Shown piece by piece: positions 1-64,000 of a DNA stretch of 64,000 nt. The notes below the pieces were generated by a model. It saw only the letters and a program-made list of their open reading frames with translations. It had not been told where the DNA came from and made no database searches. The stretch comes from Squalus acanthias. Its lineage: Eukaryota. The DNA is taken from positions 142,788,001 to 142,852,000 of the forward strand of contig CM059431.1 in assembly GCA_030390025.1 (NCBI GenBank), read 5' to 3'. A program made the translations under genes and the position numbers. The stretch's first letter is position 1. Each line of letters begins with the position of its first letter.

Positions 1-2326
1 TCAGGATCCTGCCAGGTGTGTATGGGGTTTCACAGTGTATCAGGATCCTGCCAGGTCTGTATGGAGTTTCACAGTGTATCAGGATCCTGCCAGGTGTGTA
101 TGGGGTTTCACAGTGTATCAGGATCCTGCCAGGTGTGTATGGGGTTTCACAGTGTATCAGGATCCTGCCAGGTGTGTATGGGGTTTCACAGTGTATCAGG
201 ATCCTGCCAGGTGTGTATGGGATCGCACAGTGTATAAGGATCCTGCCAGGTGTGTATGGGGTTTCACAGTGTATCAGGATCCTGCCAGGTGTGTATGGGG
301 TTTCAGTGTATCAGGATCCTGCCAGGTGTGTATGGGGTTTCAGTGTATCAGGATCCTGCCAGGTGTGTATGGGGTTTCACAGTGTATCAGGATCCTGCCA
401 GGTGTGTATGGGGTTTCACAGTGTATCAGGATCCTGCCAGGTGTGTATGGGGTTTCACAGTGTATCAGGATCCTGCCAGGTGTGTAGGGGTTTCACAGTG
501 TATCAGGATCCTGCCAGGTGTGTATGGGGTTTCACAGTGTATCAGGATCCTGCCAGGTGTGTATGGAGTTTCACAGTGTATCAGGATCCTGCCAGGTGTG
601 TATGGGTTTCACAGTGTATCAGGATCCTGCCAGGTGTGTATGGAGTTTCACAGTGTATCAGGATCCTGCCAGGTGTGTATGGGGTTTCACAGTGTATCAG
701 GATCCTGCCAGGTCTGTATGGAGTTTCACAGTGTATCAGGATCCTGCCAGGTGTGTATGGGGTTTCACAGTGTATCAGGATCCTGCCAGCTGTGTGTATG
801 GAGTTTCACAGTGTATCAGGGATCCTGCCAGGTGTGTATGGGGTTTCACAGTGTATCAGGATCCTGCCAGGTGTGTATGAGATTTCACAGTGTATCAGGA
901 CCTTCCAGGTCTGTATGGAGTTTCAGTGTATCAGGATCCTGCCAGGTGTGTATGGGGTTTCACAGTGTATCAGGATCCTGCCAGGTGTGTATGGGATTGC
1001 ACAGTGTATAATGATCCTGCCAGGTGTGTATGGGATTTCACAGTGTATCAGGATCCTGCCAGGTGTGTATGGGGTTTCAGTGTATCAGGATCCTGCCAGG
1101 TGTGTATGGGGTTTCAGTGTATCAGGATCCTGCCAGATGTGTATGGGGTTTCACAGTGTATCAGGATCTGCCAGGTGTGTATGGGGTTTCACAGTGTATC
1201 AGGATCATACCAGGTGTGTATGGGGTTCCGCAGTGTATCAGGATCCTGCCAGGTGTGTATAGGGTTTTGCAGTGTATCAGGATCTTGCCAGGTGTGTATG
1301 GAGTTTCGCAGTGTATCAGGATCCTGCCAGGTGTGTATGGGGTTTCACAGTGTATCAGGATCCTGCCAGGTGTGTAGGGGTTTCACAGTGTATCAGGATC
1401 CTGCCAGCTGTGTGTATGGAGTTTCACAGTGTATCAGGGATCCTGCCAGGTGTGTATGGGGTTTCACAGTGTATCAGGACCTTCCAGGTCTGTATGGAGT
1501 TTCACAGTGTATCAGGATCCTGCCAGGTGTGTATGGGGTTTCACAGTGTATCAGGATCCTGCCAGGTGTGTATGGGGTTTCACAGTGTATCAGGATCCTG
1601 CCAGCTGTGTGTATGGAGTTTCACAGTGTATCAGGATCCTGCCAGGTGTGTATGAGATTTCACAGTGTATCAGGATCCTGCCAGGTCTGTATGGAGTTTC
1701 ACAGTGTATCAGGATCCTGCCAGGTGTGTATGGGGTTTCACAGTGTATCAGGATCCTGCCAGGTCTGTATGGAGTTTCACAGTGTATCAGGATCCTGCCA
1801 GGTGTGTATGGCGTTTCACAGTGTATCAGGATCCTGCCAGGTGTGTATGGGGTTTCACAGTGTATCAGGATCCTGCCAGGTGTGTATGGGGTTTCACAGT
1901 GTATCAGGATCCTGCCAGGTGTGTATGGAGTTTTAGTGTATCAGGATCCTGCCAGGTGTGCATGGGGTTTCGCAGTGTATCAGGATCCTGCCAGGTGTGT
2001 ATGGAGTTTCACAGTGTATCAGGGTCCTGCCAGGTGTATATGGGGTTTCGCAGTGTATCAGGATCCTGCCAGGTGTGTATGGGGTTTCACAGTGTATCAG
2101 GATCCTGCCAGCTGTGTATGAGATTTCACAGTGTATCAGGATCCTGCCAGGTGTGTATGGGGTTTCACAGTGTATCAGGATCCTGCCAGGTGTGTATGGG
2201 GTTTCACAGTGTATCAGGATCCTGCCAGGTATGTATGGGGTTTCACAGTGTATCAGGATCCTGCCAGGTGTGTATGGGGTTTCACAGTGTATCAGGATCC
2301 TGCCAGGTGTGTATAAGATTTCACAA
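1..2326. repeat. 39-bp minisatellite (TCAGGATCCTGCCAGGTGTGTATGGGGTTTCACAGTGTA), roughly 60 copies, continuing beyond the window start; intronic to the minus-strand NLR
   Basis: Tandem unit read directly; the 13-aa periodicity of the overlapping ORFs matches 39 bp. Confidence 0.98.
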
Positions 2327-2586
2327 GTGATAGCGAGCAGCAGCTGGATTACGTGTAATAATAAAACCTCCGCACATTTCCAGGATTATGTCAGACATCG
2401 TACAAATTGTAACAGGAATCAACACAGAATAGTTGAGGATTGTTGAAAAATCCAAATGACGTTCAATCCTGTTTCCCCAGCCTTTGATTCCCAGATTCTG
2501 ACAACCTCTAAACAAACGGCTCCCGTCAAACATTCTGATCTTCAGAAATTCAGTAAAAGGTTTGAAATCTCCATGTCATCACTTAC

Positions 2587-2652
2587 CTTTCAGGTGCCTG
2601 GGTACTTCGGATAAACCTTGTGCGATGTTCATGTAATCAAATGGATCAGAAC
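2587..2652 (-). CDS. Minus-strand NLR paralog, 66-bp linker exon (GSDPFDYMNIAQGLSEVPRHLK)
   Basis: AG acceptor and GTAAGT donor, phase 1/1; same length as, and homologous to, plus-strand exon 61902-61967. Confidence 0.85.
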
Positions 2653-2757
2653 CTGTTTAAATCAATTAACTTTCATGAATTCAGATCTGTGAGATATTAT
2701 AGTAAATTCTGCAGTGTTTGACTCTGACATTGAATTCAGTGTGTGATTTTACCGTAC

Positions 2758-2929
2758 CAAGTTCTGGCGATTCTTTCAGTATTTTGTCCAGCTTTGGTAA
2801 CCTGTGGCGTATTTTCACAAAGGATTCCCACATCACCCTTCGGGCCCGAGAGCCTTTCTCCATCACCAGATTTAGGAGAAGTTTGGAACTGTCTGCCCGG
2901 TTTCCCTTCTCCGCGAGCTCAGTGACTTT
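2758..2929 (-). CDS. Minus-strand NLR paralog, second half of the CARD-like death-fold domain (KVTELAEKGNRADSSKLLLNLVMEKGSRARRVMWESF...)
   Basis: 172-bp open exon, TTTACAG acceptor and GTACGG donor; near-identical to 61628-61799. Confidence 0.9.
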
Positions 2930-3579
2930 CTGTAAAGTATAATAATGATATATTGAGGAGCGAAGTGAAATATAAACACTGAGAATGAGAAGGAAAGGAT
3001 CTGCTCAGTGATGGGATCTCCCAGTTGTTTGGAGCTCAGAAAGCAGTCACTGGGCCGGGTACTGATCCATTCTGAACAGGGGCTGAATATTCTGTAAACA
3101 TCTTGATTGACTCATTAACGGGAAATAAATGTGATAAAAGGAAACTAGAAAATCAGAAATATTGTTCTAGGAGAGCGAGGAATCACTGAGAATCAGCAAC
3201 AGTTTTAATGGGATTAGTTTCTCTGTGCTTCAGTGTCCAACATGACATCAGATTTCTGATTGACAATATGATACACTCATTTCTCACACTGTTATTTACT
3301 GAGAACTAAAACAGCAGTGAATCGGAACTCGAGAGGCAGGGAAGGGACGATTCTGAAGTGAGGGAAGCTGCTGGAAATCAACCTGAGAAATTACATCAAC
3401 TAATCGAAACAACCACTGTTGATTTATCGGTCACATAAATCGACAAAAAATAAATGAAAAATCCAATCACATGTCCCTCGGTGATAGACATGTTTGACAA
3501 CCATTATTTTACACACCCGCTGCCGGTATGAAAGCGCAGTAACCGAGGCACACGTGCAGCAATGGGACTCCTGTAAACA

Positions 3580-3860
3580 GGACGTTAATCATCAACAACT
3601 TACATTTATATGGAGGCTTTAACGTAGAAGAACGTCCCAAGGCCCTTCACAGAGACAGAATCAGACAATGGACCCCAGACAAAGCAGAATATTCTATTAG
3701 AGATGATCAAAAACTAGAGGAACGGCAAATTTTAAGGAGGAGAGGGAGGTGGCGAGGCGGAGGGGTTCAGAGAGTGAATTCCAGAGTGTGCAGCCTTAGA
3801 CAACTGAACGCTTGGCCAGCAGTGGTGTTGTAAAGGAAGGGATGTTATCAGAGATGAGGA
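3580..3860 (-). mobile_element. Decayed L2-type LINE 3' remnant
   Basis: Resembles the reverse complement of the L2-like tails at 32870-33280 and 49350-49690. Confidence 0.5.
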
Positions 3861-3879
3861 GTTATATGTTATTTTTCTT

Positions 3880-4255
3880 AATTAGTTCATGGAATGTGGG
3901 CGTCGCTGGCAAAGCAAGCATTTATTGCCCTTCCCCAATTGCCCTTGAGAAGGTGGTGGTGAGCCACCGCCTTGAACCGCTGCAGTCCGTGTGGTGAAGA
4001 TACTCCCACGGTGCTGTTAGGGAGGGAGTTCCAGGATTTCGACCCAGCGACGATGAAGGAACAGCGATATATTTCCAAGTCAGGATGGTGTGTGACTAGG
4101 AGGGGAACTTGGAGGTGGTGGTGTTCCCATGCACCGGCTGCCCTTGTCCTAGGTGGAAGAGGTCGGGGGTTTGGGAGGATGCTGCCGAAGAAACCTTGGC
4201 GAGTTGCTGCAATGCATCTTGTAGATGGTACACACTGCAGCCACGGCACGCTGTG
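3880..4255 (-). mobile_element. 3' end of a non-LTR retrotransposon (ORF2 C-terminus SFIVAGSKSWNSLPNS...HHHLLKG)
   Basis: WNSLP LINE motif; same family recurs at 7670-7810, 54290-55000 and 55345-55450. Confidence 0.75.
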
Positions 4256-4365
4256 TGTTCTGGAGGGGATTTGATAATATCGGCTCATGCCACTAGAGTT
4301 CAGAAGATTAAGTGAGGAGTTGATGGAAGTCTTCAAGATTCTGAACGGACATGATGAAATAAATA

Positions 4366-5075
4366 GCCCTGATATTACGGTCTCCGTAATCCATTTGAAA
4401 GGATTCGCAAGTTTTGGAGCCAGAACTTGCGATCCGTCAATTTACGCCTTGACAGGTCATCCGAACTGCCTGTAAAATGAGCATTGCTGGTGCAGAGTAG
4501 GGCTATTTGTCGAACAACTGCCCAGCAATTGCCTACGCAACTTATGGCTGCTAAAAGCAGGCACAGGGCCTGCTTGCATCAGCATAATGGTTTATATAAG
4601 GCTTAAATAAAACATTTAAAAATCCAAAATTATGCACATATACATCAAATGAGTTCATGCAAATATTGGCCCGGATGAAGATGCGTAAAATTATTCATCA
4701 AAAAAATTACCTTTTTATTGAGGTTGGTGCAATGAAGGATCTTTTGAATAAAACTGCAGTTCAGTACATTTATAATTATTTGCATTCTGTACATTTATAA
4801 TTATTTGGGGCATACATTGCATATCACTAGGGGATTCCCTTCATAAATGATTGCAACGGAATCCTCCTTTGTCATTGGAGGACGGGGCGCACATGATCCC
4901 AGGGATACTTCCGAACCACCTGTGTCCCTGGGATCTGTGGGCCTTTAAGCTGCCGTCTGCCTGGAGGCCCAAGACTGGAACTCTTCACAGCCTGGACCCC
5001 AGCGGGCACTTTCGGAATTAATCTGCGGGTCGGAGGTGCACTCCCGAGGTACGCCTCCAACCGCAGATTGTTTCC
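4366..5075 (+). mobile_element. Diverged non-autonomous Harbinger-type element (MITE-like)
   Basis: 4890-5070 resembles the Harbinger right-end sequence at 28480-28663 (GATCCCAGGG, CTGGAGG..CCCA, GGTCGG..GCCTCC); AT-rich middle. Confidence 0.5.
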
Positions 5076-5302
5076 ACTGTTTGTTCAGAGGGGCAAATTT
5101 AGACTAATTCGAAGTATTACGGATAAGGTTAGATCCATTTATTTACGTACATTGTGGTTAGAATGCATAATTTACTCCCAAAACCTGCTGCAGAAGCATT
5201 CGATAAATTACTGTAAAACACAATTCTATTATTTTTTTTTAAAACGGAATTGATACTGTTTGTGGAGTGAACAGGAAATTGAGAAGTTGGGAATTGCTTA
5301 AG

Positions 5303-5712
5303 TTGGATATTAACAGTAATGGGTAGTGAGTAGGAGGTTGGGATTAGACTAGGTGGGATATTAACGGTAATGGGTCGTGAGCAGGAGGTTGGGATTAGAC
5401 TAGGTGGGATATTAACGGTAATGGGTAGTGAGCAGGAGGTTGGGATTAGACTAGGTGGGATATTAACAGTAATGGGTAGTGAGCAGGAGGTTGGGATTAG
5501 ACTAGGTGGGATATTAACGGTAATGGGCAGTGAGCAGGAGGTTGGGATTAGACTAGGTGGGATATTAACAGTAATGGGTAGTGAGCAGGAGGTTGGGATT
5601 AGACTAGGTGGGATATTAACAGTAATGGGCAGTGAGCAGGAGGTTGGCATTAGACTAGGTGGGATATTAACGGTAATGGGTAGTGAGCAGGAGGTTGGGA
5701 TTAGACTAGGTG
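5303..5712. repeat. 51-bp minisatellite, ~8 copies
   Basis: Unit GAGCAGGAGGTTGGGATTAGACTAGGTGGGATATTAACRGTAATGGGYAGT read directly. Confidence 0.97.
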
Positions 5713-6279
5713 ACTAAGGAAGGAGAAAACAAACTTGCAAAGCATCGAGGGGCGAGCGATCTGATTTTTCCATCCAGTTATTTCTGGGTTGTTTTCCCTG
5801 TTGAGTCTTATGCATTTTCATCATTTGAGCTCCTGTGTTTTTTAAATACCCTTTCTTTAACCCACAAGGGATGTTTTTTGTGTCATCTAACCTTTCCCCG
5901 ATTTACTATTAATTAGTTTCCTGATCATTCAGCTCATTGCCTTCCCTCTAACTCCTGTCTGTTGTCTCTGGTCTCTCCTTTTCCCAGTCCCAATAAAACG
6001 GTTTCCCTTTTGCTTTCCATTCACTCAAGAGTTATACCCGAACCGGGCCCCTGTCCTTTGTGCAGATACTGACGGATCCGCCGGGTATTTTCACCTCTTC
6101 GTATCATTGTTTCAGATTCACAATATTTGCAATTTTATCCATTTCTTCAGGTTCATGTTCTGTAACATTATATGATTCTAAGATGTTATTTCAAGTATTC
6201 TCGGTGGCACTGAATAAAGAAAATGAGATGTTGTCGTTTATTAACATTTTTGAGCCAAAATAGTGAGATAATCCTGCTA

Positions 6280-6680
6280 CATTTATAAATCATTGGTGTG
6301 ACCGCACCTAGAATATTGTGTACAGTTCTAATTGCCTCAGTACAAAAAGGTTATCGCAGCTATTGAAGAGAAAAACTAGACTGATTGAGAGAGTGGAGGG
6401 GTTGGATTAGGAGGAGCTATTGATTAAACTGGGCATGTTCTCACTGGAAGAGAGAATGTTGAGAGGTGATATGATTGCTGTTTCACTTTGTCCAGTATAG
6501 TAGAAACAGAGGACACGGCCTGCGCTTGAAGGAGGGTAAATTCAAAACTACGCCACAGAAACAACTTTTCAGTGAGCGAGTGGTCAATCTGGGGAACAGG
6601 CTCCCTAAGGAAATGGCAGAAACAGTATTGATTCTTTAAAAGGCAAATTTATTTCAGAAAAATCACATTTTGGGATGCAG
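6280..6680 (+). mobile_element. Decayed CR1 LINE 3' fragment
   Basis: Remnants of RPHLEYCVQ, LFSLEERMLRGD and VVNLGNRLP. Confidence 0.7.
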
Positions 6681-7006
6681 TATATGAGTAATTTGAGATA
6701 TGACATGTGGTAATTGCAGCATGCTTGGGAGGAACAGGTGACTTTTGACCTCTGGTTGCCAAAGCTCTCCACCACTGGAGTTTTCCTCACCTCATGTCTG
6801 GGTCTAATGTAAACTAATTGACAGAGATCGATTAGTCAACAACTCCATTATCATTGTAGCATACGACGCCCAGGATGTTAGAAGGAGAATTACACAGACC
6901 GTGGTCTTTTTTCAATCGAGTAATTCCTTTGTTCCTATGTTCGGATATTCTGTTAGCGCTCTGATGTTCGAATAATCTAAACTCATTCTGTGTCCCTCCC
7001 ACTTAC

Positions 7007-7173
7007 GTGATACTCTTGTCCACTGAAATGGTCCTCGCCTGTTAACCAGAGACTGAGTCCCTCCACACCCTCTTCAACCGCCTGTTCCAGTCTGTCCCGG
7101 TAGAATTTCGTCAACTGGAACAGCTGGTAATCGTCACACTTTGTCAAGAACTCAGTGATTGTCGAGTTCGCAT
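7007..7173 (-). CDS. Minus-strand NLR paralog, first half of the CARD-like domain (DANSTITEFLTKCDDYQLFQLTKFYRDRLEQAVEEGVEG...)
   Basis: 167-bp open exon, CACAG acceptor and GTAAGT donor, phases compatible with the next exon; homologous to 56479-56645. Confidence 0.9.
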
Positions 7174-7892
7174 CTGTGATCACAAAGAACAACATTAACA
7201 AACACCTTCTGAAAACCCACATACATCACATGTGTTTCATTCCATCAATCTATACAGTCAATTCTGTGCAAATTTGTCAAACACGACTTATCGACAGCTT
7301 ATCGGTTCCAGCCACCCCGATTATCCCCTGTATCTGTAAATGTTCACTAACTCGACCTTCAAATACAGATTCCAGGAGTTTGCTCATAACACAGTCCTCC
7401 CCTCTATCTCATCTCCACTGCTCGATAGCCTGAAAAACCCACCGCGAAATGCGTTATTCCCCTTCCTATTCCTTAACTGAATACATATAGATTCTATCTT
7501 AACATAACTCCAGGGAATATCCTTGTGCTCCAGGGCGGACCTAGAACCCTTTAGTAATACTGGCATCCACAAATATATTTTCCACTCTCCTCAAAATATT
7601 ATAATCAGGATCGCTTCGCTCCGAGTTCCGTTCAAACCTAAGTCCTGTCTCATAGTTAATAGATCACAGCATCCAGGAGGACAAGGGCAGAAGGTGCATC
7701 GGAACACCATCGCCTCCCATTTCCCCTCCAAGTCACACAGCGACCCGACTTGGACATATATCGCCGTTCCGTCATCATCACTGGATCAACATCATGGAAA
7801 TCCCGACCCAACTGATCCTGTTTCAACAGTTTTAGTCATTCTGCACTTTAGCCTCAAATCTGGATATTTCTCACCCTCTAGTCAAATCAGCT

Positions 7893-8350
7893 GATACCCT
7901 CCCACTGCTCCATTCACCCATTCCCAGAGTGTCAGCTGTGTCTCACTGGGTACCACACTCGTCTCTGAGTCACCCTCCCACTGCTCCATTCACCCATTCC
8001 CAGAGTGTCAGCTGTGACTCACTGGGTACCACACTAGCCCCTGAGTCACCCTCCCACTGCTCCATTCACCCATTCCCAGAGTGTCAGCTGTGTCTCACTG
8101 GGTACCACACTCGCCTGAGTCACCCTCCCACTGCTCCATTCACCCATTCCCAGAGTGTCAGCTGTATCTCACTGGGTCCCACACTCGCCCCTGAGTCACC
8201 CTCCCACTGCTCCAGTCACCCATTCCCAGAGTGTCAGCTATGTCTCACTGGGTACCACACTCGTCTCTGAGTCACCCTCCCACTGCTCCATTCACCCAAT
8301 CCCAGAGTGTCAGCTGTGACTCACTGGGTACCACACTTGCCTCTGAGTCA
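7893..8350. repeat. ~76-bp minisatellite, ~6 copies, built from a SINE head plus its 5' flank
   Basis: Unit TGAGTCACCCTCCCACTGCTCCATTCACCCATTCCCAGAGTGTCAGCTGTGTCTCACTGGGTACCACACTCG..; the last unit runs directly into the SINE. Confidence 0.93.
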
Positions 8351-8745
8351 GAAGGTCGTGGGTTCAAGTCCCACTCGAGACTTCAGCACGTAAATCTAGG
8401 CTGACACTCCAGTGCAGTACTGAGGGATTGCTGCACTGTCGGAGGTGCCGTCTTTCGGAGGAGACGTTAATGCGAGGCCCCGTCTGCTCTCTCAGGTGGA
8501 CGGAAAAGATCCTACGGCACTATTTCGAAAAGAGCAGGGGAGTTGTCCCCGGCGTCCTGGCCAATATTTATCCCTCAATCACCATCACTAAAACAGATTA
8601 TCTGGTCATTATCACATTGCAGTGCGCAAATTGGCTGCCACATTACAACAGTGACTCCAGTTCAAAAAGTACTTCATTGGCTGTAAAGCGCTTTGAGACG
8701 TCCGGTGGTCGTGAAAGGCGCTATATAAATGCAATTCTCTTTCAT
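8308..8745 (+). mobile_element. tRNA-derived SINE with L2-like tail
   Basis: Box B-like GGTTCAAGTCCC near 8361; 3' end AGGCGCTATATAAATGCAA typical of L2-mobilised SINEs. Confidence 0.8.
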
Positions 8746-9199
8746 TCTGGAAAATCATTTTGTTGGTCAGTTCAGGTCGCAGCCGTCCCTTCCCTTCTCC
8801 CTGAACACACTCTCATGCCCCAAGAACATGGGGGGGGTATAGTATTCATAGCTTTCACAGCCGTGCTGTGAAAGCTATGAATGAAAGATGGTGTGCTGCC
8901 ATTGGCTCTAACTGAGTCACGTGATCCCACAGCTCGCACGAATTAACTGCGCCTGTGGGATACGGAAGCACTGCCCAGCTGCTGTCCAGAACATCAAGTT
9001 CATGCGAGCTGGGAATGAAAAAGCCAGTGCGCAGTGAGAGATCGCGGGGAAGCCTTACCCTCGCACGAAGGCTCCCTCACTAATTTTTGGGCCAGCATAT
9101 GGCTGGGTGTGATACCTCTGGTCTCTATGGGCAGTGACATTGTCCGTGTGTTCGTGGAGATATGTCCTGGTTGGTGCTTCTATTTGAATATATCGACCG

Positions 9200-9680
9200 T
9201 GAATACTAAATTGGCGAAAGGACAGAAACAGACAGTAGTTGTGAACCGATATTTTTGACACTGGAGGGAAGTATACAGTGGTGACCCCAGGAGTCGGTAT
9301 TAGGACCACTGCTCTTTTTGATATATATTAGTGACCTGGACTTGGGTATACAGGGCATAATTTAAAAGTTTGTAGATGACACGAATCTCGTAAAAGTCGT
9401 AAACCGTGAGGAGGACAGCAGAAGACTTCAGGAGGAAATAGACCGTCTGGTGAAATGGGCAGACACATGGCAGGTGAAATTTTACGCAGAGAAGTGTGAA
9501 ATGAAGCACTTTGGAAGGAAGAATGAGGCGATGCAATTTAAACCAACTGGTACAATTTAAAGGGATTGCAGGAACAGAAAAACTTGGGGGTATAGATACA
9601 GAAATCTTTGACGGTGGCAGGACAGGATGATAAAGCTTTTACAAAAGTATATGGGAGCATTGGCTTTATAAATAGAGACA
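9200..9680 (+). mobile_element. CR1 RT fragment
   Basis: Degenerate PQESVLGP, FVDDT and KCEMKHFG motifs. Confidence 0.8.
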
Positions 9681-10460
9681 TGGGAACAGGAGTAGGCCAT
9701 TCATTCGTTCTAGCTTGTTAACCATTCAATTCGATCATGGCTGAGCTGTATCTGAACTCCATATACCAATCTTGGTTCCATAAGCCTAAATACCATTGCC
9801 TAACAAAAATCTATCAATGACAGTTTTGTAATTTTCAATTGACCGAGCCTCAACAGCTTTTTGAGGGCGAGTGTTCCAGATTGCCACTACACTGTGTCTG
9901 AAGAAGTGTTTTCTAACATCACCCCTGAACGGCCGAGCTCTGTGGTTAAGGTTATGCCCCTGTTTCTGGACTAATCCAGCAAGGGAAATAGTTTAACTCT
10001 TTCTATCCCAGCAATTTCTTTGATCATCTTAAACACCTCAATTAGATCACCCCTTAATCTTGTATAATCAAGGGAATAAAAGCTTCGTCTATACAATCTA
10101 TCCTCATAATTTAAAGCTTTCAGCCCCGGTACCATTCTGGTGAATCTGAGCTGCACCACCTCCAAAGCCAAGATATTGTTGCCGAGGTGCGGTGCCCAGA
10201 ACTAAACACAGTTCTGTAAATGGGTCTAACCAGAGCTCTGTACAGCTGGAACAGAACTTCTACCCCTTTGTATTCCAGCCCTCGAGATAAAGCCCAACAT
10301 TCCATTAGACTTGTATTTATTTTTGGTGCCTGTCCACCAGCTTCTAGTGATTTCTGTACTTGGACCCCTAGTTCCCTCTGCTCATCCATAGTTCCTAACT
10401 TCTAAACATTTAGAAAATTCGCTGATCTATCCTTTTTAGATCCAACGTGAATGACCTCAT
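9681..10460 (-). mobile_element. CR1 3' fragment
   Basis: ORFs 9971-10171 and 10120-10389 carry the CR1 C-terminus (RLRGDLIEVFK). Confidence 0.85.
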
Positions 10461-11124
10461 TTGTTTCTGAAGTGAGGGGAGTGCGGCAAACTCGCTCAAT
10501 CATTCCAGGAGGATGGGATCTCCAGCGTTCTGAATGTTATTTAATATTGGTGTCGCGAGTCTAACGCCCTGGAACGTATATGTGGACAAGGTGTCAAGAT
10601 GTAATTAGAGTGGGAGGAGGCTCCCGTGGAGTATAAACACAGCATAGACCACTTGGGCCGAATGGACTGCTTCTCTGCTGCAGTTTCTATGTAATTCTAA
10701 TCTGCCCTGAACAGTCACAAACTACAATCTCTGTGACTGTGACCACGGTGTGTAACCCTTCCTTGTCCATCATTCACCTTCCCACAGCATTGGATATGGT
10801 CTCATCTGGCATCCTTTTCCATGTCATGGCCTCCATTGTCCATCCCATAAAACTGATCCTCGTGCGCTTCCTGTCCTAGCTCTCCGCCCGCAGATTGCAA
10901 ATCTCCAGCAATGGGTTAACTTTCGTCCTTCTATCCACACCTATATTGTAGGCCAATATTGAACCTATGATGCTGCTTCTGGTGCATAGTAACCGATTAC
11001 TGTAGCGCCAAAGGCAGATTTGATTGTTTCAATATCTGTTTCTTGGGATTTGCCGGTGGATTCAAATCTCTGTGCTGAGATCGCCTCATCATGCACCTTC
11101 ATTGACTAGGCGAGGCTGCATCAT

Positions 11125-11735
11125 AGACTCATAGTATGATACAGCTCAGAAGGTCATTCGGCCCCTCGTGCTTGTGCTGACACTTTGGAAGAGCGATTCC
11201 ATTATTACCACTGTCCCTCTCTTTTCTCATAGCCCTGTAAATGTTTTCCCTTCAAGTATTTATCCAATTCTCTTTTCAATGTTACAATAGAACCTGCTTC
11301 CAACCACCCTTTCGGGCAATGCATTGCAGATCACACCAACTCGCTGTGTAACAGAATGTTTCCTCACGTCGCCTGTGGCTCTTTTTCCACTCACTTTAAA
11401 TCTGCGTCGTCTGGTTACCGAGCCTTCTGCCACAGGAAAGTTTCTCCTCATTTACTGATCAAAACCATTCATGATTTTGACCAGCTCTATAAAATCTTCG
11501 TTTAACCATCTCTGCTCTAAAGAGAACAAACCAGCTTCTCCCCATAACTGAAGTCGCTCATCCTTGGTACAATTCTCTCAAATCTCTTCTGCACCGTCTC
11601 CAAGGCCTTGATATCCTTCCTAAAGTGGGGCGTCAGAATTGAAAACAATACTCCAGCTGAGGCCTAACCAGTCTTTTATAACGGGTGAACTTAACTTCTT
11701 TGGTTTTTTTCTCTATTCCTCTTGTACTAAAGCCA
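11125..11735 (-). mobile_element. CR1 3' fragment
   Basis: ORF 11260-11451 (TQRV..CNALPERVV); CR1-type 3' tail. Confidence 0.8.
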
Positions 11736-11744
11736 AGGGCATCC

Positions 11745-12210
11745 CTCATGGTGTCAGCACTTGATTAATGAGCACTGTAGGAGGTGAGGACATTCACCAC
11801 TGCTCCATTAATATTAACACTAATATGCAATGTTCTCAGTTGTGTAACTTTAAGCAGATAGGTGATGCACAACATTTTTGTTTGGAATATCATTACAGGT
11901 CTTACAATCTCCGGAAATGCCTTAAATACATAACTGGTTCGATCTGACTGTTTTACAATTATAATTCTCCACTTGTGTGCGTGTCTCGCTGTGTGGGCCC
12001 TCGCACGTGCGTCTAACAAACTCTCAGTCAGCGTCCTTTCCTTTCCCCACTGCGGAAATGTAAAAGCGATTCAGTCTCGGATCAGTAATTTCTACAAACT
12101 TTAGTTGATGTTATTCGCCGGCATTAAATTATAAGCAAGTTTGAGACCTTGTAAGATTCGGTTTTCTGCTGTTTCACACACGCAGACACTGGTATAATAA
12201 ACACACGACA
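11745..12210 (-). other. Unique non-coding block duplicated in inverted orientation at 52670-53142; upstream of the NLR exons in both copies
   Basis: e.g. 12020-12150 is the reverse complement of 52730-52866 with scattered mismatches. Confidence 0.85.
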
Positions 12211-12229
12211 ACAACAACAGCACAGCAGG

Positions 12230-13548
12230 GAATCGAGCTGAATACAGAAAGTACAGAGGAGAAATCAAAAAGGAACTAAGAGGGGCACGGAAAAATTGAG
12301 AAAAGATTAGTGGGAATATAATAGAGAACAATTAAAATCTTTCTTAAACATATAAAGCCTAAAAGGACAGTCAACGGAAAGGTGCGACAATTAAGGACCA
12401 AAAGGGCAATCTTCTTGTGGATGCAGTGGGCATGGCTGAGGTACTAAATGAGTACTTTGCATCTGCCTTCACTAAAGAAGAGGATGCTGCCAATGTTACA
12501 GTAAAGGAGAAGGTGGTAGTGAAATTGGACAGGATATAAATAGCCCAAGAGGATGTACTAAAACAGTTGGCAGCGCTCAAAGTGGAAAAGTCACTAGTCT
12601 GGATGGGATGCATCCTGGGTTGCTGAGAGAAGTAAGGCTCTGGCCACAATCTTTGCATCCTCCTTGGATAAGGGAGTGGAGCCACAGGACTGGAGATTTG
12701 CAAATGTTACCCCCTTGTTTAAAAGTGGGGAGTGTGATAAACCAATTAACTACAGGTGAATCAGTCTAGCGCCGGTGTTGAGGAAACTTCTTGAGACAAA
12801 TCATTGAGACAATAGCCAGAGACACAATTACTTGTCACTTGGAAGAACATGGGCTACCAAACGTCAGCCTAAACAGATTGGTTAAAGGCAAATCGAGTCT
12901 GACTTGTTTCATTTCTTCGATGAAATAAGGGAGCGGACTGTTGAAGGTTGTACAGTTGATGCTGTGTATATGGAATTTTAGAAGACTTTTGATAAAGTAC
13001 CTCATAATAGACTTGTTGGCAAAATTGAAGCCAATGACATTAAAGGTGCAATGTTAGCGTGGATACTACATTAGGGAAGGGACAGAAAGCAGAAGGTTGT
13101 GGTGAAGCGAGGTTTTTCAGACTGGAGAGAAGTTATAGTGGTATCTCCAGGGGTCAGTATTACGAGCATTGCTCTTTTTAATATATATCAATGACCTGGA
13201 CTTGGGTATACAGGGCATCATTTCATAGTTTGCAGATAACACAAAACTCGGAAAAGTTGTAAACCCTGAGGAGGATAATGGAAGACGTCAGGAGGACATA
13301 AACCGTCTGGTGAAATGGACAGACATATGGCAGGTTAGATTTAATGCAGGAGTGTGAAGTGATGCATTTTGGAAGAAAGAATGAGGAAATGCAATATAAA
13401 ACAAATAGTACAAGAGTAAAGGGGGTGCAAGAACAGACAAACATGGGGGCAGACATACAGAAATCATTGAAGGTGGCAGGACAAGTTCATAAAGCTTTTA
13501 GAAAAGCATATGGGATCACTGGCTTTATAAATAGAGACATAGGAATAT
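12230..13548 (+). mobile_element. Decayed CR1 ORF2 fragment
   Basis: Remnants of NEYFASAFT, NVTPLFK, FDKVPH and FADNTKL. Confidence 0.85.
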
Positions 13549-14292
13549 AGGAACGTAGGAACAGTAGGCTATTCATTGGCTCGAGCCTGTTCCGCCGTTC
13601 AATTCAATCATGGCTGATCTTTGTCTTAACTCCATCTACCCGCCTTGGCTCCATAAGCCTAAATACCCTGGTCAAACAAAAATCTATCAAACTCAGTTCG
13701 GAAATTTTCAAATTGACCCCCAGCCTCAACAGCTGTTGAGTGCGAGTGTTCCAGATTTCCACTACCCTTTGTGTGAAGAAATGCTTTCTAACGTCACCAC
13801 TGAACGGACTAGCTCTGCTTTTAAGGTTATGCCCCCTTGTACTGGCCTCCTCCATCAGAAGAAACAGTTTCTCTCTCTTTATCTTATCAATTCCTTAGAT
13901 CATCTTAAATACCTCAATTAGATCACCCCTTAACAGTTTATATTCAAGGGAATACAAGCTTCGTCTATGCAATCAGTCTTCATAATTTAACTCTTAACTC
14001 TGAGCTGGACCACCACCAAAGCCAAGATATCCTTCCTGAGGTGCTGTGCCCAGAACAACATTGAACTCTAAATCGGTTCTAACCAGAGCTCTGTACAGGT
14101 GTATCATTACTTTTGTGTTCCAGCGATCCTGAGATAAAGCCCAACATTCCATTAGCCGTTTCACTTACTTTTGTACTTATCCACTAGCTTCGAGTAATTT
14201 CTATACTTGGAGCCATAATTCTCTCTGCTCATCCACGGTGCCTAGTCTCTCACTATTTAGAAAATACTCTGATCTCTCTTTTTAGATCCAAG
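13549..14292 (-). mobile_element. CR1 3' fragment
   Basis: ORF 13604-13855 (TRGHNLK...FFTQRVVEIWN). Confidence 0.85.
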
Positions 14293-14294
14293 AG

Positions 14295-16797
14295 GAACAG
14301 ATATGTCGGCAAATCTCAGAGAAGTGTAGAAATAATAGGGTAACAATAGTAGGGGATTTCAACTTCCCCAATATTAACTGGGATAGTCAGAGTGCGAAAG
14401 GCTTAGAGGGTGTGGAATTCTTAAAGTGCATCCAGGAGAGCTTTTTGAGCCAGCATGTAGAAAGTCCAACAAGAGAGGGGGCGGCACTGGACCTAATTCT
14501 AGGGAATGTAGCCGGGCAAGTGGTAGAAGTGTCAGTAGGAGAGCATTTTGGTGACAGTGACCATAATTCGGTGAGATTTAAGGTAGTCATGGAAAAGGAC
14601 AAAGATGGACCGGAAATAAAGGTTCTAAATTGGGTGAAGGCCGATTTTAATATGATAAGGCAGGATCTGGCCAAAGTGGACTGGGATCAGCTACTTGTAG
14701 GAAAATCCACATCAGAGCAGTGGGAGTCATTCAGAAAGGAAATAGAGAGAGTACAGCGCCAACATGTTCCTGTAAAGGTCAAGGGTGGGACCAACAAGCC
14801 CAGGGAACCCTGGATGTCAAGGAATATACAAGAATGGAGTAGGAAAAAAAGTGAGGCTTTTGGCAGATACAAAGGACTAAAAACAGTGGAAGCCCAAGAG
14901 GAGTATAGAAAGTGCAGGGGGGTACTTAAAAAAAGAAATTAGGAGAGCGAAGAGGGGGCATGAAAAAACACTAGCGGGCAAAATAAGGAAAATCCCAAGG
15001 TGTTTTATAAGTATATTAAGGGCAAGAGGATAACCAGGGAAAGAGTAGGGCCCATTAGGGACCAAAGTGGCAATCTGTGTGTAGAGCCAGAAGGTGTAGG
15101 TGAGGTTTTAAATGAATATTTTACATCTGTGTTCACTATGGAGGACAATGTAGGCATAGAAATCAGGCTGGGGAATTGTGATATACTTGAACAAATTAGC
15201 ATTGAGAGGGAGGAGGTACTAGCGGTTTTAGCGGGCTTAAAAGTGGATAAATCCCCAGGCCCAGACGAGATGTATCCCAAGCTGCTGTGTGAGGCAAGGG
15301 AGGAGATTGCAGGGGCTCTGACACAAATTTTCAGAACCTCTCTGGCCACAGGGGAGCTGCCAGAGGACTGGAGGACAGCTAACATAGTACCATTATTCAA
15401 GAAGGGTAGTAGGGATAAACCAGGGAATTACAGGCCAGTGAGCCTAACATCAGTGGCAGGGAAATTATTGGAAAAAATTCTGAGGGACAGAATTAGTCTC
15501 CACTTGGAAAGGCAAGGATTAATCAAGGATAGTCAGCATGGCTTTGTCAAGGGGAGATCATGTCTAACCAATTTGATTGAATTTTGAGAGGGGGTGACTA
15601 GGTGTGTGGATCAGGGTAGTGCAGTTGATGTAGTCTACATGGACTTCAGTAAGGCTTTTGACAAAGTCCCGCATGGGAGACTGGTCAAGAAGGTAAGAGC
15701 CCATGGGATCCAGGGCAACTTGGCACTTTGGATCCAAAATTGGCTTAGTGGCAGGAGGCAGAGGGTGATGGTCGAAGGTTGTTTTTGTGACTGGAAGCCT
15801 GTGTCCAGTGGTGTAACGCAGGGATCGGTGCTGGGTCCCTTGCTGTTTGCAACATACATTCATGATTTAGATATGAATGTAGCAGGTATGATCAGTAAGT
15901 TCGCAGATGACACGAAAATTGGTGGAGCGGTAAATAGCGAGGAGGGAAGCCTCAGGCTATAGGACGATATAGACGGGTTGGTCAGATGGGCAGAACAGCG
16001 GCAAATGGAATTTAACCCTGAAAAGTGTGAGGTGATGCATTTTGGGAGGACTAACAAGGCAAGGGAATACACAATGAATGGTAGGACCCTAGGAAGGACA
16101 GAGGATCAGAGGGACCTTGGTGTGCATGTACATAGATCCCTGAAGGCAACAGGACAGGCAGATATGGTGGTTAAGAAGGCATATGGGATACTTGCCTTCA
16201 TTAGCCGAGGCATAGAATATAAGAGCACGGAGGTTATGATGGAGCTGTACAAAACGCTAGTTAGGCCACAGCTGGAATACTGTGTGCAGTTCTGGTCACC
16301 GCACGATAGGAAGGATGTGATTGCATTGGAGAGGGTGCACATGACATTCACCAGGATGTTACCTGGGCTGGAGCGTTTCAGCTATGGAGACTGGACAGGC
16401 TGGGATTGTTTTCCTTAGAGCAGAGAAGGCGGAGGGGGGACCTGATTGAGGTGTACAAAATTATGAGGGTAGATAGAAAAGAACTTTTCCCCTTAGTAGA
16501 GGGGTCAATAACCAGGGGGCATAGTTTCAAGGTAAGGGGCAGGAGGTTTAGAGGGGATTTAAGGGAAAACTATTTCATCCAGATGGTGGTTGGAATCTGG
16601 AACTCACTGCCTGAAAGGGTGGTAGAGGCAGGAACCCTCACAGCATTCAAGCAGCATTTAGATGAGCACTTGAAACACCATAGCATACAAGGCTACAGAC
16701 CAAGTGCTGGAAAATGGGATTAGAATAGATAGAGCTTGATGGCCGGTGGGTACACGATGGGCCGAAGGGCCTCTTTCTGTGCTGTATAACTCTATGA
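14295..16797 (+). mobile_element. 5'-truncated CR1 LINE (part of endonuclease, RT, 3' end), disrupted by frameshifts and stops
   Basis: GDFN, SDHN, KSPGPD, DFSKAFDKVPH, FADD; ends in a CTCTATGAC tail. Confidence 0.95.
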
Positions 16798-17480
16798 CGG
16801 GTGAACATGACTTGTTGCGAGTTAGAATACATGGAGCAGATTTTTGGATGAGTTCAAGTTTATGGAGGGTGGAAAAGGGAGGCCGGCCAGGAGAGCCTTG
16901 GAACAGTCAAGTCTAGAGGTAACAAAGGAATGGATGAGGGTATCAGCAACAGATGAGCTGAGGCAGGGGCAGAGACTGGCACTGTTGCGGAGCTGGAAGT
17001 AGACACTGTTGGCTATGGAGTGGATATGTGGTCAGAAGCTTATGCTACGGTTAAAAACGACAGCAAGTTTGCAAACGGTCTGATTCAGCCTCAGACAGTG
17101 GGCAGTGAGAGGGATGGAGTCGATGCTTCGGGAACACAGCTCGTGGCGGGAACCGAAGACAATGGCTACTGTTACCTTTCTACCTGTCCCACTGGTGCTG
17201 CTCACCTGAGAATCCCTCCCGCTGACACAGCTGGTTGATGCTTTTCACGTATCTCCACACAACAGCAGGGTGCACTGTCTAGGAAACACTTACAATGGAA
17301 AGCCTGGTCACGCTCACAGGCCGAGGGGTTGGGCGTGCAGCGGGCACAGGAGTTAGGTCAGTGTGGCGCGGGTAGAGGTAGAGGAAAGAGAGGTGGAGGC
17401 AGGGGGCAGAGTGGGGACAGGAATTTATTGCACTCTGGACAGTCTTACCCTGAATATAGCAGACATTGTACAAGGGAGGA
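16798..17480 (-). other. L2-derived plus unique block duplicated in inverted orientation at 48645-49350
   Basis: Direct reverse-complement match (e.g. 16850-16915 vs 49235-49305). Confidence 0.85.
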
Positions 17481-17529
17481 AACATACATCTCTTCTAATA
17501 TTAAAACCAACTTCTAATATTATTACTAA

Positions 17530-17760
17530 CAGCAAAATACTGGAGATGCTGGAAATCTGTCATAAAAGCTGAAAATGCTGGAAACACTCAGCGAGTCAGG
17601 CAGTGTCTATGGGGAGGGGACGGTGGGGTTAACGGTTCAGGTCAATGACCTTTCCTGAGAACGGGCTCAGGATCTGAAACATTAACCCCACCTTCCTCTC
17701 CCCACAGACACTGCCTGACCTGCTGAGTGTTTCCAGCATTTTCAGCTTTTATTTCTAATA
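17530..17760. mobile_element. Palindromic (fold-back) repeat, probably a Penelope pseudo-LTR-derived non-autonomous element
   Basis: Arms 17562-17643 and 17669-17752 are reverse complements; degenerate CTGA..GAAAC in the centre; Penelope origin is inference. Confidence 0.7.
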
Positions 17761-18456
17761 TTATTACGCATCCCCATTTCAGACTATATTCTGTGTTTTA
17801 CTTGGTGTGGGTTCTCACCATTTCAGAATACACTGGGAATCTGATGCTCGCTGTGTATCTGACGTTGATTTTGGAAGCACATTCCCTGCTTGCTTTGACC
17901 GGTGTTGTTCTACTTCTGTATTGTGTGTGTCTGTGACCAATGAAACAGGAGGCAAACACTCACCCAGCGTTTAATGTCTTTCACCGTCCCCAGTACTAAA
18001 CACTGGGGATGTCCAAAGGTAATGAAGCTGTGCTCAGCATTCACTATCTGATAATACCCCGTACCTGCTGGTCACAGGCCGTGCTGATCTTTGAGGCTTG
18101 TCTCTGCATCGTGTTCAATGAATTGACTATAATTAGTTTCTCTGTTCAATCTTTCCCTTGATTTTTCACCAGATCTGAGCTATTTTAACATTGAGATCTG
18201 ATGGTGTCGGTGTGAGTTCAGCCCCACCTAATAAACATACACGTGTCCATCTGCTGGGCTCTGCCCCAGACTGGAGTCACCTCTCAGATCAAATTCCTTT
18301 ACTCTAAAAGACACACAAGATTCGCTGTGACTGTGTGTTTAGAGACACACTTTACATCCCATTGCACGGCCTCATGCTGGATAATTGTGCTCAGTCTCTC
18401 CCAGTCTCATTCTCACCATTTCCTGCCTTACCTTGTAACCATTGTGTACTGTCTAC

Positions 18457-18700
18457 AGGACCAGTGTGTATCTGAGTCAATGGAACTCTCTCTGACCTTT
18501 CTCCCCAGTCCATCTCCAGGACCAGTGTGTATCTGAGTCAATGGGACTCTCTCTGACCTTTCTCCCCAGTCCATCTCCAGGACCAGTGTGTATCTGAGTC
18601 AATGGGACTCTGACCTTTCTCCCCAGTCCATCTCCAGGACCAGTGTGTATCTGAGTCAATGGGACTCTCTCTGACCTTTCTCCCCAGTCGATCTCTGGAA
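18457..18700. repeat. 61-bp tandem repeat, ~4 copies, each with a TGAGTCA (AP-1 consensus)
   Basis: Unit AGGACCAGTGTGTATCTGAGTCAATGGAACTCTCTCTGACCTTTCTCCCCAGTCCATCTCC. Confidence 0.95.
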
Positions 18701-19019
18701 GCTCTTTGAATCGGAAGGGTTTTCGCTGGTTGATTCTCTCACAATCCTGTGTTGGTTCACCTGCTGTTGTTCCTCAGTCTACAATCCTTGTTTACTTCCA
18801 ACTGTGGACCTTCCTCAATCACTCCGTCATTCACCGGAGATCTAATTATGGTAGGGCAGAAAATGAGAAATATTGAAAGCGTGAAATAATGTAATGTAGA
18901 CTTTTCTTCTGCTTACCAAAAATTAAATTTCCAGGCCGAGTATTTGTTTGATTTTGTCCCTTTCCTCAGATCCTCAGTTCCGGGCTGTGTGTTTAGTTTG
19001 GAGATTTTCCTCACAGTAA

Positions 19020-19610
19020 ATTTCCGGCCGCCTGAGACTCCCCCATTCTCACTGCTCTGGGCGGAAATGCGCCATTTTGTGTCCAAAGTGCCTGAACCCA
19101 CCGCGCCCTCCACCCCCGGCCCAGCCCCTGTATTGTGAGCCGGTTCAGCACATTCCCCGGGAGCTGATGCTGACAGGAATCTCCCCTCCGTTTCTCTGCC
19201 GAGTTACAAAGCGGGTCTGTGACACTGTGAAGCCCCTCCCTCCCTCGCTGTGATCTAAACTCTGGGCTGAGCAGCCGCGCTGTCAGGCCGTGTGCTGAAT
19301 GGAGCCGAGTTCCCTCAGTCACAGAGCGCGGCCCCTGTAACCCGGGCAACCATCCTGTTTCTTACCGTCACTCACACACCGGCCCGCGTGACCCGGCCCG
19401 CCCCACAGCAAACCCCGCCCACTGCACATCCCCGGATCAGCAAGGGAGCCGCACTGCGCCTGCGCGGGAGTGCAAGGGAGCGGCATTGCGCCTGCGCGGG
19501 AGGGCAAGGAGCGGCACTGCGCCTGCGCGGGAGATCAAGGAGCGGCACTCCGCCTGCGCGGGAGGGGAAGGGTACGGCGCTGCAACTGCGCCAGAAAGCA
19601 ACGGAGAGAG
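19020..19610 (-). promoter_or_regulatory. CpG-island promoter, probably minus-oriented, with tandem NRF1-like sites
   Basis: ~31-bp repeats each carrying GCGCCTGCGCG (19454-19560); GC box CCCCGCCC; YY1-like CGCCATTTTG near 19070; minus-strand GTAAG donors at 19361-19365 and 18912-18916. Confidence 0.6.
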
Positions 19611-20229
19611 GCTGCATCACTCCAGCGCCACCAGTGGCGGGAGGACTACACAGGAAAATATCAACAGGAGGAGGCAATTCAGCCCCTCCAGCCTGTTCCA
19701 CCATTCAATTAGACCAGGGCTGATCTGTGTCTTAACCCCATGGACCTGCCTTGGTTCCGTAATCCTTAATGCCCAACAAACATCTATTAATCTCAGTTTT
19801 GACATGTTCAATTGACCCCCAGCCTCAACAGATTGTTGGGGGAAGAGTTCCAGATTTCCACCACCCTGTGTGTGAAGAAATCCTTTCCACCATCCAAAGG
19901 GAACAAGATAATTATCTGAAGGAAAAAACATTGCAGGGCGACAGGGAAAGAGCGGGGGATTGAGCTGAAGTGCTCTTGCAGAAATCCAACACGGGTTCGA
20001 CGAGCTGAATGGCCTCCTACTGTGCCGTAACGATGATTCTACCACCCCTTAATGGCCTAGATTATTTATTGAGAGTTGGATCTGAAATATATTTGAGTGT
20101 CTGGTACTACCTTAACACTCAGTATAATATCGATATTATGGGGAACATAAAAGTCAGTTCTTTCCAAGTTGGTGCTGGGGGCGGGGAGACAGTTAATATC
20201 TGCTGGGCTCTTGGATCAAACCCCTTCCA

Positions 20230-21385
20230 ATCTTACAACACAGGAGGCCATTTGGCCCAAAGTGCTTGTGCCGGCTCTTTAAAAAGATGTCAAAACTAGT
20301 CCCACACCCCAGCTTTCTCCCCATAACCCTGGAAATCCGTCCTCTTCAAGTACAGGTCCAATTGTCTTTGGAAAGTTCCTCTTGAATGTGTTTCCATCAG
20401 TTTATCAGGTGGTGCATTCCAGATCTTAAATCTCTGTGTAAAGCAAATTCTCCTAATTTCTCCTCCAGTTCTTTTGCCAATTATTTAAAAACTGTGACCT
20501 TTTGTTAACTCCCCATTTGCCAAAGGAAACATGTCTTCCTACTTGCTCCATCAAAACCCCTCATAATTTTGAATTATTAGGTCTCCCCCTCACCTTCTCT
20601 GCTCTAAAGGCAACAATCCCAACTTCTCCGATCTCTCCACATAATTGAAGTCCGTCATCCCTGGTACCATCCTGGTAAACCTCCTCTGTACCCTCTACAT
20701 GACCTTGGCATCCTTCCTAAAGTGCGGTGCCCAGAATTGTACACAATACTCCAGCCCAACCAGTGAATTGTAATGGGTTATCATTGACCTCCTTGTTTTT
20801 GTGTTCAATGCCCCATTTACAAAGCAAAATCTCCCAAGCACTCTCAAATGCATTTTCAACTTATCTTCCCACATTCAAAGATTTCTGAGTCTGCACCCCC
20901 AGATCTCTCTGCTATTGTACCCCCTCAATATACTAGTCAAGTAAGTTCACACTGAGCTGTATTAAATTGCATCTGCCATGTGTCTGCCCATTTCACCAGT
21001 CAGTCTTTGTCTTTCTAAAGTCTGCTACTATCCTGCTCACCATTCACAACAGTTAAACTTTGTATCATCAGCAAAACTCGAAGGTCCACTCACTATACCG
21101 AAGTCCAGGACATTTAAAATATTTAAAACACCAAAGGTCCCAATTCCAGGCCCTGGATGACCCAATGCATCCTTCTCTCCAGTCAGAAAAACATCCGTTC
21201 GCCACTGTTCTCCGCCTCCTATCACTCAGACAATTAGGAACCCAATTTACCACCGTCCCTTTAATATCATGCGCTTCTCTTTTCCAAACAAGTCTGATAG
21301 GTGGCCCTTCATCAAATGGATTTTGAAAGTCCATAGATACATCTACTGCACTCCCTTCATCAACCCTCTCTGCTACTTCATTTAC
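20230..21385 (-). mobile_element. Decayed CR1 RT/3' fragment
   Basis: ORFs 21068-21454 and 21037-21225 (DEGSAVDV, FADDTK). Confidence 0.85.
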
Positions 21386-21555
21386 AATAAAAAACACAAG
21401 ATTCAGTGTGACTGTGTGTTTAGAGACAGAAACTGATCTCACTTCAAATTCCATTGCACGGCCTCATGCTGGATAATTGTGCTCACTGTTCAGACTCTCC
21501 CAGTCTCATTCTCACCAGTTCCTGCCTTACCATGTAATCTTTCAGGACTGTCGAC

Positions 21556-21865
21556 AGGACCAGTGTGTATCTGAGTCAATGGAACTCTCTCTGACCTTTC
21601 TCCCCAGTCCGTCTCCAGGACCAGTGTGTATCTGAGTCAATGGAACTCTCTCTGACCTTTCTCCCCAGTCCGTCTCCAGGACCAGTGTGCATCTGAGTCA
21701 ATGGAAACTCTCTGACCTTTCTCCCCAGTCCGTCTCCAGGACCAGTGTGTATCTGAGTCAATGGAACTCTCTCTGACCTTTCTCCCCAGTCCGTCTCCAG
21801 GACCAGTGTGTATCTGAGTCAATGGGACTCTCTCTGACCTTTCTCCCCAGTCCATCTCCAGCACC
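21556..21865. repeat. Second array of the 61-bp repeat (~5 copies, resuming at 23997-24075 after a CR1 insertion)
   Basis: Same unit as 18457-18700; flank 21390-21555 duplicates 18305-18456. Confidence 0.95.
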
Positions 21866-23998
21866 ATAGGCAATGGCTAACATTTAAGGAACGAATGCAT
21901 GAATTGCAACAGTTATACATTCCTTTCTGGCGCAAAAACACAAAAGGAAAAGCGGCCCAACCATGGCTAACAAAATAAATTAAGGATAGTATTAGATCCA
22001 AAGAGGTGTCACATAAAGTTGCCAGAAAAAGTAGAAAGACTGAGGATTGGGAGCAGTTTAGAGTTCAGCAAAAAAGGACCAAGAGATTGATTAAGAGGGG
22101 AAAAATAAGTATGAGAGTAAACTTGCAAGGAACATAAAAGCGGATTGTAAAAGGTTCTACAAGTATGTAAAAAGAAAAAGATTAGTGAAAATAAATGTAG
22201 GTCCCTTACAGTCAGAAACGGGAGAAATTATAATGGGGAATATGGGAATGGTGGAGCAATTAAACACATACTTTGGTTCTGTCTTCATGGAAGAGGACAC
22301 AAATAACTTCCCAGAAATGCTAGGGAACGAAGGGTCTAGTGAGAAGGAAGAATTAAAGGCAATTAGTATTAGTAAAAAATAGTGCTGGATAAATTAATGA
22401 GACTGAAAGCCAATAAATCCCCAGGGCCTGATAATCTGCATCCCAGAGTACTAATAGAGGTAGCCATTGAAATAGTGGATGCATTGGTTGTCATCTTCCA
22501 AAATTCTATAGATTATGGAAGAGTTCCTGCAGATTGGAGGGTGGCAAATGTAACCCCACTATTTAAAAAAGGAGGGAGAGAAAACAAGGAACTACAGACC
22601 GGATAGCCTAACATCAGTAGTAGGGAAAATGTTAGAGACTATTATAAAGGATGTGATAACTGGACACTTAGAAAATATCAACGGGATTAGACAAAGTCAA
22701 CATGGATTTATGAAAGGGAAATCGTGTTTGACAAACCTACTGGAGATTTTTGAGGATGTAACTGGTAGAATAAATAAGGGAGAACCAGTGGATGTGGTTA
22801 ATTTGGATTTTCGGAAGGCCTTTGATAAAGTCCCACATAAGAGGTTAGTGTGCAAAATTAAAGCAAATGGGATTGGGGGTAATATACTGGCATGGATTGA
22901 AAATTGGTTAACAGACAGGAAACAGAGAGTAGAAATAAATGGGTCTTTTTCGGGGTGGCAGGCGGTGACTAGTGGGGGTACCAGAGGGATCAGTGCTTGG
23001 GCCCCAGCTATTCACAATATATATCAATGACTTGGATGAGGGAACCAAATGTAATATTTCCAAGTTTGCTGACGACACAAACCTAAGTGGGATTGTGAGT
23101 TGTGAGGAGGATGCAAAGAGGCTTCAAGGTGATTTAGACAAGTTGAGTGAGTGGGCAAATACATGGCAGATGCAGTATAACGTGGATAAATGTGATGCTT
23201 TCCACTTCAGTAGGAAAAACAGAAAGGCAGAGTATTATTTAAATAGTGATAGATTGGGAAATGTTGATGTACAAAGGGGCCTGGGTGTCCTTGTACACCA
23301 GTCACGGAAAGCAAACATGCAGTTGCAGCAAGCAGTTAGGAAGGCAAATGGTATGTTGGCCTTCATTGCAAGAGGATTTGAGTACAGGAGCAAGGATGTC
23401 TTACTGCAGTTGTACAGGGCCTTGATGAGACCACACCTGGAGTACTGTGTGCAGTTTTGGTATCCTTACCCAAGAAAGGATATACTTGCCATAGAGGGAG
23501 TGCAGCGAAGGTTCACCAGACTGATTCCTGGGATTGCAGGACTGTCGTATGAGGAGAGATTGGGTCAACTAGGCCTGTATTCCCAAGAGTTTAGAAGCAT
23601 GAGAGGGGATCTCATTGAAACGTTTAAAATTCTGACTGGGCTAGACAGATTGAATGCAGGGAGGATGTTTCCCCTGACTGGGGTGTCTACAACGAGGGGT
23701 CACAGTCTCAGGATACAGGGTAGGACATTTAAGACTGAGATGAGGAGAAATTTCTTCACTTAGAGGGTGGTGAACCTGTGGAATTCTCTACCACAGAAGG
23801 CTGTGGAGGTCAAGTCACTGCATATATTGAAAGAAGGAGATAGATAGATTTCTAGACACAAAAGGCATCAAGGGGTATGGGGAGAGAGCGGGAATATGCT
23901 ATTGAGATAGAGGATCAGCCATGATCATATTGAATGGCGGAGCAGGCTCGGAGGGCCAAATTGGCTACTCCTGCTCCTATTTTTCTATGTTTCTATGT
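21866..23998 (+). mobile_element. 5'-truncated CR1 LINE inserted in the 61-bp array
   Basis: ORFs 22185-23763 (KSPGPD, DFRKAFDKVPH, FADD); TTCTATGT microsatellite tail. Confidence 0.95.
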
Positions 23999-24267
23999 AT
24001 CTGAGTCAATGGGACTCTCTCTGACCTTTCTCCTTGGTCCATCTCCAGGACCAGCGTGTATCTGAGTCAATGGGTCTACCTCCCTCTCCCTTTATGACAG
24101 AGGCGGGCTGTATTTGGCTGTGCGGGGCAGGGCAGGAAGGTTTCTAGCGATAAGTGAGGCATCTTAATCAGAATATTCAACAATCAGAACCAGCATTAAC
24201 TGTGGCTCAGTGCAGGAACACTCAGACTGAACTGTCCCCGTGTTGGAGAGCGAGAGACAAGAGGATC

Positions 24268-27185
24268 ACATACATCGGATTACATCGGATATACAGGCGC
24301 AGTAACGGGCCATTCGGCCCAAACAGGCTATGTCGTCTTTAATGCTCCTCTCGAGCCCCCACCCGCCTTTCCTCATCGAAATCGATCAGCATAATCCTCT
24401 ATTCCCTTCTCCCTCATATGCTTGTCTAGCCTCCCCTTAAATGCATCTACACTTTTCACTTCAACCACTCCCTGTGGCAGCAAGTTCCACATTCTCGCCA
24501 CTCTTTGGGTAAAGAAGTTTCTTCTTAATTCCCTGTTGGATTGCTTGGTGACTATCTTATATTGATGGCCTTTAGTTATGCTCCTCCCAAAAGAGTGGAT
24601 ACAGAGAGAATGTTTCCACTTTCAAAAGCTTTCATAATTTTAAATACCTCTATTGGGTCACCCCTCAGCCTTTTTTCAAGGAAAATGAGACCCTGTTCAT
24701 CCTTTCCTGATATGTATACCCTCGCATTTCAGGTATCATCCTTGTATATCATCTCTGCACCCTCTCCAGTGCCTCTATATCCGTTTTATAACATGGCGAC
24801 CAGAACTGTACGCAGTACTGCAAGTGTGGTCTAACCAAGCTTCGATACAGGTTTAGCATAACTTCCTTACTTTTTAATTCTATACCTCTAGAAATAAAAA
24901 AAAGCAAACCAAGAACTAGGGTTTAAGGCCTTGCTAACCAGTGTCGCAACTTCTAGTGATTTGTACTCCTAGATCCCTTTGTTCCTCTACCCTCCAAGTG
25001 ATGTGACCTCACTATTCTTCCTACCAAAATGTAATACCTCCCATTTATCGGTGTTGAACTTCATTTGCCAATTATATGCCCATTCAGCAAGTTTATTAAT
25101 GTCCTCCTGTATCTTGTTGCAGTCCTCCTCAGTAATGACCAACACCCCCCGCCCCGCCCAATTTGGCATCAACTGCAAATTTAGAAATTGTGCTTTTGAT
25201 TCCCAAGTCTAAATCGTTAATGTAAATTGTGAACAGCATTAGTCCCAGCACTGATCCTTGTAGAACACCACTACCCACCTTCTGCCACTGTGAATAGCTA
25301 CCCTTTACTCCTACTCTCTGCTTTCTGTCCTGAAGCCAGCCAGCAATCCATTCTGTTACTTGTCCCCTGACTCCGCATTCGCTGACCTTGTTCATCAGTC
25401 TATTATGGGTACATTATCGAAGGCCTTTTGAAATTCCAGATAAATTACATCTACTGCATTTCCATTGTCTACTCTCTCGGTTACCTCTCCAAAAAATTCA
25501 ATAAGGTTGGTCAAGCAAGACTTTCCCTTTTGAAATCCATGTTGTATATTCATTATTATTTTTGGTTTCTAGATGTTCTATTTTCTCCTTTAGTAGGGAT
25601 TCCATAATTTTTCCTACCACCGATATTAAGCTGACTGGTCTATAATTCTCTGGACATGTTCTATCCCCCTTCTTAAATAACGGTATTATGTTAGCTATCC
25701 GCCAGTCCTCTGGCTCTATACCTTTTTCTAACGAATTATTAAATATGTGTAATAATGCCTCTGCTATCTCTTCCCTAGGATTCTTTTAAAATGCGTGGAT
25801 GCAATCCATCCAGACCAGGGGTTTTATCCTCTTTGAGTTTGATTAATTTATTTAATATATCACATTTATTATTTTAAATTCACTCCTATCATTTCTAATC
25901 TCATCATCCAATGTCATGTCCAAATGTTCTATCTCCCTGGTAAATACTGAAGTAAAATAATTTAATATTTCTGCCATCTCTCTATCGTTACCTGTGGTAT
26001 TGTCCTGACTATCCCATAATGGCCGTATTCCCATCCCAACCTTCAATTTTTTATTGATGTGCCTATAAAATATTTTACTGTTTGGTCCCTGATAATTTAA
26101 TTTCATAGTTCCTATTTGCCTCCCGAATTGATTTTTGACTTCTCTCCTAATCTTTTCGTATTCTCTCTTATCATGCCCTCCCCTGCTGTCTATGTACTTA
26201 ATGTATGCCTCTTTCCTTACCCTCAATTTTGCCCTTATGGCTTTATTCATCCACAGAGTCTCATTATTGTTTAGTTTGTTCTTTCCTTTTAGTGGAATAT
26301 ATTTTTCCTGCTCTCTGTTGAATACCATTTCAAATGTTTCCCATTAATGTTTCCAATTGCTATTCTGCATCATTGCTTGAAAATATTGTTGCCCATTTTT
26401 GTTTCCCAAGTTCTACTCTCAGCCCCTCAAAATCAACCTTTCCCCAATCTATTAACCTGGTTTTCATCATACTTGTGTCCTTCTCAATTATCATCTTAAA
26501 GTGTATTATATTATGGTCACTATTGCCTATATGTTCCCCTACCTTTACTTCTCTTATCTGCTGTGGTTCATTCCCCATTACTAGATCCAATATCGAATCC
26601 TCCCTGGTTGGGCTTTTTACATATTGGGTTAGAAAAGAGTCCTGTACACATTGTAGGAACTCCATTCCCTTATCCCCTTTACCTACCTCTTGTGTCCAAT
26701 TAATATCATGGTAGTTGAAATCCCCCATGATTATTATTCGATGCTTTTTACTCATTCCCCTGATTTGTTTGCATATTTCTTCCTCCACCTCCCTTCCACT
26801 ATTAGGTGGTCTGTAGACTACGCCTATTAGTGTGATTGATCCTTATTATCTTTTATCTCTATCCATATGGATTCTATTTTGTCTTGCTGATATCTGCGCC
26901 ACTTTTATCTACTGCCATTATGTTATCCCTAATAAGTACAGATACTCCACCCCCCCCCCCTTTATCCCTCTCTATCTTTTCTAAATATGTTATATCCTGC
27001 AATGTTTAATTCCCAGTCCTGATTTTTCTGTAGCCATGTCTCAGTAATCACGATTATGTTTGGTTCCTCACGACGTATGATTGCCTCCAGCTCCCCTGTC
27101 TTATTACAGACACTATGAGCACTGCTGTACAGACAGTTTAACTCATTTTTAATAGGATTTCCTCTCACTTTATGTTTAACCATCT
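24268..27185 (-). mobile_element. CR1 LINE with APE endonuclease and RT, disrupted
   Basis: ITETWL, MGDFN, GNSDHN, VLQGSVLG in ORFs 25129-27213. Confidence 0.93.
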
Positions 27186-28014
27186 TACTAAAGTAAACTG
27201 AGTCTCTCATCATCGCTCAGCCCCTTCATCTCAGCTCTCACCCTGAACAATTCCAGCCGGACTCCCTCCAGAGCCAATCTGTCCTTCCTGGGACAGGCGT
27301 CCCAAGCTCAACACACCGAGTTCCAGCTCACTGACCAACTGCAGTGACCTCGAGTGTTGTTTAGAGCTGGAATCCAAGGTTTAGTGATTTCTGTATCTAG
27401 AGTGAACTCCGTGTGACCCTCTCCCAGTCATTCCCTATTCACGCTGTATTCCAGTCTGTAACCCTTCAATCCAGAGTGTATTGTCCCACATTGTGTTACA
27501 TTAAACTACTTCCACAATCCCACCACTGTCTGCCTGACCAGCCTAGGATTGGCGGACACTGTGGAGCCCGTGTTCCTGGTCACTCTCGCTCGGCCCCTCT
27601 GAACAATGAGAGGGATGGTGGGGAACGGGAGCAGGTTGAGCCGAGGGCCCCAGTGTTGGACAGACCGCCCTCGGTCACTGTCCGAGCGGACACTGAGAAT
27701 GGCGATAGCCGCCCGGGAATGGATTGGCCACAGCGGCCCGTGGAACAGGATCTCCCCGGGAGAGCCCGGCTTTAAACGGGTAGAGTAAAGAATCAATGCC
27801 GAGTGAGACAGAATACAGGTTCAGAGCTCCATTCACATGACCTTGGTCCCCGGGATTCTCCGTCTCTCTGCAAGCTCCGTCTGTGGAGATTCACTGCAGC
27901 CAATGGCTGGTTTTCACGGAGCGACTCACAGTTTGATCATTTGAGCTGATCCTTGTTGTTGAGATTTGTCCCGAGTTTCACCCTCTGGGGAAAAGCTGCT
28001 TTCTGCTCGGAGAC

Positions 28015-28663
28015 TCCACTGCGCATGCCCGGGAAACCGGAACTTCCGGTCCGGTGAAATAAGGGTTCGAGGGTCAACCGCATGCGCGGGAGAGGCAGCG
28101 CGCGCGCAGCGAACTTCCGGTTTTTACAGGTTTTGGAGTGAGGGATAAGTCAAGGCTTGCTTTTAACAAGGTAAGTGGGGAATTAACTAAAATTAAAACA
28201 TTTTCCCCATAGGTTTATCTTTTTTAAATACTTTAAAGAAAGGTAAGTTTATTTTTAGCCCCGTTAAAAACTGTAATTAATTTTTTCAAAAATGTAAATT
28301 ATTGTTTAAAATAGTTAATTTATGTAATTTATAGTTATTTTAAAAATGTGATGTTTTTTAAAATGTATTTGAAGTTTTAGTGAGGTTTTGGGGCCGATCT
28401 CTATTCATTGATTGGACAGGTCTTCCTGTCAAATCTATGAATGGAGATTCCCTGCTCCGATTGGCTCTCCATGGCCCACGTGATCCCAGGGGACGCTTCG
28501 AACTAACTGCGCCCCTGGGATAAGCGAGCACTGCACACCGGCAGCTGGAGGAGGCCCAGGATCGGAATCCCACGCGGGCCCACATCACAACGGCAGGCGC
28601 GCTAGGTAAGTGAAGGTCGGGGGCTTGCACCCGCGGGAAGCCTCCGTCCCGAATTTCTGGCCC
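28015..28663 (+). mobile_element. Internally deleted non-autonomous Harbinger relative, left end truncated
   Basis: 28020-28150 matches 28735-28870; 28532-28663 matches 32262-32391; ends in GAATTTCTGGCCC. Confidence 0.7.
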
Positions 28664-28714
28664 GAAATTCCGTTCCCCACGGGTGTATATGCGCTGTGTA
28701 CTCACCCGTAGGGC

Positions 28715-28870
28715 CAACGGAAGTGCCGGTTTCGCGCATGCGCTGGAAACCGGAACTTCCGTTCTCTTGAAGGAAGGGGTTCACAGGTCAACCGCTTGCG
28801 CTGGAGAGGCAGCGCGCAGACCTGGAACTTCCGTGTTTTTCTCAGCTGGTGCAGTGCGGGTAAGTCCCTA
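28715..28870 (+). promoter_or_regulatory. Putative transposase promoter with NRF1 and ETS/GABP motifs
   Basis: GCGCATGCGC, CGGAAGT, and ACTTCCG twice; downstream donor GAG|GTAAGT at 29012. Confidence 0.5.
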
Positions 28871-29267
28871 GCAGCTGCGCGTGGAAAAAGCCGGCGTACA
28901 GCCTTGGCAGAAGCTCCTGGACAATCAGGAAGAACTCTTTCAGCAGTGGGGCTAATAAACGGAACATTTTTAATTGTGAAAGGGAGCAAAGTTCTTTTCA
29001 GAAAGTCTGAGGTAAGTTTCCAACTTTAAAAATTTGTTAAAAACGGGTTTGGACCATGTTTTGAGTAGTGTAGTTATAAGGAGCAACTCTTGCTGTGTGC
29101 AAGACCTAATTGAATTAGATTTTTTTCTTAAATGTGAAAATGATTGTTTAAAAATGAATTATGTAACATTTACAAAAGTTAAAAAAAATAAAATATCAAT
29201 TATATTCCTTTAAGTATGTATGTATGACTTTCTGTAAATGTTAGTTATTGGAAAATCATCTCGGGCC

Positions 29268-29405
29268 GTGATATTGATCAGGCGGGTATGAGGTGTGCCC
29301 GATCCGATACCGCACGTTCCACACCAGAGCCCCACGTGATATTGATCAGGCGGGTATGAGGTGTGCCCGATCCGATACTGCACGTTTCACACCAGAGCCC
29401 CACTT
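29268..29405. repeat. 69-bp tandem duplication
   Basis: GTGATATTGATCAGGCGGGTATGAGG... occurs twice. Confidence 0.9.
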
Positions 29406-29509
29406 GATTTTCTAGCCACTTACTTTATTGAAATTACTTTGACAACTCTTTCCATTTTTTCCTTACAAGTACTTTATCTGTTTAAAGAGGAAGCCTGTGA
29501 GGGAGAAAC

Positions 29510-30657
29510 ATGCCCCTTGAGGATGTTGCCCTGATCCTCGGTGCGATTTTGCTTCAGAGAATTGGAAACGCCAGGGAACAAGAAAGAAGACTGAGGAACC
29601 ATAACCGTCTCCAGATCAGGAGGAACTACTACCCACCCCAGAGAGTGTACAAGGAGAGGCTGTCATTTGAGTTGCTTTCGGAGGAGTTGTGTGTGAGGAG
29701 GCTGCGCTTCAGTAAAGAGGCAATCGGCCGACTATGTGACATGTTAAAGGAGGACCTTCAAACACGCTCGAAGACCGTCACTGCCTTGTCAGTGAATATG
29801 AAGGTAACCACAGCATTGAACTTCTTTGCAAGTGGGTCATATCAGTCAAGCACCGGTAACATTACCAACATCTCCAAGAATGCTGCGAGGGCTTGCATTC
29901 ACCAGGTCACAGATGCCATTTTCCGTAGGGCTTCAGAGTTCATTGACTTTGACTTGTCCACTCGCCATCAAAAGGAGATGGCTCTTGCATTTTATAGCAT
30001 TGCTGGATTCCCCAAAGTGATTGGGGCCATTGATGGAACACATGTTGCATTGAAGGCACCACTGGGTGCACCTGTGACATACATCAACAGGAAGGGGTTC
30101 ATTCATTGAATGTTATGATAGTCTGTGATGCGCACCTCAGGATCCTAAACGTGAATGCAGAGCACCGGGGAAGTAATCATGACTCCTTCGTCCTCCATAA
30201 CTCGAACTTATATGGCGCCCTCAGCGCATTGCCTCCAGGATCCGCATGGATATTGGGCGACAAGGGCTACCCGCTAAGACCATGGCTGATGACTCCCTAC
30301 CGCAAGACCAGTAATGAGGCTCAGGAGAGATACAACCAGGCACACGTGTCCACACGGCAAGTGGTGGAGAGGACAATCAGACTTCTGAAATCACGCTTCC
30401 GGTGCCTGGACAGGTCAGGGGGGACCTTGCAGTATTCTCCTCAGAAAGTGGCAAGGATTGTGGTGGCCTGTTGTGCTTTGCATAACTTTGCCCTGCGGGT
30501 AGGACTGACCCTTAACGCTGCAGAGGAACTACCTGCTGAAATGGAGGACATGGACGATGCCGATGTGCCTGTGGCCAGGCCTGATGGGGAGGAGCCAAGT
30601 GCTGCTGAAAGTAAGGCTGCTCGGGAACAGCTAGTAGCCCACACCTTCACGAGGTAG
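29510..30657 (+). pseudogene. Harbinger (HARBI1-like) DDE transposase with one 1-bp frameshift near 30100
   Basis: RLRFSK, ALNFFASG, GAIDGTHV, NRKGF, GSNHDS, ILGDKGY, VVERTI..LKSRFRCL; adding one base restores NRKGFHSLNV. Confidence 0.93.
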
Positions 30658-31183
30658 TGTCGCCTTGTACCTCTCCCTCCCCCAGCAAGGCAAAGAAAGG
30701 AACAGAAACAATTTAAAGTGAAACAGTGAACTTTTATTGCAGCATCAAGGACTTTTCAGGTTCAGTTTTGATGTACATAGTTTATAACTTTTAAATGTTA
30801 ACTAGCTATTTTCTACTTTTCAAACATTCGCAAACATAATAGTTTAGAATAAAATTTGTAAACAGTTTAAAGTGACTTTTTTGGTTTCTTAGCGCAATTA
30901 AGACATTCAAGATGGAAACTAGCTATTTTCTAAATTTCAAACAGTTGTAATTTTAAATATTTTTGCAAATAAAAAAGTTGAATTTTTTTTCAAAGTGACT
31001 AGAGGCTGTACTTTTTAAACGAAAAGGTTACATACACTTTCAGTCACAAATATATATTTCAATAAAAAAAGCAACGACAACATTTAACATTTAAATAAAA
31101 TGAAAAATTAAACAATTGAACGATTTGCCCCCTCGCATCTGTGCCTGAGGGTCAAAGGAGGTGGATTGTGCAATAGGTGACAC

Positions 31184-32250
31184 CTACTGTCTCCTGCGCT
31201 TTCCCCCTTCCCGTGACCGGAGCCCTCTGCTGCCAAGTGAAAGGCCCCTGTGTACAATCTCTGGCCCTTCAGCAATTGGCTCCTGACAGGGTTGCTGCTG
31301 CTGCTGCTGCAAGGCAACGTTTGCTTGCATCACGACTGACGGAGCAGCTGGCTCTTGGGTCCGCACTGTTTCTGTGCTGGGAGCAGGTAAGGGCGGTTCT
31401 GCGGGAGTCAAAGTAATGGCAGCAGAAAGTGGTTCAAGCAACTGCAAGAGTCGAACGAGAGACTCATTTATTTGATTAAGCGCCACTGTAACATGATCTT
31501 GTTTTTGCAACTGCAATACTATCTGATTAAGTGACATGTTAACATCTTTACCAAGATCATCAATTCCCTGCCTGATGGAGGCAAGAGAGTCAACTTTCTT
31601 CTCAGTAAGAGAACACATCGATTGCCTCAACCCTTCAATCTGTTGCACGTGAGCTTGTAAGTCATTCCGTTCTGTTGAATGTCTTTCTGCTTCTCCCACC
31701 TGCTCTGCAGTATCAGGCTGGTGTCTGTCTGTGGAACAACAGTCATCGGTGCCTCGCACAGAGCCAGAGGGGCCAGGAGATGGAGAGGGACTGTGCAGCA
31801 ACCCAGGGTCCATACCCTCCTCTTCCACTAGCTGACAAAGCACAAATTGCTCCTGCTCCTCCATCACCTCACTCACTGCTTCCACTGTATCAGTAACTCC
31901 CTTCCCCAATGCCCTCTGCGGCCGCAGACTCAACGCACTGCTCATCCCGTGTGTCAGAGGTATGCTGTCCACCTGTGGAAAGGAAACAGTAAACATTTGC
32001 AAAGGTGAAGCATGATCTGCCACATCACAGAAGCTGATATTCAACACACACCTAACATTTTTAAACATATAGCTGGCCAGAGCAACTCACGTTTACGTAT
32101 ACCAATGTCTGATTCTACACCAGCCAAGGGGCAACCGCTACTAAATCCAAACAGCTGCTCGACCCTTTCCTCATGTTCGGATAAATCCCTTAGCGTGACA
32201 ACACCACCGCCTGTCAGTGCACGTTCTCTGCCGCTGTGAACAGTTTTACT
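31184..32250 (-). pseudogene. Harbinger Myb/SANT-like partner gene (exons 32250-32091 and 31972-31184); frameshifted, with the exon expected to carry the Myb domain missing
   Basis: Exon 32250-32091 has a TTTTAG acceptor and GTGAGT donor and encodes SKTVHSGRERALTGGGVVTLRDLSEHEERVEQLFG, the TGGG motif of Harbinger Myb-like proteins; the next exon encodes an acidic/coiled-coil region. Confidence 0.75.
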
Positions 32251-32869
32251 CTAAAATGAAATGCACACCGGCAGCTGGAGGAGGCCCAGGATCGGAATTC
32301 CACGCGGGCCCACAGCACAACGGCAGGCGCACTTGGTAAGTGCAGGTCGGGGGCTTGCACCCGCAGGAAGCCTCCAACCTGAATTTCTGGGTGCGAGTGT
32401 TTGTAAACTCATTGCCACCAATCGGAGGCTGTTCCTGGTTTTTTTCCTGCCAATCACAGTTTGGTAATTGGAGCTGATCCTTGTTATTTGAGATTTGAGC
32501 CACATCTCCGCCCTCTGACTGGAAGCTACTGTTTCAAGATATTAATCGAACCGGTTTGATAACTTGTTTAATTATGAACAAAGTGAGTTAGAAACAATTC
32601 TTTATGAAGTATTATCCCAATAAGAGAGACCCAGCTCAAGGAATGAATTTTAACGCCTCTATCTGGGACTTTATGAACCGTTCCATGGATTCCTGCTGTT
32701 TGATCTTTCAGACCAACACCTCAGGGCCAGTATCTGGTGTTTCAGTGCGGGGAGGGCGAGCCGCCTCGAAGAGCCAACACATTAACCATTTAAATGCTGA
32801 ATGAAGGTGTCCTTGAATGGGGAGGAAATGATGTCTCCATGGTCACTTCTCTCATGTGACTGGATGGTA

Positions 32870-33280
32870 TTCAGTGCCGCTCCCTGTTCACCCATCACCC
32901 CTGTGCTCACTGACCTACATTGGCTCCCGGTCCAGCAACACCTCGATTTTAAAGTTCTCATCCATGGCCTCCCTCCTCCCTATCTCGGTAACCACCTCCA
33001 GCCCTACAACACTCCGAGATCTCTGTACTCCTCCAATTCTGGCCTCTTGTACATCCCCGATTTCCTTCATAACTACATTGGCCTTCAGCTGCCTGGGCCC
33101 TAAGCTCTGGAATTCCCTCTCCGCCTCTCTCTCCTCCTTTAAGACTGTCTTTAAAACCTCCCTCTGTCAACAAGCATTTGGTCACCTGTCCGAATATCTC
33201 CTTACGTGACTTGGAGTCAATGATTTTTCAGATTACGCTCGAGACATTTTAATTCATTAAAGCAGCTACCGAAATTTCTA
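32870..33280 (+). mobile_element. L2-type LINE 3' fragment
   Basis: PITPVLTDLHWLPV and PKLWNSL..FKT motifs. Confidence 0.8.
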
Positions 33281-33314
33281 TTTTTGTTCTGAGACAGAGA
33301 AACGAAAGGGAGCG

Positions 33315-33853
33315 GATTAGACCGAGACAGAGGGTGGTTCAGTCTGAGAGAGGGGGGGTTCAGTCTGAGAGAGGGGACGGTTCAGTCTGAGACAGAGGGT
33401 GGTTCAGTCTGAGAGAGGGGACGGTTCAGCCTGAGAGAGGGGGCGGTTCAGTCTGAGAGAGGGGACGGTTCAGTCTGAGAGAGGGGACGGTTCAGTCTGA
33501 GAGAGGGGACGGTTCAGTCTGAGAGAGGGGACGGTTCAGTCTGAGAGAGGGGACGGTTCAGTCTGAGAGAGGGGACGGTTCAGTCTGAGAGAGGGGACGG
33601 TTCAGTCTGAGAGAGGGTGGTTCAGTCTGAGAGAGGGTGGTTCAGTCTGAGAGAGGGGACGGTTCAGTCTGAGAGAGGGTACGGTTCAGTCTGAGAGAGG
33701 GGACGGTTCAGTCTGAGAGAGGGTGGTTCAGTCTGAGAGAGGGGGGGGTTCAGTCTGAGAGAGAGGGCGGTTCAGTCTGAGAGAGGGGGGGTTCAGACTG
33801 AGAGAGGGGGCGGTTCAGTCTGAGAGGGGACGGTTCAGTCTGAGAGAGGGGAC
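33315..33853. repeat. 22-bp G-rich minisatellite (GGTTCAGTCTGAGAGAGGGGAC), left part
   Basis: Tandem unit read directly. Confidence 0.98.
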
Positions 33854-34036
33854 TGTGGTAACACTTTTCAGCTTCCTGTATGACATCACTTCCTGTAATC
33901 AGTCCAGGATAAATACTGGACTGATCAGTTAGCTCTGGAAGAGGCATAGGGTAAGACCTCTTTTGTATGCAGCACCGTTTTAAGTTGATTAAAGCTTACA
34001 TTAAGTTTACCACGCGTAAGGCTCATTCTTACGACA
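33854..34036 (+). repeat. 5' LTR (183 bp)
   Basis: Identical by eye to the 3' LTR; contains ATTAAA. Confidence 0.97.
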
Positions 34037-34115
34037 ATTTAATCAACTTTGGAAAAACTTCGCACTCAAACTTTTTGGACGAACTCGGAGCTAAGGATCC
34101 AGGGAATCACCCATC

Positions 34116-37100
34116 ATGGAAAACATCCTTAAACCATCGCGTCTTGACTTGGACCCAAACACCCCAGCAGCCGGTAAGGTGTGGAAACACTGGTATCGCA
34201 CGTTTGAGAATTTTCTTGAGTATTGCAAAGCTGATGATAACTCAAAGTTGCGGATACTCATCAACTGTGTCACCCCGAATGTATTTCAGTATGTGGAAGA
34301 CTGGGACAGTTATGAGGAGGCAATTCAGACGCTTAAGAGACTATATACTAAGACACCGAATGAGGTCTATGCTAGACATCTACTAGCTACAGCCCAACAA
34401 GGGCCGGAGGAATCCATTGATAAATTCCTCCAAGAGCTTCGCAGACTTAGTATGGACTGTAACTTTCGGGCAGCCTCAGCTGAGCTATACCGCGAAGAAA
34501 TGATCCGTGATGCCTTCATCTGCGGGCTTGCCTCCCCATTTATACGCCAGCGTCTACTGGAAAGTAAGACACTTGAGCTGCAGAGAGCTTATGACCTGGC
34601 TTGCTCTCTAGATCTGGCAAAAAGGAATGCAGACCTTTTTACAGTGCCCAGACCTCGGTCTGCTGCCTTAACTACAGTCAGGCAATTTAAGAGGCCACAG
34701 GTGAACTCTATTAGGGAGGACTTTATCCCTGACGATCGATCTGATGACTTCACTGATGAAGAGGATGATGACCCCACTGTGGCAGCCTCTTGGCAATCTA
34801 AGAAATGCTTTTTTTGTGGTGATGAGTTTCACCCTCGGAGATTCTGCCCTGCTCGCAATGCGTTTTGCAGTCATTGCAACAAAAAGGGTCATTTTGTAAA
34901 GGTTTGCCTATCAAGAGCCTCTACGAGGGCTTATCAAGCTAAGTCCTACCGAAATGCCCCAGTAAGGGCCTATCAGGATGTTCCAACTAAAAACTATCGT
35001 GCTTCCTCTCGGGTTTTTTCTCGAAGAAACACACCTAGAATTTCAGCCACTCTTTGTGCAACGACACCAATTACAGCTGCTTGTCCTCAGAATCTATTCC
35101 ATGCAGCTACAAAAGCATCAATTAATGGACATACTTTAGATGCCTTAATTGACTCAGGTAGCACTGATAGTTTCATTAGGGAACAGACTGTTGCACAGTT
35201 AAAGCTACATGTTTTTCCATCGGACCAGGCAGTTGCGATGGCTCAGTCATCACTTAATACCAGAATTTCTGGCTTCTGTGTAGTTGAAATAATGCTTAAA
35301 GGTCACAGGTATCCCTCCACCCGGCTTTCGGTGCTCAAGGACTTATGTAGTGATCTTATCTTAGGGCTGGATTTTCAAAAGCAGCATAAGAAGCTTACCA
35401 TTGAGTTCGGCGGATCCAAACCTGAACTCACTATTTCTAATATACGACCTCGATTACCGTTCTGTGCCTTGTCAGCAGCTTCACTGGATGAACCCTCACT
35501 GTTTGCCAGTATCCCTCCTCGATGCAAACCGATTATAACAAAGTCACGCCGTTTCAGTCAGGAAGACCAGTCTTTTATTGCGGCTGAGATTTCTCGGCTT
35601 TTAGCAGAGGATATCATCGAGCCTTGTTCGTCGCCATGGCGCGCCCAGGTCGTTATTGTTAAGAACCCTCTACAACCTCACAAGAAACGGCTGTGCATTG
35701 ACTATTCACAGACCATCAATCAGTATACGGACTTGGACGCATACCCATTGCCGCGCATCGATGATATGGTTAATAAATTGGCTGAGTACACGGTGTTCTC
35801 GACTTATGATCTGAAAAGCGCCTATCATCAGGTACCCTTGAAGGTCTCAGACAAGCAGTATACAGCCTTTGAAGCCAATGGGCGGCTGTATCAATTTCGT
35901 CGCCTCCCCTTTGGGGTCACTAATGGAGTGGCTGTCTTCCAGCGAGCAATGGATGACCTGGTCAAACAGGAAGACTTGAAGGATACGTTTCCTTATCTGG
36001 ACAATATTACTGTCGCAGGTCGCAATCAGCAGGAACATGACGCCAATCTCCAACGATTTTGGGATGCACTCCAGCACCGTAATTTGACATTGAATGCGGC
36101 TAAATCCATTGAGTCACAACCAACTATCAACATCCTTGGCTATTGTGTGGGCAATGGCATCATTAAACCTGACCCTGAAAGGCTTCGCCCACTCCAAGAA
36201 CTCCCGCCACCTAAGAATCCGGCCTCCTTGCGCCGGGCCCTCGGCCTGTTTGCATACTATGCGAAATGGATTCCTAACTTCTCGGACCGAATCCAACCTC
36301 TACTGAAGGCCAGCACATTCCCACTAGACACAACGGCTGTTGCAGCCTTTAACCTCCTGAAAAAGCAGTTGGAGAAAGCGGCTCTTCACTCCATCGATGA
36401 GAGTCTTCCTTTCGTGGTTGAGTGTGATGCCTCGGAGGTGGCAATCTCAGCCACTCTGAATCAGGAAGGTCGTCCGGTGGCATTTTTGTCCAGGACTTTT
36501 CAAGGGGCTGAGCTACATTATCCTCCAGTCGAGAAAGAAGCTACAGCCATCATAGAGGCAGTACGGAAGTGGAGTCATCTCCTGGCTCGCCAGCACTTTA
36601 CCTTAATCACGGACCAGCGATCGGTCGCCTTCATGCTCGATAATCGAAAACGGACCAAAATTTAAAATAATAAAATCCAGCTTTGGCGGCTGGAATTGGC
36701 CTCTTTTGGTTACACCATCCACTATCGACCTGGCAAGGAGAATGTGGCTCCGGATACCCTCACACGAGCATTCTGCTCCGCCATGGCACCCTCTACGCTC
36801 GTAGACATCCATGATGGGTTGTGTCATCCAGGCGTTACTCGCATGCTGCACTTCGTGCGGTCCCGAAATCTCCCATTCTCTACCGGGGATGTAAAGAAGA
36901 TGTGCTCGGACTGCAGAGTCTGTGCGGAATTGAAACCTCGGTTTTTCCGCCCCTCGGGTGGTATACTCATACATGCGACCCAGCCAATGCAAAGGCTTAG
37001 CATCGATTTTAAGGGGCCGTTGCCCTCTTCGACTCGCAACACTTATCTATTAACAATAGTTGATGAGTATTCTCGTTTTCCGTTTGCCTTTCCCTGCCCC

Positions 37101-38072
37101 AATATGCTGAGAACCACGGTTATCAGCTGCCTTGAACAGGTATTTGCTTTCTGTGGCATGGCATCCTATGTTCATTCAGATCGGGGCCCTTCTTTTATGT
37201 CGGGAGAACTCAAGGCCTATCTCTCGGAACGGGGTATTGCTGCCAGCAAAACGACGCCTTATCATCCGGTTGGGAATGGGCAAGTCGAGCGTTTTAACGC
37301 TATCATCTGGAATGCGGTACGTCTGGCTTTGAGATCTCGGGGCCTACCCAACCAGCATTTGGAAGCAGTACTTCCAGACGCATTACACTCCACACGGTCC
37401 CTCCTTTCGACCGCCACAAATACGACGCCTCATGAACGGTTCTTCCGATTTCAGCGTCGCTCATCCTATGGGACATCTCTCCCGTCGTGGCTGACTGCAC
37501 CGGGACCAGTGCTACTCCGAAGATATGTCCGGGCGTCTAAGAATGACCCCCTGGTAGATGAGGTTGAGCTCACTGACGTCAACCCTACCTACGCCTATAT
37601 TCGGTATCCTGACGGTCGGGAATCTACCGTGTCATTGCGGGATCTGGCTCCCTGCCCGCCGAAACATAGAGGGACACCAGGGGATGATATTGTACCAGGC
37701 ACATCTCTGGGCTTGCCAGGTGCCTCTCATCATGATCGGGATCTGACGCCGGCTGGTACCTCACTCCAGCGTGCCGACCTGGGGCAGACTGACTATGAGC
37801 CCGTCGGGGCTCGCACGCGCAGCCACGATCAACCCTGTACCGTACGCTCAGAAACGGATCTGCCACAGCCCTGCCCGACACCCATTCGGGTACCAGTACA
37901 CAGTCAGGATCGTTCTGACCCCTCACAGAGCGGGCTGGAGCACTCGGACTCTGGTCCATGGCCCGCAGCGGGTAAACGGGCTAGGGGCCCTCTACCGCTA
38001 CGAGAACCCAAACGGGTGCGGCTCTCCCTCATCCAACGGCTACGAAATGGAGGGAGCATTCCGGCCTCCTAA
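34116..38072 (+). pseudogene. Single-frame Gag-Pol (two CCHC-type knuckles, protease, RT, RNase H, integrase) interrupted by one in-frame TAA at 36663-36665
   Basis: CFFC..H....C, CSHCNKKGHFVKVC, LIDSGS, LPFG, YLDN, ECDAS, HHCC, IDFKGP..SDRG..GQVER; both ORF-track pieces are in the same frame. Confidence 0.95.
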
Positions 38073-38090
38073 TCTTTTGGGGGGGGAGAA

Positions 38091-38273
38091 TGTGGTAACA
38101 CTTTTCAGCTTCCTGTATGACATCACTTCCTGTAATCAGTCCAGGATAAATACTGGACTGATCAGTTAGCTCTGGAAGAGGCATAGGGTAAGACCTCTTT
38201 TGTATGCAGCACCGTTTTAAGTTGATTAAAGCTTACATTAAGTTTACCACGCGTAAGGCTCATTCTTACGACA
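38091..38273 (+). repeat. 3' LTR (183 bp)
   Basis: Identical by eye to the 5' LTR; preceded by the PPT. Confidence 0.97.
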
Positions 38274-41200
38274 GGGACGGTTCAGTCTGAGAGAGGGGAC
38301 GGTTCAGCCTGAGAGAGGAGACGGTTCAGTCCGAGACAGAGGGTGGTTCAGCCTGAGAGAGGGGGCGGTTCAGTCTGAGAGAGGGGGCGGTTCAGTCTGA
38401 GAGAGGGGACGGTTCAGTCTGAGAGAGGGGGCGGTTCAGTCTGAGAGAGGGGACGGTTCAGTCTGAGAGAGGGGGCGGTTCAGTCTGAGAGAGGGGACGG
38501 TTCAGCCTGAGAGAGAGGGTGGTTCAGTCTGAGAGGGGGGGGTTCAGTCTGAGAAAGGGGGCGGTTCAGTCTGAGAGAGGGGGGTTCAGCCTGAGAGAGG
38601 GGACGGTTCAGTCTGAGAGAGGGGACGGTTCAGTCTGAGAGAGGGGACGGTTCAGTCCGAGACAGGGTGGTTCAGTCTGAGAGAGGGGACGGTTCAGTCT
38701 GAGAGAGGGGACGGTTCAGACTGAGAGAGGGGACGGTTCAGTCTGAGAGAGGGGTGGTTCAGTCTGAGAGAGGGGACGGTTCAGCCTGAGAGAGGGGGCG
38801 GTTCAGACTGAGAGAGGGGGTGGTTCAGTCTGAGAGAGGGGACGGTTCAGTCTGAGAGAGGGGACGGTTCAGTCTGAGAGAGGGGACGGTTCAGTCCGAG
38901 ACAGAGGGTGGTTCAGTCTGAGAGAGGGGGTGGTTCAGTCTGAGAGAGGGGACGGTTCAGTCTGAGAGAGGGGGTGGCTCAGTCTGAGAGAGGGGTGGGT
39001 TCAGTCTGAGAGAGGGGACGGTTCAGTCTGAGAGAGGGGACGGTTCAGTCTGAGAGAGGGGACGGTTCAGTCTGAGAGAGGGGACGGTTCAGTCTGAGAG
39101 AGGGGACGGTTCAGTCTGAGAGACGGGACGGTTCAGTCCGAGAACGAGGGTGGTTCAGTCTGAGAGAGGGGGCGGTTCAGTCTGAGAGAGGGGACGGTTC
39201 AGACTGAGAGAGGGGACGGTTCAGTCTGAGAGAGGGGTGGTTCAGTCTGAGAGAGGGGACGGTTCAGCCTGAGAGAGGGGGCGGTTCAGTCTGAGAGAGG
39301 GGGTGGTTCAGGCTGAGAGAGGGGACGGTTCAGTCTGAGAGAGGGGACGGTTCAGTCTGAGAGAGGGGACGGTTCAGTCCGAGACAGAGGGTGGTTCAGT
39401 CTGAGAGAGGGGGTGGTTCAGTCTGAGAGAGGGGACGGTTCAGTCTGAGAGAGGGGGTGGTTCAGTCTGAGAGAGGGGGGGGTTCAGTCTGAGAGAGGGG
39501 ACGGTTCAGTCTGAGAGAGGGGACGGTTCAGTCTGAGAGAGGGGACGGTTCAGTCTGAGAGAGGGGACGGTTCAGTCTGAGAGAGGGGACGGTTCAGTCT
39601 GAGAGACGGGACGGTTCAGTCCGAGACAGTGGGTGGTTCAGTCTGAGAGAGGGGGGCGGTTCAGTCTGAGAGAGGGGGTGGTTCAGTCCGAGACAGAGGG
39701 TGGTTCAGTGTGAGAGAGGGGGGGTTCAGTCTGAGAGAGGGGGCGGTTCAGTCTGAGAGAGGGGGCGGTTCAGTCTGAGAGAGGGGACGGTTCAGTCTGA
39801 GAGAGGGGGCGGTTCAGTCTGAGAGAGGGGACGGTTCAGCCTGAGAGAGAGGGTGGTTCAGTCTGAGAGGGGGGGGTTCAGTCTGAGAAAGGGGGCGGTT
39901 CAGTCTGAGAGAGGGGGGTTCAGCCTGAGAGAGGGGACGGTTCAGTCTGAGAGAGGGGACGGTTCAGTCTGAGAGAGGGGACGGTTCAGTCCGAGACAGG
40001 GTGGTTCAGTCTGAGAGAGCGGACGGTTCAGTCTGAGAGAGGGGACGGTTCAGACTGAGAGAGGGGACGGTTCAGTCTGAGAGAGGGGTGGTTCAGTCTG
40101 AGAGAGGGGACGGTTCAGCCTGAGAGAGGGGGCGGTTCAGACTGAGAGAGGGTGTGGTTCAGTCTGAGAGAGGGGACGGTTCAGTCTGAGAGAGGGGACG
40201 GTTCAGTCTGAGAGAGGGGACGGTTCAGTCCGAGACAGAGGGTGGTTCAGTCTGAGAGAGGGGGTGGTTCAGTCTGAGAGAGGGGACGGTTCAGTCTGAG
40301 AGAGGGGGTGGTTCAGTCTGAGAGAGGGGTGGGTTCAGTCTGAGAGAGGGGACGGTTCAGTCTGAGAGAGGGGACGGTTCAGTCTGAGAGAGGGGACGGT
40401 TCAGTCTGAGAGAGGGGACGGTTCAGTCTGAGAGATGGGACGGTTCAGTCTGAGAGACGGGACGGTTCAGTCCGAGAACGAGGGTGGTTCAGTCTGAGAG
40501 AGGGGGCGGTTCAGTCTGAGAGAGGGGACGGTTCAGACTGAGAGAGGGGACGGTTCAGTCTGAGAGAGGGGTGGTTCAGTCTGAGAGAGGGGACGGTTCA
40601 GCCTGAGAGAGGGGGCGGTTCAGTCTGAGAGAGGGGGTGGTTCAGGCTGAGAGAGGGGACGGTTCAGTCTGAGAGAGGGGACGGTTCAGTCTGAGAGAGG
40701 GGACGGTTCAGTCCGAGACAGAGGGTGGTTCAGTCTGAGAGAGGGGGTGGTTCAGTCTGAGAGAGGGGACGGTTCAGTCTGAGAGAGGGGGTGGTTCAGT
40801 CTGAGAGAGGGGGGGGGTTCAGTCTGAGAGAGGGGACGGTTCAGTCTGAGAGAGGGGACGGTTCAGTCTGAGAGAGGGGACGGTTCAGTCTGAGAGAGGG
40901 GACGGTTCAGTCTGAGAGACGGGACGGTTCAGTCCGAGACAGTGGGTGGTTCAGTCTGAGAGAGGGGGCGGTTCAGTCTGAGAGAGGGGGTGGTTCAGTC
41001 CGAGACAGAGGGTGGTTCAGTGTGAGAGAGGGGGGGTTCAGTCTGAGAGAGGGGACGGTTCAGTCTGAGAGAGGGGACGGTTCAGTCTGAGAGAGGGTAC
41101 GGTTCAGTCTGAGAGAGGGGACGGTTCAGTCTGAGAGAGGGGACGGTTCAGTCCGAGACAGAGGGTGGTTCAGTCTGAGAGAGGGGGCGGTTCAGTCGGA

Positions 41201-44200
41201 GACAGAGGGTGGTTCAGTCTGAGAGAGGGGGCGGTTCAGTCCGAGACAGAGGGTGGTTCAGTCTGAGAGAGAGGACGGTTCAGTCTGAGAGAGGGGACGG
41301 TTCAGTCCGAGAGAGGGGACGGTTCAGTCCGAGAGAGGGGACGGTTCAGTCTGAGAGAGGGGACCGTTCAGTCTGAGAGAGGGGGTGGTTCAGTCTGAGA
41401 GAGGGGACGGTTCAGTCTGAGAGAGGGTACGGTTCAGTCTGAGAGAGGGGACGGTTCAGTCTGAGAGAGGGGACGGTTCAGTCTGAGAGAGGGGACGGTT
41501 CAGTCTGAGAGAGGGGGCGGTTCAGTCTGAGAGAGGGGGCGGTTCAGTCTGAGAGAGGGGGCGGTTGAGTCTGAGAGAGGGGACGGTTGAGTCTGAGAGA
41601 GGGGACGGTTCAGTCTGAGAGAGGGGACGGTTCAGTCTGAGAGAGGGGGTGGTTCAGTCTGAGAGAGGGGACGGTTCAGTCTGAGAGAGGGGGTGGTTCA
41701 GTCTGAGAGAGGGGTGGGTTCAGTCTGAGAGAGGGGACGGTTCAGTCTGAGAGAGGGGACGGTTCAGTCTGAGAGAGGGGACGGTTCAGTCTGAGAGAGG
41801 GGACGGTTCAGTCTGAGAGATGGGACGGTTCAGTCTGAGAGACGGGACGGTTCAGTCCGAGAACGAGGGTGGTTCAGTCTGAGAGAGGGGGCGGTTCAGT
41901 CTGAGAGAGGGGACGGTTCAGACTGAGAGAGGGGACGGTTCAGTCTGAGAGAGGGGTGGTTCAGTCTGAGAGAGGGGACGGTTCAGCCTGAGAGAGGGGG
42001 CGGTTCAGTCTGAGAGAGGGGGTGGTTCAGGCTGAGAGAGGGGACGGTTCAGTCTGAGAGAGGGGACGGTTCAGTCTGAGAGAGGGGACGGTTCAGTCCG
42101 AGACAGAGGGTGGTTCAGTCTGAGAGAGGGGGTGGTTCAGTCTGAGAGAGGGGACGGTTCAGTCTGAGAGAGGGGGTGGTTCAGTCTGAGAGAGGGGGGG
42201 GGGTTCAGTCTGAGAGAGGGGACGGTTCAGTCTGAGAGAGGGGACGGTTCAGTCTGAGAGAGGGGACGGTTCAGTCTGAGAGAGGGGACGGTTCAGTCTG
42301 AGAGAGGGGACGGTTCAGTCTGAGAGACGGGACGGTTCAGTCCGAGACAGTGGGTGGTTCAGTCTGAGAGAGGGGGCGGTTCAGTCTGAGAGAGGGGGTG
42401 GTTCAGTCCGAGACAGAGGGTGGTTCAGTGTGAGAGAGGGGGGGTTCAGTCTGAGAGAGGGGACGGTTCAGTCTGAGAGAGGGGACGGTTCAGTCTGAGA
42501 GAGGGTACGGTTCAGTCTGAGAGAGGGGACGGTTCAGTCTGAGAGAGGGGACGGTTCAGTCCGAGACAGAGGGTGGTTCAGTCTGAGAGAGGGGGCGGTT
42601 CAGTCGGAGACAGAGGGTGGTTCAGTCTGAGAGAGGGGGCGGTTCAGTCCGAGACAGAGGGTGGTTCAGTCTGAGAGAGAGGACGGTTCAGTCTGAGAGA
42701 GGGGACGGTTCAGTCCGAGAGAGGGGACGGTTCAGTCCGAGAGAGGGGACGGTTCAGTCTGAGAGAGGGGACCGTTCAGTCTGAGAGAGGGGGTGGTTCA
42801 GTCTGAGAGAGGGGACGTTTCAGTCTGAGAGAGGGTACGGTTCAGTCTGAGAGAGGGGACGGTTCAGTCTGAGAGAGGGGACGGTTCAGTCTGAGAGAGG
42901 GGACGGTTCAGTCTGAGAGAGGGGGCGGTTCAGTCTGAGAGAGGGGGCGGTTCAGTCTGAGAGAGGGGGCGGTTCAGTCTGAGAGAGGGGACGGTTGAGT
43001 CTGAGAGAGGGGACGGTTGAGTCTGAGAGAGGGGACGGTTCAGTCTGAGAGAGGGGACGGTTCAGTCTGAGAGAGGGGACGGTTCAGTCTGAGAGAGGGG
43101 ACGGTTCAGTCTGAGAGATGGGGCGGTTCAGTCTGAGAGAGGGGACGGTTCAGTCTCAGAGAGGGGACGGTTCAGTCTGAGAGAGGGGATGGTTCAGTCT
43201 GAGAGAGGGGGTGGTTCAGTCCGAGACAGAGGGTGGTTCAGTCTGAGAGAGGGGACGGTTCAGTCTGAGAGAGGGGACGGTTCAGTCTGAGAGAGAGGAC
43301 GGTTCAGTCTGAGAGAGGGGATGGTCCAGTCTGAGAGAGGGGACGGTTCAGTCTGAGAGAGGGGGCGGTTCAGTCTGAGAGAGGGGACGGTTCAGTCTGA
43401 GAGAGAGGACGGTTCAGTCTAAGAGAGGGGACGGTTCAGTCTGAGAGAGGGGTGGTTCAGACTGAGAGAGGGGGCGGTTCAGTCTGAGAGAGGGGACGGT
43501 TCAGACTGAGAGAGGGGACGGTTCAGTCTGAGAGAGGGGACGGTTCAGTCTGAGAGAGGGGACGGTTCAGTCTGAGAGAGAGGACGGTTCAGTCTGAGAG
43601 AGCGGTGGTTCAGACTGAGAGAGGGTGGTTCAGACTGAGAGAGGGGTGGTTCAGACTGAGAGAGGGTGGTTCAGACTGAGAGAGGGGGCGGTTAAGACTG
43701 AGAGAAGGGACGGTTCAGCCTGAGAGAGGGGGCGGTTCAGTCTGAGAGAGGGGACGGTTCAGGCTGAGAGGGGCGGTTCAGTCTGAGAGAGGGGCCGGTT
43801 CAGTCTGAGAGGGGCTGTTCAGTCTGAGAGAGGGGACGGTTCAGTCTGAGAGAGGGGGGTTCAGTCTGAGAGACGGGGGTTCAGTCTGAGAGAGGGGGGG
43901 TTTCAGTCTGAGAGAGGGGACGGTTCAGTCTGAGGGGACGGTTCAGTCTGAGAGAGGCGACGGTTCAGACTGAGAGAGGGGACCGTTCAGTCTGAGAGAG
44001 GGTGGGGTGTTCAGTCTGAGAGAGGGGGGTTCAGTATGAGAGAGGGGACGGTTCAATCTGAGAGAGGGGACGGTTCAGTCTGAGAGAGGAGGCAGTTCAG
44101 TCTGAGAGAGGGGACGGTTCAATCTGAGAGGACGGTTCAGTCTGAGAGAGGGGACGGTTCAGTCTGAAAGAGGGGGGGTTCAGTCTGAGAGAGGGGGGTT

Positions 44201-44745
44201 CAGTCTGAGAGAGGGGATGGTTCAGTCTGAGAGAGGGGGTGGTTCAGTCTGAGAGAGGGGGCGGTTCAGTCTGAGAGAGGGGACCATTCAGCCTGATGAG
44301 GGGGCGTTCAGTCTGAGAGAGGGGACGGTTCAGCCTGACAGAGGGGGCTGTTCAGCCTGAGAGAGGGGGCGGTTCAGTCTGAGCGAGGGGTGTTCAGTCT
44401 GAGAGAGGGGCTGTTCAGTCTGAGAGAGGGACGGTTCATTTTGAGAGAGGGGGCGGTTCAGTCTGAGAGAGGGTGTGTTCAGTCTGAGAGAGGGGCGGTT
44501 CAGTCTGAGAGAGGGGACGGTTCAGTCTGAGAGAGGGGGCGGTTCAGTCTGAGAGAGACGGGGTTCAGTCTGAGAGAGGGGCGGTTCAGTCTGAGAGAGG
44601 CGGCGGTTCAGTCTGAGAGAGGGGACGGTTCATTCTGAGAGAGGTGGCGGTTCAGTCTGAGAGAGGCGGGGTTCAGTCTGAGAGAGGGGGCTGTTCAGTC
44701 TGAGAGAGGAGGGGTTCAGTCTGAGAGAGGGGGCGGTTCAGACTG
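38274..44745. repeat. 22-bp G-rich minisatellite, main array (~6.5 kb, roughly 290 units) with higher-order repeats
   Basis: Tandem unit read directly; variant units recur every 1.3-1.4 kb. Confidence 0.98.
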
Positions 44746-44748
44746 ACG

Positions 44749-45527
44749 GATTCACCAGTGCTGTGAGATAAGACTCACTGTTAATACTGCAGGAGTGGGA
44801 CCAGTACCAGCACTGACAGAGTGAGGGATTCACCAGTGCTGTGTGATAAGACTCACTGTTAATACTGCAGGAGTGGGACCAGTACCAGCACTGACAGAGT
44901 GAGGGATTCACCAGTGCTGTGTGATAAGACTCACTGTTAATACTGCAGGAGTGGGACCAGTACCAGCACTGTTAGAGTGAGGGATTCACCAGTGCTGTGA
45001 GATAAGGCTCACTGTTAATACTGCAGGAGTTGTTCCAGTACCAGCACTGACAGAGAGAGGGATTCACCAGAGCTGTGAGATAAGGCTCACTGTTAATACT
45101 GGAGGAGTGGGACCAGTACCAGCACGGACAGAGTGAGGGATTCACCAGTGCTGTGAGATAAGGCTCACTGTTAATACTGCAGGAGTTGTTCCAGTACCAG
45201 CACTGACAGAGTGAGGGATTCACCAGAGCTGTGAGATAAGGCTCACTGTTAATACTGGAGGAGTGGGACCAGTACCAGCTCTGACAGAGTGAGGGATTCA
45301 CCAGTGCTGTGAGATAAGACTCACTGTTAATACTGCAGGAGTGGGACCAGTACCAGCACTGACAGAGTGAGGGATTCACCAGTGCTGTGAGATAAGGCTC
45401 ACTGTTAATACTGCAGGAGTGGGTCCAGTCCCAGCTCTGACAGAGTGAGGGATTCACCATTACTGTGAGATAAGGCTCACTGTTAATACTGCAGGAGTGG
45501 GACCAGTACCAGCACTGACAGAGTGAG
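44749..45527. repeat. 78-bp minisatellite, ~10 copies
   Basis: Unit GGATTCACCAGTGCTGTGAGATAAGRCTCACTGTTAATACTGCAGGAGTGGGACCAGTACCAGCACTGACAGAGTGAG. Confidence 0.97.
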
Positions 45528-45544
45528 GTATTCCTTAAGAGTGA

Positions 45545-46032
45545 GTCTGGCGCAGGCGCACTGGGAGTGGCTCCGACCCTCAGGAACGGCAGCCGCTGTG
45601 GGAGATGCTATGACGTCATCCGCGCGCTCCCGCGCTCGCGCTGAGGCGGTTGAACGGCCGCGCGGGAGGACATGTCAGGAGACACGTGACCCCGGCGCGA
45701 CAGCGGCACTTCAGCATACTGGGCGGGGCCCTGTGGCGGTCCGGGCTCCCATTGGCTGTATGCGGCAGTCAATCTATGAGTCGCAGCCAATAGAAGAGAC
45801 GAGCTCAGTGATCGACGTTATTTATTGCTCTTGTGGATACTGTGGCCGCAGTGCGCATGCTCGGTACTGACCCCACCCCAGTCTAGTCCCTGGAGGAAGT
45901 AAAATTCCTTGAGGAAGAAACGGTCCCCCAGATGAAATGGCCGAGTTACCGGGGAGCGGCTGGGAACTGGACTGAGGAGCGGCGGATGGAGCCGGATCAG
46001 AGACTAGGCGGGCGGCGATGGTGCGGGTGAGT
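45545..46032 (+). promoter_or_regulatory. CpG-island promoter and probable first exon ending at 46026
   Basis: CRE TGACGTCA 45611, E-box CACGTG ~45683, GC box GGGCGGGG 45721, CCAAT boxes ~45751 and ~45787, NRF1-like GCGCAGGCGCA and TGCGCATGC, donor CGG|GTGAGT at 46027. Confidence 0.65.
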
Positions 46033-46134
46033 TTGGGGATCAGAGAATCACAGAGATTTACAGCACAGAAGGAGTCTTGTCCGCGCCGGCCGAGAGCGAT
46101 CCTCCCCAGGCCCACTTTCCAGCTCCTTCAGAAC

Positions 46135-46450
46135 ATCAGAAACAGGAGCAGGAGTGGGTGACCCGGCCCCGAGCCTGCTCCAACATTCAATCAGATCCAG
46201 CAATCCATCTCTCTCACAACATCAGGAGCAGGAGTGGGTGATCCGGCCCCGAGCCTGCTCCAACATTCAATCAGATCCAGCAATCCATCTCTCTCACAAC
46301 ATCAGGAGCAGGAGTGGGTGACCCGGCCCCGAGCCTGCTCCACCATTCAATCAGATCAAACAATCCATCTCTCTCAGAACATCAGGAGCAGGAGTGGGTG
46401 ACCCGGCCCCGAGCCTGCTCCACCATTCAATCAGATCCTGGCTGATCATT
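46135..46450. repeat. 80-bp tandem repeat (~4 copies) derived from a reverse-oriented CR1 3' end
   Basis: Unit AGGAGCAGGAGTGGGTGACCCGGCCCCGAGCCTGCTCC..CATTCAAT matches the CR1 tail at 50548-50600. Confidence 0.85.
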
Positions 46451-46534
46451 GCCCTCACTTCCCTCCCTCCCCCACCCCCCCGCCCCCTCCTGTTTCATTT
46501 TTTGTCCACCCCAGTCCAACACTGGCATCTCCGC

Positions 46535-46758
46535 ATCATGTTTCATTCGTCACAAACACACACATTACCGAATTCGAACAACACCGGTCAAAGCAAGCAG
46601 GGAATGTGCTTCCAAAATCAACGTCCGAGAAACAGCGACCATCAGATTCCCAGTGTATTCTGAAATGGTAAGAACCCAAAACAAGTAAAACACAGAATAT
46701 AGTCTGAAATGGGAATGAGTAATATTAGAAATAAAAGCTGAAAATGCTGGAAACACTC
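46535..46758 (+). other. Inverted duplicate of 17725-17950 (inner edge of the duplication arm)
   Basis: Reverse-complement match; ORFs 17727-17936(+) and 46565-46792(-) give near-identical text. Confidence 0.9.
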
Positions 46759-46763
46759 CGCGG

Positions 46764-48648
46764 GTGAAATTAGGAGAGCAAAGAGGGGGCATGAAAAAAC
46801 ACTAGTGGGCAAAATAAAGGAAAATCCCAAGGTGTTTTATAAGTATATTAAGGGCAAGAGGATAACCAGGGAAAGAGTAGGGCCCGTTAGGGACCAAAGT
46901 GGCAATCTGTGTGTAGAGCTGGAAGATGTAGGTGAGTTTTTAAATGAATATTTTGCATCTGTGTTCACTATGGAGAAGGACGATGTACGCATAGAAATCA
47001 GGCAGGGTTTTGTGATCTACTTGAACAAATTAGCATTGAGAGGGAGGAGGTATTAGCGGTTTTAGCGGGCTTAAAAGTGGATAAATCCCCAGGACCAGAC
47101 GAGATGTATCCCAGGCTGCTGTGTGAGGCAAGGGAGGAGATTGCAGGGGCTCTGACACAAATTTTCAGATCCTCTCTGGCCACAGGGGAGGTGCCTGAGG
47201 AGTGGAGGACAGCTAACGTAATACCATTATTCAAGAAGGGTAGTAGGGATAAATCTCGGAATTACAGGCCAGTGAGCCTATCAGTGGGAGGGAAATTATT
47301 GGAAAAAATTCTGAGGGACAGAATTAGTCTCTACTTGGAGAGGCAAGGATTAATCAAGGATAGTCAGCATAGCTTTGTCAGGGGGAGATCATGTCTAACC
47401 AATTTGATTGAATTTTTCGAGGAGGTGATTGGTGTGTGGATGAGGGTAGTGCAGTTGATGTAGTCTACATGGACTTCAGTAAGGCTTTTGACGAAGTCCC
47501 GCATGGGAGACTGGTCAAGAAGGTAAGAGTCCATGGGATCCAGGGCAATTTGGCACATTGGATCCAAAATTGGCTTAGTGGCAGGAGGCAGAGGGTGATG
47601 GTCGAAGGTTGTTTTTGTGACTGGAAGCCTGTGTCCAGTGGTGTACCGCAGCGATCGGTGCTGGGTCCCTTGCTGTTTGTAGTGTACATTTAATGATTCA
47701 GATATGAATGTAGGAGGTATGATCAGTAAGTTCGCAGATGACACGAAAATTGGTGGAGTGGTAAATAGCGAGGAGGGAAGCCTCAGGCTATAGGACGATA
47801 TAGACAGGTTGGTCAGATGGGCAGAACAGTGGCAAATGGAATTTAACCCTGAAAAGTGTGAGGTGATGCATTTTAGGAGGACTAACAAGGCAAGGGAATA
47901 CACAATGAATGGTAGGACCCTAGGAAGGACAGAGGATCAAAGGGGCCTTGATGTGCATGCACAAAGATCCCTGAAGGCAGCAGGACAGGCAGATATGGTG
48001 GTTAAGAAGGCATATGGGATACTTGCCTTCATTAGCCGAGGCATAGAATATAAGAGCAGGGAGGTTATGATGGAGCTGTACAAAACGCTAGTTAGGCCAC
48101 AGCTGGAATACTGTGTGCAGTTCTGGTCGCCACACTATAGGAGGGATGTGATTGCATTGGAGAGGGTGCAGAGGAGATTCACCAGGATGTTACCTGGGCT
48201 GGAGCGTTTCAGCTATGAGGAGAGACTGGACAGGCTGGGGTTGTTTTCCTTGGAGCAGAGAAGGATGAGGTGGGACCTGATTGAGCTGTACAAAATTATG
48301 AGGGGCATAGATAGGGTAGATAGAAATGAACTTTTCCCCTTAGTAGAGGGGTCAATAACCAGGGGGCATAGTTTCAAGGTAAGGGGCAGGAGGTTTAGAG
48401 GGGATTTGAGGAAAAGCTTTTTCACCCAGAGGGTAGTTGGAATCTGGAACTCACTGCCTGAAAGGGTGTTAGAGGCAGGAACCCTCACAACATTCAGGAA
48501 GCATTTAGATGAGCACTTGAAACATCATAGCATACAAGGCTATGGACCAAGTGCTGGAAAATGGGATTAGAATAGACAGGGCTTGATGGCCAGGGCAGAC
48601 ACGATGGCCCGAAGGGCCTCTTTCTGTGCTGTATAACTCTATGACTAT
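46764..48648 (+). mobile_element. 5'-truncated CR1 LINE, same subfamily as 14295-16797
   Basis: Very high similarity to 14935-16797; RT motifs; CTCTATGACTATG tail. Confidence 0.95.
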
Positions 48649-49009
48649 GTTTCCTCCCTTGTACAATGTCCGTGAGACTGTTCAGACTGCAATAAATTCC
48701 TGTTCCCACTCTGCCCCCTGCCTCCCCCTCTCTTTCCTCTGCCTCTACCCTGCCGCACTGACCAAACCTCTGTTCCCACTCTGCCTCCTCCCTCCCCCTC
48801 TCTTTCCTCTGCCTCTACCCTCACCACACTGACCCGCGCCTGTGCCCGCTGGACGTCCAACCCCTCGGCCTGTGAGTGTGACCAGTCTTTCCATTGTAAG
48901 TTTCCTAGACCGTGCACCCTGCTGTTGTGTGGAGATACATGAAAAGCATCAACCAGCTGTGTCAGTGGGAGGGATTCTCCTGGGTGAGCAGCACCTGTGG
49001 GACAGGTAG

Positions 49010-49690
49010 AAAGGTAACATTAGCCATTGTCTTCGGTCCCCGCCACGAGCTGTGTTTCCGAGGCATCGACTCCATCCCTCTCCCTGCCCACTGTCTGAGG
49101 CTGAATCAGAGCATCCGTAATCTTGCTGTTGTATTTGACCGTACGATGAGCTTCTGAACACATATCCATTCCATAGCCAACACCGTCTACTTCCAGCTCC
49201 GTAACAGCGCCAGACTCTGCCCCTGCCTCAGCTCCAGACTTGACTGTTCCAAGGCTCTCCTGGCCGGCCACCCTTTTCCACTCTCCATAAACTTGAACTC
49301 ATCCAAAACTCTGCTCCGCGTGTTCTAACTCACAACAAGTCCCGTTCACCAATTATCCCTGTGCTCGCTGACCTATATTGGCTCCGGGTCTGGTGTTGCA
49401 TTGATTTTATAATTCTCATCCTTGTTTTCAAACCCCTCCATGGCCTTGCCCCTCCCTGTGTCTGTAATTTCTTCCAGTCCTACATCCCTCTGAAATCCCT
49501 GTGCTGCTCCAATTCTGACCTGTGGCACATCTCCGATTTCCTTCTCTCCACCATTGGTGGCCGTGTCTTTAGCTGCGGAGGCCCTAAGCTCTGGAATTCC
49601 CTCTTTAAACATCTCTACCTCTCTCTGCTCCTTTAAGACGCTCCTTAAAACCTACTTCTTTGACCAAATGTTTGGTCACATAAAAGCTAC
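49010..49690 (+). mobile_element. L2-type LINE 3' fragment
   Basis: VLADLYWL and GGRVFSCGGPKLWNSL motifs. Confidence 0.75.
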
Positions 49691-49699
49691 TTATGGCTG

Positions 49700-50150
49700 G
49701 GTCAGTGGGGTGCACGGCTGGGCCAGTGGGGGTCGCGTGCCTGGGCCAGTGGGGTGCGGGGCTGGGCCAGTGGGGGGTCGCGGGGCCGCGTCGGTGGGGG
49801 TCGCGGGGCCGCGTCAGTGGGGGTCGCGGGGCCGCGTCGGTGGGGGTCGCGGGGCCGCGTCGGTGGGGGTCGCGGGGCCGCGTCGGTGGGGGTCGCGTGG
49901 CCGCGTCGGTGGGGGTCGCGGGGCCGCGTCGGTGGGGGTCGCGGGGCCACGTCGGTGGGGGTCGCTGGGCCTGGGTCGGTGGGGGTCGCCGGGCCTGGGT
50001 CGGTGGGGGTCGCCGGGGGCCGGGCCTGGGTCGCCAGGGGCCGGGCCTGGGTCAGTAGGGTGCGGGCCTGGGACAGTGGGGTGCGGGGGGCTGTGTCAGT
50101 GTTGGTGTCGGAGCTGGGACAGTGGGGTGCGGGGCTGGGCCAGTTTGGTG
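49700..50150. repeat. GC-rich ~23-bp tandem repeat (GTCGGTGGGGGTCGCGGGGCCGC) with G-quadruplex potential
   Basis: Tandem unit read directly; multiple G4-G5 runs. Confidence 0.9.
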
Positions 50151-50194
50151 AATGGCAGTGCCAGTGGTGTATGTAGCTGCGACTGCGGGGTGAG

Positions 50195-50530
50195 AAATAG
50201 CTTCAAAGCCCTGCTCACTCATCATCCCTGTGCTTGTGAACCTACATTGGCTCCCGGTTCCCCGATGGTCTCCAATTGAAAAGTCCCATCGTTGTTTAAA
50301 TCCCTTCCTGTCTCTAAGCTCCTCCAGCCCTACAATCCCCCACCACCAAGATCTCTCTCTTCCTCCGACTCTGGCCTCTTGTGGCATTTCACCCTCTCCT
50401 CCCCCCATCTATGGCGGCTGTGCCTTCGGCTGTCCCGGCTCAATGCTCATCAATTCCCCACCTAAACCTCTCCAGCTCCCTCCTCCTTTAGAACCCTCCG
50501 AAACTCACTGCTGTGACCAACATTCTGACC
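50195..50530 (+). mobile_element. L2-type LINE 3' fragment
   Basis: PVLVNLHWLPV motif. Confidence 0.65.
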
Positions 50531-52580
50531 ATAGAAACATAGAAGATAGGAGCAGGAGTAGGCCATTTGGCCCCTCTAGCCTGCTCCGCCATTCAATGTG
50601 ATCATGGCTGTTCATCCAAACTCAGTACCCTGTACCTGCTTTCTCCCCATATCCCTTGATCCCTTGATCCCTTTAGCCTTAAGAAATATATCATAGAATC
50701 ACAGAATCCCCACAGTGCTGGTAGAGGCCATTTCGGCCCATCGAGCCCATATCCCACCCTATCCCCGTAACCCCACGTATTTATTCCCCCCCTAACACTA
50801 AGGGTCAATTTATCATAGCCAAATGAACCTAACCTGCACATCTTTGGACTGTGGGAGGAAACCGTAGCACCCAGAGGAAACCCACGCAGACACGGGGAGA
50901 ACGTGCAAACTCCACACAGTCACCCGAGGCCGGATTCGAACCCGAGTCCCTGGCGCTGTGAGGCAACAGTGCTAACCACTATGCCACCGTGTTGCCCCTC
51001 CTTGAATATATTTAATGAATTGTCCTCTACTGCCTTCTGTGGTAGAGAATTCCACAGGTTCACCACTCTCTGGGTGAAGAAATTCCTCCTCATTTCTGTC
51101 CTGAATGGCTTACCCCTTATCCTTAGACTGTGACCCCTGGTTCTGGACTCCCCCGCCATCGTGAACATCCTTCCTGCATCTAGTCTGTCCAGTCCTTTCA
51201 GAATTTTACAAGTTTCAATGAGATCACCTCTCATTCTTCTAAACTCCAGCGAGTATAAGCCCAATTGACCCAATCTCTCCTCATACGTCATTCCTGCCAT
51301 CCCAGGTATCAGCCTGGTGAATCTTCGCTGAAATCCTTCCATGGCAAGAACCTCCTAAGGCGATAAGGTGACCAAAACTGCACACAATACTCAAGATGTG
51401 GTCTCACCAAGGCCCTGTACAACTGCAGCAAGACATCCTTGTTCCTGTACTCAAACCCTCTCGCTACGAAGGCCAACATACCACTTGCCTTCTTTACTGC
51501 GTGCTGCACCTGCATGCTTACCTTCAGTGACTGGTGCACAAGGACACCCAGGTCTCGTTGCACTTCCCCATTCTCCCAGTCTATTGCCATTCAGATAATA
51601 ATCTGCCTTCCTGTTTTTGACACCAAAGTGGATAACCTCGCATTTATCCACGTTATATTGCATCTGCCATGCTTCTGCCCAATCACCCAACCTGTCCAAA
51701 TCATCCTGGAGTTTCTTGGCATCCTCCTCACAGCACACACTCCCACCCAGCTTTGTGTCGTCTGCAAACTTGGAGATATTACATCTAGTTCCCTTGTCTA
51801 GTTCATGAATATATATTGTGAATAGCTGGGGTCCAAGGACCGATCCCTGCGGTACCCCACTAGTCACTGCCTGCCACTCGGAAAATGACCCGTTTATTCC
51901 AACTCTTTGCTTCCTGTCTGCTAACCAGTTCTCTATCCAAGTCAATACCTTGCCCCCAATCCCATGTGCCTTAACTTTACACGCTAATCTCTTATGCGGG
52001 ACCTTATCGAAAGCCTTTTGAAAGTCCAAATACACCACATCCACTGGTTCTCCCTTATCTATTCTACCAGTTACATCCTCAAAAAATTCCAGTAGATTAG
52101 TCAAGCACGATTTACCTTTTGTAAATCCATGTTGACTTTGTCCGATCCTGTCACTGTTTTCCAAGTGCTCTGCTATTCCATCTTTTATAATGGACTCTAG
52201 CATTTTCCCCACTACCGATGTCGGGCTTACCGGTCTGTAATTCCCCGTTTTCTCTCTGCCACCTTTTTTGAATAGTGGGGTAACATTAGCTACCCTCCAA
52301 TCCATGGGAACTGTTCCAGAGTCTATAGAATGTTGGAAGATGATCAGCAATGCATCTACTATTTCTAGGGCCACTTCCTTAAGTACCCTAGGCTGTAGAT
52401 TATCAGGCCCTGGGGATTTATCGGCCTTCAATCCCGCCAATTTCCCTAACACCATTTCCCTACAAATACTGATTTCTTTCAGTTCCTCCCTCTCATTAGA
52501 TCGTATGTTCCCTGACATCTCTGGGAGGTTATTTGTGTCCTCCTTTGTGAAGACAGAACCAAAATATGTATTTAATTGGT
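50530..52580 (-). mobile_element. 5'-truncated CR1 LINE interrupted by a SINE
   Basis: ORF 51451-52518 is a 355-aa RT (DFQKAFDKVPH, VPQGSVLGP, FADD). Confidence 0.95.
50692..50997 (-). mobile_element. tRNA-derived V-SINE (HE1-like) nested in the CR1
   Basis: Minus strand shows box A TGGCATAGTGG, box B GGTTCGAATCC, V-domain TGTGTGGAGTTTGCACGTTCTCCCCGTGTCTGCGTGGGTTTCC and a CR1-like tail. Confidence 0.88.
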
Positions 52581-52669
52581 CTCCTTCTACCCCCTTTAGT
52601 CTGAGCCCATCTTTTGTCGTACTTGGCTTCTGTGAAGCACCTTGCGATGTGTTTCAATGGACAAGTTGG

Positions 52670-53142
52670 TGTTACTGTGTGTTTATTGTACCAGTGTCAG
52701 CGTGAGTGACACAGCAGATAACTGAATCTTACAAGATCTCAAACTGGGTTATAAGTTAATGCCGGAGAATAACTTCAACTATAGTTTGTAGAAATTTCTG
52801 ATCTGAGACTGAATCACTTTTACATTTCCCCAGTGGGGAAAGGAAAGGACGCTGACTGAGAGTTTGATTGGATGCACGTGTGTGGACACACACACACAGC
52901 GAGACACGCGCACGAGTGGAGAATATTCACTGTAAAACAGCAGGCAAACCTACCACTTGTATATTCATGGCCATTCCTGAGATTGATAAAACCTGTGAAT
53001 ATGTTCCACAAATCAATGCTGAGCATCACCTCACTGTTTAAATTTACATGATTCATAACATTATACATTAGTGTTAATATTAGTGGAATAGCGGTAAATA
53101 TCCTCACCTCCTACAGTGCTCAATAGTCAGGTGCTGACACCA
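52670..53142 (+). promoter_or_regulatory. Conserved upstream block of the NLR paralogs; candidate promoter/enhancer
   Basis: Inverted copy of 11745-12210; palindrome TTTCCCC-AGT-GGGGAAA and IRF-like TCACTTTTACATTTCC; function is inferred. Confidence 0.4.
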
Positions 53143-53783
53143 GGAGAGATATGGTCAATATATTCAAATAGAAGCACCAACCAGGGCACATCTCCATGTA
53201 CACACGGACAATGTCACAGCCCATAGAGACCAGCGGAATCACACCTAGCTGTATGTTGTATATGGATAGAAATCATATTCGGAAAGTACTGGATTTTTAT
53301 ATCAAAACTCGAATCAAAATTAATAAATACAAATATGCGAATAAAAAATACAATAGCGCCACATTGTGTAAAACCGAGTGTTGGATCATTGAATTCATCA
53401 ATGATCACTCGCTCCATATTTTCCTGCAGAATATTCTCTACCTCAGGAATAAGGCTGGCTTTGGCCTGCACTGTGTGAGTAAATCTCACCAATGTGCGAG
53501 TCTCGGCCGACGGGAGCCCGTCTGGAACTCGGTTGTGGGGGTCAGCGGGACTCACTGGATTTCACTGGGCAGCTGTCTGTCACACCTGATGTGGAGAGTT
53601 GATCGTAACACTCGGGAAATGCTCGATCCCAGAGCTAACAGCTGGTGTACTGATGGGGGGGGAGAAGGGGCTTGAAATCATCTTTAACAAGGCAGCGCTC
53701 TCCTTATTTTAATATTTCTATCTAACCCTCCTATTAATATAGTTATTACAGAGCATCATAATCTGGGAACGCCTGTCACCGCC

Positions 53784-53847
53784 ATGGCTGAAGGTCCAAT
53801 CAGGGGAGAAGATCCAACATCTTCAACAAGAATGAGAATGGACACAG
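53784..53847 (+). CDS. Plus-strand NLR, first coding exon (MAEGPIRGEDPTSSTRMRMDT)
   Basis: Strong Kozak CACCGCCATGG; CAG|GTAAGA donor in phase 1 matching the next exon; acceptor TTACAG ending at 53751. Confidence 0.75.
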
Positions 53848-54289
53848 GTAAGAAGAACACAATATTATTTACAATATAATTTCTGTTCTGACAAAGGGTC
53901 CAGATCTCGTGCAAGAACCTCCAGCTCACACAGGTCGAGGGAACAGGACAGGGGCTGATTAGAAAGAGGGAAGTGAGTGACCATCTAGAGAGGCATCACA
54001 GTCACAGGGGGAGGGAGCCCCTGAGTACTGGAACTGTCCAATAGATGGGGACTGTAAGGTGGATGGAGACAGTGACTCAGAGGATTGTCTTCCTGAGCAA
54101 TAGTTTGAAGCCAGGGAGCAGTAGGTCACCCCGAGTGAGAGGAGAATGATAGAAATATCTGATTCCAGAGGGAAGAACATCTTTCAACGGCTGTGATCTT
54201 TTCTGTGAAGGCAAGAAGAGCAGAAAATTGTCCCGGTCAAAACCAAAAACACAACTAGAAATACATTTAAAAAATAATTTTCGGGACTT

Positions 54290-55000
54290 GAGTGTCGCTG
54301 GCAAGGCCCCCATTTATTGCCCACACCAAGTTGTCATTGAATAGATGATGGTGGGCCACGTTCTTGAATCGCTGCAGTCCATGTGGTGAAGGTGCTCCCT
54401 CAATGCTGTTAGGTAGGGAGTTCCAAGGTTTTGATCCAGCGACAATGAAGGAGAGGTGATGTATGTCCAAGTTTGGATTGCATGTGACATTAGGAGAACT
54501 TGGAAGCGAAGGTGTTCCCAGGCACCTGGTGCCCTTGTCCTTCTAGGTGGTGGATGTCGTAGGTATGGGAGGTGCTGTCGAAGATGCCTTGCTGACTTAC
54601 TGGAGAGCATCCAGTGGACAGTAATCTGCAACCACGGTAAGCCAATGGTGGAGGGAGTGAATGTTTAACCCAATGGATGGGGTGCTGATCAAGCATAATG
54701 CTTTGTCCTGGATGGTGTTGAGCATCTTCAGTGTTGTTGCAACTTCACTTGTCCAGACAGATGGAAAGTGTTCCATCACTCTCCTGACGTGTGTTGTAGG
54801 TGGGGGAGAGAATTTGGGGAGTCACGAGGTGAGCCACTCGCCACAGAATACCCAGCCTCTGACCTGCTCCCGTAGACACGGGGGATGTATGTGGCTGGTC
54901 CAGTTCTATTCTGTTTTATGTGGGGGAATTGTTGATAATGTCATTGACTGTCATGGCATATGGCTATGGTATATCTCGCTGGAGATGGTCATTGCCTGAC
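54290..55000 (-). mobile_element. Non-LTR retrotransposon 3' fragment (same family as 3880-4255)
   Basis: SFIVAGSKPWNSLPNS and IHSLHH motifs. Confidence 0.75.
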
Positions 55001-55002
55001 CC

Positions 55003-55473
55003 TGGGAATGGTAGCGTAGTGGTAATGTCACTGGGCTAGTAATCCAGAGGCCTGGACTAATGATTCAGAGATGTGAGTTCAAATCCCACCACAGCAGCTG
55101 GGGACTTAAGTAAATCTGGAATAAAAAGCTAGAATCAGTAATGGTAACCATGAAACTATCGGATTGTCGTTAAAAACCCATCTGGTTCACTAATGTCCTT
55201 TTTTAGGGAAGGAAATCTGCCGTCCTTACCTGGCCGATATGTGACTCCAGACCCAGAGCAATGTGGTTGACTCTTAACTGCCCTCTGAAATGGCCTAGCA
55301 AGTCACTCAGTTGCAACTAACCATTACGAAACAAAATACCTTCACCACACGGACTGCACCGGTTCAAGAAGGCGGCTCACCACCACCTTATCAAGGGCAA
55401 CTAGGGATGGGCAATAAATGCTGGCCTTGCCAGCGACGCCCAGATCCCATAAAACGAATAAAAAAAAAAAAAA
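55003..55473 (+). mobile_element. tRNA-derived SINE with LINE-derived tail and poly(A)
   Basis: TAGCGTAGTGG box A-like, GAGTTCAAATCCC box B-like; tail shared with the 3880-4255 family; AATAAA plus A-run. Confidence 0.75.
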
Positions 55474-55699
55474 CTTGTTTGGTTCGAATATTATTTGCCA
55501 CATATCAGGCCAAAACTGGATGTTATCCACGTATTGCTGCAAGCGGGCATGGACTGCTTCATTATTGGAGGAATTGCGAATGGGGCCGAACACACTGCGA
55601 CCATCAGCGAGCAGCCCCAATTCTAACCTTATGATGGAGCGAAGGGCACTGATGAAGCAGCTGGAAGTAGTTGAGTCTAGGACGCTGGCCTGGTTTGAG

Positions 55700-56440
55700 G
55701 TCCATATTGAGGGAATTTAAAGTCAGGCAATGAAATGTCGGGTGGAGGTGGTTAAAATGGAATTGGATTCAAGGCCAGCGGATAATATAAAAAGTCAGGG
55801 TTTATGAAAAGTAAAGCAATAATTCAAGGTTCTATCACTGGGGATAAAGGGGAATCTAGTTTTGGAGGATGATGTTTTGAGGAGGTATCAAACATTTCCA
55901 GTAGTTTCTAAAAATGATGGTGGTAGTGCGAGAAGGTGGACTAGAGGAGGATGTGGGATCATAGTTGGAGTTAAATGTAGGGAAGGATTTGGAGCTGAAA
56001 AAGTAGTCAAGATGGATAAGTGACTGGGCCCAGAGATAACACACTACAGGCTGTTAAATCAAATCACAGAGGAGGGAGGACAGACTCTTCACAATTGTTC
56101 AATCTGTTTTAGATACAAACAATACACTGGAGGACTGAAGGAGCACAAGTAACGTCTCTGATCAACAATGGAGGAGAGAGGATAAACCGGGTAACTAGAA
56201 CAGTCTACGGCAGTTATGGGCAGAATGCTCGAGTCCGGAATTTAATGTTGAATTCGTGAATGTTGAGATACAGGGGATGACCAGGGGAGGTTGGATCCGA
56301 CAAACTAGGCAAGATGTGTCTGACAAATTTGCACGTTTTTATAAAGAATGGACTATATAGATCGATGGGATTCAGCATCTGCGGTGTATATGGGTTTTGA
56401 GAAGGTGTTTGAAAATGTGGCTCACAGGAGGTTTCAACCA
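55700..56440 (+). mobile_element. Highly decayed CR1 fragment
   Basis: Remnants of DKPGN and VYMGFEKVFENVAHRR. Confidence 0.5.
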
Positions 56441-56478
56441 TTTGGTATAAGAGGAGTTTTCTCCATTTGTGTTCACAG

Positions 56479-56645
56479 ATCCGAACTCTACAATCACCGA
56501 GTTCTTGACAGAGTGCAACGATTACCAGCTGTTCCTGTTGACGAAATTCTACCGGGACAGACTGGAACAGGCGATTGAAGGAGGGGTGGATGGAGTCAGC
56601 TCGTTGTTAACATACGAGTGGCATTTCAGTGGACACGAACATCGG
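56479..56645 (+). CDS. Plus-strand NLR exon, first half of the CARD-like domain
   Basis: 167 bp, CACAG acceptor and GTAAGT donor; DPNSTITEFLTECNDYQLFLLTKFYRDRLEQAIEGGVDG... Confidence 0.9.
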
Positions 56646-58204
56646 GTAAGTGGGAGGGACACAGAATGAGTTTGGATTATTTAAACATCACAGATCTGAC
56701 AGGAAATCAAATCTTAGAACCGTAGAATGTTACCGAAGAGAAACAGGCAAAATAGGAAAGAAAGGATTATAACTGTTAATGGTGTAAATCTGAAAAAACA
56801 ACACAAATGTGAAAATACCCAGCAGAGCCGTCAATCTCTGTACAAAGAAAGGACAGGGTACCGGGTCCGATATAACCTTCCTGGGCTGAACTCAAAAGTG
56901 AACCAAGAATTTTAGTAGCACTGGGAAAACAGAGGCGGGAAACAACTGACGGGATTTGGAAGGAAGTTCATGAGTTGATTGACCTACAAACTACATAAAG
57001 TAAATCAAGGAACTGTGAGTTAAAAAAAATCATCTGCGTGGGAAAGGAAATATATTTGTTTTAGAAAATGCTAAACCAGTGAACAAGTATTTGACCCAAA
57101 CAGCGCAAATAATCCAAAACAAACCTGTGGGGAGTGTTGCATCAACCGAATAGAATGATCCCAATTATATTGATTCAGATACCAGAGCTAAATCAACTTG
57201 TTGGTTCCATGAAGATCCTCAGGATGTTCACGCGAATTTTACAGCTGCAGTTAGTAGAATCACAGGAACTTACAACACAGAAGGAGGCCATTCGACGCGT
57301 CGTGTCTCTGCTGAATCTTTGAAATAACAGTCCTGCTCAGTCCCAAATTCCAACTTTTTGTCCATAGCCCTGTAAGTTCCTTATCCTCAAGTACCTGTTC
57401 AACTTCCTTTTTAAAATTATTTGTGGAATCAGCTTTCACAATCTTTTCAGGTAGAGCGTTCCTAATCCTGACAACTCTGAGTGAAAACAATTCTCCTCAT
57501 CCTCCCTCTAGATCTTTTTCAGTGATTTTAAATCTATGGCCTCTGGTTATTGAACTTCTCGCCAGAGGGAATAGTTTTTTCTCAAGCTAATCTATCAAAC
57601 ATCTCATCATCTTTAAAACTCCTATTAGGTCTCCTTCTTTGTTCCAAGGGGAACGTTCCTAACTTTTCCAATCAAGTAGTAGGAAAACTTGGTGTCTGAA
57701 TACTAACCAATCCGGACAAGTTCTCAGCACGGGATACCAAAGAATTACTGAAAGTCTCCCTATTTATAGACCCTAGATCAGGGGTGGCAAATAGACAGTT
57801 CCATCCCGTCCATGTAACTGAAGTCACTCATCCCTGGAGCTGGCTGTAATTTATTAACCCATGTCTTTCCAAGTGACAGTTTTGTCCTGTATGATTGTCT
57901 AACAGTTGCTCCACCACTGACATTAGGCCGACTGGCCTGTAGTTGCTGGGTTTATACATCCTTTTTTGAACAGCGGTGTAACATTGGCAACTCTCCAGTC
58001 CTCTGGCACCACTCACATGTCCAAGGAGGATTGGAAGATTGTGACTAGAACAACGACAATTTCCACCCTTACTCCCCTCAGCAACTGAGGATGCATTTCA
58101 TCCGGACAGGGTGAAGTTTATACTTTGAGTGCTGCCAATATTTTATGTTTCTCCCCTGTAACTATTTGCATCTTGTCCAATTTCTCTATCTCTTCCTTTA
58201 CTGT

Positions 58205-59403
58205 CCATGATGCGGAGATGCCGGTGTTGGACTGGGGTGGACAAAAGTGAGAAGTCGCACAACACCAGGTTATAGTCCAACAGTTTTATTTGAAATCACA
58301 AGCTTTCGGAGCTGCTGCCCCTTCGCCAGGTGAAGTGAAGGAATACAAATCGACAAAGCATATATAGATAGAGAACAATGCATGTGAAGCGTACAATGGC
58401 AGACGACTACATTTAATCCTCCTGAATGCCTTTTGTCACACCTCGGCAGATAAACAATCAGGTCAGCCAGGAAGGCACCACATCAAAGACATAGCAAGAT
58501 ACAACTGAGACAATGAGGTGGGGTTACAGGGGGTCTAATGTGTCAAAAGCTGCAGTCTGTATGGAAAACGATAAACTTTAAAATTTTTACTTTTTTTCAC
58601 TGGAAATCACATCTGTGAACAAGCCAACGACGACTTGAGTCTGGATGACTCTACGTCATGTATCGTGACATGAACCCAAGATCCCGGTTGAGGCCGTCCT
58701 CATGAGTGCGGAACTTGGCTATCAGTTTCTGCTCGATGATTTTGCGTTGTCGTGTGTCTCTAAGGCCGCCTTGGAGAACGCTTACCCGCAGATCCGAGGC
58801 TGAATGTCCTTGACTGCTGAAGTGTTCCCCGACTGGGAGGGAACACTCCTGCCTAGCGATTGTTGCGCGGTGTCCGTTCATACGTTGTCTCAGTGTCTGC
58901 ATGGTCTCGCCGATGTACCATGCTTTGGGGCATCCTTTCCTGCAACCTATCAGGTAGACAACGTTGGCCGAGTCACATGAGTATGTACCATGTACCTGGT
59001 GGGTAGTGTCCTCACGTGTGATGATGGTATCTGTGTTGATGATCTGGCATGTCTTGCAGAGGTTGCCGTGGCAGGGTTGTGTGGTGTCGTGGTCGCTGTT
59101 ATCCTGAAAGCTGGGTAATTTGCTGCGAACGATGGTACTTCTGAGGTTAGGCGGCTGTTTGAAGGCAAGTAGTGGAGGCGTGGGGATGGCCTTAGCAAGG
59201 TGTTCGTCGTCATCGATGACATGTTGAAGGCTGCGAAGAACATGGCGTAGTTTCTCCGCTCCGGGAAAGTACTGGACGACGTAGGGTACCCTGTTGGTTG
59301 TGTCCCGTGTTTGCCTTCTGAGGAGGTCTATGCGATTTTTCGCTGTGGCCCGTCGGAACTGTCGATCGATGAGTCGAGCGTCATATCCCGTTCTTACGTG
59401 ACA
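58205..59403 (-). mobile_element. 5'-truncated Penelope-like element (GIY-YIG endonuclease region plus pseudo-LTR)
   Basis: NVVYLI..C...WYIGETMQTLRQRMNGHR...EQKLIAKFRTHEDGLNRD; 11-bp TSD TCCTTTACTGT at 58194-58204 and 59404-59414. Confidence 0.92.
58296..58333 (-). ncRNA. Minimal type I hammerhead ribozyme motif of the Penelope pseudo-LTR, with a core substitution
   Basis: UCAC-CUGGCGA-A-GGGGC-AGCA-GCUCC-GAAA-G-CUU-GUGA: stems I and II pair; core CUGANGA reads CUGGCGA. Confidence 0.7.
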
Positions 59404-61627
59404 TCCTTTACTGTGACATTGGCAGCACCCTTTTCCTTTGTGAAGACAGATGCAAATTATTAATTTACTACCTCAGCCATGCCCTTCGGCTCTACAAAAA
59501 GATCTTTTTGTTTTTTAATCAGCTCCACCCTTCGTTTGATTAACCTTTTACTATTTAAATATTTATAAATGACTATAATATTCCCCTTTTATGTTAACTG
59601 ATGATATTTTCTCATACAATCTCTTAGGCCCTCGTATTTCCAGGTTCAGTTCTCCTCTGCACTTTCTGTATACTTCTTGATTCTCTCTATTGTATTATGA
59701 ATATGACATTTATTATAAGCCAACTTTTTCTGTTTAATTTTAAACTCTATATCTTTAGTCATCCAGGGAGCTCTAGCTTTGGATGCCCTTCTTTCCCCCT
59801 CATAGGAACGTGCCTGGTCTGTACCTGTGATATCTCCTGTTTGAAGGCCTCCTATTACTCATTTACGCTTTGATCTGCCAATCTTTGTTTCGAATTCAAC
59901 TGATCCGTTTAAAGCTCACTGAATTAAGCCCTCTTTCAGTTGAGCATCTTCACCTTAGATTGTTCATTGTCCCTTTGCATTACTACTCGAAACCTAATGA
60001 TACTGTGATCGCTGTTCCCCAAATGCTGTCCCACTGAAACGTGCTCCACTTTCCCACTTCACTCCCCATAACTAGATCGAGCACTGCTTCCTTCCTTGTT
60101 TGGCTGGAAATGTATTAATCAAGAATGATCACCTCTAAACATTTCAGGAATTCCATCCCTCCTTGGCATTTACTCTGTTTCCCCCAGTCTGCTGTCACCC
60201 TCTCCAGCCCCACTATTCTTTCTTCCTCATTCCCCCTGAACTCATTGTATCCAGGAGTGTTAAGTTCTAATTCCTCTCCTTGTTTGAACCAGGTCTCCAT
60301 CTTGCTATTATATCATAACCCATATGCCTGCAGCTTAACAACATTATTGGTCACGTCCCGTGCATTGATGCATATGCATTCTAGACACGCCTCAGTCTGT
60401 TTTGCATATCTCCCCTGTCTGATTCCTCGTCTTTCTGACTGTTCGATACTCTAGCTCTATTTGTGTCTCGCAATGCTCGATACACCTTGTTTGTGCTCTC
60501 TAATTCCTCATCCTGGTTCCCATCCCCCTACCAAATTAGTTTAAACGCTCCCATTCATGGCCAATAGTTGCACAGAACATTGCTGAGGCCACAACGGACT
60601 CATCAGGATTGAAACCCCTAACATCAGAATGGACGAATAATGGGGAGTGGGGTCAGAGCAGGGCAGAACGGATCATAATAGGATCGAGGACCTTCCATTA
60701 TAAAGCAGTCACAGAGCTGAATTTATCAACTTACAGGAAAAAAAAAGAGACGAGGGGAACATGATTCGGGCCTTATGAATGCTTGAAACTTTAAAGCAAT
60801 CGAACTGTAAATAAAACTGTGGACCTTGGACCGTAAGCACTAAACCAGAGACATGATACAAGCCTCAGACGAGACCAATGGTTACCCGCAATTTACATTG
60901 AATTGAATGTGTAGCAACCCGTCCAGTATCGAAAGCATTAATGTGTCCAAAAAATTGGTGTTAATTGAATAAAACTGTGAATTATCGAAATAAGTATAGA
61001 GTAAAAAAATACTGAAGGGAGCACAGTGTTGCTACAGCAGAAGCAATAAGTAGAAATAATCCAACCACAGTTAATTAGTGGAGATGTCAATGAGCAGATA
61101 TTCAGGATTCCCCTTGATAGCATTTGATGGAGTCAGACAGCTGTGTTCAGATTAATGTGGGGAGATTGAGGTGTGGAGATTAAACACATGAAGTACAGTC
61201 CCTGGTTGGGTGGGGTCTACATGGTCTAAGCGGGAGCAGGCCTTCTAGGTAAAATGGCCTGATATATTCCCATGGAAAAGGAATTTATCCCACCGCTTCT
61301 CTAAATCCCTGCACGAATCATTGAAACTTCATGGACCTCAGAGTATCTGCATTTCCTGAGAAGGATTCAAATTCTTGTGTGTGAATATTTAGAACCTGCT
61401 GCGCAATATTCTGCTGAACAGCATCATTCATCCTTGTCAAACAGACTGGCGAAGTTAGTGTCAACAGATTAACCAATCGGTAACTAATATACACTTCAAT
61501 TAAATTAATTACCGTGCTCCTGCTGTTGAACGGAATCAAAAGTATCGAATTGAATAAACAGGGTGAGTATGGGGTGAAATTGATCTTTCACTCCGCTCCT
61601 CAATAAATTCATTATTATTCTTTACAG

Positions 61628-61799
61628 AAAGTCACTGAGCTGGCGGAGAAGGGAAACCGGGCGGACAGTTCCAAACTTCTCCTAAATCTGGTGATGGAGA
61701 AAGGATCTCGGGCCCGAAGGACGATGTGGGAATCCTTTGTGAATATGCGTCATGGGGTGCCAAAGTTGGACAAAATACTGATAGAAATACAGGAACTTG
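61628..61799 (+). CDS. Plus-strand NLR exon, second half of the CARD-like domain
   Basis: 172 bp, TTTACAG acceptor and GTACGG donor; KVTELAEKGNRADSSKLLLNLVMEKGSRARRTMWESFVNMRHGVPKLDKILIEIQEL. Confidence 0.92.
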
Positions 61800-61901
61800 G
61801 TACGGTAAAATCACACTGAATTCAACTTCACATCTAAAATTACATATTTTACTAAAGCAGTGCACAGATTTGCTTTCATGAAAACTAATTTATTTAAACA
61901 G

Positions 61902-61967
61902 GTTTCTTTCGATTTAATTACATGAAAGCCACAGAATGTTTATCCGAAGTTCCCAGTCAGCTGAAAG
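61902..61967 (+). CDS. Plus-strand NLR linker exon (GFFRFNYMKATECLSEVPSQLK)
   Basis: 66 bp, AAACAG acceptor and GTAGGT donor, phase 1/1. Confidence 0.85.
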
Positions 61968-62257
61968 GTAGGTGAGGGGCTGAAGATTTCAAACAGATTA
62001 TCTCAGTTGACTAACCTTTTGGTCACCTGTTCTAATATCTCTTTATTTGGCTTGGTTATTCATTTTTATTTGATTTCGCTCCTGTCAAAACTCTTGGGAC
62101 GTTATTACTACTTTACAGGGGCTACATCAATTCAGGTTCTTGATGTTAATCCCCTTTTTACCTTCACAATAACATTTACATTTCCCTGTGACATGTTGAA
62201 TGGAACTATATATAATTTCCCAAGAGCCCGCCCAAGACTTGATCAAATAATTGGGGA

Positions 62258-62384
62258 ACATCAGTACATTGTGAGCCTGTCCCCCTCTCAGTGCTGCCCA
62301 ATCAGTACATTGTGAGCCTGTCCCCCTCTCAGTGCTGCCCAATCAGTATATTGTGAGCCTGTCCTTCTCTCAGTTCTGCCCAAT
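62258..62384. repeat. 40-bp tandem repeat, 3 copies
   Basis: ATCAGTACATTGTGAGCCTGTCCCCCTCTCAGTGCTGCCC.. occurs three times. Confidence 0.9.
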
Positions 62385-62804
62385 TCCCGATTTGGTATTT
62401 GGACAAAAACTCAGCTCTGCTGGGTGAGGGGTTCAATCATTTATCCATTATAAACACCACAGCCATATAACCAGAATCACCTGTGGATTTGTAATGAGAT
62501 GTCTGCAGTACATTGTGCGACTGATAGTATTCACCATCAGAAGGAACATTTCACCTTCACCCAGCTTGCCATGTTAATTAACTATTAATGTCCCATGTAG
62601 ATTTGAAACTGCTCTCAGAAATTTCCTGTCAAACAAAGTTCTCATGAAATGTTTTGGGTTTGGTTTTCTAACTGTCAACGATTACAATTTCTAAATTTCG
62701 AAATAGTTCGTGTTATATTTTGCTGAAAAGCAGTGCAGTATATCGGACCTTTCTTTGACAATATAATTAACATTGAAACCACTTTCTGTCTGTTCTAATT
62801 GAAG

Positions 62805-64000
62805 ATATTCAACAGAAACACAAGGAAACACTACGGGAACAAACAGAAACACTGAGAGTGAAAACTATCCTAATAAAGGAGCAGGTTAAGGTTTTCCAGG
62901 TGGTTGATCGATACGCTGAGCTAACGGTCATTTCTGCTGTTCGAGATCGGACCCTTGTAGAACATGAACTGCTGGCAAGAGGCCGAAGCCATGAAGAGTG
63001 GAGAGAGAAACATCCCCGGAGAGAACTGGAAAAAATCCGAACTGATCAATTGTTCCAGAGCAGTTTTTCCCGGAGAAAATCCCATTCTGGGAGTTCATCA
63101 GCTGTGAGCAGAGTCCCGGGGATTGAAAAAACAACGATGGTGCAAAAGATTGTTCATGACTGGGCCACTGGGAAAATATACCCACACTTTCAATTTGTTT
63201 TCAGCTTTAAATTCCGGGATATGAACGCTATTAACTGTAGAATAAACCTGAGGAATCTGATACTGGATCAGTATCCTTACTTTGGGAATATTCTGGGAGA
63301 GCTCTGGAAGAACCCAGAAGGATTGCTGTTCATATTCGATGGTTTGGATGAATTCAAGGACAGGATCGATTTTGCTGACAATCGGAGAAATACAGAACCT
63401 CAGCACATGTGTACAGATCCCGAATGCTGGTGTGAAGTGTCTGACATTGTGTACAGTTTAATACAGCACAAGCTGCTCCCAGGATGTTCAGTGCTAGTGA
63501 CCAGCCGCCCCACTGCATTACATTTATTGGAAAAGGCTGAGATCAGTGTCTGGGCTGAAATCCTGGGATTTGTTGGTACAGAACGGAAGGAATATTTCAA
63601 CAAGTTTTTTGAAGATCAGACGGTGGCAGCAGCTGTTTTCAAACACGTGGAGGAGAACGAGATCCTGTACACCATGTGCTACAACCCTTCCTACTGCTGG
63701 ATCCTCGGGCTGTCACTGGGCCCCTTCTTTACACAAAGAGACAGGAATCAGCAGCGAGTTCCCAAGACCATCACCCAACTATATTCCTACTATATCTACA
63801 ACATTCTGAAAAACCATGGCCGAGAGATTCAAAGCCCCCGAGATGTGTTACTGAAGCTTGGTGAGATGGCCTTCACAGGAGTCTCCGAGAAGAAGATTGT
63901 GTTTAGAAATGGAGATTTGATCAAGTATAATCTGCAACCTTCCCAGTTCCTGTCTGGGTTCATGATGGAACTTTTGGAGAGAGATGATTCTGCCCAGAGC
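62805..64000 (+). CDS. Plus-strand NLR, large NACHT exon (NLRC3/NLRP-like), open to the window end
   Basis: Manually translated with no stops from 62807: FISNA-like RYAELTVI, Walker A site RVPGIEKTT, DWATG, FQFVFSFKFR, Walker B LLFIFDGLDEF, VLVTSRP, EILGF, CYNPSYCWI, PKTITQLY, LGEMAF; absent from the ORF track, probably because it has no stop in the window. Confidence 0.96.

Follow-up and report, generated by a model that had tools for sequence, protein, structure and literature searches.

The window analyzed here, a 64,000-nt stretch of the Squalus acanthias genome (GCA_030390025.1, contig CM059431.1), contains a Ty3/Gypsy retrotransposon that carries, in place of a tRNA primer-binding site, 12 nucleotides complementary to a segment of its own long terminal repeat (LTR). 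As judged by sequence comparison, this pairing with the element's own LTR is a real and lineage-wide feature. Reverse transcription of the element is likely primed by a fragment of its own RNA, released by a cut in the 5' copy of the segment at an AAA/GC junction. We infer self-priming, as a sequence-only reading had proposed, from the covariation of the two segments at a fixed register, the lack of a match to tRNA 3' ends, a control with TGG-type primer sites and the breakpoints of rearranged copies.

The window element (4.4 kb in total) has the two TG...CA LTRs, target-site duplication and polypurine tract (PPT) of a Ty3/Gypsy element and the same Gag-PR-RT-RH-IN domain order; protease, RT, RNase H and integrase were all detected with Pfam. 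The closest solved structure to its RT is that of Ty3 (4ol8, E 1e-45), and its Gag fell only into generic Gag clusters of the ESM Atlas. The CCHC motifs confirmed the two Gag knuckles of the earlier description, which are also present in 111 of 120 homologs. Likewise, no chromodomain was found by Pfam in the window element, in 39 aligned proteins (35 with an integrase) or in the domain lists of the 120 homologs. An in-frame stop in the RNase H region (36663–36665) breaks the gag-pol of this copy, despite its identical LTRs. The window element is young and belongs to a non-chromovirus lineage of Ty3/Gypsy retrotransposons; its features are as follows:

33849–33853, + strand: left target-site duplication GGGAC, from sequence comparison
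33854–34036, + strand: 5' LTR, 183 bp, TG...CA, identical to the 3' LTR
33908–33915, + strand: TATA-like box GATAAATA, putative function; two sister families have TATAAATA at the corresponding position
33937–33938, + strand: predicted transcription start, about 29–30 nt past the TATA-like box; the L341/L345 copy-back ends here
33982–33993, + strand: predicted self-primer segment, including ATTAAA at 33988–33993
33993–33995, + strand: AAA/GC junction, the predicted cut, from the motif among relatives and the breakpoints of rearranged copies
33994–34008, + strand: second helix, directly 3' of the primer segment, in predicted folds
34015–34033, + strand: third helix (U5 stem-loop) ahead of the LTR end, in predicted folds; similar stem in family B
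34038–34049, + strand: putative primer-binding site complementary to the element's own LTR, beginning one base past the LTR end
34116–38072, + strand: gag-PR-RT-RH-IN in a single frame, ATG at 34116, no chromodomain
34806–34907, + strand: two CCHC zinc knuckles of Gag (CX2CX4HX4C at 34806–34847 and 34866–34907)
36978–37268, + strand: integrase core (Pfam rve)
38079–38090, + strand: polypurine tract
38091–38273, + strand: 3' LTR, its ATTAAA (38225–38230) without a downstream partner
38274–38278, + strand: right target-site duplication GGGAC

Positions 34038–34049 and 33982–33993 are exact reverse complements over 12 bp. As first read from the sequence, only one base (34037) lies between the LTR end and the site, there is no TGG-starting tRNA site after the 5' LTR, and the LTR partner includes an ATTAAA. 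This ATTAAA is the sole AATAAA or ATTAAA of the LTR. A blind helix search recovered the same 12 bp, a length reached by 0/384 shuffles over all loci. The surrounding 91-nt region folds at z = -2.94, with 2/200 shuffles equally good. Core pairs of this local 5' duplex have a predicted probability of about 1.0, and the last two A-U pairs, at the end where priming would begin, only 0.27 and 0.56.

DNA evidence for the wider lineage came from 80 metagenome loci and the host genome; homologs known by name were compared as proteins only. A set of 20 elements, including the window's, had the LTR end fixed from both LTRs, with 7 incomplete pairs and 2 without a CA end omitted. A Watson-Crick helix of 11–19 bp between the post-LTR site and the element's own LTR is present in 17 of the 20 and begins one base past the CA in 16 of those 17. 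Of the three without such a helix, one has a deletion at its LTR end, one a mis-set end and one a single mismatch. The blind search covered 48 loci, several of them near-copies (50 of the 80 loci, those with a match extending to the Gag start, together with the window and less 3 that were too short). It returned a helix of at least 11 bp in 38/48 loci versus 3/384 shuffles, with 34 in the register one base past the CA. Two of the 10 loci without such a helix have a one-mismatch duplex. Furthermore, all 14 TGG-type primer sites used as a control from the same genome pair over 6 bp or less with upstream sequence.

Covariation was scored in 31 elements chosen among duplex carriers, one or a few per family and with the register optimised, a choice that favours the own-LTR score. 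Positions 5–12 pair at 7.87 of 8 with the element's own LTR and at 3.99 of 8 with the other LTRs, and the observed own-LTR total was reached by 0/100,000 permutations. Most duplex positions show three or four distinct pair types. Nearly all 31 elements have AAA at the end of the LTR strand, followed by RCCT or a close variant. In most of the 31 folds the RCCT opens a second predicted hairpin, so that a hairpin beginning right after the primer segment is predicted in most relatives, and one or two extra helices are predicted as local hairpins. The letters of the two strands shift together between families while the register stays fixed; the compensatory changes by which the pairing might be checked among relatives are indeed there.

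Paired double changes also occur within families. For example, they separate L053 from L045, and in family B two subfamilies differ by a C-G versus T-A double change, with CpG on both sides. A U-G class of family B (10 copies) has C in the 3' LTR in 6 copies, T in both LTRs in 2 and no reachable 3' LTR in 2, and is mostly later CpG decay. At position 7, site variants had a matching LTR change in 0/16 copies of families A–C (among 30 loci), which fits decay after insertion.

The likely self-priming mechanism would proceed as follows. Transcription would begin near 33937–33938, a start placed by the usual TATA-to-start spacing. In the RNA, the R segment 33982–33993 would pair with 34038–34049, beside two smaller helices, and a cut at the 3' end of the segment (AAA/GC, give or take a base or two) would leave a 3'-OH. 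By analogy with Tf1, the cutting enzyme would probably be the element's RNase H. The RT would copy from 34037 back to about 33994, yielding a strong-stop DNA of about 44 nt that would jump to the 3' LTR via the short stretch of R left from the cut to the poly(A) site. Trimmed to about 11–13 nt, the primer would remain attached and be copied by the plus strand. Such copying would regenerate the site from the LTR and thus keep the two segments complementary. The TATA-like box lies 75, 91 and 90 nt ahead of the paired segment in three families of the genome. This spacing predicts a start about 45–60 nt upstream of the segment and suggests that the primer lies inside R, probably not at the 5' end of the RNA.

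Rearranged genomic copies bear on the predicted cut. A pattern for any family-A breakpoint within 33982–34001 had 15 matches and its control 23, so chance core matches are to be expected. The 15 comprised 3 chance matches, 3 small indels, 6 deleted LTRs (from three insertions), 2 solo fragments and 1 break at 33988. Five of the six insertions with a true breakpoint in this interval break at 33993–33998 (AAA/GC): three in which both LTRs lack everything from U3 to the primer segment, and two solo 42-bp fragments that start at 33995. Counted as independent events, the ratio may be only three of four, since a second derived feature is common to two of the three deleted-LTR insertions, which probably descend from a single parent; their junction sits in a 5-nt microhomology, and the set is also small. 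In family B, L344 breaks at the same AAA/GC junction.

The three deleted-LTR elements (L345, L346 and L359; host C1:233.41 Mb, C4:24.61 Mb and C10:28.81 Mb) were found among more than 1,500 candidates. All are insertions with target-site duplications, with both LTRs reduced to about 60 bp that lack promoter, primer segment and poly(A) signal, and with an abnormal join after the 5' LTR. An LTR without the primer segment would reach both daughter LTRs only if the strong-stop DNA stops at or after the segment. No clear target-site duplication flanks the solo LTR ends (L350 1516–1557 and L363 1516–1557). The primer-site sequence occurs again about 75 nt upstream of L350, recalling the integrase-independent insertion of Tf1 at primer-site homology, and there is a tRNA-like sequence at a distance of about 230 nt from L363.

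We also identified four copies (two of family A and two of family B; control, 0) in which the site is followed by LTR sequence from upstream of the segment, in reverse complement. The L341 copy-back is 56 nt long, 100% identical to a subfamily LTR, and ends 29 nt past the first base of the TATA-like box; like the TATA spacing, it speaks for a transcription start upstream of the segment. The other three pass the predicted start into U3. A second breakpoint at AAA/GC was found incidentally in three of the four copies. Both family-A copy-backs are deleted-LTR insertions, which cannot fold back on themselves. Their occurrence in such rare elements suggests that removal of the primer tail normally follows when matching R DNA is present.

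The copy-backs also bear on the closest rival, in which the 3'-LTR copy of the segment would do the priming: the 3' end of the same genomic RNA or of its partner, cut or deadenylated to AAA, would anneal to the site. Extension into U3 in three of the four copy-backs, with L343 running through the PPT into the internal 3' end, is what such a primer could leave behind, and a poly(A)-like hexamer closes the segment in 21/31 elements. However, the U3-running copy-backs also fit DNA fold-back or read-through transcripts, and plus-strand DNA fold-back accounts for L344. Against the 3' copy, furthermore, the breakpoints cluster at AAA/GC, where a template cut in its 5' copy would end, the L341 copy-back halts at the predicted start, and the core of the local 5' duplex is predicted to be almost always paired. 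We thus consider priming by the 3' copy unlikely.

Priming by the 5' copy is also consistent with a mutation hot spot. The first base past the 13-bp duplex of family B differs from the reference copy (to A, G, C, T or a deletion) in 8/38 and 10/25 copies of two subfamilies, counts that sub-lineages may inflate; the other 29 positions have at most 1 and 3 differences, respectively. This base is also variable in family C and between L053 and L045. The pattern fits, by analogy with Tf1, a plus strand that ends past a retained primer copy of about 12–13 nt and gains a non-templated base.

The sequence-only reading had further proposed that the duplex hides the poly(A) signal of the 5' LTR and leaves that of the 3' LTR free. 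Folding supports this proposal in the window family: the ATTAAA is predicted to be 0–11% unpaired with the site present, and its first five bases 55–97% unpaired in two 3'-LTR contexts. It does not extend across the lineage, with a canonical hexamer at the duplex end in only 16 of the 31 chosen elements, a variant in 5 and none in 10 (about 6 once decay and a single register shift are taken into account). In 3/31 elements a canonical hexamer is free in the loop, outside the duplex. Masking is plausible for the window family, likely as a side benefit and not as the conserved core of the structure.

These data also address the rival in which the duplex is only a regulatory hairpin, hiding the 5' poly(A) signal (or the start codon in some relatives), and another RNA primes. 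The contrast between masked 5' and exposed 3' contexts, the canonical hexamers in half of the duplexes and the helix of L041, which reaches the Gag ATG, are what this explanation predicts. Yet the hexamer is missing or free in the loop in many elements, and the register one base past the CA, the absence of an alternative primer site, the breakpoints and the hot spot would all go unexplained. A purely regulatory role is thus quite improbable.

Still less probable is a host tRNA, tRNA fragment or small RNA that primes at the site, with the LTR complement incidental or competing. No match to a tRNA 3' end was found for the site: a pattern search of the host genome for the complement at a tRNA 3' end had 2 matches versus 6 for the control, and ARAGORN calls neither one a tRNA. 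For internal tRNA fragments the comparison was swamped by LTRs; this pattern had 2001 matches, and among the 100 listed almost all are LTRs (family B). An Rfam tRNA search, in which 63 of 369,166 candidates were scored, identified Lys or Cys tRNAs at the 5 loci checked, and there was no Rfam match within 33854–34130. The number of tRNA candidates scored leaves some room for a host primer, as does the occurrence of the same 12 letters at the site in the window family and in the distant L045 group. However, the lineage has many different site sequences, each tracking its own LTR, and the site of the window lacks the context of a tRNA 3' end. That the site changes with each LTR is a stronger argument against a tRNA than the tRNA searches. 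Finally, a chance inverted repeat in AT-rich sequence, for which one could cite a short, A/T-rich helix and a 191-nt leader that folds at z = -1.97 only, is contradicted by the recurrence, the covariation and the TGG-site control and hardly deserves consideration.

Placement of the RT supports a distinct lineage. Within the Gypsy tree, 28 RT-RH sequences that are 48–83% identical to the window element group as a separate clade (100/99) with a long stem. The position of this clade relative to other Gypsy elements is less firm, since the two outgroups from the same genome (29–32% identity), which branch apart from it, are long-branched elements that we take to be Mag-like and CsRN1-like from their motifs. 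Homologs known by name (as proteins) come from Palaemon, Armadillidium, Actinostola, Clavelina, Apostichopus and Paragonimus, hosts that include crustaceans, a cnidarian, a tunicate, an echinoderm and a flatworm; no relatives were found among viral contigs. In four members (L037, L041, L045 and L054) the leader is only 16–19 nt, and the duplex extends up to, or almost up to, the Gag start codon. With leaders this short, the priming structure could couple to translation.

The Mag lineage and the CsRN1 clade, which are tRNA-primed, resemble the window lineage in their animal hosts, PR-RT-RH-IN order and lack of a chromodomain. Mag also has two Gag knuckles. Membership in Mag was rejected for the window element, which has no TGG site and whose RT-RH does not group with the one Mag-like outgroup, a label of our own assignment. 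Since no chromodomain was found, the window element was also kept out of Tf1/sushi. A search of the host genome for Tf2-type SH3 domains yielded weak matches only. Such matches occur in the outgroup loci L283–L287 and L294, which have RTs 25–28% identical to that of the window and, in L294, long LTRs; these are probably endogenous retroviruses.

The nearest mechanistic parallels are Tf1 and Tf2 of Schizosaccharomyces pombe, Tj1 of S. japonicus and other Tf1/sushi elements, including plant Tcn1, which also have a site complementary to an R segment instead of a tRNA site. Published work on Tf1 describes a primer consisting of the RNA's initial 11 bases, with RNase H cutting between bases 11 and 12 (PMC7175516). 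It also describes a primer that is kept and copied into plus-strand DNA, and an RT that adds non-templated bases (PMC11042837). A three-duplex structure is reported to be common to the chromodomain-bearing Tf1/sushi group (PMC10085805; PMC4600332; PMC5341516). Tf1 and the window lineage share a similar duplex length (11 nt in Tf1) and, as predicted here, flanking helices and copying of the primer into plus-strand DNA. Unlike Tf1/sushi elements, the window lineage lacks a chromodomain and has two Gag knuckles. Its segment lies 75–91 nt past the TATA-like box and so probably inside R rather than in the first RNA bases, and ends in a conserved AAA/RCCT that often forms a poly(A) hexamer. The flanking helices also differ, being predicted as local hairpins in the loop in the window lineage, whereas the Tf1 'pretzel' pairs PBS-adjacent with LTR sequence (PMC10085805).

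Other elements share parts of this arrangement. A plant survey predicts self-priming for Tcn1 and for the TAR lineage of Ty1/copia (Houba, Osr-1), the latter, as here, from complementarity between site and LTR (PMC6317226). TAR differs from the window lineage in superfamily, domain order and host range. The Conserved Hairpin Site of fungal GalEa and the polypyrimidine site of Dictyostelium Skipper likewise replace the tRNA site with a non-TGG site, but are reported to have no LTR complement (PMC5445492; PMC5006619), whereas this complement is the conserved feature of the window lineage.

The window lineage may also correspond to a clade already defined on other grounds, such as a MolGy, PolGy or LGF clade. 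Surveys of molluscs and annelids define many MolGy and PolGy clades, and their main text gives no primer data (PMC6238403; PMC8556966). The window RT motif is absent from four supplement files of the former (PMC6238403). In the open literature searched, we found no account of an animal Gypsy lineage outside the chromoviruses that primes itself; an earlier description may exist, above all in Repbase Reports. Repbase may have a group name, 'Selfy', for self-primed Gypsy elements. The name had no match in the literature search and does not occur in the main text of PMC2836005.

In the host genome, at least three families of the lineage are abundant, with 1563 candidates for the window LTR plus leader, 3975 for Gag and about 2000 family-B LTRs. 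The window family is young: the 40 copies scored among these candidates show 100% identity across LTR and leader, and all 30 copies fetched, which were selected for identity, have the same primer site. The window copy is inserted within a 22-bp tandem array (33336–33853, 24 copies; 38274–44746, 297 copies). However, the flanks of the 30 copies (29 besides the window's own) are unrelated and give no sign of targeting. L007, L022 and L030 interrupt LTR-like sequence belonging to a sister subfamily. The window also contains further minisatellite arrays with periods of 23–80 bp (1–2325, 5305–5712, 7896–8350, 44739–45533 and others) and fragments matching RT/endonuclease at 51451–52653 (- strand), 22969–23763 (+ strand) and 14286–14942 (+ strand) that are probably LINE remnants.

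The best reading of these comparisons is a likely Tf1-like self-priming in a non-chromovirus lineage, a variant of a known mechanism. We put forward only tentatively a broader proposal, in which a widespread animal Gypsy lineage would have evolved self-priming independently of Tf1/sushi and in a new arrangement. Here the RNA would have a capped leader of about 56 nt that is cut at AAA/RCCT, with the hexamer as the 3' end of the primer. One duplex would then silence the 5' poly(A) signal, supply the primer and set the short R remnant used in strand transfer. The tail would be trimmed only after matching R DNA is made, hence the copying of the whole primer in R-deleted elements.

In the literature consulted, self-priming among Gypsy elements is tied to Tf1/sushi chromoviruses, and one review argues that hairpin priming is the ancestral state (PMC3601003). 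A second large self-priming lineage, currently multiplying in animals, would make the question of ancestral versus convergent origin testable. The window lineage would also add an example, from a vertebrate, of an RNA duplex cut by RNase H, and its rearranged genomic copies yield base-level predictions for the cut site and the transcript start. Annotation tools that require a tRNA site would miss or misjudge self-priming elements. Such elements would need no host tRNA and would, we infer, evade targeting by tRNA 3' fragments.
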